From: Escherichia phage phiEc_1
Sequence record: LC768462.1
DNA length: 64,000 nucleotides
Direction: 5' to 3' (one strand)
The position numbers were made by a program, and so were the translations under genes. This document shows positions 1 through 64,000 of the stretch, in pieces (position 1 is the stretch's first letter; every line of letters starts with the position of its first letter). The notes under the pieces are model-generated. The model was not told the origin of the DNA and made no database searches. It saw nothing but the letters and a program-made list of their open reading frames with translations.

Positions 1-180
1 GCACCAGCAGCATCTCCAGCCCCTGTCCCACCATTAGCAATAGGTACATTATCCAGAGTAGAAACACTTCCCAACCCTAGATTAGAACGAGCACCAGCAG
101 CATCTCCAGCCCCTGTCCCACCATTAGCAATAGGTACATTATCCAGAGTAGAAACACTTCCCAACCCTAGATTAGAACGA
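1..180. repeat. perfect tandem duplication (2 x 90 bp) inside tail fiber gene; diverged copies at ~181-215 and ~450-500
   Basis: bases 1-90 identical to 91-180; encodes repeated 30-aa fibre-repeat unit. Confidence 0.85.
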
Positions 181-1967
181 GCACTAGCAGCATTTTTAGC
201 TCCAGTGCCTCCTCTTTCAACACCTAGAGCCAAATCGCCAACTCTTCCAGGCGAGGTACTGTAACATCCCCACCCATTATTATCCACAAAGAGGTAGGTT
301 TCTTTGTTAGGAGATAGTAATCTACTCTCCCCAGAGGCTTGATCAACTCTATCTATAGATAAATTGGAACGAGCAGCATCAACAGTAGTTGCCCCTGTAC
401 CACCATTAGCTATAGGAATTGTGTTGAGTGTAGCTATGGAGCTTAGACCTAGATTAGAACGAGCACTAGCAGCGTCTTTAGCTCCAGTGCCTCCTTGTGT
501 GACAGACAGTGCTGTAGTGAGTCCCGTGAGGGATGTTATATCAGAGTTTGTACCAGAAGCGGCAGCACCTAAAATTGATCTGGAGATGTTCACATTACCA
601 GTAATCTCATCAGGAGCTTGGTTATTTACAGTAACAACATAAGGTTTCTGAGCCTGTACAGACCCATTGTACTGAGAGTCTTTATCAGAATCTGGTGCTC
701 TTATTGCCTCCCCTCCAGTCCAATCAGGAAGTCGAATGTTGATAAAATTAGTAGAATCTGCATCGGTAATACCATCTGCCAATTTACCCCAAGAGAAGTA
801 TTGTTTAGCCCCTGCTTGCCATTCAGTTTCAGAAACAACAGGAAGTTGTCCACTGACAAGGGATGGGCCTAAATCTGAAGCAGACTCTTTAGACACTAGA
901 CGACCATCGGCTGGAAGAACGCCCGGATAGGAGATATTCTTTGTTGGGTCATAAGGGAACATTACCATCTCACCAAGATATAGAGAAGGGTTTCCTGTTG
1001 GAATGGTAATGTCAATATTACCACTGGAGTCTGGAGAACGGGAATTAACAGTAAGAATTCTACCTTCAGTTTTAACAGGAGTTAATGTTTTGTTAGCAGC
1101 AACAGTATAAAATTCATACTTAGTAGCTTCCCAAACTAAGACCTTCTCACCAACTTGGCGATACTGAGCGTCAGCATCAGCTTCTGCTTTAGATTGATAT
1201 GTCTTGGTGGTTTTATCAAACTTGTCATTAATCTCTTGACGACTGTACTGAGCAACGTTCAGAACATTTCCTAAACCTACCGTCTCTTTGTTAAGCGTTA
1301 GAGCAACCTCTCCATCAAGAGCTGGACCGCCGTTAATAGAGACAGAACGGACAGATGGGATTAAATTAGCAATATTCTCTAGAGTGGTTTTGTGGACGGT
1401 ATTGTCATCTTTGTCAACATAGAAACCCAAGTCACCTAGCTCTGGAACACCGGTAGGTGCTGTATCCAAATCCTTAACAGAACCATCTTTTCCGGGATCG
1501 CCTTCTGGAATACCTAAAGATATTACACCAGTGTTAGGATTAAAAGAACCAGTAGCCGGAGTTCCTGGAGGAAGCGTAGTCACATTAACGGACATTCCCA
1601 ACAGAACATCAAGCTGATTCTGGACCTCAATGAGCTTCTGATTAATGAGAGCAACAGCATTGTTAGCATCAGAGACTGCTGCATTAGTCTGAGCAATCAA
1701 GCTCATCAGACGAGCATCTTGATCTTTAAAATCCTGCTTAAGATCTTCGATATCCTGCTTCATCAGAACACCTTGTTGATACAGACGTTCTACTTCAGCG
1801 ATCAAATCATCAATTGTACCAAACTTAGATTCTGCTAACAGTGCCCAATATTTGGAATCAGCTGCATATTCTGCTGCTTGCTTGTAAGCTCCGATAGAGC
1901 CTTCAGTAGCACCAAACTGCCCAACGTTATTCACTGCATCAGGTGCTTGGTTATTATAAACGATCAT
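1..1967 (-). CDS. tail fiber protein (partial; runs off window start)
   Basis: ATG at 1967 on minus strand preceded by AAGGAG; N-terminal side-tail-fiber-like region, collagen-like GDPGKDG, repeated GGTGA..AAxARSNLGL fibre-repeat motifs; no stop before window edge. Confidence 0.75.
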   Translation of the reverse strand, partial: MIVYNNQAPDAVNNVGQFGATEGSIGAYKQAAEYAADSKYWALLAESKFGTIDDLIAEVERLYQQGVLMKQDIEDLKQDFKDQDARLMSLIAQTNAAVSDANNAVALINQKLIEVQNQLDVLLGMSVNVTTLPPGTPATGSFNPNTGVISLGIPEGDPGKDGSVKDLDTAPTGVPELGDLGFYVDKDDNTVHKTTLENIANLIPSVRSVSINGGPALDGEVALTLNKETVGLGNVLNVAQYSRQEINDKFDKTTKTYQSKAEADADAQYRQVGEKVLVWEATKYEFYTVAANKTLTPVKTEGRILTVNSRSPDSSGNIDITIPTGNPSLYLGEMVMFPYDPTKNISYPGVLPADGRLVSKESASDLGPSLVSGQLPVVSETEWQAGAKQYFSWGKLADGITDADSTNFINIRLPDWTGGEAIRAPDSDKDSQYNGSVQAQKPYVVTVNNQAPDEITGNVNISRSILGAAASGTNSDITSLTGLTTALSVTQGGTGAKDAASARSNLGLSSIATLNTIPIANGGTGATTVDAARSNLSIDRVDQASGESRLLSPNKETYLFVDNNGWGCYSTSPGRVGDLALGVERGGTGAKNAASARSNLGLGSVSTLDNVPIANGGTGAGDAAGARSNLGLGSVSTLDNVPIANGGTGAGDAAG

Positions 1968-1976
1968 ATTATCTCC

Positions 1977-2729
1977 TTATACACGAGAAGTGCGAATACC
2001 ATAAATATCAGGCAAGCTGCTCTGAAGTCGAGTCATGTTATTCGGAATTGCGATAGGTGAACCTGAGTACTCTTGTTTCTTATTCTGTTCTACCATTTCA
2101 TCAAGGATAGCTTTCCCTAATGCTGACCATTTCTGAACACCATTATCATCTTGAACAAAGAGACAAGCATGACGTAGGGTGAAGTACAGAAGAAGTTCTG
2201 GTGCTATAGTAAGAATAGTACTAGTATCTGTATCTTCATGGAATTCCGGTGGGTCTGCATAATAGCTAAGAATCACTGAGTTTTCTGCTGGAATCAAAGG
2301 GCTTCCATCATCAGGGTAGTACGGAGTATCTGCTTCGATGCTAGGGTAGAAAATGAAACGACTACCGAAACGAGCAAAGTTGACAGGTTGGTTATTCCAG
2401 TGAGATGGGTTAATTGTTCCATGCTGTCTACGATAGCTAATCTCTTCAGGAGAGGTTACTTGGAAGATTGTGCCATCTTTGGCTCTCATCATCCATTGAG
2501 CTTCTAAGTAATCAGGAGGAATGTAAGCTACTCCATCTTTAATATCTAAATACACTTCTTTTTCCAGAGGAGGAATACGTAAGTTACGATAAATCTCTTT
2601 CTCTGCAAAGTTAATAAAGTTTGGAATTTGATTAACAAATTCGTCATCGTCCCTATCTGCCCAGAGGGCCACGGCCTTCTTTAGCCACCCATAGGTATTG
2701 ATGGGGTATTGAACATCTGGCATTGCCAT
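1977..2729 (-). CDS. virion-associated protein, function unknown
   Basis: 250-aa ORF with AAGGAGG SD, between capsid and tail fiber genes; no recognisable motif. Confidence 0.55.
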   Translation of the reverse strand: MAMPDVQYPINTYGWLKKAVALWADRDDDEFVNQIPNFINFAEKEIYRNLRIPPLEKEVYLDIKDGVAYIPPDYLEAQWMMRAKDGTIFQVTSPEEISYRRQHGTINPSHWNNQPVNFARFGSRFIFYPSIEADTPYYPDDGSPLIPAENSVILSYYADPPEFHEDTDTSTILTIAPELLLYFTLRHACLFVQDDNGVQKWSALGKAILDEMVEQNKKQEYSGSPIAIPNNMTRLQSSLPDIYGIRTSRV

Positions 2730-2762
2730 AGGTTGTCCTCCTTGTTATATGTAGACAAAGAA

Positions 2763-2771
2763 TATACATTA
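2763..2771 (-). promoter_or_regulatory. TAATGTATA motif (candidate phage-specific promoter element)
   Basis: exact 9-mer on minus strand 33 nt upstream of ATG at 2729, downstream of a terminator. Confidence 0.4.
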
Positions 2772-2799
2772 CACACTGGCTTGTATAGGTCTTAAAACG

Positions 2800-2823
2800 A
2801 AAAAACCCCGCCCGAAGGCAGGG
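2800..2823 (-). terminator. intrinsic terminator after capsid/Ig-like ORF
   Basis: minus-strand hairpin CCCUGCC-UUCG-GGCGGGG followed by U6. Confidence 0.6.
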
Positions 2824-2830
2824 TCTAGTT

Positions 2831-3343
2831 TTAAGCAGGTGTTACACCAGTAAAAGTGCATGTTGCATTGATGGATGGGTCAGCTGTCAAACTTGCTTGA
2901 ACAGTAACTTCGCCACTTGCAGCAGCATCTAAGGTTAACGCACCAGCGGCGCTTACTGTACCAGCTTCTGTAGGGGTTACAACAAACGTGTAATCCGCAG
3001 CAGTAGAATTAGTTACAGTAAACATGGTAGTGAAGTTAGTGGAAGAACCACCAGTTTTACCCGTAATTGGACCCTTAGCTACAATAGTAGGAGCAGGAGC
3101 AACAATTTCAGAAATGGTTGCTGTACCAGAAACACCTTCTAAAGTTGCAGTAATGGATACATCAGTGGATTGAGACGCACTCGGAGCAGTATACAAACCA
3201 GACTGAGTGATAGAACCACCTCCTGTCACTGACCAAGTAAAGCCAGTTGTTTCGGTAGAACCATCACTTTTCTCCGCGCTTGCAGTGAACTGCCGAGTAG
3301 CCCCTGTCTCTAGACTTGCTAAAGACGCAGGGCTAACAGTCAC
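2831..3343 (-). CDS. Ig-like (Big_2-type) domain, probably a C-terminal extension of the capsid protein via -1 frameshift
   Basis: S/T-rich Ig-like sequence (FTWSVTGGGSITQSGLYTAPS...TATI); frame open upstream into capsid 3' end; no SD before GTG 3343. Confidence 0.6.
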   Translation of the reverse strand: MTVSPASLASLETGATRQFTASAEKSDGSTETTGFTWSVTGGGSITQSGLYTAPSASQSTDVSITATLEGVSGTATISEIVAPAPTIVAKGPITGKTGGSSTNFTTMFTVTNSTAADYTFVVTPTEAGTVSAAGALTLDAAASGEVTVQASLTADPSINATCTFTGVTPA

Positions 3344-3354
3344 ACTGTCTACTG

Positions 3355-4413
3355 TTACGCCGCCACCTTTCCCGCGGCAGTGAACAGAACGCCGGAAGCG
3401 TACGGGTTGCGGTGACGCAGACCAACTTCCATTTCAATCATCCACTTCTCGTAAGAACCGTCTTTAGCCAGTTCAGTGCGTTTCGGAGCACGCAGAACCA
3501 TCTGAGTCCAGTCAGCGCTACGGAAGAAGTAAACTGCATCGGTAGGCATCCAACGGTTAACGATGATTTTGTAGCTCTGGCCCAGCGGGTCAGTGATGCT
3601 GTTAACTTCGTAGATGAACTGCTTGGTGTTCTCAAAGATACGCTTACGTGAACCCTGAGTATTTTCTTGCAGACCAGCGAAGATCTTAGCATGAGCCGGG
3701 TTAATCATGATGATATCTGCTTCAGAACCAGCGGTATACAGTTGCAGAGTCATATCAAAGATATCAGCTTCGTCAAAACCAATGTTAGTGGTCGGGTTAG
3801 AAGCATTCTGTGCAACTTTAACAGTTACTGCACCAGTATCCGGGTCAGCAGGACCATTCTTGGTCTTGTCAACAACGCCACCAGCAAGACCACCGTGAGC
3901 ACACAGGAACTGGAATGCACCAGTCTTACGAGCTGCATGAGTGTCGTTCAGACCAACAGTTGCAGGATCAGTTGCAGAGTTAGTCAGGTACTGATCAGCC
4001 AGAACGTCGGTACGAGCCTGACCGGACAGAAGGATTTTCTCGAGGTCACGCTTGATCTCTTTACCTTTCTTCTCCAGCTGATACATCAGTTCACGACCAC
4101 GACCGTAGTTAGCGGTGGTGTTAGCAGTATCAGAAACACGAACAACCTTACGCAGAATCTGAGTAACGTTAGATTTGATAATAGTCGGTTTCATTTCGCC
4201 GTCTTCAGCACGAGAGCCTTCGACGTGTGCGTTATTACCGTCAACGCTTGCCAGTGCATCGGTCTGCCAGCTAAAGATAGTCTGGTTGATAGACTCTTTA
4301 CCGGTCATAGATACGAACGGGGTATCCTGAGGGGACAGAACAGAAATCCAGTTAGCAAAAGAAAGTTTTTTACCATTCTGGTCATACGATACAAATAAAG
4401 TTGGATTAGCCAT
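3355..4413 (-). CDS. major capsid protein
   Basis: 352-aa ORF directly downstream of scaffold gene; strong SD; position and size typical. Confidence 0.8.
   Translation of the reverse strand: MANPTLFVSYDQNGKKLSFANWISVLSPQDTPFVSMTGKESINQTIFSWQTDALASVDGNNAHVEGSRAEDGEMKPTIIKSNVTQILRKVVRVSDTANTTANYGRGRELMYQLEKKGKEIKRDLEKILLSGQARTDVLADQYLTNSATDPATVGLNDTHAARKTGAFQFLCAHGGLAGGVVDKTKNGPADPDTGAVTVKVAQNASNPTTNIGFDEADIFDMTLQLYTAGSEADIIMINPAHAKIFAGLQENTQGSRKRIFENTKQFIYEVNSITDPLGQSYKIIVNRWMPTDAVYFFRSADWTQMVLRAPKRTELAKDGSYEKWMIEMEVGLRHRNPYASGVLFTAAGKVAA
3367..3373 (-). other. candidate -1 slippery heptamer G_GGA_AAG
   Basis: X_XXY_YYZ heptamer in capsid frame 6 codons before its stop; -1 frame continues into Ig-like ORF. 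Confidence 0.45.
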
Positions 4414-4454
4414 GTTATGTTAGCTCCTATACTATTAATAATTTAATTTGTCGA

Positions 4455-5531
4455 TTAATCTACGAGGAATTTGAATGCGTCTTCGTGACTAACGCGACCC
4501 TCTGCGAATGCCTTGGCAACCTTAGCGTTGTCGGGCTTATTGGAAGTGCGAGACTTTGCAGCATCAGACTTCACAACCTTGCGTGGAGCACCGGGACGTT
4601 TAATCTTAGCCATCACCTGTTGCTTACCTTTATCAAATTGGTATGCTTTGTGGAGAGCTAGGAAAATAGACGGACGGTTTTCCTTCAATACTTCTTCTTC
4701 AGTAGCACCTAAGTCAATTGCGTATTGCATTAAGTTTTGATATAAGTTTTCATCCCAATTTGGAATCTCACGTTTCAGAATATTAACACATTCAATACTC
4801 TTGGCTTGGAAAGCTTCCTGCTCTTTAGCTGCTGCTTCCTGCTTAATACGGACCTGAGCCTGTTCAAGCTGTTGACGGCGAGCTGTGTACTTCTCTAGGA
4901 AACGTTTGTTTTCAACATATGCTTGAGGATCTTCTACTGCAAGCTTGTCCCAATCAAAACCGTTATAATCTTCAATTACTCGGTCTGCTTCTAAAGACGC
5001 TAGTTCTAATACATCCTTCAAACCTACTACACGTTCCTCGAATGCTTCCATATGACGCTGAAGAGTTGATTCTCGTTCTGTCATATCAGCACCAGTAAGA
5101 TAGCCATTAGAAAGTTCTTCAATAGTCATCTCACGTCCATCAGGAAGGGTGATAACGGTTTCGTAGTCTACATCAAAGACTTCACCTTCACCGTCAGCAG
5201 AATCATCTTCATACTCTGCATCGCTTGAATCTTCTTCCTCTTGTTCTTCTGCTTCAGAGGATTCGTCTTCATCTTCTTCGACTTCGCCTTCCTCTTCACG
5301 ATCTTCCCAACCATCTTCATCTTCGAACTTAAGCTCATCGCTTTCACCGAGAAGGTCGGTATCAAAGTCGAAATCGTCACCGTCTTTTTCCGGGAACTCA
5401 TCGTCAATGTCCACTTCTGGTTCTTGTTCAGATTCTAATCGACCGAGTTCTTCTTTGAAAGAACCTTTCAGGTCATCCAGTTGGAGGAAAGATTTAAAAT
5501 CGTTCGGGTCAATATAATTATCTTGTGGCAT
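4455..5531 (-). CDS. scaffolding protein
   Basis: very acidic, coiled-coil rich, between portal and capsid genes. Confidence 0.65.
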   Translation of the reverse strand: MPQDNYIDPNDFKSFLQLDDLKGSFKEELGRLESEQEPEVDIDDEFPEKDGDDFDFDTDLLGESDELKFEDEDGWEDREEEGEVEEDEDESSEAEEQEEEDSSDAEYEDDSADGEGEVFDVDYETVITLPDGREMTIEELSNGYLTGADMTERESTLQRHMEAFEERVVGLKDVLELASLEADRVIEDYNGFDWDKLAVEDPQAYVENKRFLEKYTARRQQLEQAQVRIKQEAAAKEQEAFQAKSIECVNILKREIPNWDENLYQNLMQYAIDLGATEEEVLKENRPSIFLALHKAYQFDKGKQQVMAKIKRPGAPRKVVKSDAAKSRTSNKPDNAKVAKAFAEGRVSHEDAFKFLVD

Positions 5532-5767
5532 TATGAAACATCTCCTGCACTATTGATAGCAGCTTTTATGACCTCTTTTAAGCTACCAACCATTTTATAC
5601 TTTTGATAACAATCTTCGCGTTTCTTATTCTCATGAGGTTCTGTTTGAACTATCTCTGTCATGAGTCTTTCTTTCAATGCCTCTAATGCTGCGTCAAGAC
5701 TGCCGTTAAGGTTGAGAGCCGCCAAAGCGGCGGCGTGCTCTTTATTAAATTGATGTCTAATGTTCAT
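5531..5767 (-). CDS. hypothetical protein
   Basis: 78-aa ORF between portal and scaffold genes. Confidence 0.45.
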   Translation of the reverse strand: MNIRHQFNKEHAAALAALNLNGSLDAALEALKERLMTEIVQTEPHENKKREDCYQKYKMVGSLKEVIKAAINSAGDVS

Positions 5768-5776
5768 TCGACGTCC

Positions 5777-8020
5777 TTAGTTTTTACTTCCAAGACGTTT
5801 GCCTGGAATCCGTGAATCTTTGAGAGAAGCTTGTTGCTCTTTCTTAGTTACATTAGCTTCTTTCTTTTGGAGTTCCAAAGTTTTATCCTGAACACGAGCT
5901 TGCTGAACAATCTTCTCTTGGTCTACCTGATGAGACATAACCATCTGCAATTCTTTCAGTACAGATTCATACTGACGGACCTGCTGTTGCATAAGAGCTA
6001 ACTTGTGCTTAGCTTGTTCCAGAGTAGCATTGTTATCTTCTTTACGGTTTTCCAGAGTCATTGCATCTGCTGCATTTTCTTGCTTGAACTGCAACTCTTC
6101 CTGACGCAGACTTAATTCATCCGCAGCTTTCTGCTGTTCGAATGTAGTACGTTCACGTTGGTCGAATGCATCAGCAATCATCTTCTGAGAAGAAGCCTGT
6201 ACGTTCTCAACCTGTGCTTTAGTCATCTCGAGCTGGAGGATTTCCATCGGAGAAGGTTCTGGAGGCTGATACTGTTCCAGAGGCAGAAGGTATTTATGTG
6301 TGTCCTTAATGCCCATCAACTCAAAGATCTGTGCAGTCATGTAACGATCTTGCTCCAAACCAAAGAGAGGCGCTAACTGTGCATCTGCTGCAATCAGCTG
6401 TTTCAAGCTAATCAGTTTCTGTGCACGTTCTGCTTTCTCATTAGGAGAGATAGCTACAACAACTTGAAGATTGTGACGAGCTGGCAGTTGTTTTGGATTT
6501 ACCTGAATCATACCACGAGGGGTTTGTACCTCGATAGGAACTTCACCATTTTCTCTGATAAGGTTGTAAATACCACGCATCAATTCAACCATACCGTTGT
6601 GAGCAATGTTACGACATACCATACGGAGGCGGTTCTGTGCAGCATTCATCATCAAGCCTACAGTTGCATAAGCGTTATCATTCTTAAACACATCAGGGTT
6701 GATACCCATGCCTAGTTTGGTTACACCTGTACGTGTCTCTTTAAGCTCCTCAGACATGCCTAGGAGGCCGTCAATACCTTGAGGTAGGTTATGGTATGGG
6801 AACAGGTCAATAGCGTCCTGACGTTCCATTTCAACCACTCCACCGGGACGGTTATCAAGCAGAGAGCGACGGTCGTATGCACCAACAAGAGCTTTGTATC
6901 GACCATAGTTAGCATTGTTGACGTTATCAATATAACCACGAACTAACGCGGTACGTAAATCTTGAATATCTTTCGTAATGTCATAGACCGATTGACCATA
7001 GAAGGAGCCTGGAATCGGATACGGACAGAAGGTTACAAACGGAATGTGAGTTACTTCTTCAGTGTGAAGGATATGCTCACCAGCTTGAATAACCTGATAG
7101 AGTTTAGACTCTTTATTCTTATCTAGAACACCAGTACGAATGTAGTGCTCGTAAACCCAAACCATAGAAGCAATATCTTCGGTATCTGTACCAATATCAG
7201 CATCAATATCCTGACGCCAGTCAGTACGAGACCAAGCAACTGTAGATTGAGTAGTATCCATCGTGTCTGTCCAGTCGTTGAATGCTTCAATCTCGTCTTT
7301 AGGGAAGCCCATAGCAACCAGATCTTCTTTAGAACGACGAACACGATGACAGAAGTATTGTGCATCTGCAAAAGAGGTAGCATGTTCGTCAACAAAGATT
7401 TGCTCTGAAGGGACATATTCAACTTTCACACGTTTAACAGTTTGTTCGTAAGTAACTTTAACATCCACTGTACCATCTTCATTTTCTTCAGTGAAGATTT
7501 CCAGATTCTTGAGTCCACCAGCTTCTAATCCCTGAACATATGCAGCCAATGCTTCCGGTGGTACACCTTCAGCTTCTTCAGTTTGAGTAGAAGTTTGTTC
7601 ATCCCAATAATACTTGATAAAAGAGTTACGAGTAACTAGACATTCTTGTGCAGCAGAAGAGATAATATTGTATCCCGGATTATCACGCAGAAGAATTTGG
7701 TTAACTAGTTTAGTTGCTACATCAGCAGCATCAGAATCCTGTTGGTTGTCAGCTACGAAAGTAACTGCTTCATCACCAGAACAGAATACGTTAATAATAT
7801 CTTGCAATGTACCGTTAACAGATTCCCAAACAGTACGATCTACCCAACTAGAGCTGCCAGCAGTTACTGGTGCAGGTAAGTTACCATAGAAATATTCCCA
7901 AGCTTCACGAGCATAGCCCTTAACAGCCATGTCCACGTAACCTTGAGCGTAATTAAAACGACGTTGAAGGTCAACACGTAACTCGTCCAACACCTCTTCA
8001 CTATATTTTTGCTTAGCCAT
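5777..8020 (-). CDS. portal protein
   Basis: 747-aa ORF immediately downstream of terminase large subunit; C-terminal coiled coil. Confidence 0.7.
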   Translation of the reverse strand: MAKQKYSEEVLDELRVDLQRRFNYAQGYVDMAVKGYAREAWEYFYGNLPAPVTAGSSSWVDRTVWESVNGTLQDIINVFCSGDEAVTFVADNQQDSDAADVATKLVNQILLRDNPGYNIISSAAQECLVTRNSFIKYYWDEQTSTQTEEAEGVPPEALAAYVQGLEAGGLKNLEIFTEENEDGTVDVKVTYEQTVKRVKVEYVPSEQIFVDEHATSFADAQYFCHRVRRSKEDLVAMGFPKDEIEAFNDWTDTMDTTQSTVAWSRTDWRQDIDADIGTDTEDIASMVWVYEHYIRTGVLDKNKESKLYQVIQAGEHILHTEEVTHIPFVTFCPYPIPGSFYGQSVYDITKDIQDLRTALVRGYIDNVNNANYGRYKALVGAYDRRSLLDNRPGGVVEMERQDAIDLFPYHNLPQGIDGLLGMSEELKETRTGVTKLGMGINPDVFKNDNAYATVGLMMNAAQNRLRMVCRNIAHNGMVELMRGIYNLIRENGEVPIEVQTPRGMIQVNPKQLPARHNLQVVVAISPNEKAERAQKLISLKQLIAADAQLAPLFGLEQDRYMTAQIFELMGIKDTHKYLLPLEQYQPPEPSPMEILQLEMTKAQVENVQASSQKMIADAFDQRERTTFEQQKAADELSLRQEELQFKQENAADAMTLENRKEDNNATLEQAKHKLALMQQQVRQYESVLKELQMVMSHQVDQEKIVQQARVQDKTLELQKKEANVTKKEQQASLKDSRIPGKRLGSKN

Positions 8021-8044
8021 CGATTCTCTCCCTCGGTTGATAGC

Positions 8045-8076
8045 TTAAATAAAAGAAGGGAGGACAAACCTCCCCC
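8045..8076 (-). terminator. hairpin plus U-run after terminase gene
   Basis: GGGAGG/CCTCCC stem followed by U-rich run on minus strand. Confidence 0.45.
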
Positions 8077-8081
8077 TTACT

Positions 8082-9623
8082 TTAGTAACTCTGATTCCAT
8101 CTGCTTACGTTTGCCTCATACAGAGAAGCACTTCCGTAGCTAACGTCATGCTTAGAGCGACCACGATGTGTAACAGAGCACGCTGAATAGCGCATTGCAT
8201 CCATTAAGTCATCATGTTCTTTAATAATCTTACCAACCTTACGGTGATATCTAGCTTTCTCTTCGAATAGCTTAGCGTTAGCGGCTGTGTTAAAGATTTT
8301 AAAGCGTCCACTCATCATTCTTTCTCGGATATCTGTGATTCCCGGTTCTACAAAGAAGTTCTTTTTACCATCCATTCCAATTTTGTTGTAGAAGGTCTCA
8401 CTCTGTACGTTAACTCCTGCATTCTTATAGAATTGAGCAACAGATGAACCACTACCTTTCTCAATATTGTCCGCATCATGCGGTAGGATGACAGGAATCC
8501 ACTGACCACGACCATTAATAGCTGGAGCATGATACACTGGAGTAAAGCCACCTTCTTTATACGAGTCGTAAACATAGATAGTATCAGTGTTTGCATCGTA
8601 AGCTGTCCAAACAGCAGCAGTTGGGTGATCAATACCAATATCAATTGCACAGACACGTTTCCACGTATCAGGAATTTCGAATGGTTCACATTTAATTGTG
8701 TCATCCGATACATCATATATCAAACCACTTCCTAACAATGGCATACCTTTCGAACGCATCTCTAACTGCCACGCTGGAATACCTTCAGTCATATCTTTTA
8801 TATCTTGGTCAGTGATGTGTCCACCTAGGTCTGCATGAGCATCCCACCAAGAAGCATTCTGGAAATATAGAGAACCTGTGTTCTCATCCCCTTCACCTTT
8901 CATAAATTTATCTACCAGTTCAGTTAAACCGTTCTCTGGTGTAGCTGTAATTGTAACTAGACCTTTAGTTGTGAGTGTACGTGTGACGCACTGTGCGAAT
9001 ATAGCCATAGACTCGTATGGATCTTCTTCGTCTAACCAAATGTAGTCAACTGTTGCACCCATCAATGTGTGTTCACCCTGTTGGGTTGAACGGAATTCTA
9101 ATGTACTTAAACCGTCAAACTCTCCTCTTTCGTTTTGATGTTTGATTTGTACGATTTGAAGTTTGTTACCATCTCGTTCTATCGTGTCAATGACGATAGC
9201 ATCACGAGGAATGACACCTGTCCCTAATAAATTTGTATCCTTTCCGATAGGTGTACCAAACAACTCCTTTTGCAATACTTTCCTTGTGGAATCCCCTGTA
9301 ATACCAACTGCCCATGCTAAGATAGGTCTTTTAAATTTATACCCTGTCCACCAAGTTGGGTAGCGACCTGTGACATGACAAGCAAACTCGTATGCCTCGC
9401 TATAAGATTTACCAACACGGTTCGCTGCACACAAGAATCTAAAGCGATGCTTCAATCCTGCTGCATAAAATTTCTTTTGGAAGTCATACGCCTTGAAAGA
9501 CAAAATCCTATTATACTTCCTCCATTGGTCACGCTCTTTCAACATATTCAATAGTGCTTTCTTTTCATCTACACTAAGATTGTTACCAGTTAGAGCTTCA
9601 TAAATTTGTTTATCTAATGACAT
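8082..9623 (-). CDS. terminase large subunit
   Basis: 513 aa; Walker A-like CAANRVGKS; size and position upstream of portal. Confidence 0.85.
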   Translation of the reverse strand: MSLDKQIYEALTGNNLSVDEKKALLNMLKERDQWRKYNRILSFKAYDFQKKFYAAGLKHRFRFLCAANRVGKSYSEAYEFACHVTGRYPTWWTGYKFKRPILAWAVGITGDSTRKVLQKELFGTPIGKDTNLLGTGVIPRDAIVIDTIERDGNKLQIVQIKHQNERGEFDGLSTLEFRSTQQGEHTLMGATVDYIWLDEEDPYESMAIFAQCVTRTLTTKGLVTITATPENGLTELVDKFMKGEGDENTGSLYFQNASWWDAHADLGGHITDQDIKDMTEGIPAWQLEMRSKGMPLLGSGLIYDVSDDTIKCEPFEIPDTWKRVCAIDIGIDHPTAAVWTAYDANTDTIYVYDSYKEGGFTPVYHAPAINGRGQWIPVILPHDADNIEKGSGSSVAQFYKNAGVNVQSETFYNKIGMDGKKNFFVEPGITDIRERMMSGRFKIFNTAANAKLFEEKARYHRKVGKIIKEHDDLMDAMRYSACSVTHRGRSKHDVSYGSASLYEANVSRWNQSY

Positions 9624-9784
9624 ACTTCCTCCAGTTTAAAAATAGAAAAGGGAAAGTCCCTTCGTCAAAGAACCTCCCCTCTCCACTACAAGGGTACACT
9701 GCAAAAGAACATCGTGGCAATAAAAATATAACAATCCTCAGATTGCTAATCAGATGATCTTCGACAGCTCCCTGTTTCCTTTAA

Positions 9785-10258
9785 TTAACTCTCGTCCGCT
9801 TCCTCCCCCTTTTCAGCGTCCTCAGAGTCGTCTTCTTCTGGAGGCATAACGTCGATACCAAGTGCTCCAGTCAAGAAGTCCTTGATTTGTGCATTCAATG
9901 ATTCTTCGTTGATTACATTCTCTTCCTCAATCTTAACTTCAACAGAGGCCGCCTTAGGATATACCAGATCTGCAACTTTTGATGCAGCCTTGAATCTAAG
10001 ATCAGGTGGAATATTAGGATCTTCGTAAATTTGAATTAACACTTCATCAGGAGACAAATGACTTGCAGCAACACGGTCCAACATTAATTGTGTCAGTTTA
10101 CCTCTACTACCTCTGGGTCGTCCGAATTTATTTCCCTTTTGAAACTTCCCATTGCTTGGGTTCATACCGCGGCTTTCGAGTTCTTCCGTTACTCCGGGTA
10201 ATCTTCCTGTAATCTCAGCTACCTGTGCAGGCGTGAGTTCTCCGTTTTCTCCAAACAT
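9785..10258 (-). CDS. putative terminase small subunit / DNA-binding protein
   Basis: 157 aa, basic GRPRGSRGK segment and acidic tail; immediately upstream of large terminase. Confidence 0.45.
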   Translation of the reverse strand: MFGENGELTPAQVAEITGRLPGVTEELESRGMNPSNGKFQKGNKFGRPRGSRGKLTQLMLDRVAASHLSPDEVLIQIYEDPNIPPDLRFKAASKVADLVYPKAASVEVKIEEENVINEESLNAQIKDFLTGALGIDVMPPEEDDSEDAEKGEEADES

Positions 10259-10280
10259 TTTATACTCCTTCTACATTATC

Positions 10281-10309
10281 AACAACACAAAAAGCCTCCC
10301 AAGGGAGGC
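10281..10309 (-). terminator. hairpin plus U-run
   Basis: palindrome GCCTCCC..GGGAGGC followed by UUUUUGUG on minus strand. Confidence 0.5.
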
Positions 10310-10314
10310 AAACA

Positions 10315-10947
10315 TTACTTACAATCACCAACGGACAGGTTAAACATCTTACCTAGAGCAATCGTCTCACCTTCCCACGGAAGTTCTGCACCCTTCTCTT
10401 CCTCTAAAAGAATAGAGCCGTCGACCAAAAATTTTTCGTAGTCTCGCAGTGCGTCGTCTACTAGCTCACTCTTGTGAATCCACGTAATTGTTTCTGTACC
10501 ATCCTCTTCGATTCTAACATCACGATGCCATTCATCTTTGGAGGTAATATAATCATGGAGCATTTCGTATTCAGCTTCTTCAATCATCTCAATCATTGCA
10601 CGAGCATAGTCAGGGAGGTGATCATGTTTAGTAGATTCGTATTCAACTACTTCCAGAGTAGATGGTTGTGTTTTAGTTTTAGAATCAGGGCGAGTGGTAT
10701 GAATCAAATCTAACATGTTTTTGTTCTCCGTAATATTTGGTTTAAGAATACTTCCACTATATAAATCTTGTACAGCCAGTCCTGAAATATTTCCCATAGT
10801 TTCTAAATGCTGTAAGCTACAACCAGAGCAACATAGCTGTGAATTATAGTCAACCATGTCCATTGCTTTGATGTGGAAAGGAGAACCAGAAGGGAAACTA
10901 CCTCCATAAACACCTTCCATATTAACTGCGATTATTTGATTATTCAT
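10315..10947 (-). CDS. hypothetical protein
   Basis: 210-aa ORF. Confidence 0.55.
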   Translation of the reverse strand: MNNQIIAVNMEGVYGGSFPSGSPFHIKAMDMVDYNSQLCCSGCSLQHLETMGNISGLAVQDLYSGSILKPNITENKNMLDLIHTTRPDSKTKTQPSTLEVVEYESTKHDHLPDYARAMIEMIEEAEYEMLHDYITSKDEWHRDVRIEEDGTETITWIHKSELVDDALRDYEKFLVDGSILLEEEKGAELPWEGETIALGKMFNLSVGDCK

Positions 10948-11194
10948 CTGTCTCTCCCTTGCTGTAATCTTTGTATGTTTCTACTTTGTAAGTGCGGAAT
11001 GCTCTGAAGAAGAGCCAACCAAAACTACTTACATCAATTGTAATATCGAAATCTGTTTCATCATCTAAATCAACAAGACGACCTAAGCATGTAGCTTCCA
11101 TCACTTCTTCAGAGTCACTGTTGATTACAAAAGCGTATGTCTCCGTTCTGAACCGAGGCACCATCTCTGATAAAAAGTCTAATACTAAATTCAT
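10940..11194 (-). CDS. hypothetical protein
   Basis: 84-aa ORF overlapping previous by 8 nt. Confidence 0.35.
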   Translation of the reverse strand: MNLVLDFLSEMVPRFRTETYAFVINSDSEEVMEATCLGRLVDLDDETDFDITIDVSSFGWLFFRAFRTYKVETYKDYSKGETDE

Positions 11195-11214
11195 AATCCT
11201 TCTCCTCTGAATAA

Positions 11215-11435
11215 AAGTATAAAGGGCACATCATAAGACCTACCCGTAAAGGCCACCTCACATTAACACCCGTGAGAATACCTGTATTCATTTTCGTAGT
11301 CTTCTTCAGAGAAGCTACCGTATTCATCTTCTGTCATACATCCCTCTGATAAAGTTAAGACATAAAGGGGACGTCATCTTTGATGACTACTTCACATTAA
11401 GGCACCCCCATAAAGGCCATGTCACGTTAAGGCCT
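11215..11435. repeat. iteron-like repeats, at least 4 copies of TAAAGG(G/C)(C/G)AC.TCA
   Basis: copies at ~11220, 11246, 11362, 11410 in divergent intergenic region next to terminase genes. Confidence 0.5.
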
Positions 11436-12309
11436 ATCCATCCATGTGCTGTGTTTAAGCTTTCCACATTTACTACATCTCCAAGTGGACTTATAAAGGG
11501 TGTGAACTCTTTCATCCCCGTAAGCTTTGCGTATCCGATAGTACTCATGATCACATTTGAATTGCTTAATGATTAACTTAATTTTCCACATAAGTTCTCT
11601 TTCAACCTTATATATAAGAGTTTAAAATTCTGATTTGACCGAGTGGACCTAGCCGCTTCCCGCGTGTTTCCTAAAAAGGGGGAGTCCTCATTTAAAAAAG
11701 GGTTATTGGCAATGCCTTTAAGCCCATTCCCACGTTCCAACCTTTCCCCGTGCCTACTCCCCGTAATTATTCCCCCGTGTATACCATCCTATTCATTAGC
11801 TACCCGTTTATTTAGTTCCCCTTTAAAGAGTGAGAGAAAGGCCAGCACTGTACAGGCACTACCATAAGAGAGCTAATAATACCCATAAGTAATAGCTCAC
11901 ATCCCCCATAGTTACGTTGATAATAGTTTCAATAGTAATGATTATGAGTGCAATAATGATGTATGTATTAATTAAGTGGAAAGATTATGTTTGATGTTTA
12001 TTATATTCTTTTATTACTTTCTTTTTTCAGCGTTCTTTTATTCTTTTCTTTTAACGTTCGATGTGTATGAGTTTACATTAATAGTTAACTAATTATTTAA
12101 GTGGTATATTATTACCGCACTATCTTGCATGTTTCCCCGTGGTCTGTTCTGCGGTTGTTGTATCCCCGTTTGTCCTGGTCTGTTGGTCTGTTACCCGTAG
12201 TGTTATAAAGTAACAATATCTAGTAAGCTGATTCTCTGAGTATGGAAAGTTTAGTAAATTAAATTCCTTTAGTTTTCAGTGAGTTATAGGAAAGTTAGAA
12301 AATAAATGG

Positions 12310-12337
12310 TTGACAGCCTTTTCCTTTATTATATAGT
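12310..12337 (+). promoter_or_regulatory. sigma70-type early promoter
   Basis: TTGACA-16 nt-TATAGT with A-rich upstream, 45 nt before first early ORF. Confidence 0.65.
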
Positions 12338-12381
12338 TGCGATTGTAGTTTGTAGTTTTCATCAACCATAAGGAATATCAA

Positions 12382-13254
12382 ATGTCTAAAGTAGCAATTA
12401 ACCACTTGAACAAAGCAAACGAAAGCCTTTCCTCTTTAGGCTTAACCGTTGGTAGTCCTGATGCGTGGATGGAAAACGAAAGTGCACGTAAAGGATTCAA
12501 AAACTCAATCATGTTGGCTTGCTTGATCATCAATTCTACTGCGAACGCTTTACAGTGTGAAGATGAAAGCACGTTCAAAGAGAACGGTTTTACCGATATG
12601 CAGGACGCTATTAATTGCTACATTCAGGCTAATTTAGATAGCTGGAATCAGAAAGATTGGCCTGAGTCGTGCCGTGATGTGAAAGCTGAATTATCCCGCT
12701 TGTCTGTCATGGTTGAAGCATGGAACAAGAAAAACAAGAAACAGCCAATCAAGCCTACTGTTGCAAGTAAGATTATGAAGTCTGTTAATCTGGCAAGTTA
12801 TGCACTGGTTGCAGCTATTGGTGTTAGTGCACTGGTCACATCTCTTTCTGATAAGGCTATCGCTAGTCCTACTCCTGCAACTGATGCCGCTGATGTTTTC
12901 GCTAGTTCCATCAATAAGGGTTGGATGATTTGCAACGGTGCGGATAGTGATGGAAGTACTATTGTATTAAAAATGAAGTTTAGCAACGTAACTAATGATG
13001 GCGTTCTCTTTCAGTCTAAGACACTAGACAATCAGCCTAACAATGATCTAGTTCTCAAGCGCACCGATAGTGACTCGGATATGGTTACATTTGGCACTGT
13101 ACAACGTTACGAAGACGTTAAAGCTGTAACCAATCTAGTGAGTTATGGTCCGGTTAATGAGTCGATGATCGCCACTACCGTTTATAATAACGCTGATAAC
13201 GCTGTTTATACCGTTCACGTTAATTTAGCCAACTGCATTAAGGCTAGTAAGTAA
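12382..13254 (+). CDS. early protein, hypothetical
   Basis: 290-aa ORF after strong promoter; one hydrophobic segment. Confidence 0.7.
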   Translation: MSKVAINHLNKANESLSSLGLTVGSPDAWMENESARKGFKNSIMLACLIINSTANALQCEDESTFKENGFTDMQDAINCYIQANLDSWNQKDWPESCRDVKAELSRLSVMVEAWNKKNKKQPIKPTVASKIMKSVNLASYALVAAIGVSALVTSLSDKAIASPTPATDAADVFASSINKGWMICNGADSDGSTIVLKMKFSNVTNDGVLFQSKTLDNQPNNDLVLKRTDSDSDMVTFGTVQRYEDVKAVTNLVSYGPVNESMIATTVYNNADNAVYTVHVNLANCIKASK

Positions 13255-13278
13255 ATAACCTATTTTGGGAGTGTAAAA

Positions 13279-13545
13279 ATGGCTATCAAAGAAATTAAGT
13301 TATCTAATGGCTTTTCTTGTTTTGTTGGTGGAAGCTCTATCCTGTTTAATACACTTGATGGTCAGATAATCTTGCCTGTTATCACTTTTTGCAGGATGGA
13401 ATATCAGCCTCTTAAAGATTGGCTAGCCTTTGCTGATTTCGAAATTACCCGCGATGATTTCAGATCAATCTATATTGACGGTGATTTGTCGCTGGCTAAC
13501 CTGCTTAATCATGGTCTGATTGGGGATGATACCAATGGGAAATGA
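13279..13545 (+). CDS. hypothetical protein
   Basis: 88-aa ORF. Confidence 0.5.
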   Translation: MAIKEIKLSNGFSCFVGGSSILFNTLDGQIILPVITFCRMEYQPLKDWLAFADFEITRDDFRSIYIDGDLSLANLLNHGLIGDDTNGK

Positions 13546-13792
13546 AACTATCGCGCTAATTGATACGCATAATTACGGTGGCGTTACGTTATCCTTTGAT
13601 GAATCAGCCGACGTTGGCTATTTGTCTTTTCTTTCCAAAGGTGAGATACAAAATATACGCTTTCCTATTGTCTGTTTAGTGCAAGATTATATAACCGTTG
13701 GGAAGTATTTAGCCCAACGCGGGATTCTCCTGTCGCTGGAAGAAGTGGAACAGATTAGCGTAGCATTTTTTGGTGAGGATAGCAACCAATGA
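13520..13792 (+). CDS. hypothetical protein
   Basis: 90-aa ORF. Confidence 0.45.
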   Translation: MGMIPMGNETIALIDTHNYGGVTLSFDESADVGYLSFLSKGEIQNIRFPIVCLVQDYITVGKYLAQRGILLSLEEVEQISVAFFGEDSNQ

Positions 13793-13891
13793 TTCATGAT
13801 TATTTTTGGCGTTGCTTGTTCGTTGTTACAGTGGCGTTATTCGTCGCTGATATGCTTTATTCTTACATTCTCTAACTAAAGGTTTATTATC

Positions 13892-14257
13892 ATGGGTGTT
13901 ATCAAGTTTGTAGTGAAAGTATTTGTAGGCTTCTTTCTGGTTGTTCTCCTGTTAGGTGTCCTGCTGTCATCTATGGGTAGCGTTAAGGCTGCAACATTTT
14001 CCCCTGATACGGTTGACGGTTTACAGTGCACCTATTTGATAGAAAACTATGAAACTGGTAAAAAGTCACCTAAAGTTATTATTTTACATGTGAATGATTT
14101 CGAACATGTACAATCATACGATAAAACTATTCAACTGGTAAATGAAACTACCGGTAAACAAATTACGGTGGATCACTTGATGCGCTCATCGTTGACGCTC
14201 TTTGATGAGTCCATGAATGAAATGGCATCCGGTAACGGTCAATGTGTAAATCCATAG
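13892..14257 (+). CDS. membrane-anchored/secreted protein
   Basis: N-terminal hydrophobic segment FVGFFLVVLLLGVLL. Confidence 0.55.
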   Translation: MGVIKFVVKVFVGFFLVVLLLGVLLSSMGSVKAATFSPDTVDGLQCTYLIENYETGKKSPKVIILHVNDFEHVQSYDKTIQLVNETTGKQITVDHLMRSSLTLFDESMNEMASGNGQCVNP

Positions 14258-14516
14258 GCTTAATCTTTCTCCTGTATTGTGCCGTAGTCATGCCTATGGT
14301 CATAATTTATCTGATTCTCTAATCCTTCCTGTAAGCCTCCTAGTGAGGCTTTTCTCTTTTATGAGGTGATTGTATGCCTTACTCCCTTTTAGCTCGTTGT
14401 GATGCGTTTTAGGCCGCTAAATATCGCTTTACAAGCCGTTTTCTATGATGTATCGCGTGCGCCTGCTCTTTTACCTTCCTATAGTGAAAAAGTTTAAAAT
14501 AATTTGCTTTACCCTA

Positions 14517-14544
14517 TTGCAACCTCATCTGATTAGCGTATACT
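14517..14544 (+). promoter_or_regulatory. candidate sigma70 promoter
   Basis: TTGCAA-16 nt-TATACT. Confidence 0.45.
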
Positions 14545-14576
14545 TCATTTCATCGGGTACGATGTAAAACATACAA

Positions 14577-14605
14577 GGCAAGAAATTGCCCCGCTCTTTA
14601 AAAAT
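14577..14605 (+). promoter_or_regulatory. boxB-like hairpin + boxA-like element (antitermination site 1)
   Basis: GGCAA-GAAA-TTGCC hairpin then CGCTCTTTAAAAAT. Confidence 0.55.
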
Positions 14606-14641
14606 CAGGCTAGAAAGTGAAAATATTCTCAAAAAAGAGTA

Positions 14642-14670
14642 TTGACACCGGAAAAAGCCTGATATATAGT
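14642..14670 (+). promoter_or_regulatory. strong sigma70 promoter
   Basis: TTGACA-17 nt-TATAGT, A-rich UP-like element upstream. Confidence 0.7.
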
Positions 14671-14677
14671 GAGCATA

Positions 14678-14714
14678 GTCAGCGATGACTTAAAAAATCC
14701 CGCTCTTTAAAAAT
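14678..14714 (+). promoter_or_regulatory. boxB-like hairpin + boxA-like element (antitermination site 2)
   Basis: GTCA-GCGA-TGAC hairpin then CGCTCTTTAAAAAT. Confidence 0.6.
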
Positions 14715-14972
14715 ATGATTTGTCTTACGGGTGGCGGCGACGTCATTACTATAAGGCGCTCAGTTAATTGGTAGAATTGATTCCTGATTCATACGTGACG
14801 CAGGCGGACAATAAGCAATATCAATAAGCCTTATTTGTTCGATACTTTCAAAAGATTAATGCTTGAAAGCGCACTAGATTCCCTGAAAGACAAATCAGAC
14901 TTATCATCTTGCCCTTTCGCATAGATTCACGCGAGATAAGGGAAAGGAATTAAAAGAAGATGATAAAAAGAG

Positions 14973-15001
14973 TTGCAAACGTGGTTAAAGTAGTCCATAC
15001 T
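14973..15001 (+). promoter_or_regulatory. candidate sigma70 promoter
   Basis: TTGCAA-17 nt-CATACT. Confidence 0.4.
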
Positions 15002-15160
15002 AACCACAAGTTAGCAAAACATCGCTAACTAGTTCCCAAATCAACGTATCGCGGGAAAGGTGGCACATAGTGCAGCGATTAGTTCAGGTGTAGGCGGCCT
15101 GTTAATGAATCAGTAAGCCTTCAATGTGACAGTGATTAGCAGACACTTTAAAAGGCTAAA

Positions 15161-15174
15161 CGCTCTTTAACAAT
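15161..15174 (+). promoter_or_regulatory. boxA-like element (site 3)
   Basis: CGCTCTTTAACAAT, closest match to the rrn boxA core as I recall it. Confidence 0.5.
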
Positions 15175-15274
15175 ATGAGTCATAAGTTAAGCCTCACCGC
15201 TTAATCTTCAATCAAATAAAGCTGATTGATATATCCTCCCAATAGCGGGAACGACGAAAAAGATTAAAAAGCGG

Positions 15275-15303
15275 TTGACAGCGAAAACAACATGATTCAT
15301 AAT
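15275..15303 (+). promoter_or_regulatory. strong sigma70 promoter
   Basis: TTGACA-17 nt-CATAAT, A-rich upstream. Confidence 0.7.
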
Positions 15304-15364
15304 GAGCACTCACTAAGCAAATCATCGCTTCAGTGAAAAGCGTAACAACGGCTAACAGTTGCAT

Positions 15365-15407
15365 AGTGTGAGAAAGCACACTGATAGATTTACCGCTCTT
15401 TAATAAT
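15365..15407 (+). promoter_or_regulatory. boxB-like hairpin + boxA-like element (antitermination site 4)
   Basis: AGTGTG-AGAAAG-CACACT hairpin then CGCTCTTTAATAAT. Confidence 0.6.
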
Positions 15408-16226
15408 TTAAACATTCTCCTATATCGGTTGAATATGCTTGATGATAATAACCATCGGAAAGCATACCAGATAAAACGGCGTAAAACTCCCTAAATTATC
15501 AGGGTAAACAGTTTTACATTCCCTTACTGGAAACGTCACCATTGATAAACGGATTCATTGAGTACACGCAAAGACTTGAGCTAATCGCCCACGGTTAAGG
15601 GTAGCGGCGGTCATTGCTAACACGGTGCTACAGTGAAAGAAGTTAATCAGGGTAGGCAATCCCGACGAATTAACGCTCAATTGAGAGCGGCGGGGAGTGG
15701 TTAAAAAGTGGCAAATTGCTATTTAACAATAAGGTTTAGTGTGAACGTTTACAATGTGAACGGCTTGAGATTCATCTTATGATGAAAGTACATAGTCGGT
15801 TTATGTAGTAAACTTGCCGAAAGATATAAAACGTCGGAACATTAGACGGTCAATGACTCTTTCGCAATAGTATCCCGTAGTGGGCGATGACTAGCGATTG
15901 AGAGTTGATATAAAAGGATAGGCGAGAGCGAAAGCAAAGTAAACGATATTGCCGACGGTTACAATAACGTAACTAATTAGAGTCGGACGCACTGCCTTAT
16001 TGTGATGATTGATCATCGCTATCAGGTCGGCTTCGTTTATAGCGACTAATTAAAGATACCAGATGAAACATCACGGATAAGGGGGCGGCAAGGTTAACTC
16101 CTGATAAGACCGCCCCGCTTACCTATAACTACTTAACAACGAGTGGTTATAGTTAAGTTAATAGTGACTTAAACAAGCTCATAGAGAGCGGGGCAATAGC
16201 GCCCTTACAATTGAAAGGTGAATATT

Positions 16227-17126
16227 ATGGCTAAAATCTTTACTCTGGTTAACGAATCCGGTTTTAATGCTCTGGCTAACAACATTCGCAGTAATAACGC
16301 GGCGATCAAACAAGATGTTTCTAACTTCCTGTTAGGTCATTTGCAGCACTTTCGTAGCAACGGTAAGAAGTTAGATGTATTGCAGGCGGCGGTTGACTTC
16401 CTGTTAACCGAACGTTTCCGCGATATGGATGTTATTGCCACCGCGATTACTTTCTTAACTCCTATCAAGTTTAACACCGATGCGGCAAATGGTCGTAAAA
16501 AGTGGATTAATCTGGAAGGTGAGGCGAAAGCTAAAGAAGATGCGAAAGAAGCGCAAATTAAGGCCAAAATGGAACAAAACCGCGCTCGCTGGTCAAACGC
16601 TTTCGAAAACTTTGCATTAGGTCGTGCAATTGAAGTGGATAATCCTAACTTCTACAAAGGTTGCAATGACAACGTGGCGGCACACCTGCAAATTCCGGCG
16701 AAAAACAAGGAAGATTTTAATCAGGATATTTACGCTTTGGTTGAACGCTTGAATGCAATCCGTATTGAAGCCAAATTACTGGCTGATGAGCGCAACGGCG
16801 CAACCAGCGATAACACTATCGCCCTGAGTGAAGAAGTTGGGAAGGTTAAAAAGTCCTTTGATTCACTCATCAAGAAAATCACGGCCTCGACGGTAGCGAT
16901 CTCGGATGATTATCTGATGAACGCATCAAGCAAGGAATTAGAATCACTCGATTCATACGCTGATGAAATGGAAAAGACTGTTGCAGCTATGCAGGAGAAG
17001 TTAGAAAGTCTGCGCGGTCGTATCTCTTCAACGGTTGCTACCCGTAGCGAACAAGCGGCGAAAGCAGAAGAGGAAGAAGTATTGCGTAAAGCGGCTGAAA
17101 TTATGGCGGCACGTCAAGCGGCATAA
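16227..17126 (+). CDS. early protein, hypothetical
   Basis: ATG with GAAAGGTG SD (track start 16218 is GTG); 300 aa, coiled-coil C-terminus. Confidence 0.7.
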   Translation: MAKIFTLVNESGFNALANNIRSNNAAIKQDVSNFLLGHLQHFRSNGKKLDVLQAAVDFLLTERFRDMDVIATAITFLTPIKFNTDAANGRKKWINLEGEAKAKEDAKEAQIKAKMEQNRARWSNAFENFALGRAIEVDNPNFYKGCNDNVAAHLQIPAKNKEDFNQDIYALVERLNAIRIEAKLLADERNGATSDNTIALSEEVGKVKKSFDSLIKKITASTVAISDDYLMNASSKELESLDSYADEMEKTVAAMQEKLESLRGRISSTVATRSEQAAKAEEEEVLRKAAEIMAARQAA

Positions 17127-17150
17127 GTAAGACAATTTAAATAAACATAA

Positions 17151-17183
17151 GGCGCTATCTTAACGGGTAGCGCCTTTTCTTTT
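17151..17183 (+). terminator. intrinsic terminator
   Basis: GGCGCTA..TAGCGCC hairpin + TTTTCTTTT. Confidence 0.65.
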
Positions 17184-17228
17184 ATCAGTGCATTGATTCA
17201 GTGCATTAATCAAAGAATCTAATTAAAG

Positions 17229-17456
17229 GTGACGATCATGTTAATTACACATACCACGATCTATAGGAATCTTGTCAACGGTCAACATTACCGACTATCT
17301 AAAAAGTATGGCGTTGAATGTAAATGTGTTATTACCGGTGAATGGTATCCGTCGCCAATGAAGATTGAAACGTTGGAACGTGAAGCGATCAGCTATATTA
17401 TCACGCAAGAAACAACGTTAGGTCGTATCTTAAGAAAGTTGGGATTGAGAAAATGA
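17229..17456 (+). CDS. hypothetical protein
   Basis: 75-aa ORF with SD. Confidence 0.5.
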   Translation: MTIMLITHTTIYRNLVNGQHYRLSKKYGVECKCVITGEWYPSPMKIETLEREAISYIITQETTLGRILRKLGLRK

Positions 17457-17677
17457 TATTCAGTAGCAATTTTGGCAAGTGTCCTATTTGTGAGAAACAT
17501 CGCAGCACGGGAAACCATCGCAAATGTAGTAAGATATTACAGCGCCAACGTGATAACAAACATTGGGATACTGTACACACTAACCAGCGTAAAGAAGAAG
17601 TTAGGAAAATGGCTGTTAAAGCGTCATTTGCTCAATCCACCCGTATTGAACACATTCAAAGGTATCAAGCATTATGA
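17453..17677 (+). CDS. small basic Cys/His-containing protein
   Basis: CPICEKH...H..C pattern; overlapping start/stop with neighbours. Confidence 0.45.
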   Translation: MIFSSNFGKCPICEKHRSTGNHRKCSKILQRQRDNKHWDTVHTNQRKEEVRKMAVKASFAQSTRIEHIQRYQAL

Positions 17678-17883
17678 TCACTAACATTTCAGAATTTAAG
17701 AAAGCACCTTCCCGCTTGTTAGGCCGTCGTGTTGTATATCTTTACAGCAATAAAGGTAAATGTACAACTGGACGAATTACAACGGTGAGTAGTGCTAACA
17801 AGAAACTGTTAAAGTTATGCGTAGCTATGGATGACGGTACAATCCTGCTACGCAGTTGGAAATCGTTTAGTTTACTAGATTAA
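17674..17883 (+). CDS. hypothetical protein
   Basis: 69-aa ORF. Confidence 0.45.
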   Translation: MITNISEFKKAPSRLLGRRVVYLYSNKGKCTTGRITTVSSANKKLLKLCVAMDDGTILLRSWKSFSLLD

Positions 17884-17952
17884 GTTATTTGTTCAAGCCT
17901 ATCGCCTTGATGGGCTTGCCCGATATAACTTATCACTGAAAGGAATAAGATT

Positions 17953-18396
17953 GTGGCTAAATCTAAAATCAGCATGAAGGGCGGGCGTTGTTTTGCTATC
18001 TCTGAACTAGAGAAAGAGAAACCGAAGGCAACTAATCACGTTAGTAAGCGTAGTTTAAAACGTCGTGCTGCAAAGGCTGAGGCTGAATCCCATGTTCCTT
18101 CCAGTGTGGCAAAGCGTGTAGGCCATCGTGTCCATCGGGCTGATGCGTTGTTGTTGGCTGATCATAAACGTTCTTTGTTAAAGAGCGGGGGAGCTAAAAC
18201 AGAAGAGGAGAAGAAGTTAGAAATCTTCTGTAATGGTCGCACCCGTGGTAAACAGAAGTTTAAAGGTAGCACGAAAGACCCGCAGGCTTTCCCTAAGACA
18301 AGCCAGTGTGCACCTGATGTTTTCTACGCAGATAGTAAACACAAGTGGGGCGTTGAAAAATACATTGACCCCATCAAAGAGGCAAGGGTTAAGTAG
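17953..18396 (+). CDS. basic protein, hypothetical
   Basis: 147-aa lysine/arginine-rich ORF. Confidence 0.55.
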   Translation: MAKSKISMKGGRCFAISELEKEKPKATNHVSKRSLKRRAAKAEAESHVPSSVAKRVGHRVHRADALLLADHKRSLLKSGGAKTEEEKKLEIFCNGRTRGKQKFKGSTKDPQAFPKTSQCAPDVFYADSKHKWGVEKYIDPIKEARVK

Positions 18397-18476
18397 TAGG
18401 AATATAGCCCCCTCTTTTAGTACTATGACGCTCTTTCTGTAGCGTCGTGCCCTCTCCCCATTTGAAGCTTCCGCAT

Positions 18477-18499
18477 AGCCGCCTTTGAGCGGCTTTTTG
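18477..18499 (+). terminator. intrinsic terminator
   Basis: AGCCGC-cuuuga-GCGGCU + U5. Confidence 0.6.
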
Positions 18500-18561
18500 C
18501 GTTGCTGTAAGTGCATTTGCGAGTGTATTTATAGCAACGGTCATGTGTTGCTTTCAGGTTT

Positions 18562-18587
18562 GCCCCGGCTACGGCTGGGGCTTTTTT
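18562..18587 (+). terminator. intrinsic terminator/attenuator
   Basis: 8-bp GC-rich stem with UACG loop + U6, 27 nt before next ATG. Confidence 0.6.
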
Positions 18588-18613
18588 ATGTCTACTGTAT
18601 AGGAATCTATGAA

Positions 18614-19348
18614 ATGAAAGCAATTGTATTATCCTCAATCCTAGCTCTGTCCGTAATGGCATCGCCTGTTTTTGCTAAAAGTGGAAACAATGGCAATGGC
18701 AATGGAGGTTGTGGTGTAGGTCAATCTACCAATGGTTGCGGTATCGGAGATTGGTTTAAAGGTGAAAAAGGTGATCAGGGAGAGAAAGGCGACACTGGCG
18801 CTAATGGCATTGATGGTAAAGATGGCATTGATGGTAAAGATGGCATTGATGGTAAAGATGGCATTGATGGTAAAGATGGCATTGATGGAGAACAAGGCGC
18901 TCAAGGTGAAAAAGGTGATTCTGGTGCAGATGGTAAGAAAGGCGAAACTGGCCTAACTGGTGCAGCAGGTTTGAATGGCGTTGACGGATTAAATGGCAAA
19001 AACGGTAAAGATGCAGATATGTCTGCCGTTAATGCTAACGCCAAATCCATCAAAGCTCTGGAACAATCCACCAATAAACGTTTTGCTTCTTTGCAAAAAC
19101 AAGTAGACCGTAACCGTGATCATGCCTCTGCTGGTATTTCTGGCGTGGCTGCAATGGCTAACATCCCGCAAGTAAGTCAAGGATCTGCTTTCTCTGTTGG
19201 TGCTGGGGTAGGTGCTTACGATGGTGAATCTGCTCTTGCTATTGGTGTTAGTGCTCGTTTCAATGAAAACTTAGTAACTAAAGCATCAGTGGCAATGACT
19301 TCAGAGAGTGACGCTGTTCTGGGCGCTGGTGTAAGTTACGAGTGGTAA
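18614..19348 (+). CDS. secreted collagen-repeat protein with YadA-like C-terminal anchor (trimeric-autotransporter-like)
   Basis: signal peptide MKAIVLSSILALSVMASPVFA; Gly-X-Y repeats; C-terminal anchor-like region ending VSYEW. Confidence 0.65.
   Translation: MKAIVLSSILALSVMASPVFAKSGNNGNGNGGCGVGQSTNGCGIGDWFKGEKGDQGEKGDTGANGIDGKDGIDGKDGIDGKDGIDGKDGIDGEQGAQGEKGDSGADGKKGETGLTGAAGLNGVDGLNGKNGKDADMSAVNANAKSIKALEQSTNKRFASLQKQVDRNRDHASAGISGVAAMANIPQVSQGSAFSVGAGVGAYDGESALAIGVSARFNENLVTKASVAMTSESDAVLGAGVSYEW
18806..18877. repeat. 18-bp perfect tandem repeat x4 (GGCATTGATGGTAAAGAT), encodes GIDGKD
   Basis: read directly; fifth diverged unit follows. Confidence 0.9.
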
Positions 19349-19458
19349 GATAGTGCCTCTCCCGAAAGGGAGGGGTGTTTCTATAAGCATCTTTTCGAGG
19401 GTGTTTATTGAAACAACAAAACAGGAGGTAGCAAGTTCTGATAACAACGGCACAGCTA

Positions 19459-19848
19459 ATGTTGACATTGACTATTTATTATGAGGCAGGGAATCAGCCA
19501 ACCGCATGTAAGGCTTTAGTTGCGGATACCGTGATAAATAGAATGGCCCAACGAAAACTGACCGCTGAACAGGTGATAAGACAGAAGAACCAGTTTGAGT
19601 GGATTCCGGTACTATTAAAACAGGAGAAACCTTATAAACGTTATGTAAAGCTGATTCGTGATAAAAATCCGATGACTAAGCAAGCCATTGGAGAAAGCGA
19701 GCGACTTGCTAAACGTGCCCTTAAGAAGAATTATGTTCCGCTGTACAGTGGGACTTACTTTCAGAGTAAGAGCGAAGGGGTGCCAAAATGGTATGCCAAT
19801 CCTATGTATTGTGGTGATTTAGTGTTCGATAATAGCTCTAGGGAATAA
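19459..19848 (+). CDS. SleB/CwlJ-like cell wall hydrolase domain protein
   Basis: YYEAGNQP..VADTVINRM..QFEW motifs; weak SD so start uncertain. Confidence 0.5.
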   Translation: MLTLTIYYEAGNQPTACKALVADTVINRMAQRKLTAEQVIRQKNQFEWIPVLLKQEKPYKRYVKLIRDKNPMTKQAIGESERLAKRALKKNYVPLYSGTYFQSKSEGVPKWYANPMYCGDLVFDNSSRE

Positions 19849-20048
19849 TCACTAGTGCCAGATTTGACAAACTAAATTCCTTTATAAACCAACCACTTAG
19901 TAAATTTATCGAAAAAGATGGTAGTATTCTGGGACTATGGGTAATGCTCTGTATATAGACCCTTTGAAAATTTCTTAGAAAATAAGTTTACTAAATATAA
20001 CTTACTTAAATAATATTACTTTTAATCTCTGATAAAGGGTAAAATGAT

Positions 20049-20345
20049 ATGACTTTAGAAGTATATAAATTCCTTTTTGTAAGCTGTTTAACTATCAGCG
20101 TTATAGGATTTATTGTTCTCAGAAACAAAGCAGCAAGCTGGGAAAGAATGTATAAATCCCTAGTTCGAGTGGATGAGATGTATAATGAGAAAGTTAAAGT
20201 AACACTCAACGATCTTATTATGCAAGTTGAAGACAGAAATAAGCGTCTTCAGAACCTCAACCATGAAGTATTACGACTTGCTCGTGCTAATGAAGACTTA
20301 CGAGTGGCTATTGCTAAGCAGCAGGAGATTAACAGTGAAAGTTAA
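20049..20345 (+). CDS. membrane-anchored coiled-coil protein
   Basis: N-terminal hydrophobic segment then heptad-like region. Confidence 0.5.
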   Translation: MTLEVYKFLFVSCLTISVIGFIVLRNKAASWERMYKSLVRVDEMYNEKVKVTLNDLIMQVEDRNKRLQNLNHEVLRLARANEDLRVAIAKQQEINSES

Positions 20346-20571
20346 TATTAAATCCGATCGTACAATGCTTCGCTTAAATAACATGAAGCCGGGCGTTCTA
20401 TTTGAGCGTAAAGACTCTCTTTATATTAGAACCGACACACTATACGCAGATAACTATGTGAACTGTGTTGATGTGGTAACTGGAAAGCTCATGCCTTTTA
20501 AACGGGATGAAGTCTGCCAAGTACGTAGTGATCTTCACATAACCAACATAGAGGCTAAAGATGAAGATTGA
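20335..20571 (+). CDS. small paralog family member 1
   Basis: GTG start with AGGAG SD; shares MK..L..G.VF...V.L..G pattern with 7 other ORFs. Confidence 0.5.
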   Translation: MKVNIKSDRTMLRLNNMKPGVLFERKDSLYIRTDTLYADNYVNCVDVVTGKLMPFKRDEVCQVRSDLHITNIEAKDED

Positions 20572-20812
20572 TCTTGAGATGAAAGCTAAAGAATTGTGTG
20601 TGGGTGATTTGAAACTTGGTGATGTATTCCAAGTTAAGGCAACATGTATTGATTATTACATGATCGTTCAGTTATATACACCACATGTGTCAGAGACTGA
20701 TCTTCGGAATGGTTGTGTAGTGCTCAGTTTAAGCACCAATCAAGTAATGAAGCTAGATTCAAACTTACCTGTTTCAGTTATCCATGATGCAGTAATTACC
20801 AATCGGAAGTGA
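20561..20812 (+). CDS. small paralog family member 2
   Basis: paralog pattern (LKLGDVFQV...). Confidence 0.55.
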   Translation: MKIDLEMKAKELCVGDLKLGDVFQVKATCIDYYMIVQLYTPHVSETDLRNGCVVLSLSTNQVMKLDSNLPVSVIHDAVITNRK

Positions 20813-20814
20813 AT

Positions 20815-21027
20815 ATGAACATTGAAAAGAAGGTTGTTGACGAGGCTGTTCAGTTACGATCTCTTGAAACACATGATGTATTTGTGTGGGGAGGCAGTCT
20901 GTTTCAGAAATCTGCTTATGCTGTAGAGGGCGGGGTTCGTTGTTTTAATATCTTCAACAATGAGATGCAAATCCTTCCTAACTTCGCTCATGTTAATAAA
21001 CTTATCCACCTTTCTATATATCAATAA
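20815..21027 (+). CDS. small paralog family member 3
   Basis: paralog pattern (LETHDVFVW...). Confidence 0.5.
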   Translation: MNIEKKVVDEAVQLRSLETHDVFVWGGSLFQKSAYAVEGGVRCFNIFNNEMQILPNFAHVNKLIHLSIYQ

Positions 21028-21037
21028 GGGCAATTAG

Positions 21038-21256
21038 ATGGAAATTAAAGTAGTTGATTATCCTAAATATGCAAATGCAGAGGACGTTAAAGGTGGTGAT
21101 GTTTTCTCTTATGATAAACGTTTCTGGCTGATGCTAGAAGATAAAACCCCTGATGGTTTGTGTAAGGCTGCTAACTTGAGCAGTGGTTCTGTTGAAGTCT
21201 TCGGTCTATCAACCACTGTTATGCCACGACCTGATCTGTGTTTATCCCAAAAGTAA
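21038..21256 (+). CDS. small paralog family member 4
   Basis: paralog pattern (VKGGDVFSY...). Confidence 0.55.
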   Translation: MEIKVVDYPKYANAEDVKGGDVFSYDKRFWLMLEDKTPDGLCKAANLSSGSVEVFGLSTTVMPRPDLCLSQK

Positions 21257-21614
21257 CACCGACTTATAGCCCTTGTGTTTATCAGAGGGCTATGTGAGGG
21301 TGTTCCTCATTAACTTATTAATTCAGGCATATGCCACACCGCTAGGGAGAGCTTGCTCGAACATCCGGTGTTAGACTAAAACCTGTTAATTTTCGAAAGA
21401 CTTTCCGATATGTAGGGGTACGTATTGGTTTGGGATTCAGGAGACTTCCTAGGGGTAGGGAGTCTTCACCAGTTGGAATAAGAGATAGCTCTAGAACCTG
21501 AACTCTTAGGCAGAGAAGGTCGGCAATGAGTACGCGGTCAGGGTTAGTCTACTGACTAGGGCTATCCCTTATATCAACTGGCAATAATGCCTCCACTAAC
21601 AAAGAGAGATAGGT

Positions 21615-21755
21615 ATGAAAGTATCAACCAAACGTATGAACCGCCCTGAACGTATGGATGCAGTAGCTAATGGTGCTCTGAAACTGGAAGGCTTTTGGAT
21701 TCATGCAATGTCAGCCATCCGTAACAAGCAAGGTAATTGGACGTATAACAGTTAA
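21615..21755 (+). CDS. small hypothetical protein (46 aa)
   Basis: short ORF followed directly by a terminator. Confidence 0.35.
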   Translation: MKVSTKRMNRPERMDAVANGALKLEGFWIHAMSAIRNKQGNWTYNS

Positions 21756-21763
21756 TAAATAAA

Positions 21764-21794
21764 AGGCTGCCTTCGGGTGGCCTTTGTTGTTTTA
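21764..21794 (+). terminator. intrinsic terminator
   Basis: GGCUGCC-UUCG-GGUGGCC + U-rich tail. Confidence 0.6.
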
Positions 21795-21836
21795 ATTAAG
21801 GGACAACTCTTACTTAAACTAACAAGAGGTGCTTAT

Positions 21837-22190
21837 ATGAGACGCATGGTTAAAGATTGGGTCACTAAATCAGGTCTTCGTGCTGTGATTATGCACATGA
21901 ACGACTCCCATTTTTGTGGATATGTAGAGCTACCAGACAGCTTAAAACATAAAAACTTCACCGGATATAACGGAAAGGAAGAGGTTTGTTATGTAAGTGT
22001 TCATGGTGGTGTCACATGGCAAGACACCCTTGAAGAGATGGGTGGTTTAGATACAATCGGATTTGATTGTGCCCATGCAGGTGATAAGACACGGTTCAAC
22101 CCTAACGGGATACCAAGAACAGAAGAGTTCTGCGTTAATGAATGCGAACAATTGGCTGAACAACTAAGAGATCTAGAATCAAATGTCTAA
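21837..22190 (+). CDS. hypothetical protein
   Basis: ATG with AAGAGGTG SD; 117 aa. Confidence 0.55.
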   Translation: MRRMVKDWVTKSGLRAVIMHMNDSHFCGYVELPDSLKHKNFTGYNGKEEVCYVSVHGGVTWQDTLEEMGGLDTIGFDCAHAGDKTRFNPNGIPRTEEFCVNECEQLAEQLRDLESNV

Positions 22191-22359
22191 GCAAATAATC
22201 AAACATACGCAAGCTGGTTACTCTTATGTCAACTCTCCTTGCTGCGGTGCTCGTATTAGTCTGGTTAAGGAAGAGGTTCGTATTGTTCAGCGTGGCGCTA
22301 CTGTTGTTCGTTCATGCTGTGTCTGTGGTAATGACATTTTTATCAAAGGTAAAGTATGA
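22183..22359 (+). CDS. small Cys-rich protein
   Basis: 58 aa with CC..//..CCVC; start/stop overlaps with both neighbours. Confidence 0.4.
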   Translation: MSKQIIKHTQAGYSYVNSPCCGARISLVKEEVRIVQRGATVVRSCCVCGNDIFIKGKV

Positions 22360-22607
22360 AAAACTTCCAAGCTGCACCAATCACTAAAGTGATCGAAGTT
22401 GATGGTATAATGATGACTGTTCCTCTGAACACTCGTTACATTGCAATTGACAAGATGGGTTATGTATGGGCTTGGAAGATCAAGCCTAGTTATAACGCAT
22501 TGTTTGATGAGTTTGTTTGTACTGGAACTTACAGTCCCACATTCTTAGGTTTATTTGGAGAATTTGATGGTAAGCATAAAATCATCACACTCCCTGCTTG
22601 TGCTTGA
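22356..22607 (+). CDS. hypothetical protein (paralog of next gene)
   Basis: 83 aa; similar to 22615-22848. Confidence 0.5.
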   Translation: MKNFQAAPITKVIEVDGIMMTVPLNTRYIAIDKMGYVWAWKIKPSYNALFDEFVCTGTYSPTFLGLFGEFDGKHKIITLPACA

Positions 22608-22614
22608 GGTTAAT

Positions 22615-22848
22615 ATGAAAGGAAAAGAGGTTAAATATTTTGGCGAAGTTGTTAAAGTGGACAGCTCTATAAGATATTTAGCAACTGATAGCAACGGCGA
22701 GGTATATGGGTTTACCCATAAGCCAGAAATTCGTGGGTATGCTTGGGCACTTCCTTATGGGACTCCGTTCGAGACGGGAGGAGCTGTTTATCTTAACGAT
22801 AATGGACCTCTGTTTGCATGGAAAACATCTCTCGTTGAGGTGGTGTAA
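22615..22848 (+). CDS. hypothetical protein (paralog of previous gene)
   Basis: 78 aa. Confidence 0.5.
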   Translation: MKGKEVKYFGEVVKVDSSIRYLATDSNGEVYGFTHKPEIRGYAWALPYGTPFETGGAVYLNDNGPLFAWKTSLVEVV

Positions 22849-23022
22849 TTATGTTCAAGTGGTTTAAACGTCTATTCCATCTGCATGATTGGGAGACAAT
22901 AAAAGAAATTCGTTTACACATATATAATGAGATCGGTCAAATAGAAGACACAGGTACTCGTTATATACTTCGATGTAAAACATGTGGTCATATCACCAAA
23001 CGAGATATGATCTAAATCTTAT

Positions 23023-23095
23023 GCGCTCTTAGCTCAATGGATAGAGCAGTAGCCTTCTAAGCTATTGGTTACAGGTTCGAGTCCTGTAGGGCGCA
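23023..23095 (+). tRNA. tRNA-Arg (anticodon UCU); CCA encoded at 23096-23098
   Basis: hand-folded cloverleaf: 7-bp acceptor stem, D-arm, anticodon loop CU-UCU-AA, T-arm ACAGG-TTCGAGT-CCTGT. Confidence 0.9.
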
Positions 23096-23117
23096 CCAAA
23101 TCTAATAGGAGGTAATT

Positions 23118-23417
23118 ATGAGTTGGGGTGGTGTAATATCCTTAATCTGTATCTTCCTTGTCTGCATAGCCCTTACAGGCTGCGTACAGAGCCGTCCTGA
23201 TGGATGGTGTGCAGTAGCAGTGGAAGGTGTTTGTGTTTCTCGCTGGCATAAGGGTGAGAAGATTCCTTCTGGTGAAATTGATATGCGATGGAACGGAGCA
23301 ACCTGTTCTAATGCTAACCCTTCTATCAACGAAGAGAAGTCTACACCGGATAATGTTGTTATTGATACAGCATTGTGGTGTGGTGGCTCTACGATTACAA
23401 CCGGTAAGGAGTGGTGA
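23118..23417 (+). CDS. lipoprotein
   Basis: signal peptide with lipobox LTGC. Confidence 0.6.
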   Translation: MSWGGVISLICIFLVCIALTGCVQSRPDGWCAVAVEGVCVSRWHKGEKIPSGEIDMRWNGATCSNANPSINEEKSTPDNVVIDTALWCGGSTITTGKEW

Positions 23418-23418
23418 T

Positions 23419-23616
23419 ATGAATTACACATCTACAAAGGTGTTAATTGATTCGATTAATAACTCCTCAGAAACTGTACAGGAGCGTTTAATACAAGATG
23501 TTAGCAATGACATTAAGTTCTTTGTTAAGAGCCGCCTGTTAGGTTCTAAGGCTTATTACAGAGCTAAAGCAGAGCTTACAAAGAGGATGTTTCTTTTACA
23601 TGGTTTGGTATATTAA
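23419..23616 (+). CDS. hypothetical protein
   Basis: ATG with AAGGAG SD 7 nt upstream. Confidence 0.45.
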   Translation: MNYTSTKVLIDSINNSSETVQERLIQDVSNDIKFFVKSRLLGSKAYYRAKAELTKRMFLLHGLVY

Positions 23617-23625
23617 GGAACTTAT

Positions 23626-23847
23626 ATGAAACTAGACTCTAAGCAGTCACTTAAAACTGTTGAATTGTCCACGCTGCCAAACGGAAGTATTTTTGGTCAT
23701 GATAAACACTTCTGGATTAAAACAGACATCATAGACGATGGATATATCACCTGTGTCAATCTTTGGAACGGCTCAGTGGATGGCTATCGCCCTAGTGCAA
23801 AAGTAGTCCCTCAGCCTGATGCAAAGGCTACAGGTTTAGTTTACTAA
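23626..23847 (+). CDS. small paralog family member 5
   Basis: paralog pattern (LPNGSIFGH...). Confidence 0.5.
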   Translation: MKLDSKQSLKTVELSTLPNGSIFGHDKHFWIKTDIIDDGYITCVNLWNGSVDGYRPSAKVVPQPDAKATGLVY

Positions 23848-23856
23848 GGAGCCTGT

Positions 23857-24030
23857 ATGAGTTGTTTTGGTGGCGGTGAAGTAGATGACGATGATGACAT
23901 GGAATCCAACGGTACATGTCCTGATTGTGGATGTGAGACGTTTGATGGGGTGTCTGTTTATCCTGCCTGTAGTTACTCACCAGTGATCTGTAAAACATGT
24001 GGTGATCAGCCGTGTGACCAATCTTGTTAA
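23857..24030 (+). CDS. small acidic Cys-rich protein
   Basis: 57 aa, 9 Cys. Confidence 0.35.
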   Translation: MSCFGGGEVDDDDDMESNGTCPDCGCETFDGVSVYPACSYSPVICKTCGDQPCDQSC

Positions 24031-24182
24031 GAGAATCTTATGACTGAAGAATTTTTAGAGTGGTTTGGGAACACCTTCAAAGATTATCTATTCTCTCCAG
24101 AAGACTTTGAAGAACTGAAAACCTACACTTGGTTGGCTTGGAGAGATAGCCGACGAAAGTTGAACAAGTAAGAGACGATTAA

Positions 24183-24440
24183 ATGGGTTTACTTGATATT
24201 TTTATCTCAGTTTACTTTATTGGAGTATTCCTTTCTGTCTTAGTGATGAAACTGCTATACAAGAAAGGTCTACTAAAAGGGGTCATTACAACAGGGTCTA
24301 CCAGCTCTGAACCTGATGAGATGATGGTTGTTCTCTTAATTGTGTTGTGGCCTATCTCAATACTGTCAGGAGTTTTTTATCCAATAGGTTGGCTTCTGTT
24401 TAAAGCATATGATGCAGTTATGCATTTTATCTTTAAGTAA
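24183..24440 (+). CDS. small membrane protein
   Basis: 2-3 hydrophobic helices. Confidence 0.5.
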   Translation: MGLLDIFISVYFIGVFLSVLVMKLLYKKGLLKGVITTGSTSSEPDEMMVVLLIVLWPISILSGVFYPIGWLLFKAYDAVMHFIFK

Positions 24441-24730
24441 TATCGTGAAGGATTCTTACGAGAGTCCTTTGAGATAGGACTTCAGATCTCCTATCAAACT
24501 AACATTCATGTAACTAGCCCATAAGGGCGTTACCCTTTAATAACCCAGCCCACTAAGGGGGCGGGAGTTTAGTGCTGGATTAGCATAACGCTTATTCCTA
24601 CAAAGGCAACCGATTGTTAGATCTTACATGCAATATTAACTAATAGGATAAGGGAGGATTCGTCCCCTCCCCCTATTTTATTGAATCTTTATCTAAGCAA
24701 GTCTTATATAAACGTTTAATTGGAGGATGT

Positions 24731-25042
24731 ATGAAAGCACGAAGAACTATATGGACTCCGATGCAGATTGAAAATCTTCGGAGACTGATCAAAGAGTACT
24801 CGGTTCAAGAAGTTGCTCAGATTATGAATGTAACGGAGAATGCTGTTAACACAGCTTGCACTAAATTCGGAATATCAAGAGCTTCAATCCGAGTCAAGTG
24901 GTCTAAAGAAGAAGATCAGTTCCTTATCCGTAATGCCGGGTTTATGTCTATTCAGAGAATGGCTGACATGCTTGGTAGAAGTTATGCTGCTGTACAGAAC
25001 AGGGCATGTATGCACCTTAATATTAGCCTCAAACTTAAATAG
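24731..25042 (+). CDS. putative DNA-binding protein with tandem HTH-like repeats
   Basis: two ~45-aa repeats resembling sigma region-4 / Myb-like HTH. Confidence 0.45.
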   Translation: MKARRTIWTPMQIENLRRLIKEYSVQEVAQIMNVTENAVNTACTKFGISRASIRVKWSKEEDQFLIRNAGFMSIQRMADMLGRSYAAVQNRACMHLNISLKLK

Positions 25043-25050
25043 GAATCAAT

Positions 25051-25299
25051 ATGAAGATTACTCACAAGAAAGAAGAAGTGTCCACGGTTGATATCAACTC
25101 TCTTCCTAGTGGAGCAGTATTTAAATTCCCTGAGAGTTCTACTCTCTATGTCAAAGGGTCTGTGTCTGAAAGTCCTAATGTAACCGTTAACTCCGATCGA
25201 GCAATCACTCTTCGTCTATCTGATGGTAACGTAACAGCCCCTTCTATCTGGTGCCGAGTTGTCCCTGTATCGGCAGAACTTTTGGTGGATAATACATAA
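25051..25299 (+). CDS. small paralog family member 6
   Basis: paralog pattern (LPSGAVFKF...). Confidence 0.5.
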   Translation: MKITHKKEEVSTVDINSLPSGAVFKFPESSTLYVKGSVSESPNVTVNSDRAITLRLSDGNVTAPSIWCRVVPVSAELLVDNT

Positions 25300-25544
25300 T
25301 GAAAATCATCCCAAAGAAAAAGGATAATACGGTTCGATTGGAAACAATCATTCCCGGAAACCCCTTCGTAGTTCAGCACGGAAGTGCCTCTCCTCAGTAT
25401 TATATGAGGGTTGAAAATGCTTCTGGTAACATCCGTATAGCCAGTGGCTGGGTTCCTGTAGTAAATCTATCCACAGGTGCACTGTCTGTTAAAGGTCTTG
25501 ATGATCAGGTAGAAATGATTCGTATGTCTGTGGTTCAGGAGTGA
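25299..25544 (+). CDS. small paralog family member 7
   Basis: paralog pattern (IPGNPFVVQ...). Confidence 0.5.
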   Translation: MKIIPKKKDNTVRLETIIPGNPFVVQHGSASPQYYMRVENASGNIRIASGWVPVVNLSTGALSVKGLDDQVEMIRMSVVQE

Positions 25545-25792
25545 GAATGAGCACGATACATATTAAGGTTCACAACAAAGAAAAAAAGAAACTCTTTGTT
25601 AAAGATCTGTCAACCGCTGACATCTTTACTTTAAAAGATGATGACAGTCAGGTCATTTATTTGATGATGCCTCTATCTGGTGGATATCGCAGAGCAGTTA
25701 ATTTAGGTACAGGCGAACCTCGTCCTGTTTCTGACACTCTTGAAGTTGGCGAGAAGTTTGCCAAAGCAGAGATCATCTTAACTCCGATGTAA
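25541..25792 (+). CDS. small paralog family member 8
   Basis: paralog pattern (LSTADIFTL...). Confidence 0.5.
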   Translation: MRMSTIHIKVHNKEKKKLFVKDLSTADIFTLKDDDSQVIYLMMPLSGGYRRAVNLGTGEPRPVSDTLEVGEKFAKAEIILTPM

Positions 25793-26025
25793 GGGTAAGT
25801 AAGTGAAAACAAAAGCATATTCTTATGATGATATGATCAACCAGAAAGGCTTCGGTCAACGCCAGCCTGACGGTTCAATTATCTGGTTTGTAAACGGACA
25901 GAAAAAGGTAGCTAAATAAGCCCTCTTCTCTCCTCCTTTTAGTACTATGACGCCTCTCTGTGGGCGGCCCAATTTGCGTAGGGAATTCCCTCTACGCAGC
26001 CATGACTTTTTAAGGAATTTCCCCT

Positions 26026-26259
26026 ATGTCTAAAGTAAGTGCAATTGATGCAATCCGTCAACCGTTCCAGTTCCAATCCAAATCAACCCAAACCTTCAGC
26101 GAACCTAAGCAAATTCGCTTGGGTGGCACAGAGAAAACTGTGTTCGATCTGGCTAAAAACAAGAGCGTTACCGTAGTTGATGGTGGCACTCTGGTTAACG
26201 TTTCTCATCGCATCCGCACTGGCAAAACTGCCAAAGATCGTGCTAAGAAAGGCGAGTAA
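26026..26259 (+). CDS. hypothetical protein
   Basis: 77-aa ORF. Confidence 0.5.
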   Translation: MSKVSAIDAIRQPFQFQSKSTQTFSEPKQIRLGGTEKTVFDLAKNKSVTVVDGGTLVNVSHRIRTGKTAKDRAKKGE

Positions 26260-26474
26260 TGATAACACTTGTGTCGATCGTTTACAGAATACACTACCGT
26301 CTAGACAAAGGTAAGACCTATAAGTGCAAGAGTAAGACAGGCAATAGATGCTCTGTAGAAAACAACTCTGGTCAATGGGTGGATGTACCTTGTTGTTGGT
26401 TCAGGAAAGACTTGACTAACAAAGAAATTGACGAAATCCTTAGTGATGATTTTGTAAAATCAAGTGATTTTTAG
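26259..26474 (+). CDS. hypothetical protein
   Basis: 71-aa ORF. Confidence 0.45.
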   Translation: MITLVSIVYRIHYRLDKGKTYKCKSKTGNRCSVENNSGQWVDVPCCWFRKDLTNKEIDEILSDDFVKSSDF

Positions 26475-26665
26475 TTGTAGTAACGCCTATAGCCTTCTTC
26501 GGAGGGCTATGTGAGTTATTCTGACTCAACTAACCTAATCTTAATATATTTCCCGTATGGGGCCGATGCTAGGGAGAGGAACATTCCTCGAACATCCGTC
26601 GGATAGATATTTTAAGAGCAGGTTATCCACAGATATTGGGTAATATCTTTTTGTATTTAAAGCTT

Positions 26666-26690
26666 GACTCTTTTCGGAGAGTCCTTTTTT
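26666..26690 (+). terminator. intrinsic terminator
   Basis: GACUCU..AGAGUC hairpin + U6. Confidence 0.5.
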
Positions 26691-26709
26691 AAATTCAACG
26701 AGAGGAAAT

Positions 26710-26862
26710 ATGTCTAAATTAGATTTAAAACTGCTAGCAGCAGCGGTAGTGATTTGTGCACTAGCACTGGTAACGCAGAGAACATCTGGATTTATTCAGT
26801 GTTTCTTTTCTGGGCAATCCACTTATCAGTGGGTTATTGACGAGTGTAAACAACAGGAGTAA
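26710..26862 (+). CDS. small membrane protein (50 aa)
   Basis: hydrophobic core LLAAAVVICALALV. Confidence 0.35.
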   Translation: MSKLDLKLLAAAVVICALALVTQRTSGFIQCFFSGQSTYQWVIDECKQQE

Positions 26863-26864
26863 GT

Positions 26865-27227
26865 ATGAATACACGTCCCATCAAGGGCAACGTTAATATT
26901 GAAACTCTGAACAAGGTTGCATCAAACCTCGGTGGTATGTCCAACGAAGAGCTTGAGCAAGAACTTGCTTGGATTGCAAATGGTATCAAGGTTGCTAAAG
27001 GTAAGATTGCTCGTGAGCAAAGTAACATGAAAGCTCATAAGTATCTAATCCATCGTGCAAACGTGTTACCGGAGCGGGTTGTACATCTTGCCCGTAAAAA
27101 CTACGCAGAAGCAAAGAAAGCTCTGGAAGAAGCTGAGTTCCAGAAGCATCAATTTATGAACAACTATCGAAACTTCCGAGATATTCTTTATATTCGTAAG
27201 TCGATTGAGTTGATTAAAAACCAATAG
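26865..27227 (+). CDS. hypothetical protein
   Basis: 120 aa, coiled-coil. Confidence 0.55.
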   Translation: MNTRPIKGNVNIETLNKVASNLGGMSNEELEQELAWIANGIKVAKGKIAREQSNMKAHKYLIHRANVLPERVVHLARKNYAEAKKALEEAEFQKHQFMNNYRNFRDILYIRKSIELIKNQ

Positions 27228-27238
27228 AGGTTGGTATA

Positions 27239-28438
27239 ATGTTTCCAGTAACATTAGAAGATACTGAAGGTAATGTTTTAACAGTCAACCCTCCTTGTTA
27301 TGGGTTCCTTCAGCTTCGCAACTATAACGGTGGCGTTGATGAAGACGATGAAGAGTATGATGACTACTTCGACCCTAACATGTATGAGGCAACTCATGGA
27401 TGGAATATGCACGTTCGAGTGTGGCATGAAGAAGCTAACGTTCGTAGTGCTGATGGGGAAGAGTTCCTGTTAAGCCGAGAGATGGATATGTGTAAAATCA
27501 AGCATATCTGGAACTCTGGAACTCATATGAAGATGTTAGGTTTTAGACGTTGGCGTGATGAAAAGCATGTAGCTGAAGCTTTAAGTTGGTGTTCGTATGA
27601 AGATGAAGACACGCCCCCTAAGAACAACATCGAACGTTGGAACGACAAAAACCCTGAGCATCGAACCACACCTCGTGCTGTACTGGAAGCTATGGAAGCA
27701 TTTGTGGACAAAGATCGTCCCTCCTGTTTACGCTGGCACGATAAAGGTTTTATGGGGGTAGCAACTGAGAATATCCCTGCTGATCGTTGTCTGTTCTATT
27801 TGATGTTAGACCGAATCTTCTATTGTGAAGATGAAGAGAGTCAAGTTGAAACCTTCCTCCATAAATGGTTGGTTGAAGGCTGGACAATCCTTCAGGCTTA
27901 TGTTTACTCACGAATGGTTAGCACTTACACTAACCTCTTAGGGGAAACGAAAGCAACTCTGGTTGGTAATGATTGGGATGCTTGTATCTTCCCAGCGTCG
28001 CTGTTTACAGTTGGCATGGCTAATAAATACGCTGAAGCATTTCAAGTGCCTTGGCGTCAACAGTCATATAGAGATGGATGCGGTCATTTCCGTGATGAAG
28101 ACTTTAAGTGGATTCATTACGAGAATGATGAAACAGCAGAATTACGAGTTAACAACTCAATGTTCTTGCCAGTGATGCACCCCGATCTAGTAAAAGACGG
28201 GTCAGAGACACTTAAAGGTGATAATCTTTTGGTTAACTTTACCCGTCGCGTGTCTAAAAATGAGAAAACAGCTAACAGGTTAATCTACGGCATTCGTGCC
28301 GAGGCTAAAGACCTGTTCAACATCTACAACATCATTCAGCGATTTAGTAGTGGAACTCTGGACCAAAGTTCGGAGTATTCAGTGATTCCGTCCTCTGAGT
28401 GGGATGGTATTATGAGCGGATTATTTTTAGGAAAATAA
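27239..28438 (+). CDS. hypothetical protein, first gene of ligase/amidotransferase cluster
   Basis: 399 aa, acidic, no recognisable motif. Confidence 0.6.
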   Translation: MFPVTLEDTEGNVLTVNPPCYGFLQLRNYNGGVDEDDEEYDDYFDPNMYEATHGWNMHVRVWHEEANVRSADGEEFLLSREMDMCKIKHIWNSGTHMKMLGFRRWRDEKHVAEALSWCSYEDEDTPPKNNIERWNDKNPEHRTTPRAVLEAMEAFVDKDRPSCLRWHDKGFMGVATENIPADRCLFYLMLDRIFYCEDEESQVETFLHKWLVEGWTILQAYVYSRMVSTYTNLLGETKATLVGNDWDACIFPASLFTVGMANKYAEAFQVPWRQQSYRDGCGHFRDEDFKWIHYENDETAELRVNNSMFLPVMHPDLVKDGSETLKGDNLLVNFTRRVSKNEKTANRLIYGIRAEAKDLFNIYNIIQRFSSGTLDQSSEYSVIPSSEWDGIMSGLFLGK

Positions 28439-28448
28439 AAGGTTAGTT

Positions 28449-38827: not shown

Positions 38828-39378
38828 AGAAAAAGAAGAAAGTGTTTGCATTCGATATCGAGAGTAATGCACTATACGATGACATAACTAAAGTATGGTG
38901 TATTTATATCTTTGATGTTGAAACTGGTGAAAGGTGGGGCTATCGGCCTCACCAAATTGAAGACGGGATTCGTAAACTTACAGAAGCAGATGTACTAGTG
39001 GGTCATAATATTATTGACTTCGACTTACCTGCTCTGAAAAAGATGTATCCTTCTTTGATTAAATATAATTTTAACGTCTTTGACACTTTATGTCTTAGTC
39101 GATATCTTAAACCTGATCGTATTGGTGACAGTCCTGAGTATCCGAAAGGCGACCCTAGACGTGGCCCAAGAGGTCACGGCTTGAAGCAATGGGGTGAGTT
39201 CTTAGGGGAACTTAAAGGTGACTACGGTGAGCAAGAGGAAGCATGGGATGCTTTCACTGAAGATATGTTTACTTATTGTGAACAGGACGTTAACTTAACT
39301 GTTAAGGTTTATCTTTTCTTGTGTGAACTCACGGGATTTGACCCTTACGACCCACCTTCATTATATTGGAAAATGTAA
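38821..39378 (+). CDS. DNA polymerase 3'-5' exonuclease domain, separate polypeptide
   Basis: [27 protein letters not shown] match T7 DNA pol exo motifs; GTG start overlaps primase stop. Confidence 0.8.
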
Positions 39379-39379
39379 A

Positions 39380-40693
39380 ATGATTGTTATCCCGATTAAC
39401 CGAATTGAAGATAAGGTTGCTCAACAACCCGATATTACTGTTGGTCGTCACTTCATTGAACAATTAATTGACAACAACTTGATTCCAGACGGTATTTGTC
39501 CTATCATTACTGGTGGGGCTATTCGTGATGCTGTGCTTAATAATATAGCCCCACATGACATTGATATCTTTATTGTCAGAGGACAAACACCAAGAACTCA
39601 AAATACTTTCGTCCCAACTGAGCGATGGCAAATGCTTGGACGGGAGATTGAAAGTAACGTGAAGGAATGGCTTGAGTCACAAGATATTGAGTATTCATCT
39701 CTTCTTGCTGAGGCTACAAACGAGTCCTATGCTGGGAGTTCTCAATTAACATTCACTGATATTATTGAATTTCAGTGGAATGGAACCCGCATTCAATTCA
39801 TGTTTAACTATCCTACTTCTATTGAAGAGGTGTTGGATAATTTCCCTATGATGTGCCGTGGTGCGATGACTATTGATAACTTGTTCATGACCAACCATGG
39901 GTATTTGGCTATGACCGCCCCTTGTCCAGTGGTTGTTTCTAGTCGTGAAATCCGATATGTCCACAAGAAGTGGCCCAATTCTCAGGTATTGAGGTTTTCA
40001 TCTCCATCGGTTGCTCATCAATACATGGCCCAAACTCGATATCTTCCCACACCTCAACCAGTTAGCCAACTAGTCAACGAACGAGGTCAGGTTGCTCTTA
40101 TTGAGGATACAACAAGTGCTCAATATTGTGTTAACCGAGACATGAGTCTATTCTTTGGAATCCCTTATGAAGAGATTCTGTTAATGTCAAGCGTTCACGG
40201 GTCTGGTCAGATTCGTGCGTATTGGTCTGAAGGGTTAACAAACCTAACGACTAACACGGGTGGTGATCTGCTTGGTCGAGAAGAGGAGCCTAACCGACAC
40301 AATGCAATTGAAGGGGTGTTTGTAGCCCCTGCAATGCGTCGAGCACAAGAGTCACGAAGAGTAAGCCCTACTCGTAGAACATCTTTTGAAGAAGCTCTTG
40401 GTATCACAAGTGATTCTATGGAGAGATGGATGGCTAGTCCTTCTCGTGGTCGACCAAACGGCTTAACTATTAGCGCACGTCAGTTCTCTGGTCAGGGTTT
40501 TGCTGTTGGTGATATCAACGCCCCTTCTCGTGTTATCTGGACTGATGAAGGTATGGAACAAGATTTAGGAGATAGTCTCGCTGATCGCTTTATTGCTAAC
40601 AACCCTGAAGTATTAGAACCTCAAACCCGTACAGTTCGGTTTGCCGATGAAGCGGGTCGTGGAATCTCTTTTGACATGGAAACAAATAACTAA
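39380..40693 (+). CDS. nucleotidyltransferase (CCA-adding/poly(A) polymerase-like head domain)
   Basis: ITGGAIRDAVLN....HDIDIF matches GGxxRD...DxD; C-terminal 300 aa unrecognised. Confidence 0.45.
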   Translation: MIVIPINRIEDKVAQQPDITVGRHFIEQLIDNNLIPDGICPIITGGAIRDAVLNNIAPHDIDIFIVRGQTPRTQNTFVPTERWQMLGREIESNVKEWLESQDIEYSSLLAEATNESYAGSSQLTFTDIIEFQWNGTRIQFMFNYPTSIEEVLDNFPMMCRGAMTIDNLFMTNHGYLAMTAPCPVVVSSREIRYVHKKWPNSQVLRFSSPSVAHQYMAQTRYLPTPQPVSQLVNERGQVALIEDTTSAQYCVNRDMSLFFGIPYEEILLMSSVHGSGQIRAYWSEGLTNLTTNTGGDLLGREEEPNRHNAIEGVFVAPAMRRAQESRRVSPTRRTSFEEALGITSDSMERWMASPSRGRPNGLTISARQFSGQGFAVGDINAPSRVIWTDEGMEQDLGDSLADRFIANNPEVLEPQTRTVRFADEAGRGISFDMETNN

Positions 40694-40702
40694 GGAATAA
40701 GA

Positions 40703-41236
40703 ATGAGTTTACTAGGAAGTATTGAACTGCATGATGTAATTGACAATGGCTATCTGGATGCGGAGCATAAGTATGTTAACGCTGCTAGTGTGGATATCCG
40801 TATTGGTGATACTATCCTTGTTGAAGAACAGGCTGATGGCATCGTTGATATTGATGCGAAAGAGAATCTTCAGTGGAAGGAAGTAAAGATTCCTGAAGAG
40901 GGTTTGGTTATCACTCCGGGTCAGTTCTTCTTGGCTCACTCTATGGAGGAGTTTAATCTTCCAGATAACATCTCAAGTCTGTTTGTTCTGCGTTCGTCTA
41001 TGGCTCGTTGTGGTTTGAACCACCTTCACGCCGGTTGGGCAGATGCAGGATTTAATAGTAGTAAGCTGACATTTGAATTCCATAACGTAACCAAGCACCA
41101 CAGCTTACGAGTTCGTGCTGGTATGCGTGTTGGTCAGATGGTTATGTTTGAGCACTCTCATGCAGGGGAACATTCCTACGCAGTGAAGGGTCGTTATAAT
41201 AACTCTGAAGGTGTGGTTGCATCTAAAGGTGTGTAA
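40703..41236 (+). CDS. dCTP deaminase/dUTPase-family protein
   Basis: dUTPase-superfamily motifs (VDIRIGD..., RSSMARCGL). Confidence 0.6.
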   Translation: MSLLGSIELHDVIDNGYLDAEHKYVNAASVDIRIGDTILVEEQADGIVDIDAKENLQWKEVKIPEEGLVITPGQFFLAHSMEEFNLPDNISSLFVLRSSMARCGLNHLHAGWADAGFNSSKLTFEFHNVTKHHSLRVRAGMRVGQMVMFEHSHAGEHSYAVKGRYNNSEGVVASKGV

Positions 41237-41434
41237 ATGAAAAAGTGGATTGTTCGTGTACATGATAACACGACTGGAGAGTTAGTAGCTGTAGATTTTG
41301 TTAAGACTCGAGAACACGCACGTAGGGTCAAAAATCAATACAAGTCTACTTTTAGACTTAACAAGGTTACAATTGGAAAAGCTATTGTGAATAGCGAAGG
41401 TGCTTTTTTTGCCAACAGTAAGGTTTATTATTAA
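41237..41434 (+). CDS. small protein, tandem paralog 1 of 3
   Basis: 65 aa ending KVYY. Confidence 0.5.
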   Translation: MKKWIVRVHDNTTGELVAVDFVKTREHARRVKNQYKSTFRLNKVTIGKAIVNSEGAFFANSKVYY

Positions 41435-41643
41435 TGAGACCGATCACCATGAGACAATTTTGGTTAGCAAAGATTAAGTGGGCATCAGGTGGCATGACTA
41501 TGACTGCACTACCCACTCGCCAACAAGCTCGAGATTTTAAAAAGACTATGCTTACTGGTGACGTGGTTAATAGTATCAGTATCCATAAGGCCAAGGAGTA
41601 TTCTTCTGGTCGTGTTTATATCAGCGGAAAGGTACATTACTAA
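41434..41643 (+). CDS. small protein, tandem paralog 2 of 3
   Basis: 69 aa ending KVHY. Confidence 0.5.
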   Translation: MRPITMRQFWLAKIKWASGGMTMTALPTRQQARDFKKTMLTGDVVNSISIHKAKEYSSGRVYISGKVHY

Positions 41644-41852
41644 TGAAAAAGATGTGGGCTATTCATGTTGTTTGGGATCTTGAGCAACACATGAGAAAAG
41701 ATAACATCAAATTGTTTGATACTCGCAAAGAGGCTCGTATTGCTAAGAAACAGTTGAAGACTCTGGGCACAATAGTAAAAAGCGCTGACATACATCGCTG
41801 GTATGAAGACCCTAACACTGGTTCTTTTATGTCTAAAGTAATTTACTACTGA
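41643..41852 (+). CDS. small protein, tandem paralog 3 of 3
   Basis: 69 aa ending KVIYY. Confidence 0.5.
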   Translation: MKKMWAIHVVWDLEQHMRKDNIKLFDTRKEARIAKKQLKTLGTIVKSADIHRWYEDPNTGSFMSKVIYY

Positions 41853-41924
41853 TTGGTAGTAGATATGGTAACTCTCAAATGTATATAGAGTACAATAAGA
41901 ATTTGTATTTTACAGGAGAGAGTT

Positions 41925-42254
41925 ATGTTAGATTTGAGTAAAGTGGCCCCGCCCACTGAAGAGATTACAAAATCCAAGGTGATGCAACAGTTTTATCATC
42001 GTGATATGCTTGGTCGCTTTATCAAGAATCGTGATGTTGTTGCTTGGTCTATTGGTAATCAGGGATATCTGTTGAAGGTTCTTCAGGTTACAGGTTCAAC
42101 TGCTAAGCGAGTTAAGGTGTATGACCCTGAAATGGGGCGTTCTAAGTCAGTAGACCCACAGAACTGCATCGTAATTACCCAGCAGGTAATGGATAATATT
42201 GCACGTAACGTTGCTAACTCAGTTGAACTTGATGGAGAAAACCCAAATGCATAA
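41925..42254 (+). CDS. hypothetical protein
   Basis: 109-aa ORF with SD. Confidence 0.55.
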   Translation: MLDLSKVAPPTEEITKSKVMQQFYHRDMLGRFIKNRDVVAWSIGNQGYLLKVLQVTGSTAKRVKVYDPEMGRSKSVDPQNCIVITQQVMDNIARNVANSVELDGENPNA

Positions 42255-42810
42255 GAATGTCTTTGATTTACCTGAGATTGGTCGTGACAGCTATAGCATG
42301 TTAGACCGGTCTGATCTTTCAATCTCTCGCCTTGAAACAATGCAAGGCATGATTAGTGCAAACAGCCTAGAACACATCCTGAGCTGCTTACAAGCTAACA
42401 TGGAACTCTTGCATATCAAAGCTAAAAACTACCACTGGAACGTCTCTGGTGCAGGATTTCAGGGTGTTCATGGTATGTTTGATGAGCTGGAAGATTACGC
42501 ACGACAGGTAGGAGATCATATTGCTGAACGTATGCGTTACCACTGCGTTAAAGTGGACGCTACAGCAGCTAACTATCTTTCTCATGCTTGGTTCTCAGAG
42601 GGTAATGCTGACCTAGATATGGACGGTATGCTCTCTGATATGTGCATGACCTTGATGTGTATTATTGAGAAGATGGATGAGTTTGATGGTGATTTAGCCA
42701 CCTACCCTGTTGATCAGAGTATGCTTCAAGAAATTAATGAAGGTCTTGGCAAGTATTGCTACTTCGTCAAGAGCAACATGTCCCATTCAAGTGGTGACGT
42801 GTCTTACTAA
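42247..42810 (+). CDS. Dps/ferritin-like protein
   Basis: AKNYHWNVSGAGFQGVHGMFDELEDYARQVGDHIAERM matches Dps core. Confidence 0.7.
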   Translation: MHKNVFDLPEIGRDSYSMLDRSDLSISRLETMQGMISANSLEHILSCLQANMELLHIKAKNYHWNVSGAGFQGVHGMFDELEDYARQVGDHIAERMRYHCVKVDATAANYLSHAWFSEGNADLDMDGMLSDMCMTLMCIIEKMDEFDGDLATYPVDQSMLQEINEGLGKYCYFVKSNMSHSSGDVSY

Positions 42811-43059
42811 AACCTCCGCCCTGTCTCCTAACCCGAGGTGGGGCGAACTTATTTATAAGGATATAGATATATGTTATCAGCAATCGTATGGGGTATTTGG
42901 GCTATCTTTATTGGTGGTGGTATTTATTGGGCTTCTGGTAAGCTTATTGAAGAAACCCCTGATAAGAAAGGTGAGATTCAAACAGCATCAACTATCATGG
43001 TTATCGTAGCTGTTGTTATCCCATTCCTGCTTCACCTCCTGACTGCATAAGGATTTGAT

Positions 43060-43245
43060 ATGATTTCACTGATTGTGTGGGCCGTGTGGTCGTTAATAGT
43101 TGGTACTGTTATATATAAAGCTCGAAATTTAGCAATTAAAGAAAACCCAGCAGAAGAGGATGTTAAAGCTATCAAGCTAGGTAGTGTTGTTCTGGTACAT
43201 TTTGCTATAACACTACCTCTTGTTATTATTCTTTGTATGCTATAA
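43060..43245 (+). CDS. small membrane protein (paralog of unlisted ORF ~42871-43050)
   Basis: two hydrophobic helices; shared IVW..W....G..IY motif. Confidence 0.45.
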   Translation: MISLIVWAVWSLIVGTVIYKARNLAIKENPAEEDVKAIKLGSVVLVHFAITLPLVIILCML

Positions 43246-43435
43246 GGAATCCAAAGAGTGAAACTAAACCTACCTGAAGAATTACAAGCACATGCCATTA
43301 TCGTTAGTGGCTGTGTGATGGGTCTTGGTCAGACAAAGAAGATTGCTCATGACCTAGCAAAAGGTCAGTATAAATCTTTTATTGTTGTTCCTGCTACCCA
43401 GCGTCATATCAACCTGTTTATTAACAAGGAATAGA

Positions 43436-43711
43436 ATGAGTAAAGTAATTAAGTTTTATAGTGATCAGTGTGCTCCATGTAAAGCAATGGCTCCTACCTT
43501 TGAGAAGGTTGTTAAGGAGTTTGATGTAGAAGTGGAAGAGATTAACATCCTTGAAGGTGATGGTCGTGAGCAAGCTGTTAAGTATGGTGTACGAAGTATC
43601 CCTGCTTTCGTTGTGCCTGACCGTAACAGTGGTGCACACTATAGCCTCTCTGGTATGCAGACTGAAGCAAACCTGAAAGCATTTTTGGACACAGCCCTGA
43701 GCAATAAGTAA
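43436..43711 (+). CDS. thioredoxin/glutaredoxin-like protein
   Basis: CAPC active site, RSIPAFVV. Confidence 0.65.
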   Translation: MSKVIKFYSDQCAPCKAMAPTFEKVVKEFDVEVEEINILEGDGREQAVKYGVRSIPAFVVPDRNSGAHYSLSGMQTEANLKAFLDTALSNK

Positions 43712-43726
43712 TAAGGATATTCACGG

Positions 43727-44383
43727 ATGAATGAACAACTACAAGCAACATTAATCGAAGCTATGGGAAGTGATCGTAGCGTAGTAAACGCAGCTCGAGT
43801 TTCCTTTGGCGTAACCCGTGAAGGTGATTTAAATGAACGTGATGAACGTCTCATCAACTTCCTCGCAAGAGAGAAGCATGTTACCCCATTCCGACACCCG
43901 CAAGTCAGTTTCCGATGCAAAGCACCTATTGCAATTGCGAGACAGTTGGGCAAGCATCAGGTTGGATTCTCGTGGAACGAAATGTCCCGGCGGTATAAAG
44001 ATGGAGCAGTTGAAGTCTTCATCCCTAAAGAGATTTTTGCGAGACCTTCGGACCTCCATGCAGGTTCAGGGATTCAACTCATCGACGGAGAGCGAGCTGA
44101 AGCATTAATGCTGATTAACGATGCATATGAAGCTTCTCTAGCAGCATATGACAAGTTGATTGAATTTATTGCACCAGAGCAAGCTCGATTTGTTCTTCCT
44201 CAGGGGATGATCACTGAGTGGGTGTGGACCGGTTCTTTGTATGGCTGGTTTGAGTTGTGTCGTCAGCGACTCTCCTCTCACGCTCAATATGAAGTTCGAG
44301 TGTTTGCTAAATCTGTAGACGAAGAGATAGCTAAGATCTACCCAATCTCGTGGGCAGCTCTGAAGAAAACATTGGAGATTTAA
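43727..44383 (+). CDS. thyX: flavin-dependent thymidylate synthase ThyX homolog (variant RHR motif)
   Basis: aligns with ThyX; canonical RHR reads KHQ (43952-43960), SxRY conserved. Confidence 0.75.
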   Translation: MNEQLQATLIEAMGSDRSVVNAARVSFGVTREGDLNERDERLINFLAREKHVTPFRHPQVSFRCKAPIAIARQLGKHQVGFSWNEMSRRYKDGAVEVFIPKEIFARPSDLHAGSGIQLIDGERAEALMLINDAYEASLAAYDKLIEFIAPEQARFVLPQGMITEWVWTGSLYGWFELCRQRLSSHAQYEVRVFAKSVDEEIAKIYPISWAALKKTLEI

Positions 44384-44529
44384 TATTGGAAGAAGATGAC
44401 GACGTGTTCTGTACCAAGTGCGGAATGACAGTGGATGATGCATATGACCCAAGTGTAGAAATTTGTCCATGTTGCGGGGTATGTGAGTATTGCTGTTCTC
44501 ATAATCCAGAGGATTAGCAGGAATTTCTG

Positions 44530-44763
44530 ATGAAAATCAAACATATTACAGATATTCAGGAGGCATTTAGGATGCTTCCTCGAAGAGAGAAGGATAAGAT
44601 TAAAAAGCTTATTCAAGTTTATGGTCATACATCTAAAGATGATGTAGACTATATGCCTTCTACTTTCGTAGAGTGTGGGATTGCTCGCGGTTTCACATTC
44701 GACCATAAAGTGTTTCAGCAATTCGTTGACCACTGGAGAAAAGATGGAAAAGAAAATCTGTAG
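44530..44763 (+). CDS. hypothetical protein
   Basis: 77-aa ORF. Confidence 0.5.
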   Translation: MKIKHITDIQEAFRMLPRREKDKIKKLIQVYGHTSKDDVDYMPSTFVECGIARGFTFDHKVFQQFVDHWRKDGKENL

Positions 44764-44929
44764 CTTCTGTAAGAAAGAGAAACCTATCGCCAACTTCAAA
44801 CCTAACCCTGTAACCGGTCTGACCCATGTCATGTGCCACTCTTGCAGGATATATCTTGAAACAAAGCACACTATCAATAGGTTGCACTATTATCACCCAA
44901 CAACATTCAAATTTAAGGTTGTGAAATGA
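44744..44929 (+). CDS. small zinc-ribbon-like protein
   Basis: CSFC...CHSC. Confidence 0.45.
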   Translation: MEKKICSFCKKEKPIANFKPNPVTGLTHVMCHSCRIYLETKHTINRLHYYHPTTFKFKVVK

Positions 44930-45249
44930 TTGACAGTAATACATTTAGGACTTCAAATGGAAGTGAAATAAGTCCCGCTGAAGTAATCAATCGGCATAGA
45001 AGGCAATTGATCATCCATTCCTATTTGTATTACTGGTTGGATGACCCTATCTGGTCTGATGATAAATGGCAACAAGTTGCTAATGATCTAGTGGAGCTGC
45101 AAGCTCTGTATCCAGAACCTACTGGAGTCTTTGACAACGAGTTTAAAGATTGGGATGGTTCTACAGGTATGCATCTCCCACATAACGAAGCTGTTGCTTG
45201 TATGGCGACAGCTGTTTACAGACTTCATAAAGAGGTTAACGTCGCATGA
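44926..45249 (+). CDS. hypothetical protein
   Basis: 107-aa ORF. Confidence 0.5.
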   Translation: MIDSNTFRTSNGSEISPAEVINRHRRQLIIHSYLYYWLDDPIWSDDKWQQVANDLVELQALYPEPTGVFDNEFKDWDGSTGMHLPHNEAVACMATAVYRLHKEVNVA

Positions 45250-45446
45250 GCGTAGTTTATGTTCTAGAAAGATACGCTGAAGATCACAACAGTATTGTTG
45301 CCATATTTAAATATGCCCCGGATGTTGAGGACATTTTGAATGTGACTCACTTAACTGATGTTGATAAAATCAAAGACCTCATCAGGAATGACAATGCCCA
45401 CATAGGTGACTCTCTGTGGTCTCTTACTGAATGGACATTGTGGTGA
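45246..45446 (+). CDS. hypothetical protein
   Basis: 66-aa ORF. Confidence 0.45.
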   Translation: MSVVYVLERYAEDHNSIVAIFKYAPDVEDILNVTHLTDVDKIKDLIRNDNAHIGDSLWSLTEWTLW

Positions 45447-45628
45447 AGTGCTCTAAATGTGAAGGAACAAACCTTCACTTAAGTAACAAGGTTATCAGAG
45501 AGCTTGCCAAAGGCTCTCCAACCAAAGGGAAGAACAAACGATTTACTAACGTCAGGGTTTATACAGCAATCTGTAAAGACTGCTTAACTACTGAATGTCA
45601 TTACGAAGAAATTGGAGAGCGTAAATGA
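45431..45628 (+). CDS. small zinc-ribbon-like protein
   Basis: CSKC...CKDC. Confidence 0.45.
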   Translation: MDIVVKCSKCEGTNLHLSNKVIRELAKGSPTKGKNKRFTNVRVYTAICKDCLTTECHYEEIGERK

Positions 45629-46362
45629 GTCGTCGTCAATCACGGAAAGAATCACGGAAAGACCTTCGTCGAGAAGCACTTGTTACTCGTAAGGGTAAGC
45701 GAGAGTATGAAGAGGTGGTTTTAGCAAAGCCTGTAGTCCCTCAGAACCAGTTTCAGTCTGAGCTACTTAATGCTATCAAGACTAAACAAGTTGTGTTCAC
45801 AGACGCTCCTGCGGGCTGTGGTAAGACCTTTGTAATCACTTCCACGGTTATTGATGCACTGAAGAGTGGTAAGATTCAGAAGATCATCTTGAGTCGACCT
45901 TCAGTTGGCATGGGTAACTCTCTTGGGTTACTTCCGGGAGGGATGCGTGAGAAGTTTGAACCGTACCTTATGCCTATTATTGATGTTATTACTCAGCGAT
46001 ATGGTAAGGGGTTCTATGAATGCCAAATCGGAAATGGTAATATTGAATTTGTACCTCTGGAATATCTCCGTGGTCGTTCCTTCAATGATGCCATTGTTAT
46101 CGTGGATGAGTTCCAGAACACCACTAAAGAGGAAGCCTTCTCCATCATGACTCGATTGGGAGAAACCTCTCAGCTGTTCTGCATGGGTGATACAAACCAG
46201 CATGATATGCGTGGTCGTGAGAGTGGCCTCACTTGGGCTACTAACTTTATTGATGAACACGATCTGTATGAGTTTGCTGAGATTGTAGACGGTGAATCGG
46301 ATGATATTGTTCGTTCTGGTTTCTGTAAGGCGATTGTTAAAGCAATGGAAAAGAAAGCTTAA
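45625..46362 (+). CDS. phoH: PhoH-like ATPase
   Basis: Walker A APAGCGKTF, EYLRGRSF, VDEFQN. Confidence 0.8.
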   Translation: MSRRQSRKESRKDLRREALVTRKGKREYEEVVLAKPVVPQNQFQSELLNAIKTKQVVFTDAPAGCGKTFVITSTVIDALKSGKIQKIILSRPSVGMGNSLGLLPGGMREKFEPYLMPIIDVITQRYGKGFYECQIGNGNIEFVPLEYLRGRSFNDAIVIVDEFQNTTKEEAFSIMTRLGETSQLFCMGDTNQHDMRGRESGLTWATNFIDEHDLYEFAEIVDGESDDIVRSGFCKAIVKAMEKKA

Positions 46363-46373
46363 ACAGTAACTTA

Positions 46374-46382
46374 TAATGTATA
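46374..46382 (+). promoter_or_regulatory. TAATGTATA motif (candidate phage-specific promoter element)
   Basis: 37 nt upstream of ATG 46419. Confidence 0.45.
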
Positions 46383-46418
46383 CTCCTTAGTGTACACTGA
46401 TATATTAAGGAGTTCTAA

Positions 46419-46736
46419 ATGGCAGACCATGTAGGAAAGAGAGATTATGCACAAGAAAGACGTACCGCAATTGCCCGTGGTGAGACAGGCGTTGGGAGCA
46501 AGAGCGGAGATGCTCAGCGCCACCGTGCACGTCGCATCGTTGAAAAGCGCGATGGAAAAGCTGCTGTCAGAGGTAAAGATGTTGGACACAAACGAGCTGT
46601 CAAGTCTGGAGGCTCTAATGCGTCAAGCAACTTACGTGTTGAACCAGTCAGCTCAAACCGTTCAAACGGCGGCAAAAGTGGTGATCGCGCTGGAAAAGCA
46701 GCTGGAGCACGCAAAGGAGCTTTAAGCTCATCGTAA
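46419..46736 (+). CDS. basic low-complexity protein
   Basis: TAAGGAG SD; K/R/G/A-rich 105 aa; G-rich first codon position supports this frame. Confidence 0.5.
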   Translation: MADHVGKRDYAQERRTAIARGETGVGSKSGDAQRHRARRIVEKRDGKAAVRGKDVGHKRAVKSGGSNASSNLRVEPVSSNRSNGGKSGDRAGKAAGARKGALSSS

Positions 46737-46740
46737 TATG

Positions 46741-46770
46741 AGGCTGCCCACTTGGGTGGCCTTTTCTTTT
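46741..46770 (+). terminator. intrinsic terminator
   Basis: AGGCUGCCC..GGGUGGCCU hairpin + U-run. Confidence 0.6.
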
Positions 46771-46804
46771 ATATAAACCAAACTAAACTTCCTAGGTAAT
46801 AAAT

Positions 46805-47059
46805 ATGTCTATTGTAAAAATCGTAAATATCATTGATGTAACTCGTACCGGTAAAACTATCAGTTGGAAATTCACCAATAAGCATAGAGGTTCAGAGAAC
46901 ATCATTCGTTCTATGATTCAACAAAACCCAAATACAGCTCGCACTAACGTACTCCTTCGCGGAGCTGATGGAAAATTTATCTCTTATAAGAATAAGAACG
47001 TAGAAAAATCTTTCCGTGTTGCAGTAGAAAATCTCATCCCATTCACTAAAGGAGTTTAA
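46805..47059 (+). CDS. small protein, tandem paralog 1 of 2
   Basis: shares TART.V.LR...GKFISY...PF.KG with next ORF. Confidence 0.5.
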   Translation: MSIVKIVNIIDVTRTGKTISWKFTNKHRGSENIIRSMIQQNPNTARTNVLLRGADGKFISYKNKNVEKSFRVAVENLIPFTKGV

Positions 47060-47060
47060 T

Positions 47061-47345
47061 ATGAATAAGTTAGCTATGGTACAGATTCGAGATACATACC
47101 CCAACCGCCCGGAGCAGAAACCTCGTACTTGGTCCTATCTGCTAGTAGGGAGTAAGACTATTAATTCATGCTCTGTAGGAATTGATACTATCCCAACCAG
47201 TATCACTTTGCTTCCTCACAAAACAGCCAGAACCCATGTGATGTTACGTGACAGCAAAGGTAAGTTTATCTCTTATCGTGATTCACGAATTAATAACGAG
47301 ATTAAATCTGCTATGGAATTTTTGATGCCATTCCCAAAAGGTTAA
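47061..47345 (+). CDS. small protein, tandem paralog 2 of 2
   Basis: paralog motif. Confidence 0.5.
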   Translation: MNKLAMVQIRDTYPNRPEQKPRTWSYLLVGSKTINSCSVGIDTIPTSITLLPHKTARTHVMLRDSKGKFISYRDSRINNEIKSAMEFLMPFPKG

Positions 47346-47508
47346 ATAATGAAAGAATATGTTTACGTAGGACAGCGCTGGTTCGGTGACGAATGGGAAG
47401 GTGGGTACAATGTTGTGAAAGCTTTTAAGTCTGAAGAAGATGCCAAGGCATGGGTCTTAAAAGATGACGTTGGCGAGAGAACTTACATTGAAGTAGAGGT
47501 GGAGTAGA

Positions 47509-47922
47509 ATGCCATTACCAGCTAGACACCAAAACCGTTTCCTAGTTCTCAAGTGGGATGATATTGAAATGAATCTCACTGAACATGAACTGGACTTGTT
47601 TCATGAATTATTATCAGAAATTCGCTCTGGTATTCCTGAACGTCAGTATGTGGTTATAAGCGATAAGCACCCTCAAGAGTTTGAAGAAGCTTGGGGTATG
47701 AAACTGGCTTACATCCAAAGAGCTATTCGAGAAAGAGAAGAAGTTGCTAATCAAAGAGTTGTGGCTCATCTAGTCAGAGAACAGCCTCGTGAAGTTAGGT
47801 CTTCTTATTCTCCATCTACTTGGGCACAAACAAATGCAGCAATGAGAACATACGCTGTTGATTCCACATCCTTGGATGTAGTAGAAGATAACCAAGCATT
47901 TACAGATTTACTTTACCAATAA
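47509..47922 (+). CDS. hypothetical protein
   Basis: 137-aa ORF. Confidence 0.55.
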   Translation: MPLPARHQNRFLVLKWDDIEMNLTEHELDLFHELLSEIRSGIPERQYVVISDKHPQEFEEAWGMKLAYIQRAIREREEVANQRVVAHLVREQPREVRSSYSPSTWAQTNAAMRTYAVDSTSLDVVEDNQAFTDLLYQ

Positions 47923-47938
47923 TTTAAAGGAGTATAAA

Positions 47939-49783
47939 GTGAGCAACCCGGACGCTCTTCCATTTTTGACAGAGATGACTGTCGCTGATATAATCTCTAA
48001 GCAAGCAAAGCACGGAGTGAGTTTCAACCGAAGAAATGCTCGGTGGTATGTTCACCTCCTTAAAGAGATTATTGTTAATATTGACAGAGAGTTGATTCCT
48101 CTCTTACCTAAGATGAGATTAGATGGCTCTACTTACATGAAGCCGTTTAAGAAGTCTGGAGCTTTACAGAAGTGGCCTCAAGCCTATTGTGATAGGGTTG
48201 GGCTGAAGAGAGAAGACATTGGTGGAGCTTTCACCTGTGTCGAATACGTAGACTTTGACCCATCGAAAGATGCACGAGTTAAAGAAGCTCTTATGGATGA
48301 GGGCTTTCTTCCTCCAGAGTTTAACGTATCTAAGAAGCCTTGGAATACTTTCGAAATTAAGAAAGATATGAGAAAGTATGGAACATACCAAGCATGGTAT
48401 ACTGCTTGGATGCGAGGAAATGCTAAGCAGAAGCAGACAGCCGAGATGGTTGACGCTGATATTAAGAAGTTCTTAGAAAAGCATTTTAGGTTTAAAACTA
48501 AGAACTATATGAAGGCTTACGTATTTGGTTTGGGATTAAACCCGAATCGTCGTAATCCTGTAACGTTTGATGAGATTAAGAAAGCGCTAGCCACATCAAA
48601 CAAGTGGCCTACAGCTCCTACAAACCTCGAGGAGACTCTTGAAGAAGGGTTAGGGGGTGAGCTAGGGAGTGTCGGAAGTTTGCTTAAGAGACGCGTTGTA
48701 GCGGCTCACAGGCTAGGTCTTATCAGTGGACTTATAGCAAAGGAACGCGAAGATGGTAAACTTTCGGCAGAAGCTAACAGCTGCGCTACGCCGACTTTTC
48801 GATTCAAACATCGTATCGTTGTTAATATTCCCTCCCGTGGTTTGTTTGGTCATGAGTGTCGCAGTTTGTTTGAGTCTGACTATAACTCAGACAGTGATCA
48901 TTCTCGTCCTTTCGTTATTACTAACGTTGTTCCTGATGGTTGTTATATACGAAAAGGTACTAACGTAATTTACGAGAAAGGTAAGCCGGGGAAGAAAGAC
49001 AAACCTGTAGGTGCTTACAAATATTACATACCCGCTGGTAAAGAAGTATTCTTAGGGTATGATGGTTCTGGACTTGAACTTCGTATGCTCGCTCACTACC
49101 TCATTAAAGAGTGTAGGGATATGCTTGCTGAGGCTATCGAAGAGAACAACCCAGCTAAGAAAGCTCTGGCAGAACGTGGTTTAGCTTCTGCTATTATGTA
49201 TCGTGATATTCTCCTTGAAGGTGATATCCACTCCCACAACCAGAAACTTGCTGGTCTTCCTACTCGTGACAACGCTAAAACGTTTATCTATGCATTCAAC
49301 TACGGTGCTGGCGATGCTAAGCTTGGTTCAATTGTAGGTGGTGGGGCTGACGAAGGTTCAGTGATGCGAGCACGTTTCTTAGCAGAGAACCCATGTATTG
49401 CAATCCTCATTGATCGTATGACAGAGAAAGCTGCTCAAGGATACTTGATTGGAGTTGATGGTCGTAAGATTACAATGAGACGGGATGCCACTGGTAAGGT
49501 TATGGTTCATAAAGCCCTTAACACACTCCTGCAATGTGCTGGTGCTGTTGTTATGAAATATGCTATGATGTTCCTTAACAAGTGGATTGAGAAAGATAAG
49601 GTTCGTTGTGCTAAGGTAATTGATATGCACGATGAAGGTCAATTCTCAGTAAACCGTAATGATGTACAGAAACTCAAAGAGCACACCGAGCTTTGTGTTA
49701 AGAAGGCTGGTGAGTATTTGAACATGGAATGCCCTCTGGCTTCTGATTGTCAGATTGGACTTAACTGGATGCACACACACTAA
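47939..49783 (+). CDS. family-A DNA polymerase, polymerase-domain polypeptide
   Basis: motif A DGSGLELRMLAH, motif B RDNAKTFIYAFNYGAG, motif C HDEGQF; N-terminus aligns with T7 DNA pol just after exo domain. Confidence 0.85.
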   Translation: MSNPDALPFLTEMTVADIISKQAKHGVSFNRRNARWYVHLLKEIIVNIDRELIPLLPKMRLDGSTYMKPFKKSGALQKWPQAYCDRVGLKREDIGGAFTCVEYVDFDPSKDARVKEALMDEGFLPPEFNVSKKPWNTFEIKKDMRKYGTYQAWYTAWMRGNAKQKQTAEMVDADIKKFLEKHFRFKTKNYMKAYVFGLGLNPNRRNPVTFDEIKKALATSNKWPTAPTNLEETLEEGLGGELGSVGSLLKRRVVAAHRLGLISGLIAKEREDGKLSAEANSCATPTFRFKHRIVVNIPSRGLFGHECRSLFESDYNSDSDHSRPFVITNVVPDGCYIRKGTNVIYEKGKPGKKDKPVGAYKYYIPAGKEVFLGYDGSGLELRMLAHYLIKECRDMLAEAIEENNPAKKALAERGLASAIMYRDILLEGDIHSHNQKLAGLPTRDNAKTFIYAFNYGAGDAKLGSIVGGGADEGSVMRARFLAENPCIAILIDRMTEKAAQGYLIGVDGRKITMRRDATGKVMVHKALNTLLQCAGAVVMKYAMMFLNKWIEKDKVRCAKVIDMHDEGQFSVNRNDVQKLKEHTELCVKKAGEYLNMECPLASDCQIGLNWMHTH

Positions 49784-49788
49784 GGTGA

Positions 49789-50157
49789 GTGATGAAAGAA
49801 ACTAATATAATCTATAGAACACTTAGGTGTTTATTCAAGGAGAGAGGGATGGAAGATTTCCTCCTCCAGTATTATCATATAACTCAAACAGAAGAGTGTC
49901 CTCCTTGGTTTAACGAAGATCACGGACTATGCTTCAACTTCCGCTGTTATAAGAAGTATTATTATTTCACAAAACATCTAGACGTGGATGACATGAAGAA
50001 TATGTTTAACCAAGATAAATTCTCGGACCATACATACCCTTTTGGCTGTGACCAATATTTCAGAGATAGAGATAACAGATCACACCACAAGAACCAAAAA
50101 CGAATTACTTGGATTAAAGATACACTGAAAACTCTATATAATATTGAGGTTGAGTGA
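49789..50157 (+). CDS. hypothetical protein
   Basis: 122-aa ORF. Confidence 0.5.
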   Translation: MMKETNIIYRTLRCLFKERGMEDFLLQYYHITQTEECPPWFNEDHGLCFNFRCYKKYYYFTKHLDVDDMKNMFNQDKFSDHTYPFGCDQYFRDRDNRSHHKNQKRITWIKDTLKTLYNIEVE

Positions 50158-50348
50158 TGAGTGTTCGTGGTTATTATGAATCTTGGGCCGTCTTCAGCGG
50201 TGGCTCCACTCTCGTAGCATTAAATGGTCAACTGTGTATCTTTGAGACAGAGAACTTAGCAATAACCAAAGCAGCAGAGCTAGTTCGAAAGTTTCCAAAC
50301 AAGATATTCACAGTTAAACGGATAGAAGTACCTGCATTGGTAGAGTGA
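50154..50348 (+). CDS. hypothetical protein
   Basis: 64-aa ORF. Confidence 0.45.
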   Translation: MMSVRGYYESWAVFSGGSTLVALNGQLCIFETENLAITKAAELVRKFPNKIFTVKRIEVPALVE

Positions 50349-50531
50349 ATAAATAAGACGAATGAACTATTCTTATTGATTGGTTCATAACAAGGAGATT
50401 GAAGTGGAAGAGATGCCATCGGATTGGTGTTATCGTCAGAGCGCCATCTGTAATGAACAAGGTCGTCCTGATGAGGCTGAGTTCTATCTAGAGCTAGCCG
50501 AACTGTGGAAAGAGCGAGAGGAGAAAGAGTG

Positions 50532-50699
50532 ATGGAAGGTATTTACCGTAAGCCACCTCCGAAATATAACATCCTTTATACTGATGCAACAGGTGAGTTT
50601 AGAAGTGTGTTAGTTTACACGGATGAAGAACGAAACCAAATGGTTGCTGCTATTGAAGCCAATGGTGGTACAATCATGCGAATTTATAACATAACATAA
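50532..50699 (+). CDS. hypothetical protein
   Basis: short ORF; internal ATG chosen. Confidence 0.4.
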   Translation: MEGIYRKPPPKYNILYTDATGEFRSVLVYTDEERNQMVAAIEANGGTIMRIYNIT

Positions 50700-50890
50700 G
50701 GAATATCAATGACTGCTTCTGAATTAAAAGAAACCCTATCCACTGAAGAAGGTAAAGCTTTCTTCTTATCTCAAGTACACTCTATGGGTAAAGATGCCCT
50801 TCGCCAAGCAGTCGTTGAGCTTACTGGTGTAGTGATTGACTTGAGTATTGAAAACGAAACACTTGAAGCTAAAGTGAACAGTTAAATAAG

Positions 50891-50916
50891 AAGCTGCCTT
50901 CGGGCGGCTTTTCTTG
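50891..50916 (+). terminator. intrinsic terminator
   Basis: AGCUGCC-UUCG-GGCGGCU + U-rich tail. Confidence 0.6.
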
Positions 50917-50931
50917 TCTAAAGGATTTGAC

Positions 50932-51324
50932 ATGAATATTGGTTTAGATTATGATGACACTTACACAGCAGACAGACGACTGTGGAGAGATGTGATAGGC
51001 TTGATGAAAGGGTATGGGCATGATGTAAGATTCGTGACTTTCCGTTTCTCAGAGCCTAACGGTTATGATAACGTGGATATCTTCTATGATGCAGAGACCC
51101 TGCAAATCCCTGTCATCTTTTGTAATGGCGTACAGAAGGATGAGGTGTGTCGACAGTTAGGTTTCTTCGTCGATATCTGGATTGATGACTTCCCTGTTGG
51201 AATCCCCAAAAAGGATCACCTAGACGGTATGCTGAAGGGCGTAAGACTTAATGACCTTAGGGCAGCACCTCCTGTAGAAATAGCCGCTCCTGTGTACTCT
51301 GAAGAGCCTTTGGTGATTCGATGA
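50932..51324 (+). CDS. HAD-superfamily phosphatase, possibly NT5C-type deoxyribonucleotidase
   Basis: motif I LDYDDT near N-terminus, motif IV WIDDFP. Confidence 0.5.
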   Translation: MNIGLDYDDTYTADRRLWRDVIGLMKGYGHDVRFVTFRFSEPNGYDNVDIFYDAETLQIPVIFCNGVQKDEVCRQLGFFVDIWIDDFPVGIPKKDHLDGMLKGVRLNDLRAAPPVEIAAPVYSEEPLVIR

Positions 51325-51493
51325 AAAAGATAATCCTTTGGGCTTTAGGTATAGCTCTTTTCCTGTATCTGATTGATCTCGGAGGAGATGCCAGTAGAGA
51401 AGACTGTGAAGTGAGATTGTCTCAGGAATTTAAGTCAGAGACAAAGTGGGTTAACGGTCGATGCTATGTAAAAGATTGGGGAAGAACTTCTCG

Positions 51494-51661
51494 ATGAAAA
51501 AGTATAGTGTATGGTTTAACGAAGTAGAAGAAGGTTTTGATGAAGTTGGAGGATGGGTAAATATCCTAAACACTGACGACATAGAAGAGGCCGAGAAGTG
51601 CGCCCTAAACTACAACTCTGGGTATTATGAAAGAAATTGGGAATATGAGGAAGAGGTATGA
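51494..51661 (+). CDS. small acidic protein
   Basis: 55-aa ORF. Confidence 0.4.
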   Translation: MKKYSVWFNEVEEGFDEVGGWVNILNTDDIEEAEKCALNYNSGYYERNWEYEEEV

Positions 51662-51817
51662 TTTGGATTCACACTTATAAGATTGGAAAGAAAGAGATCA
51701 CCGTTGTACATCACTCTGAAGAAAGTGCAAATGCCTCTCAGGAAGTATTGAAAGGTGAAGTTAAAACATATGTTGAAGTAAAAGCTAAATCTTGGTCATA
51801 ATGATAGGGAGTGTAAA

Positions 51818-52033
51818 ATGGAATATATCGATAAATACTCAAGCGAAGACTCAACCAACGCTGAAGTTTTGTTCGTACTAAAAACAGACTGCCTCGAACA
51901 TGGTCAGCTCATTAACTTTATGGAGTTGGCAAAACTTAAAGAAGAGATTGATCAACTATACAGCGATGAGCAATCCAGATTACTTTCCCTGTCCCTGCTA
52001 GGTGACTTAACTTGTGATGGGTGTACTATCTAA
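51818..52033 (+). CDS. hypothetical protein
   Basis: 71-aa ORF with SD. Confidence 0.5.
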   Translation: MEYIDKYSSEDSTNAEVLFVLKTDCLEHGQLINFMELAKLKEEIDQLYSDEQSRLLSLSLLGDLTCDGCTI

Positions 52034-52042
52034 GAGGTCTTT

Positions 52043-52546
52043 ATGGCTGAAGTTTATTTTGCAGGAGATGGTCACTTAGGTCATCGCAACATCTGTAGTT
52101 TTCGTAAGCAATTTAAAACCATCGAAGAGCATGACAAAGCAATTCTAGCTGCATTTGATCATGTAACTAAGCGAGACAAAATCTTCTTTACCGGTGATTG
52201 GGTGTTTGAAAAGTATGCCCTTGATATCATCGCTGAAGTAAAAGGAGAGAAGCATCTAGTCTTAGGGAACCATGACAGGTTAGAACTTCTCCCTGATATG
52301 ATGAAAGTCTTCCGTAGAATCTCTGGTGATTATAAATATAAAGAGTTTTGGGTAACTCATATCCCTATTCACACTGATGAGATGAGAGGAAAGTTTAACA
52401 TTTATGCTCATACACACAACCATGTAATTGATGATTGGAGATATTTCTGTACATCAATGGAGCAAATTAACTATAAAGCTGTTTCTCTGCAAGAGATTAG
52501 GAAGGTCTTTGATGAAAGAAGAAAAGAACAAGATCTCGTTATTTAA
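52043..52546 (+). CDS. calcineurin-like metallophosphoesterase
   Basis: GDGHLGH, GDWVFE, GNHD motifs. Confidence 0.6.
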   Translation: MAEVYFAGDGHLGHRNICSFRKQFKTIEEHDKAILAAFDHVTKRDKIFFTGDWVFEKYALDIIAEVKGEKHLVLGNHDRLELLPDMMKVFRRISGDYKYKEFWVTHIPIHTDEMRGKFNIYAHTHNHVIDDWRYFCTSMEQINYKAVSLQEIRKVFDERRKEQDLVI

Positions 52547-52952
52547 AGAACCTGTAGTACATAAAGACTCTATCAGAGATCAATATAATGAGATGTTAAA
52601 GAAACAAGCTGATTCTAATCTTCGTTATCAGAGGATAGTAGAACAATCTAACTTTAAAGGTTTACTTGAATGGTAACTTATATTGTTTACTTCTTAGCTT
52701 TCTTAGGAATAATCTTTTTATCTATTCTTATTGAATTTGGTTTAAGTAAGTTAGTTAATTATTTAGGTAATAAGTAATTATTATTCTTTTAAATAGAGAA
52801 TCAAAGTCCCTAGGAGTCCCTACAACCTAAATCAAGGATTCCTTAATTCTCTATTTTTATCTCGCAGGTGGCTCCTGCCCTTCGGTACTTGCAAGGGATT
52901 CTGTGAATTGCCCAATATACAAGCCTGCAATAACTTTATCAGCTATACAATA

Positions 52953-52961
52953 TATACATTA
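52953..52961 (-). promoter_or_regulatory. TAATGTATA motif in inverted orientation
   Basis: forms inverted pair with copy at 53015. Confidence 0.35.
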
Positions 52962-53014
52962 CTAGTGTGTTATATCTACTACCAAAGATACTTATATTAT
53001 ATAGTACTCTTATC

Positions 53015-53023
53015 GGTATAAGC
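53015..53023 (+). promoter_or_regulatory. TAATGTATA motif (candidate phage-specific promoter element)
   Basis: 70 nt upstream of SSB ATG. Confidence 0.45.
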
Positions 53024-53092
53024 GTAATGTATACTATACATAACCGCTCAAAGAGAGCAACAATCTTTCAAATTAAATAAGGAAATTACAAT

Positions 53093-53839
53093 ATGTCTAT
53101 GATTCCAACTATCGCAACTGCTTCCCGTAAATCCAACTACGATGTAATCCCTGATGGTGAATACGAAGCACGTATCGTTCGTGTAGTAGGTTTGGGTGTT
53201 CACAATCGTGACCCTTGGATTGACCCGAAGACCAAAGCAGTAACTCCTAAGAATCCGGCTTTCCGTATGGATTTAGCTTTCGAGCTGATTGGTGTTGATG
53301 CTACTGGTAAAGATTCCGATGGTAAGGCATTAGAACCACGTCCGGCTTGCCAGTTCAAGAGCTATGATGTAAACCCACGAGCTAAAAACTCTGGTATTCT
53401 TGATCTTTGCAAAATGATTGACCCAAGTATTCAAGCACTGAAAGGTGATCTGTCTTGGTTCAAGGATGTTCTGTTAGGTCAGCCTGTTAACATTCTGGTT
53501 AACTCTTATACTAACAAAGCTGGTGAAGTTAAAAACTCCATCAAGACCATTTCTCCAATCCCAACCAAATATCGTGCAGCAGTTGGTGAAGCTCGTAGTC
53601 CTCTGGTATTCTTCGAACCGTATGCTGAAACCGATGAGAACGTAGCATCCTATCAACTGATGTTCCCGTTCCAGCGCAACCTGCTTACTCAAGCTAATGA
53701 CGCTAAGAACATGCCTCTGGCTGGTCGTGAAATTACTCGTGCTTCTGAAACAGAGCAGAAAGAAGCTACTCCTTCAATCCCTACGATTGATAAAGAGCCT
53801 GCTTCTACTTACGAAGACGACAACGATAGCCCATTCTAA
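53093..53839 (+). CDS. single-stranded DNA-binding protein
   Basis: 248 aa with acidic C-terminal tail ending DDNDSPF; inferred from tail and position. Confidence 0.65.
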   Translation: MSMIPTIATASRKSNYDVIPDGEYEARIVRVVGLGVHNRDPWIDPKTKAVTPKNPAFRMDLAFELIGVDATGKDSDGKALEPRPACQFKSYDVNPRAKNSGILDLCKMIDPSIQALKGDLSWFKDVLLGQPVNILVNSYTNKAGEVKNSIKTISPIPTKYRAAVGEARSPLVFFEPYAETDENVASYQLMFPFQRNLLTQANDAKNMPLAGREITRASETEQKEATPSIPTIDKEPASTYEDDNDSPF

Positions 53840-53860
53840 TAACTCTCCTTGTTATAGCTT

Positions 53861-53885
53861 AGCCACCTCCGGGTGGCTTTTTTCG
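53861..53885 (+). terminator. intrinsic terminator
   Basis: AGCCACC-UCCG-GGUGGCU + U5. Confidence 0.65.
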
Positions 53886-53896
53886 TTGGAGACAAC

Positions 53897-54247
53897 ATGC
53901 AAAACACATTAAGTGATAACTTAGGGTTTATCGTTTTCTCAGCTCTTGTATTCTTTGGTGGTATGAAGTTTAACGAATATCAAACAGACAGCAGTAATCT
54001 GGACAAAGAGAAGCACCAGCAAGAGTTAGAGATTGAAAGAAGTAGAGCAGCTGATGAAGTTGCTCAGAGAGTTCTTACCGGTTTATCTAACTGGAAGAAG
54101 AACACGGAAACCGTTTATAAAGAGATGCATTATGAGAAAACTAAACCAGTTTTTTATAATGTCTGCGCTAGTGATGAGTATGTCAGCTTGTTCAACGAGC
54201 GACAACAGCAGGCAATCAATGCCCTTACCAACAAACCTAAAAGCTGA
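53897..54247 (+). CDS. putative i-spanin
   Basis: N-terminal TM helix then coiled-coil; o-spanin-like lipoprotein ORF overlaps in +1 frame. Confidence 0.5.
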   Translation: MQNTLSDNLGFIVFSALVFFGGMKFNEYQTDSSNLDKEKHQQELEIERSRAADEVAQRVLTGLSNWKKNTETVYKEMHYEKTKPVFYNVCASDEYVSLFNERQQQAINALTNKPKS

Positions 54248-54391
54248 ATGTAGGGTTGACCTACCTCTTTTAGAAAGTGCTCAAGGAAAAGCACTAGCCA
54301 CTACGTTGGAGTGGTATCAGGACCAGTACACAGAATGTGCTGCTAATCACAATGGATTGTTAGAAGCTCTGAAAGAGCGTGGAATAGAATA

Positions 54392-54392
<1 letters not shown>
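54132..54392 (+). CDS. putative o-spanin (outer-membrane lipoprotein)
   Basis: starts inside previous gene in another frame; signal peptide with lipobox-like MSAC. Confidence 0.5.
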
Positions 54393-55878
<1,486 letters not shown>

Positions 55879-55888
<10 letters not shown>

Positions 55889-56778
55889 ATGAAGAGGTAA
55901 AAGCTTTAAAGAAAGCTCTTGCAATTAAAATCAAACATTTAAATTTCGTCAGAGATGAGTTGGAGGAGCTATCCAACTTATCAGGATATGAGTTACAGAA
56001 TGAGCTTGTAGAGTTTCAAATCAATATTGATGGCGGTAAATACGTAGAAACAACTAGAGCGATTTTACCTAAAGTTACTGGTAACAAAACTTCTCCAGTA
56101 GACTACTCACATGACCACACGGAGCAATTAGAAATGGCATCTCAAGGCAATCCAGCACTGACCAACATGGTGGGAGATTCCCATAATAAGCCTTTAGTAG
56201 TAATTCTTAATGGGCCTCCGGGTTGTGGTAAAGATACGATAGCCAATGCTTGGGTCAATGCCCATTCATACCATCACAATTATTCAACCAAATCCTTCAA
56301 GGAGCCAATGTACAAGGTAGCTGCTGCTGCAATAGGCATACCTCTAGAAAACTTTCTAGCACGCTATGAAGACCGTGAATGGAAAGAAAAACCTAGACCA
56401 GAATGGGGAGGGAAATCTGTAAGAGATTTGATGATTTCTACAAGTGAAGACTTCTTAAAACCTATGTTTGGCAACAGCCATATGGGGGATCTTGCTGTAA
56501 AAAGCATCAAACAAGAAGGGTTAGGTCAGGATGATATTGTCATGTTTACTGACGGAGGTTTTGATGCAGAGGTACGAGAACTAGAAAAGAATTTCCATGT
56601 CCAAGTTGTCCAAGTTCTTAGAGATGGTTGCTCTTTTGATGGAGACTCTCGCTCTTATATTGAAGGCGAACAGAGAAAAACATATCTACTGTTTAATGAC
56701 TCAACTATTGAATCAGCAGTATCAGATCTAGATTGGATTATTGCTCAAGCTCAGGATGATATTTATGGAAGAAGTTAA
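55879..56778 (+). CDS. deoxynucleoside monophosphate kinase-like (T4 gp1-type) with ~100-aa N-terminal extension
   Basis: P-loop ILNGPPGCGKDT and downstream blocks align with T4 dNMP kinase. Confidence 0.6.
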
Positions 56779-57583
56779 GCTCCCTGAAGTTGCTATAGTG
56801 GATGCTGACGTTCTTCGATATGAAGTGGGTGCTCTTACTCAGGAGCATCCCTTCCTTGACACAGGACGTGTTCCAGTTGATTACAATTTCATGATTGAAC
56901 GACTTCAGTACAAGATCGATACAATCATAGCTCGCTCGGGTTGTAGTAAGGTTGTATTCTACTTCAGCGAAGGTGGTAACTTTCGTTTCGATGTTGCTAA
57001 GCAACAAGACTACAAGGCAAATAGACCTCCCGGAGAAAGACCTTTTCACTGGCAAAACGTTGGTGATTATATTAAAGCCAAGTACGAATATATTGAGGTC
57101 TTTGGGAGAGAAGCTGATGATGCACTAGCTGAAAGACAACGTAGGGATAAGAATACTATCATCTGTACTAGAGACAAGGATTTGTTGATAACTCCCGGAT
57201 GGCATTATCGCTGGGCTTGTGGAGAAAGACAGAAAGAAGTCCCTCCTCACTATGTATCCGATTTAGTCTCATGGCAAAACTTCTTCTATCAAATGTTGAT
57301 TGGAGATGGTACGGATAATATCCCCGGATGTGGGGAACGTAAAGAAGTTATGTGGGGCGGTAAGCTTCAGCTTCGACGCCAAGGAATAGGGAAGAAGGCA
57401 GCAGCTAAATTACTAGCTGGTGTTACAGATAAGTGGACCATGTATCATATAGTACGAATGGAATATTATAAGAAGTTCGATACTGAAGATGAAGAGAAGA
57501 TGCTCGAGAATGCTCGGCTTCTCTTTGTTGGTCAGACTCCGGAAGACCTGTTCGACTGGACATGGTTAGATAAATCTTGGTAA
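56765..57583 (+). CDS. 5'-3' exonuclease / flap endonuclease
   Basis: AIVDADVLRY, EADDALA, TRDKDLL, GDGTDNIPG motifs. Confidence 0.7.
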   Translation: MEEVKLPEVAIVDADVLRYEVGALTQEHPFLDTGRVPVDYNFMIERLQYKIDTIIARSGCSKVVFYFSEGGNFRFDVAKQQDYKANRPPGERPFHWQNVGDYIKAKYEYIEVFGREADDALAERQRRDKNTIICTRDKDLLITPGWHYRWACGERQKEVPPHYVSDLVSWQNFFYQMLIGDGTDNIPGCGERKEVMWGGKLQLRRQGIGKKAAAKLLAGVTDKWTMYHIVRMEYYKKFDTEDEEKMLENARLLFVGQTPEDLFDWTWLDKSW

Positions 57584-57762
57584 TAAGGATATTATAATGG
57601 GTAAATTTGATTATCGTTCATATGATGAAAACTCCTCAAATCGTGAATCTCGTAAAGACCAAAAGATCAAGCATCAGCTGTTTGATCAGCGTACTGGTCG
57701 TATTCCTCGTGAGGGCAAAGTAAGTCATCGTGTAAACAAACGAGTTTGGGAAGAAGCTGATT

Positions 57763-58164
57763 ATGGCGAAGTCTGAGAAGACTCGCTGTAGTGGAATGTG
57801 GACTGAAGCTCGTTACAACTCTTTCATCAAGTCAGGGATTCGTTCTCTGACTAGAAAGTGGAAGCCCATGTTCGATGCACTAGCAGACGCCAAGACAGAG
57901 CAGAAGATTAATCCAAAGACAGGAAGACTGGCAATGCACTTTAAGTGTGCCATGTGTGGTTCTGACCACCCTGTAAAGGATATGGCTATTGACCACATAG
58001 AGCCTATAGTTCCCTTAGATCACGAAGCAACTTGGGATGAAATCATCTCTCGTGCCCTGTGTGAGAAAGAGGGTTTTCAGGTTCTGTGTAAAGACCCTTG
58101 TCATAAGATTAAAACTAAGATGGAAAATGATGCAAGAAAACAATTCAAAAAAGGAAATGAGTGA
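57763..58164 (+). CDS. HNH endonuclease
   Basis: CAMCG...AIDHIEPI...H motif arrangement. Confidence 0.6.
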   Translation: MAKSEKTRCSGMWTEARYNSFIKSGIRSLTRKWKPMFDALADAKTEQKINPKTGRLAMHFKCAMCGSDHPVKDMAIDHIEPIVPLDHEATWDEIISRALCEKEGFQVLCKDPCHKIKTKMENDARKQFKKGNE

Positions 58165-58384
58165 TGATCAAAAATCTACGCAACAAGTGCTTCGCTTTCG
58201 CTATCGCAATTGGAGAGGCGAGATTGCTGACCGGTCCGTTATTCCACTCCGAACCTCCGTTGCTAGCTCCCGTTTTCATAACGGTGGCAAACCTTGTTGG
58301 ATTATGACAGCAATTGATGTAGAGAAAGATGAGATTCGAGAGTTCAAACTCTCTGACATTATCCAGTATTACGATTTGATTTAG
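58157..58384 (+). CDS. hypothetical protein
   Basis: start ambiguous (ATGs at 58127 or 58157). Confidence 0.4.
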   Translation: MSDDQKSTQQVLRFRYRNWRGEIADRSVIPLRTSVASSRFHNGGKPCWIMTAIDVEKDEIREFKLSDIIQYYDLI

Positions 58385-58707
58385 GAAATAACATGATCAC
58401 ACAGTCAGATAAAAACAAACTCTTCGACTTAATCCATGACCTACTAGAAGCTCAGAGTTTTATTGACAACGCACACACTTGGGAGATGGAATCAGCTGGA
58501 AAAGCTTTTGATGAAAGTGAAGAGAAGCTTATTAATTTTATAAACACAATCTAGGGGGGTTATATGAATGAAGAAGTTGTTATTCTTGGCAGTAAATCAG
58601 ATTGGTTCTACGGAGGCATCTCAGGATGCTTTGAAGATGAACATCCAGACTTCTGAAGAGAATTGGGATGTATGACGAATTTGATGGTTTTTAAAACTTA
58701 GAAACAA

Positions 58708-58745
58708 ATAAAGCCCCTTCCTTTCGGTTGGGGCTTTTCTTTTAT
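58708..58745. terminator. bidirectional terminator between convergent gene blocks
   Basis: AGCCCC..GGGGCU hairpin flanked by A-run and U-run. Confidence 0.55.
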
Positions 58746-61700
58746 CACTCCTTAGGTCGAACTCTTACACGGAGTCTCGATTGACGCTTACTGCGTTCAA
58801 GCTTCTCTGACAATGAGCCACGTTTAATCTTAGGCTTCCCTTCGTCATTAAACTTCTCCAAGAACTGCAAGTACTCAGTACGATTCGTTGTCTTGTAAGA
58901 AGGAATCTTAATATCAGGGTTCTCTTCAATTACACGTCTCATCTTCGCTACATCATCCCTACCAAGCAACTTACTCTTAGCCTGTTCAGCTGTAGAACCA
59001 AAGATCTTCTCCAGTGCTCTGGATTTGTTACCACCTGCGGAAGAAGCACCAAGTTTAGCAATGGCAGAGTAATCATCAGCACTAAACCAAGCTACTGGAT
59101 TATCACCATACTTCTTCTTGTTTTCAGCAGCAGTCTGCAATGCACGTACAAAGCGACGGTTGTTACCAGCCTTATCTGCACCATGAACCCTGTCTAAAAC
59201 TTCAGCCACACTAGCCAACTCATCCAAGCTCTTCCCACTCAAGAAAGCTTTCTCTACTTTATCAGCAAAGACCTCTTCCTGTTGTTTAATGCTTTCCAAG
59301 ATATCAGAATTTGCTTGAGATCTTTCATCGTCAGGCAGAGCAGAACGAATCTTCTCCATCTCCAATTCTTCCTCTTGCAGTTTCTTAATATCAGAGTCAA
59401 CCTTCTGAGCTTCCTCAATAGCCTTCCTAGTATCCGCATCCAAGTTATCAAGCTTACCTTCAGTATCTCCAGTAACCTTAACAATCTCTTTCTCGATAGG
59501 GGTCATTGATTCGTACTTCTTAGCAAACTTCTCAACATCAGCTTCGATACGAGAACGAGCATTCTGATGTTCAGTAGGAGTCATAGGCTTCTCAAGAAGT
59601 GCATAACGGTTATCCATATAGGAACCAGCAAATGCTTCAGCATCCTCTCTAGATATGCCCTTATCTTCCATAGTACGCATCAGGCGGCGATGAATGTCAT
59701 CACGTTGACGTTGTACTGCCATAAGGTCATTCTCACGCTCTTGGGCCGCTTTAAGCTCTTCACTGCGCTTAACTCTCTTGTCCACATCAAACTTACGGTT
59801 CATTTCTTCCGCTTGCTCATACATCTTGTTCCACTTGGCCTGACGAGCGTCTTCCTCTGCATCAGTTAAACGACGCTGACGATCAAGGTAATCTGACTCG
59901 GCGTTGTGGATACGTTCAATGTAACTACGGAACTTCTCTGGAGGAACTGGAGAGTTCTTGTCATGGTGAGCAGCCAACTGTTTCAATGTACGAGATTCCT
60001 GAGCCTCACGAACAGGTTTAGGTAAACCTTCCATCATCTTCTCAATCTCACTCTTCTGAGCTGCAATAGCCTCTAGAGTTTTACGTTCATTCTCAACAGC
60101 AGCCTTAGCATCTGAACGAGCCTGAGCCTTTTTCCTGAGGGTAGCAAGACGTTCTTCACGAGCCTGTAAATGCTTAGCAGCAGCTTCGTACTGAGAGTTC
60201 TTGTTAGCTTTGTTGAAGGCATTCACTTCTCTGTTATAGGTGTTAATAAACCCATCCCAAATATCCTTCATCTGACCAACTTCCAAAGCCTCTTTCCTAC
60301 CAGCCTTCTCTGAAGATTTAAACTTCCCATCTACAAAGTCATTCATCAGCTTACGCATAGCATCTTTCTGAGCAGGACGTAAAGGTTCTGAATCAATCAA
60401 AGCATCAATCTCAGACTGAAGCTCTTTCTTCTGGTCAACCAGTTTAGGAGCATCTTTCTTATCGAAAGCTTTGTTCTCTTCTAGAGCTTGTTGATACAGT
60501 CTATCAAACTCATCCTCACGCTGCTTCTGATACAACCTTTCAGCACGACGTTTCAGACTATCCAAGTTAGTTACGTTCCCACCTAAACCTTTCTCTTCAG
60601 CACGTAATGCCTTAGTAGCAATGTCTTCTGGCAGACCACGTTCCTTAACCCATTCAGCAAAATTAGTTCGTACAGTGTTGTTCTTAGCAGTAGCAATACC
60701 TTGCTGAGAAGCCAGCTGGTTACGAGCCATTTCTTCATGACGTTCAGTGTTGATAGCATTGTCTTCCTGACGAATACGACGCATCAATTCCTTAGGATCA
60801 CCTTTATAAGCCAAGAAGTTTTCAGCAGTAGCTTTAGCCTTAGCAGCCTTAGAGTACAGAGAACGAGCAAAACGTTCTGCACGATCTTTAGTAGACTGAC
60901 GAGCAGCACTAGACATAGCAGCTAAACGTTCTACACCACTTGCCGGTTTAACGTCCTGTACAGCTTCCTTAGGAGCTTTAGGAGCACGGGCAGGTAATGG
61001 CTCAGCTTTGACTGTTGGTTCCTCTACAGTGGGTTCTGGAGCCTGTGCGGCCTCTTCTTGAGCACGTTGCTGTTCCATTGCACGACGCTCCTCTAAAGGG
61101 TTACGAGCAGGGAGAGGTTCAGCCTGTGGAGCTTGTTCGACTGGAGCTTCTTGAGCAGCAGCTGCCTCTTCTTCAGCGCGACGCTGTTCAGCCTGACGGA
61201 TAGCACGTCTTTGCGCAACTAAATCACGAGCTGTAAGAGGAGTTTCTTGAGGAGTAGAAGAAGGAAGATTTTCTTCCATCACAGTACTAGAAGAAGGCTC
61301 CCGAACCGGTTCGGTTTCCGCGTCATTTTGCGTCTTAAATTTAACGTCATCAACAACTGGTTCTTCTTCCATCTTAGCACGAGCTTCATCAGCAGTCGAC
61401 TTAGCACGAGCAACTTCCAAATCACCGCGAGCTAGAGAGCGGATAGCTTCACTGTTAGATTCTTGTTGCTTAACACGTTGAGAGCGAGCACGCTGAGAAG
61501 AGAAGCGATTCAGAGCATACTTAGCAGCACCGAGAGTGTTCATTACCAGACTAGGTGAAGAAGCCTCACGGAATCCATCATCAGTCAGGGAAGTCCAACC
61601 ACGATCTTGGTTGCTCATGAATTTAGCTGTATTGTTCAGAGTGTAAGCATCTTGGATAGGATTAAAACCTTCAGGCATACCTTTCAGTTTCTTCAACCCA

Positions 61701-63166
61701 CCGATAGCTTTCTTCATCTCTGGAGAAACATTATCAGCCATCTTCTGTAGTTCAGCAGCTTTCTCTACAAAGTTATTAAAGTCTTCACCATCACGAGCTT
61801 TGAATCGATTTGCTTCATTGTAGAAAGTCTTGTAAGCATCAATGAAATCACGGTCGGCTTGTGTACGGTTCTTAATATCAATCGGACTACCAGTAAAATC
61901 ACCAGAAGCTCGGAGAGAAGTTAATTCACGGTCTAGGTTATCTAGAACATCTGTAAGAGCTTTCGTATTGTCTTTGGTGTAATCAGCCATTGCATCCTTC
62001 ATAGCAACAGCCTGCTTCTGGTTGTGCTCGTTGTCAGCGAATGCTTTACCACGAGTCTTAGCAGGAGAAGCTAAAGGGTTGAGGCCCGGAATGTTGGAAT
62101 GTTCTTTCTGAACGGAAGCAGCTTTCTCAGCACGAGCTTGGTCAGTATTAAGAATACGCTGAGCAGCAGGGGAGTCTACAGCAACAGCATCTGTAATACG
62201 GAATCCATTCTCATCCAGAAGGTTCAGAGCAGAAGCAGCGTTAGCAGTTTCAGCTTTAGAGTAGGCTTCTTTCAGTTCATCAATATTCTTAGCACTGCGA
62301 ATTAGTTCGTCATCAGCAGCAATATCAGTCTTCGCATACTCTGGAGTATTCTTAAAGACAGTAGAGTCTGGACGGCTAATCAAACCATGAACCCCACCAA
62401 CTGCACCACCAAATGCAGCACCCATAGCACCTTCTTCGATAGCACCCTCTAATACATTAGCAAAGGTTGTACCATCTCCATGCTTGTTCTGAGCTTCAGC
62501 AGCACCTACAAGAGCGCCACCTTTAGCACCAGCCACTGCGTTACTAGCAACGTTCTGACCGATACGTCCAAGTGTGGACTCAGCTGTACCAACAGCACCC
62601 GGAAGGATTCTCTGAGCCGCATAGTTAGCACCACCAACTAAGGCTGCATCTAGAATAGATTTATCTTCCCCCTCTTCAGGGGTTTGGTCTGCATATGCAC
62701 GACCTGTCTCACGACCTGCGATGATAGCAGCAGCAGCCAATGGGTTAGCAACTGTCAAACCGATATCACCAGCAACGCCAGCATACTGACCGACAGTTTT
62801 ACCAATCCCATCCTCAATCTTATCCATACGTTCTTTAAGAAGGTTCTGAGAGTTCTCTTGGATACGCTTACCATAACTAGTTTGTGCTCCAGCTAGATTC
62901 TCACCAATCTCAACTAAACCACCAATACCTTTAGCAGCACTAGCTGCAATATTTGCACCACCAGATTGAAGAGCATTTGACACACCTTGAGCAAACTCAC
63001 CTATAGCACCACGTTCTTCTTGTTGTGGTTGTGCTACTGGCTGTTCCTCAGGAATAGAGCCACCTGCTGCCTTATATTGTTCTCTCATTTGAGCTTGTTG
63101 CTCCGGAGAGGCATTCAGATACGCAGGAGCTTTGGAAGCTTCTTCCCACGGTTTAATGTTAGCCAT
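58745..63166 (-). CDS. large virion internal/ejection or tape-measure-like protein
   Basis: about 1470 aa from ATG 63166 with AAGGAG SD; Gly/Ala-rich hydrophobic N-terminal region, long coiled-coil, internal AEPLPAR repeats. Confidence 0.6.
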   Translation of the reverse strand: MANIKPWEEASKAPAYLNASPEQQAQMREQYKAAGGSIPEEQPVAQPQQEERGAIGEFAQGVSNALQSGGANIAASAAKGIGGLVEIGENLAGAQTSYGKRIQENSQNLLKERMDKIEDGIGKTVGQYAGVAGDIGLTVANPLAAAAIIAGRETGRAYADQTPEEGEDKSILDAALVGGANYAAQRILPGAVGTAESTLGRIGQNVASNAVAGAKGGALVGAAEAQNKHGDGTTFANVLEGAIEEGAMGAAFGGAVGGVHGLISRPDSTVFKNTPEYAKTDIAADDELIRSAKNIDELKEAYSKAETANAASALNLLDENGFRITDAVAVDSPAAQRILNTDQARAEKAASVQKEHSNIPGLNPLASPAKTRGKAFADNEHNQKQAVAMKDAMADYTKDNTKALTDVLDNLDRELTSLRASGDFTGSPIDIKNRTQADRDFIDAYKTFYNEANRFKARDGEDFNNFVEKAAELQKMADNVSPEMKKAIGGLKKLKGMPEGFNPIQDAYTLNNTAKFMSNQDRGWTSLTDDGFREASSPSLVMNTLGAAKYALNRFSSQRARSQRVKQQESNSEAIRSLARGDLEVARAKSTADEARAKMEEEPVVDDVKFKTQNDAETEPVREPSSSTVMEENLPSSTPQETPLTARDLVAQRRAIRQAEQRRAEEEAAAAQEAPVEQAPQAEPLPARNPLEERRAMEQQRAQEEAAQAPEPTVEEPTVKAEPLPARAPKAPKEAVQDVKPASGVERLAAMSSAARQSTKDRAERFARSLYSKAAKAKATAENFLAYKGDPKELMRRIRQEDNAINTERHEEMARNQLASQQGIATAKNNTVRTNFAEWVKERGLPEDIATKALRAEEKGLGGNVTNLDSLKRRAERLYQKQREDEFDRLYQQALEENKAFDKKDAPKLVDQKKELQSEIDALIDSEPLRPAQKDAMRKLMNDFVDGKFKSSEKAGRKEALEVGQMKDIWDGFINTYNREVNAFNKANKNSQYEAAAKHLQAREERLATLRKKAQARSDAKAAVENERKTLEAIAAQKSEIEKMMEGLPKPVREAQESRTLKQLAAHHDKNSPVPPEKFRSYIERIHNAESDYLDRQRRLTDAEEDARQAKWNKMYEQAEEMNRKFDVDKRVKRSEELKAAQERENDLMAVQRQRDDIHRRLMRTMEDKGISREDAEAFAGSYMDNRYALLEKPMTPTEHQNARSRIEADVEKFAKKYESMTPIEKEIVKVTGDTEGKLDNLDADTRKAIEEAQKVDSDIKKLQEEELEMEKIRSALPDDERSQANSDILESIKQQEEVFADKVEKAFLSGKSLDELASVAEVLDRVHGADKAGNNRRFVRALQTAAENKKKYGDNPVAWFSADDYSAIAKLGASSAGGNKSRALEKIFGSTAEQAKSKLLGRDDVAKMRRVIEENPDIKIPSYKTTNRTEYLQFLEKFNDEGKPKIKRGSLSEKLERSKRQSRLRVRVRPKE

Positions 63167-63204
63167 AACGTCTCCTTTTATAAATAAAAATGTCCTACCC
63201 CCTA

Positions 63205-63213
63205 TATACATTA
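63205..63213 (-). promoter_or_regulatory. TAATGTATA motif (candidate phage-specific promoter element)
   Basis: 39 nt upstream of ATG 63166 on minus strand. Confidence 0.45.
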
Positions 63214-63233
63214 TAGAAGGCAGGACTTAGGTC

Positions 63234-64000
63234 TTATTGAGTAAACCAGCTAGTGTCTTCGACAGCTGATAAAGCACCATTAAGCTTAGGATTGGTTGCT
63301 GCACCACCAACTGCTTCTTCTGCTTGTTCAGAGAAAACACCTAGAGGGTCATAGAAACCACCAGAAGGGATTGCACGGTTAACCAATGCAGTAGCTCTCT
63401 TCTTATCCATACCAGAACCGATGTAAGCTTCAATCGTAGCTCTCTTAGCATCAGCAACACCTTTCATTGCAGAGGTGTGACCAACGTTAGCTTGCTTACG
63501 AGCATAAGCAAGAGCAGAATCAGTAGGACGCCATCCAGATTTCAGTGCAAACTTGTTGCCAACACGAATGAAGATTGATGGGTCTTCTGCAAAGTGCCCC
63601 AAGTCTTCTTCGGTAAGAGAACGAGTAGCACCGATTTCAGCCCTTGCGGAGTTCATGATAGCCTGCATGTAAGCAGAACGAGCTGTCTGATAGTCTTTAT
63701 CCTTAACAGCCTTATCAGCCAAATCCAAGTCTTTGTTAGACTGGTTAAACAGGCCACCTTTCTCTGCCCACTGCTTAGCAACCGTACCTTCAGCTGTATT
63801 CTGAGCAAGACGAACTTCTTTCGGGTTAAAGTTAAAACTCTGAGCAGCTTGTTCAGCACGTTCAGCCTTAACCTTATCACGATAACCAATCAACTCTTTC
63901 TGACGTTCAAAGTTCATGTTAGCCCTTTCTTCATCAGCACGACGAGTTTCATCAGCACGCTCACGCATAGTTTGCTCTTGAATCTGTTGACGTCTATCCC
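63234..64000 (-). CDS. virion-associated protein (partial; start beyond window end)
   Basis: ORF open to window edge; upstream of large virion protein gene. Confidence 0.5.
   Translation of the reverse strand, partial: DRRQQIQEQTMRERADETRRADEERANMNFERQKELIGYRDKVKAERAEQAAQSFNFNPKEVRLAQNTAEGTVAKQWAEKGGLFNQSNKDLDLADKAVKDKDYQTARSAYMQAIMNSARAEIGATRSLTEEDLGHFAEDPSIFIRVGNKFALKSGWRPTDSALAYARKQANVGHTSAMKGVADAKRATIEAYIGSGMDKKRATALVNRAIPSGGFYDPLGVFSEQAEEAVGGAATNPKLNGALSAVEDTSWFTQ

What the first reader, a model, noticed from the sequence alone, without database searches (positions are those of the whole stretch)
42247..42810. Phage-encoded Dps/ferritin-like protein
Strong match to the Dps core (HWNV.G..F..VH.M.DE.......D.IAER). 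Dps is a host stress protein that sequesters iron and protects DNA; carriage by a lytic phage is unusual and may protect replicating phage DNA from oxidative damage or alter host nucleoid state.
Basis: partly seen in the sequence, partly recalled or inferred. Interest (0 to 1): 0.5.

Follow-up and report, generated by a model that had tools for sequence, protein, structure and literature searches.

The report
Known Dps mini-ferritin of kuraviruses
The ORF is a real, strongly conserved Dps-type mini-ferritin gene of a phiEco32-like coliphage, labelled as a Dps family member since 2008; its iron-oxidising site is intact, the usual 'DNA-binding' label has no support in the sequence, and its role in infection has never been tested.

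Summary
Observation confirmed. Window 42247-42810 (+) is a 187-aa ORF with a GGAG ribosome-binding site. It matches Pfam Ferritin above the curated cut-off and PHROG 3636 at E 7e-55. Its predicted fold superposes on solved Dps dodecamer subunits.

All five ferroxidase ligands (H63, H75, D79, D90, E94) and the adjacent Trp are invariant across distant phage relatives. dN/dS in the core is 0.02-0.04.

The window is a Kuravirus (99.5% identical to phage MN03). The gene is phiEco32 gp67, annotated in GenBank as 'DNA-binding protein, member of the Dps family', so it is already known.

New details from this check:
- It is not a captured host gene. Only a 41-residue stretch aligns with E. coli Dps, there is no match in 5,426 E. 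coli genomes, and it falls in a separate phage clade.
- It is acidic (pI 4.7, net charge -16) and has no basic tail, so DNA binding is unsupported.
- It is always paired with a small basic beta-barrel protein (gp68) inside the dNTP/replication module.
- Many records mislabel it 'integrase'.

Most likely it is a middle-gene mini-ferritin that removes Fe2+ and H2O2 during phage DNA synthesis. Mass-spectrometry reports of the protein in virion preparations leave a small chance that it is a particle component.

The parts
42247..42810 (+). Dps-family mini-ferritin gene (orthologue of phiEco32 gp67 / SU10 CDS67), 187 aa plus stop
   Evidence: ORF and RBS; Pfam, PHROG, NCBIfam and PDB matches; 98.9% identical to phiEco32 phi32_67, annotated 'member of the Dps family'; AF2 model plus Foldseek
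42234..42237 (+). Shine-Dalgarno GGAG, 9 nt upstream of the ATG
   Evidence: read directly from the sequence
42247..42378 (+). N-terminal extension (residues 1-44). It is acidic (1 K, 3 R against 7 D/E) and absent from the Privateer, 7-11 and LAh_6 homologues. It carries a conserved S-x-x-R-L-E/D-x-M motif (R28, L29, M32). The predicted helix 18-37 has low confidence.
   Evidence: dN/dS about 0.16, against 0.02-0.04 for the core
42433..42531 (+). Ferroxidase-centre segment (residues 63-95): H63, W64, H75, D79 on helix A/B and D90, E94 on helix B
   Evidence: aligned to E. coli Dps H51/W52/H63/D67/D78/E82 and Listeria H31/W32/H43/D47/D58/E62 (numbering consistent with the 1dps alignment 56-94 to 44-82); invariant in 11 close and 24 diverse sequences
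42661..42723 (+). Acidic C-D turn (residues 139-159, IIEKMDEFDGDLATYPVDQSM), the stretch equivalent to the ferritin-like three-fold iron-entry pore of Dps proteins
   Evidence: sequence and alignment to the acidic 'DDD'/'GDD' pore segments of E. coli and Listeria Dps; the pore role is an inference
41925..42254 (+). gp68 (109 aa, pI 8.8, PHROG 10984, function unknown). Its stop overlaps the Dps start by 8 nt. It is a conserved upstream partner.
   Evidence: homologues lie directly upstream of Dps in Privateer (37% id, E 5e-16) and LAh_6 (31%, E 2e-18); AF2 gives a helix, a 5-strand SH3/Tudor/KOW-like barrel and a helix, with no significant PDB match
42817..42855 (+). Intrinsic-terminator-like hairpin (11 pairs, 7 G-C) with a T-rich tail, starting 7 nt after the Dps stop. 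It probably ends the transcription unit.
43436..44383 (+). Context: thioredoxin (43436-43711) and flavin-dependent thymidylate synthase ThyX (43727-44383)
   Evidence: the same neighbours occur in phiEco32, Privateer and 7-11
40703..41236 (+). Context: dCTP deaminase, upstream member of the same dNTP/replication block

Best explanation
The gene encodes a true Dps-family mini-ferritin made during the middle phase of infection.

Shown here: it has the Dps four-helix bundle with the short BC helix, the complete inter-subunit ferroxidase centre (H63/H75/D79 from one subunit, D90/E94 from its two-fold partner), the flanking Trp, and an acidic C-D turn at the position of the iron-entry pore. All of these are under strong purifying selection.

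Inferred: twelve subunits assemble into a hollow shell. The shell takes up Fe2+, oxidises it (preferentially with H2O2) at the ferroxidase centres and stores it as a ferric core. This removes both Fenton reagents from the cytoplasm while the phage replicates its DNA and runs its dNTP-synthesis module (dCTP deaminase, ThyX, thioredoxin, PhoH). The shell is acidic and has no basic tail, so protection is chemical (iron and peroxide removal) rather than by coating or condensing DNA. Any contact with DNA would need a partner, and the conserved basic beta-barrel protein gp68 is the obvious candidate.
For: Family, fold and active site.

Selection: dN/dS is 0.018-0.044 in the core, and 57 columns are invariant among relatives down to 47% identity.

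Expression: peptides of the SU10 orthologue were found by mass spectrometry (6 peptides, 35.8% coverage), and the gene is classed as a middle gene.

Context: in four deeply diverged C3-podophage genera the gene sits among dCTP deaminase, thioredoxin, ThyX, PhoH, NrdD/NrdG and the DNA polymerase. Lactobacillus phages also keep their Dps next to DNA-metabolism genes.

Ancient phage clade rather than host capture: 7 clusters at E<1e-30, then a gap before generic Dps. No close relative exists in 185,579 species genomes or in 5,426 E. coli genomes.

No basic tail: pI 4.7 and net charge -16; the N-terminal 44 residues have 1 K and the C-terminus has none.

The same antioxidant reading has been proposed for other phage Dps genes.
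Against: No phage Dps has been studied biochemically, as far as the papers searched show. Dodecamer assembly, iron loading and the oxidant used are all inferred from homology. Scores against the curated Dps equivalog models are far below cut-off (35 against 114 bits), so it is a divergent member. E. coli already makes its own Dps, Bfr, FtnA and catalases, so the added benefit during a short lytic cycle is not obvious. Kuraviruses encode no ribonucleotide reductase or other evident iron enzyme. Detection of the protein in CsCl-purified Privateer particles is not predicted by a purely cytoplasmic role.
Confidence: 0.6

Rival explanations
1. It is a DNA-binding, DNA-condensing protein, as the database label 'DNA-binding protein' says. 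It would coat or compact phage or host DNA the way E. coli Dps does in stationary phase.
For: GenBank and PHROG labels. It belongs to the family that contains the nucleoid protein Dps. It lies among replication genes. A conserved basic (pI 8.8) SH3/KOW-like partner, gp68, could supply nucleic-acid contacts.
Against: pI is 4.7 and net charge about -16 per subunit. The N-terminal extension has one Lys and is acidic, and the C-terminus has no basic residue. From established knowledge of the family, Dps proteins without a free basic tail (Listeria innocua Dps, Bacillus Dlp-1/2, Agrobacterium Dps) do not bind DNA. The label appears to be carried over from the family name and rests on no experiment.
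Confidence: 0.12
2. It is a component or cargo of the virion. Dps shells would be enclosed in, or bound to, the prolate head and either protect the packaged genome or enter the next host with it.
For: The Privateer homologue was among about ten proteins detected by MS in CsCl-purified particles. The SU10 orthologue was detected in concentrated phage. The gene is core to all C3 (very prolate) podophages. In BFVD, Dps-fold domains occur inside long proteins of uncultured Caudovirales annotated as prohead protease, and a 777-aa double-Dps protein carries a long charged tail.
Against: The SU10 preparation also contained DNA polymerase, sigma factor, thioredoxin and PhoH, so it carried lysate proteins. 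The SU10 cryo-EM study lists gp20-24 as the head-internal ejection proteins and does not mention gp67, although only major bands were analysed. The gene lies in the middle replication block on the strand opposite the structural genes. From general knowledge, an iron-loaded ferritin-type shell is dense and could co-band with phage in CsCl. The Privateer protein lacks the N-terminal extension, so no shared targeting peptide is evident.
Confidence: 0.1
3. It manages iron rather than protecting DNA. It would store or hand over iron for iron-dependent steps of nucleotide synthesis (host NrdAB, or phage NrdD/NrdG in relatives), or withhold iron from the host.
For: It lies adjacent to NrdD/NrdG and an ATP-cone protein in LAh_6, and to an NrdD-like fragment in Privateer. 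It is embedded in the dNTP module everywhere.
Against: Kuraviruses have no phage ribonucleotide reductase. Dps proteins are not known as iron donors to RNR (general knowledge). This reading overlaps mechanistically with the best explanation, since the same shell and chemistry are involved.
Confidence: 0.1
4. It interferes with host Dps, for example by poisoning host dodecamers with tail-less subunits, so that the phage can replicate in Dps-condensed stationary-phase cells.
For: Only the family relationship and the absence of a basic tail.
Against: BLASTP against E. coli Dps aligns only 41 residues, which makes mixed shells unlikely. The fully conserved catalytic site argues for enzymatic use. 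Homologues occur in phages of very different hosts.
Confidence: 0.03

Closest known systems
phiEco32 gp67 (phi32_67, ABY52868.1) and SU10 CDS67
   Same: Orthologues at 98.9% and 95.7% amino-acid identity, with the same position between gp68 and the thioredoxin/ThyX genes. Already annotated 'member of the Dps family' / 'contains a DPS domain'.
   Different: Nothing of substance differs. This window has two copies of the small membrane ORF downstream where phiEco32 has one.
Mycobacterium smegmatis Dps2 (2z90/4m35), B. subtilis MrgA (2chp), B. anthracis Dlp-2 (1jig)
   Same: These are the best sequence and fold matches among solved structures. They share the four-helix bundle, BC helix and ferroxidase ligands.
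   Different: Identity is only 23-27%. The phage protein has a 44-residue acidic N-terminal extension with a possible extra helix, and five Cys and 15 Met where cellular Dps have hydrophobic residues. MsDps2 binds DNA through a basic tail, which the phage protein lacks.
Listeria innocua Dps (1qgh), a non-DNA-binding mini-ferritin
   Same: Acidic shell with no basic tail and identical ferroxidase ligand spacing (0, +12, +16, +27, +31). This is the functional type I propose.
   Different: Weak sequence match (E 1.4e-3). There is no N-terminal extension in Listeria.
E. coli Dps (1dps), the host protein
   Same: Same family and same ligands.
   Different: Only residues 55-95 align by BLASTP. The host protein has the Lys-rich N-terminus (K5, K8, K10; family knowledge) that mediates DNA condensation, and the phage protein has none.
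Dps genes of other phages (Privateer, 7-11, GAP52, LAh; Lactobacillus phages; 'Gratiaviridae' gut phages)
   Same: Same PHROG 3636. They lie next to DNA-metabolism genes, and their authors proposed an antioxidant role.
   Different: Identity is 31-45%. These are shorter (146-156 aa) and lack the kuravirus N-terminal extension.

Membership tests
Dps (DNA protection during starvation) mini-ferritins, ferritin-like superfamily | Significant match to the ferritin-like domain profile | tested here: met
   PF00210 scores 29.3 bits against a gathering score of 24.5. In all 21 close homologues PF00210 is precomputed. A profile search finds 3,021 Dps-like proteins.
Dps mini-ferritins | Four-helix bundle with a short BC helix in the long cross-over loop | tested here: met
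   AF2 model, pLDDT 78.6 (84-95 over most of the core): helices 41-65, 72-98, 107-112 (BC), 125-150, 154-176. The top 50 Foldseek PDB hits are all Dps, with rmsd mostly 1.3-3.6 A.
Dps mini-ferritins | Inter-subunit ferroxidase centre: His, His, Asp on helices A/B plus Asp, Glu on helix B of the two-fold partner, and the adjacent Trp | tested here: met
   H63, H75, D79, D90, E94 and W64 align with E. coli H51, H63, D67, D78, E82 and W52. H63, W64, H75, D90 and E94 are invariant in all 24 diverse sequences. D79 is invariant in the phage clade and replaced by E or Q only in three distant metagenomic sequences.
Dps mini-ferritins | Assembly into a 12-subunit hollow shell with 23 symmetry | not testable with these tools
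   Only a monomer could be modelled. This needs SEC-MALS, cryo-EM or a multimer prediction.
Dps mini-ferritins | Ferroxidase activity (H2O2 preferred) and an iron core of up to about 500 Fe | not testable with these tools
   A biochemical assay is needed. No published assay of any phage Dps was found.
DNA-binding subgroup of Dps (E. coli Dps type) | Flexible Lys/Arg-rich N- or C-terminal tail, or a positively charged shell surface | tested here: not met
   Residues 1-44 have 1 K and 3 R against 7 D/E. The last 7 residues are SSGDVSY. Whole-protein pI is 4.7 and net charge -16. All phage-clade members have pI 4.4-5.8.
NCBIfam equivalogs 'Dps' (NF006975), 'DpsA' (NF041388, NF052461) | Score above the curated equivalog cut-off | tested here: not met
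   Scores are 35.1 against 114, 32.8 against 170 and 18.3 against 300 bits. It is a family member but not an equivalog of any curated cellular Dps.
Tyrosine/serine integrases (label given to this gene in many GenBank records) | Integrase catalytic domain | tested here: not met
   The only Pfam hit is Ferritin. P0004, 82% identical and carrying PF00210, is named 'integrase [Escherichia phage IME267]'. The label is an annotation error.

The most novel reading that the evidence does not exclude
The Dps shell is a genuine component of the C3-type prolate virion. It would be packaged with, or bound to, the genome and carried into the next cell, making the phage head a natural counterpart of encapsulins that enclose ferritin-like cargo. 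This would explain three things: detection in CsCl-purified Privateer particles, strict conservation in all C3 podophages, and the fusion of Dps domains to head-assembly proteins in other phages.
Probability: 0.1. Interest if true: 0.7.

Novelty: already known. Interest (0 to 1): 0.22.

Why it matters
As it stands, this is a correct re-discovery of a gene annotated as a Dps family member in the type phage phiEco32.

There are two practical points. First, the propagated labels are misleading. 'DNA-binding protein' has no sequence support. 'Integrase', which many kuravirus records carry for this gene, is plainly wrong and could cause therapeutic phages to be flagged as temperate.

Second, no phage Dps has ever been characterised. 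Yet this one is a core gene, under strong purifying selection, in a whole lineage of virulent phages, and it is always coupled to the unknown protein gp68 inside the dNTP/replication module. A simple knockout and ferroxidase assay would show whether lytic phages need to control iron and peroxide chemistry during genome replication. It would also settle whether the repeated mass-spectrometry detection in particle preparations is real.

Tried and rejected
- The word-indexed homologue search returned only close kuravirus relatives. The exhaustive profile search was needed to see the gap between the phage clade and cellular Dps.
- The phiEco32 genome paper (PMC2587145) is not held, so its virion proteome could not be checked.
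- The gp68 fold search gave only generic SH3/Tudor/KOW-like barrels at E > 0.04, so no function could be assigned. Pfam finds nothing for gp68.
- PADLOC has no defence-system family for Dps or gp68.
- Promoter scans were uninformative. Sigma-70-like sites are fewer than in shuffles, and none lies directly upstream of gp68/Dps. The kuravirus late motif TAATGTAT is absent from this block.
- PHROG and Pfam scans of long Dps-containing metagenomic proteins did not identify head-protease or scaffold domains; they found only DUF6321 and unknown PHROGs. The 'prohead protease' fusion lead therefore rests on BFVD names alone.
- Host origin is rejected.
- I considered a metal-binding (Cu/thiol) role for the Met/Cys-rich helix C. 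These residues replace hydrophobic core positions of other Dps proteins and are not conserved outside the kuravirus sub-clade, so there is no evidence for such a role.

Full report
**1. What is at the coordinates**

The + strand carries an ORF from ATG 42247 to the TAA at 42808-42810 (187 aa, 21.2 kDa). GGAG lies 9 nt upstream of the ATG. A longer TTG-initiated reading (42199) is listed mechanically. However, every homologue starts at the MH(K/N)N methionine, and so does the phiEco32 annotation.

Its spacing is off by two: there are 9, not 7, residues between 'DE' and 'D.IAER'. ORFs on the opposite strand are short and unremarkable.

**2. Is it a Dps?**

Sequence evidence:
- Pfam Ferritin (PF00210) is hit above the curated threshold, 29.3 against 24.5 bits.
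- PHROG 3636 is matched end to end at E 7e-55.
- phmmer against the PDB returns more than 60 distinct Dps chains and essentially nothing else. The best are M. smegmatis Dps2, B. subtilis MrgA and B. anthracis Dlp-2 at E about 1e-9 to 1e-8.

Structure evidence:
- An AlphaFold2 model (mean pLDDT 78.6, and 84-95 over most of the core) has helices 41-65, 72-98, a short helix 107-112, then 125-150 and 154-176. This is the Dps A-B-(BC)-C-D topology. It also has an extra, low-confidence helix at 18-37.
- Foldseek against the PDB gives only Dps structures in the top 50. TM is 0.76-0.90 normalised to the target, and rmsd is 1.3-2.1 A for the best hits.

Active-site evidence:
- Aligned to E. coli and Listeria innocua Dps, the ferroxidase ligands are all present: H63, H75, D79, D90, E94 and the neighbouring W64. 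The register is confirmed by the HMMER alignment to 1dps, where query 56-94 maps to chain 44-82.
- The ligands are invariant in 11 kuravirus-type sequences.
- They are also invariant across all phage-clade members (Privateer, 7-11, LAh_6 and the closest metagenomic relatives) in a 24-sequence alignment. The only change is at D79, which is E or Q in three distant metagenomic sequences.

Selection:
- dN/dS against orthologues is 0.018-0.044 for the core and about 0.16 for the N-terminal 44 residues.

The observation and the family assignment are therefore solid.

**3. What genome is this, and is the gene known?**

The surrounding 3.5 kb is 99.5% identical to Escherichia phage MN03 and more than 92% identical to dozens of kuraviruses. 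The protein is 98.9% identical to phiEco32 gp67. The GenBank entry for gp67 reads 'DNA-binding protein; member of the Dps family'.

Published mentions:
- The SU10 paper lists the orthologue (CDS67, 'contains a DPS domain') as a middle gene shared by all five C3-morphotype phages then sequenced. It detected the protein by mass spectrometry with 6 peptides and 35.8% coverage.
- The Privateer paper reports its Dps homologue in CsCl-purified particles and states that the function is unverified.
- Phage Dps genes have also been discussed for Lactobacillus phages and for gut 'Gratiaviridae', with the same antioxidant rationale.

I found no biochemical or genetic study of any phage Dps. The finding is thus already known at the annotation level and uncharacterised at the functional level.

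**4. How common, and where from?**

- 138 of 50,697 phage records contain a homologue at E <= 1e-5. Of these, 97 are full-length kuravirus-type copies. The rest are C3 podophages of Salmonella, Proteus, Cronobacter and Aeromonas (31-45% identity) plus a few Streptomyces and Synechococcus phages.
- An exhaustive profile search of 1.84 billion representatives finds 7 clusters at E < 1e-30. There is then a gap to ordinary Dps proteins starting at E about 1e-19, with 3,021 hits in all.
- The host's own Dps is only a distant relative. phmmer gives E about 0.1, and BLASTP aligns residues 55-95 only.
- The gene has no DNA match in 5,426 complete E. coli genomes.
- There is no close relative in one genome from each of 185,579 prokaryotic species. 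The best matches are 33-37% identical, in MAGs of distant phyla (Thermokryptus, Bacteroidota, Chloroflexota, Elusimicrobia).
- GC content equals that of the window, 0.43 against 0.42.

It is therefore an old phage-lineage gene, not a recently captured host stress gene.

**5. Features that bear on mechanism**

(a) Charge. The protein has pI 4.7 and a net charge of -16. The 44-residue N-terminal extension has one Lys and is acidic, and the C-terminus (SSGDVSY) has no basic residue. All phage-clade members are acidic. From established family knowledge, E. coli Dps condenses DNA through Lys5/8/10 of its flexible N-terminus and mycobacterial Dps proteins use basic tails. Tail-less acidic Dps proteins such as Listeria Dps, Dlp-1/2 and Agrobacterium Dps do not bind DNA. 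The database label 'DNA-binding protein' is therefore not supported.

(b) Pore. The C-D turn is strongly acidic (EKMDEFDGD...PVDQ), like the three-fold iron-entry pore of other Dps proteins. The pore role is an inference.

(c) N-terminal extension. It is specific to the kuravirus sub-clade and contains a conserved S-x-x-R-L-E/D-x-M motif. Its role is unknown.

(d) Composition. Helix C is unusually rich in Met and Cys (DMCMTLMC). These residues occupy positions that are hydrophobic in other Dps proteins and are not conserved beyond the sub-clade. I regard this as composition, not a metal site.

**6. Neighbourhood**

- The stop of the upstream gene gp68 (41925-42254) overlaps the Dps start by 8 nt.
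- gp68 homologues sit immediately upstream of Dps in Privateer (37% identity) and Aeromonas phage LAh_6 (31%) as well. In 7-11 the homologue lies about 1.3 kb upstream, beside the thioredoxin gene.
- gp68 is basic (pI 8.8) and has no Pfam family.
- Its model is a helix, a five-stranded SH3/Tudor/KOW-like barrel and a helix. No PDB match is significant.
- A strong terminator-like hairpin follows the Dps stop at 42817-42845.
- On either side are dCTP deaminase, thioredoxin, ThyX, PhoH, primase/helicase and the DNA polymerase.
- In relatives the neighbours include NrdD/NrdG and an ATP-cone protein.
- Kuraviruses themselves encode no ribonucleotide reductase.
- The structural genes lie on the other strand.

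**7. Best explanation and rivals**

The simplest account that fits all the data is a catalytically active, non-DNA-binding mini-ferritin. It would be made with the replication and dNTP enzymes and would strip Fe2+ and H2O2 from the cytoplasm while phage DNA is synthesised. What is shown: the fold, the active site, the selection, the expression and the context. What is inferred: the 12-mer shell, the chemistry and the benefit to the phage. From general knowledge, flavin-dependent ThyX can leak H2O2 in air. That would give a local reason for the ThyX-Dps linkage, but I could not test it.

The main alternative with any experimental footing is virion association.
- For: Privateer CsCl particles; SU10 preparations; and BFVD entries in which a Dps fold is part of long proteins named 'prohead protease'.
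- Against: the SU10 sample also contained polymerase, sigma factor and other non-structural proteins. The SU10 cryo-EM work identifies gp20-24 as the internal proteins without mentioning gp67. A mineralised ferritin-type shell could simply co-band with phage (general knowledge).

DNA binding through gp68, iron hand-over to nucleotide-synthesis enzymes, and interference with host Dps are weaker rivals.

**8. Verdict**

This is a real feature, correctly recognised, but already annotated in the type phage and conceptually anticipated in the literature. Interest is low to moderate. The open points are the lack of any functional test, the conserved gp68 partner and the unexplained presence in particle preparations.

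Noticed in passing
window 42247-42810, and GenBank records of IME267, ES17, CHD5UKE1, EcoN5, IMEP8, KM01, E20-1 and others: The Dps gene is labelled 'integrase' in many kuravirus records. One example is P0004, 82% identical and carrying PF00210, which is named 'integrase [Escherichia phage IME267]'. The protein has no integrase domain. This is a propagated annotation error that could wrongly flag these virulent phages as temperate.
   Followed up: partly
window 41925-42254 (+): gp68 (109 aa, pI 8.8, PHROG 10984) overlaps the Dps start by 8 nt. It is conserved directly upstream of Dps in Privateer and LAh_6. Its predicted fold is an SH3/Tudor/KOW-like barrel flanked by helices, with no significant structural match. 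It may be a functional partner of the Dps.
   Followed up: partly
window 41237-41852 (+): Three tandem paralogous small ORFs (65, 69 and 69 aa) all belong to PHROG 4939, of unknown function. They correspond to phi32_71/70/69.
   Followed up: no
window 42871-43245 (+): Two tandem paralogous small hydrophobic ORFs (59 and 61 aa, PHROG 9296) lie between Dps and thioredoxin. phiEco32 has a single copy here, so copy number varies among kuraviruses.
   Followed up: no
window 42817-42855 (+): A strong terminator-like hairpin (11 pairs, 7 G-C, T-rich tail) starts 7 nt after the Dps stop. It is one of only two such sites in 6 kb.
   Followed up: no
BFVD entries A0A6J7WPK9, A0A6J7XDU5, A0A6J7WIS1; proteins P0137, P0123: Dps-fold domains occur inside much longer proteins of uncultured Caudovirales. 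Three are named 'prohead protease' (333-763 aa). One 777-aa protein has two tandem Dps domains and a long charged tail. One 406-aa protein is Dps plus DUF6321. This hints that some phages tether Dps to head-assembly or internal proteins.
   Followed up: partly
window 39380-40693 (+): A 437-aa nucleotidyltransferase (PHROG 12715) has a weak PolyA_pol/CCA-adding head-domain match. It lies directly upstream of dCTP deaminase, and its role in a phage replication module is unclear.
   Followed up: no
L002 4398-4694 (Privateer) and L004 4429-4701 (LAh_6): In the distant relatives, the gene immediately downstream of Dps is a ~90-100 aa protein. In Privateer it is annotated as an NrdD-like ribonucleotide reductase fragment, and in LAh_6 as a Zn-ribbon/ATP-cone regulator. 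This ties Dps to ribonucleotide reduction in those phages. I did not test whether the two small proteins are related to each other.
   Followed up: no

Follow-up and report, generated by a model that had tools for sequence, protein, structure and literature searches.

Back-to-back gp36-type promoters and a predicted ~160-nt non-coding RNA upstream of the gp40 gene in Escherichia phage phiEc_1

The locus and its genes

The DNA analysed (64,000 nucleotides from Escherichia phage phiEc_1, sequence record LC768462.1, referred to as the window) was assigned by sequence comparison to a Kuravirus genome (phiEco32/SU10-like, Gordonclarkvirinae). The 2 kb around the region of interest showed 99.2% identity to Escherichia phage vB_EcoP_SU10, and 491 bp around it showed 98.8% identity to phiEco32. 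The plus strand of the window corresponds to the reverse complement of the GenBank orientation. The region lies inside the replication gene cluster, with genes for a DNA polymerase, the SSB-like gp40 and a 5'-3' exonuclease, and the gene set for replication is T7-like. The following features were assigned, with positions counted from the first letter of the window:

47939-49783, DNA polymerase gene
52670-52777, plus strand, conserved 35-codon hydrophobic mini-ORF, homologue of phi32_41 (gp41; PHROG 24970, E 3e-26)
52786-52946, minus strand, predicted non-coding RNA of ~160 nt; predicted 5' end A52946, 3' end near the base of H4 (uncertain)
52792-52855, both strands considered, hairpin H4, holding an 11-bp inverted repeat
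52865-52879, minus strand, hairpin H3 (GCAGG AGCCA CCUGC on the RNA strand; loop varies C/A)
52887-52924, minus strand, hairpin H2, middle domain in version A, with two invariant G·U pairs
52930-52946, minus strand, 5'-terminal hairpin H1 (AUAGCU-GAUAA-AGUUAU), starting exactly at the predicted +1
52951-52985, minus strand, orphan gp36-type promoter; −10-like element TAATGTATATA (52961-52951) and −35-like element TTGGTAGT (52985-52978)
52962-53024, variable inter-promoter spacer, ~70% A+T, holding the −35 element of the orphan promoter
53025-53033, plus strand, known middle promoter P40 (TAATGTATA); predicted +1 near A53040
53046-53058, plus strand, small hairpin in the P40 mRNA leader (GCUC-AAAGA-GAGC)
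~53079-53084, plus strand, RBS AAGGA, with ATG at 53093 as the start of the gp40 homologue
53093-53839, plus strand, gp40 (phi32_40) homologue, OB-fold SSB-like protein with the acidic tail DDNDSPF
54852-55499, gene of the phage sigma factor gp36

A sequence-only reading had described positions 52680-53090 as a 400-bp intergenic region upstream of an SSB gene. The first ~100 bp of that interval belong to the conserved 35-codon ORF phi32_41 (52670-52777) and had not been recognized as coding; the true non-coding part spans ~52778-53092. The gp41 mini-ORF is missing from many relatives that still carry the RNA module described below. As for the downstream gene, its designation as SSB-like rests on a predicted OB-fold and the acidic C-terminal tail, whereas no sequence match in Pfam or the PDB was found to back the label.

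Two gp36-type promoters in opposite orientation

Promoters used by E. coli RNA polymerase together with gp36 share the single-element consensus tAATGTAtA (PMC8948821; PMC4281155), and transcription starts 6-8 nt downstream of it (PMC8948821). Such promoters have been experimentally detected upstream of genes 6, 13, 26, 40, 58, and 68 (PMC4331800). The consensus element sits at about −15 to −7, and both copies of TAATGTATA in the region match it exactly, a relation to a known promoter motif that the sequence-only reading had missed. The primary paper on the phiEco32 gp36-dependent promoters is reportedly that of Pavlova et al. 2012 (J Mol Biol 416:389). In the window, TAATGTATA occurred five times versus 0.64 expected, a number reached by none of 100 shuffles, and the remaining three exact copies are the promoters of genes 58, 26, and 13.

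The plus-strand copy could be identified from the SU10 literature. An entry in SU10 Table S2 reads 'aagcgtaatgtatactatacataaccgctcaaagagagcaa, between CDS37 and CDS38', and its sequence is exactly that of window positions 53020-53060; this copy is therefore the middle promoter P40. In the alignment of relatives, nine of the ten columns from 53024 to 53033 were invariant, and the −35 position carried only a nonconserved AGTA. The stem of the small hairpin in the P40 mRNA leader covaries among relatives (GUUC/GAAC, GUCC/GGAC, GUUCA/UGAAC). All six known gp36 promoters are followed by an RBS and an ATG within ~55 nt.

The inverted TAATGTATA pair of the sequence-only reading was recovered with a corrected position: the minus-strand copy lies at 52953-52961 as described, but the plus-strand copy at 53025-53033 instead of 53015-53023, 10 nt away from the earlier assignment; the distance between the copies is 63 nt and not 53. 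The full inverted repeat around the two copies comprises 10 bp (GTAATGTATA / TATACATTAC). A cruciform or a single dimeric binding site was rejected as explanation of this arrangement because the spacing of the copies varies among relatives from ~50 to ~210 bp; phages of the myPSH2311 type carry an insertion of ~150 bp in the spacer between the promoters. The earlier suggestion of a divergent promoter pair fits well, as judged from the match of TAATGTATA to the published gp36-sigma element and of its plus copy to P40.

The minus-strand copy was found neither among the six gp36 promoters (PMC4331800) nor in SU10 Table S2, and the corresponding promoter is apparently unreported. Its closest counterpart in the window is P68 (41853-41885), with which it has a 14-mer in common at the same spacing: both consist of TTGGTAGTAGATAT, 10 nt, and AATGTATATA, the latter being part of a −10-like element (T/A)AATGTATATA. 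By k-mer comparison, the 14 nt upstream of the orphan −10 element (TTGGTAGTAGATAT) had a single further occurrence in the window, namely upstream of P68, and the pattern TGGTAGT-N-AATG was present only at P68, at the orphan site, and at one further place. In the cryo-EM structure of the P68 open complex, the C-terminal domain of gp36 contacts G-37 and A-34, and mutation of these bases abolishes transcription (PMC12276001). Both bases, located within the GGTA of the upstream element, are present in the orphan promoter. When the numbering of the P68 structure was applied, A52946 was obtained as predicted +1; its counterpart in phiEco32 is at about 36719 on the GenBank plus strand.

Conservation of the orphan promoter followed its elements. 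Among 21 aligned phages from three genera, the −10 element showed no variation (21 of 21) and 83% of the −35 columns were invariant, whereas the 12 nt between −35 and −10 contained no invariant column at all. For a wider comparison, 32 distinct sequences were gathered from GenBank phages, IMG/VR, metagenomes, and Logan/ENA contigs via gp40 homologues down to 71% identity; TGGTAGT was retained in all 32. The metagenomic contig L031 has TAATATATA in place, without the −11 G.

Unlike the six reported gp36 promoters, the orphan promoter points against the surrounding gene flow and leads into structured non-coding sequence instead of an RBS and an ORF. Neither an RBS or ATG within reach downstream nor a conserved ORF was detected. 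A 32-codon minus-strand ORF with a TTG start (52832-52930) was rejected as coding because it is destroyed in two of the three versions of the middle domain (B and C, see below), and the conserved block discussed below was rejected as coding sequence in the absence of a third-position pattern. A consensus scan for sigma-70 promoters and terminators gave counts at shuffle level and did not call H4.

The predicted RNA, its hairpins and its strand

The orphan promoter most likely makes a conserved, structured non-coding RNA of roughly 160 nt. Its 5'-terminal hairpin H1 begins at the seventh nucleotide after the 9-mer, which equals the predicted +1, and is followed by UGCA in 32 of 32 distinct sequences. 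The stem of 5-7 bp occurs in seven versions (AUAGCU/AGUUAU, AUAGCU/AGCUAU, AUAGA/UCUAU, AUAGUU/AACUAU, AGAGUUA/UAACUCU, ACAUC/GAUGU, and AUCUCU/AGAGGU). In a 15-sequence alignment, two of its pairs were changed on both sides, and the observed covariation score was reached by none of 500 shuffles. The adjacent middle domain exists in three unrelated versions among relatives (A, B, and C), each with its own hairpin or hairpins; within version C, two compensatory pairs were found between loci L045 and L052. Because most of the RNA is invariant, covariation could be seen only in H1, H3, and the middle domain.

The invariant part is concentrated in the block 52786-52885, which consists of H3, the spacer GAGAUAAAA, and H4. 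In this block, 89% of the columns were invariant versus 66-74% in the first 400 nt of the gp40 coding sequence, where third codon positions were only 80% identical. Even where identity of the gp40 protein drops to 71%, the block retained ~95% identity. H3 corresponds to the GC-rich hairpin GCAGG-TGGCT-CCTGC of the sequence-only reading, found as described at 52865-52879; its variation is restricted to the loop except for one compensatory change from A-U to U-A in locus L052. When the 3' domain was tested for covariation alone, the score was reached by 38 of 500 shuffles and is thus weak.

Hairpin H4 contains the most prominent of the previously noted repeats. The 11-bp inverted repeat (AAATAGAGAAT at 52791-52801 / ATTCTCTATTT at 52846-52856) is present and grows to 14 nt with one mismatch, or to 15 bp with two G·U pairs when read as minus-strand RNA. 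The direct repeats AGTCCCTA inside it were likewise located, at 52805-52812 and 52815-52822. The inner palindrome exists as well, but here its spacer is a single T (AAGGA-T-TCCTT), and the TT spacer assigned to it occurs only in some relatives. When the region was dinucleotide-shuffled 300 times, nine shuffles contained a perfect inverted repeat of at least 11 bp, which is thus only modestly unusual; conservation across relatives provides the stronger argument, compared with such chance statistics, that the elements are real. The sequence-only reading had also not noticed that the large inverted repeat and the minus-strand motif would belong to one transcription unit.

On the minus strand, H4 is predicted to form an outer stem of 12-15 bp with two G·U pairs and two short inner stems. 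The sequence following it differs among relatives (AUUUAAAAG, AUUAAAAUC, or UUUAAAAC) and contains no conserved U-tract, so that the 3' end of the RNA is placed only tentatively, at the base of H4 near 52788-52792. On the plus strand, an 11-bp A/U-rich stem with two G-C pairs encloses a structured loop of 44 nt and is followed by the invariant UAUUUUUAU; at DNA level, the T-run after the stem (TATTTTTATC, 52852-52861) is invariant and terminator-like, although the consensus scan made no call. H4 directly follows the stop codon of whichever gene lies upstream. Since the plus-strand U-run is invariant and H4 comes after the upstream stop codon, we read H4 as serving a double duty, one part of which would probably be to end the upstream operon on the plus strand.

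In a rival reading, only the plus-strand terminator (H4 with its U-run) and P40 would be functional, and the minus-strand motif would be either a silent look-alike or an insulator yielding an RNA without any separate function. In the insulator variant, convergent transcription would block read-through into the gp40-sigma operon. In favour of this reading, P40 is documented, no relative deviates from the plus-strand U-run UAUUUUUAUC whereas the tail on the minus strand is variable, and in locus L039 H4 abuts the upstream stop codon. However, a terminator needs neither an invariant 40-nt loop nor a conserved H3, and H4 was not called by the simple scan, having few G-C pairs in its stem and a loop of >8 nt. 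Moreover, a silent look-alike would not be expected to keep its −10 and −35 elements while the 12 bp between them vary freely, nor to be followed by a covarying hairpin at a fixed position. We consider this explanation unlikely and prefer that of a leftward RNA whose terminal hairpin is shared with a plus-strand terminator.

Several observations bear on the strand on which the structure is formed. The calculated fold energy was −45.8 kcal/mol (z −2.37) for the minus strand versus −35.3 kcal/mol (z −1.47) for the plus strand, and in 26 of 27 distinct relatives the minus strand was more stable by ~6-10 kcal/mol. The G·U pairs of H1, H2, and H4 in the minus-strand RNA become A·C mismatches on the plus strand. 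All indels in H4 among relatives fall into loops of the minus-strand fold and would hit the best inner helix of the plus-strand fold. We thus favour a molecule that folds as minus-strand RNA. The combination of an invariant plus-strand U-run with a variable minus-strand tail that is not U-rich is a counter-sign and fits a plain plus-strand terminator.

Searches for known RNAs gave no assignment. At the gathering thresholds of Rfam, no family was detected at the locus, and only a tRNA at 23023 passed in the window; at E values up to 10, two chance-level matches were obtained (DUF2815 RNA and MIR8007). The DUF2815 RNA was rejected, since it scored 14.8 bits versus a threshold of 41.2 and aligned to the RBS only, without its hairpin. 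A tRNA/tmRNA scan detected nothing at the region, and a k-mer search for complementarity to the RNA or extra copies of it inside the window remained at shuffle level except for the promoter elements.

Distribution, function and relation to known systems

With a covariance model of the 3' domain, one copy per genome was found, and none in relatives lacking the module. BLAST analysis of 52780-52950 against 5,426 E. coli genomes gave no match; the region is thus not host-derived and has no long host target. An exact 22-mer of the block was absent from GTDB genomes, and in IMG/VR and JGI metagenomes it was present only in Kuravirus-type contigs, apart from two chance marine matches. Relatives with a gp40 of 63-69% identity have a different leader of 146 nt and no module, and in Grimontviridae and Lahexavirus only 55-75 nt precede the gp40 gene, the Grimontviridae being without the module. 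The module is therefore restricted to the lineage of Kuravirus, Suseptimavirus, and Nieuwekanaalvirus, with a small number of uncultured relatives.

Within this lineage, modules have been exchanged exactly at both edges of the block, with different genes on the left and three unrelated middle domains on the right, in patterns that do not follow the gp40 phylogeny. T4-type phages contain promoter-stem-loop cassettes (PeSL), and the exchange pattern could point to a comparable DNA-level boundary or recombination linker, or to an operator-like array bound by a DNA-binding protein of the phage; the palindromes CCTAGG, AAGGA-TCCTT, and CTTGCAAG and the direct repeats AGTCCCTA inside the block would suit such a role. 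An explanation of this kind leaves the orphan promoter, the covariation of H1, and the strand asymmetry of the G·U pairs unaccounted for, and the exchange is compatible with an RNA gene, as a consequence of block conservation rather than an alternative to it. We regard a purely DNA-level element as very unlikely.

The sequence-only reading had also suggested a replication origin, and the main rival of the RNA gene is a transcription-activated one, in which the orphan gp36 promoter, with or without P40, would open the DNA or prime its synthesis at the AT-rich spacer, the block acting as DNA-level element. Precedents are phi1.1A/B, phiOL, and phiOR of T7 and the R-loop origins ori(34)/ori(uvsY) of T4. 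Several features speak for an origin: a phage-specific orphan promoter of middle class without a downstream gene; a spacer of ~70% A+T separating the divergent promoters, in the lowest-GC kilobase nearby; a location inside the replication gene cluster; and the extreme conservation of the 100-bp block. In a literature search, no origin described for these phages was found. Against this possibility, the covarying 5' hairpin at +1 and the strand-specific G·U pairs argue for selection on a free, folded RNA, which neither a primer nor an R-loop requires. No iterons beyond two 8-mers were present, and no lasting switch of GC skew was detected: the skew follows the direction of transcription and shows only a local dip. 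In addition, the AT-rich stretch is situated upstream of the orphan promoter and not downstream as in T7 and T4, where the sequence here is structured and contains GC hairpins, and the distribution is patchy, the module being absent with gp40 at 63-69% identity and in the Grimontviridae. We regard an origin in this sense as improbable, although an orphan phage promoter beside an AT-rich spacer, together with T7-like replication genes, would be compatible with one.

The best explanation, to which we assign a probability of about 0.6, is a gp36 promoter pair composed of P40 and a leftward P68-class promoter that would drive a non-coding RNA of ~160 nt, probably a regulatory one. In this proposal, 52778-53092 would represent a compact transcription module with two back-to-back gp36-sigma promoters. 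The rightward P40 transcribes the gene of the SSB-like protein and, beyond it, also that of the sigma factor, and the leftward promoter (TTGGTAGT at −35 and TAATGTATATA at −10) would start at A52946. The RNA would be built from four parts: the 5'-terminal hairpin, the exchangeable middle domain, the GC hairpin, and the long 3' hairpin with the 11-bp inverted repeat. H4 would be shared by two convergent transcripts, as plus-strand terminator and, at the 3' end of the small RNA, as a structural or protective element. What the analysis shows are the sequence elements with their conservation, the covariation, the strand-specific G·U pairs, and the lack of coding potential; we infer that the orphan promoter fires, where the RNA ends, and what it may do.

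The sequence-only reading had offered a small antisense RNA locus as one option. Its core is well matched by a complete, conserved minus-strand promoter of P68 type, covarying RNA hairpins, and the lack of an ORF behind them, which suggest an RNA gene at this position. Complementarity of a cis-antisense RNA to its target is given with any sequence, and the upstream gene differs between phages; plain cis-antisense action thus fails to explain the invariance. The conserved RNA ends at or before the stop codon of that variable gene and, unlike lambda oop-type cis-antisense RNAs, was not found to overlap the 3' part of any particular coding gene upstream. A hairpin at +1 is a classic protection of stable RNAs, and a covarying 5' hairpin is also located a few nucleotides into the P40 mRNA, for which reason a stable regulatory RNA is favoured. 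We propose that such an RNA may be produced from the middle phase of infection on and that its invariant 3' domain may bind either a protein or some conserved target RNA, in preference to a simple cis-antisense mode of action. A type I toxin-antitoxin system of the hydrophobic gp41 and the convergent RNA was rejected, as the RNA is retained in many phages lacking gp41. More speculatively, and with low probability, H3 and H4 could be something other than a routine regulatory RNA: the RNA or DNA core of a Gordonclarkvirinae origin primed by the phage-sigma transcript, or a cofactor or decoy RNA for an essential protein of phage or host; the latter would explain a conservation stronger than that of the neighbouring genes.

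Among known systems, the oop RNA of lambda resembles the locus in layout. This RNA of 77 nt, which is transcribed from pO convergently to the pR operon and lies next to replication genes, was first proposed as a replication primer and later demonstrated to regulate cII as an antisense RNA. Like it, the predicted RNA would be a short orphan transcript situated between an upstream operon and replication-related genes, directed against the operon and ending in a hairpin, and for both the same two rival functions, primer or regulator, come into question. The RNA predicted here differs in being phage-sigma-dependent, about twice as long, and free of overlap with the upstream coding sequence; the conservation of its 3' domain goes far beyond the needs of a cis-antisense function, and the upstream gene varies. 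Like the T7 origins phiOL/phiOR and the T4 origins ori(34)/ori(uvsY), the locus has a phage-specific orphan promoter that is not followed by a gene, and the phage encodes a T7-like set of DNA polymerase, SSB, and exonuclease. In contrast to these origins, transcript structure here appears to be selected from +1, and no AT-rich unwinding element lies downstream. As in RNA I/RNA II of pAD1 par, two convergent units would meet at one long hairpin, and their 3' ends would therefore be complementary; here, however, there is no link to a toxin, gp41 is missing in many RNA carriers, and a good U-tract is present on one side only.

The small RNA is most likely a phage-encoded small-RNA gene that has not been listed previously, next to a P40 half that was already known. 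phiEco32 is a model for phage-encoded sigma factors whose promoter set has been treated as complete at six, and a cryo-EM study of 2025 used P68 as its reference promoter (PMC12276001). A literature and data search found no Kuravirus transcriptome. If correct, the present assignment would add a seventh, fully conserved promoter of P68 class that fires in the 'wrong' direction, and with it a non-coding output, to the transcription programme of this phage. In at least three genera, conservation of the 3' half of the RNA exceeds that of the proteins encoded next to it, and the module would provide a concrete candidate for the start of replication and for insulation of the gp40-sigma operon in these therapeutically used coliphages.

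Genes on either side of the module

To the left of the predicted minus-strand RNA (52786-52946), a small reading frame was found on the opposite strand:

52670-52777, plus strand: mini-ORF phi32_41, 35 codons, strongly hydrophobic product MVTYIVYFLAFLGIIFLSILIEFGLSKLVNYLGNK, PHROG 24970

Its ATG overlaps the stop codon of the preceding ORF. The mini-ORF is present in some Kuravirus genomes, is missing or truncated in many relatives, and frequently carries no annotation. On the right, SU10, WFI101126 and several further phages have an HNH homing endonuclease gene directly after the SSB-like gene gp40. Comparison of 53839-53873 with SU10 and with WFI101126 (locus L001, 4350-4763) revealed that the window lacks this gene, which accounts for the 424-bp gap in the top BLAST matches.

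Leader of the gp40 mRNA

The leader transcribed from the gp36-dependent promoter P40 (53040-53092) contains a small hairpin:

53046-53058, plus strand: GCUC-AAAGA-GAGC hairpin

Among relatives, its stem covaries (GUUC/GAAC, GUCC/GGAC, GUUCA/UGAAC), and the flanking AACCG...ACAATC is almost invariant. A weak match to the Rfam DUF2815 RNA, a motif upstream of phage SSB-like DUF2815 genes, was obtained at 53054-53095 (+), with 14.8 bits versus a gathering score of 41.2. Because the alignment is confined to the RBS/AUG part and the DUF2815 hairpin is missing, this sequence match is probably due to chance; the SSB-like gene downstream is a curious coincidence. The more distant gp40 homologues (L041-L043 and L051, 63-69% identity) have a different leader of 146 nt. 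It contains a TAATGGATA motif and two hairpins: GCATAT...ATATGC, which encloses a GCTTAGCTTAGCTTTG repeat, and TTGTCCA-AGA-TGGACAA. In these four loci, both the divergent promoter and the conserved block are absent.

Variation at the predicted divergent orphan promoter

The -35/-10 pattern TGGTAGT-N-AATG, common to P68 and the predicted minus-strand orphan promoter (52951-52985), has a third match in the window, which lacks the remainder of the -10 consensus:

19919-19946, plus strand: TGGTAGTATTCTGGGACTATGGGTAATG

In locus L007 (myPSH2311), an insertion of ~150 bp containing a 46-codon plus-strand ORF (MKFNHKYAATEKARAYVTARQSRVYKRQSPTNNSKETFVWTKPTTFR) is located between the orphan -35 element and P40; insertions of this type also occur in L028, L031 and L033-L036. 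The orphan -10 element of L031 (metagenome contig ERZ1034915 NODE-75) reads TAATATATA, and the -11 G contacted by gp36 is therefore lost, the sole such case among the sequences seen. Either a sequencing variant or a naturally occurring promoter-down allele may explain this change.

Exchangeable middle domain of the predicted RNA

The middle of the predicted RNA (52886-52925) is replaced as a whole segment by unrelated sequence, giving three versions among relatives. Next to version A of the window, the following were assigned:

L005, L006, L007: version B
L039, L045, L052: version C
L048: hybrid

The breakpoints coincide exactly with the edges of the invariant block, and the spread of the versions among phages departs from the gp40 phylogeny. 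The middle domain looks as if it were a cassette-exchange hotspot.
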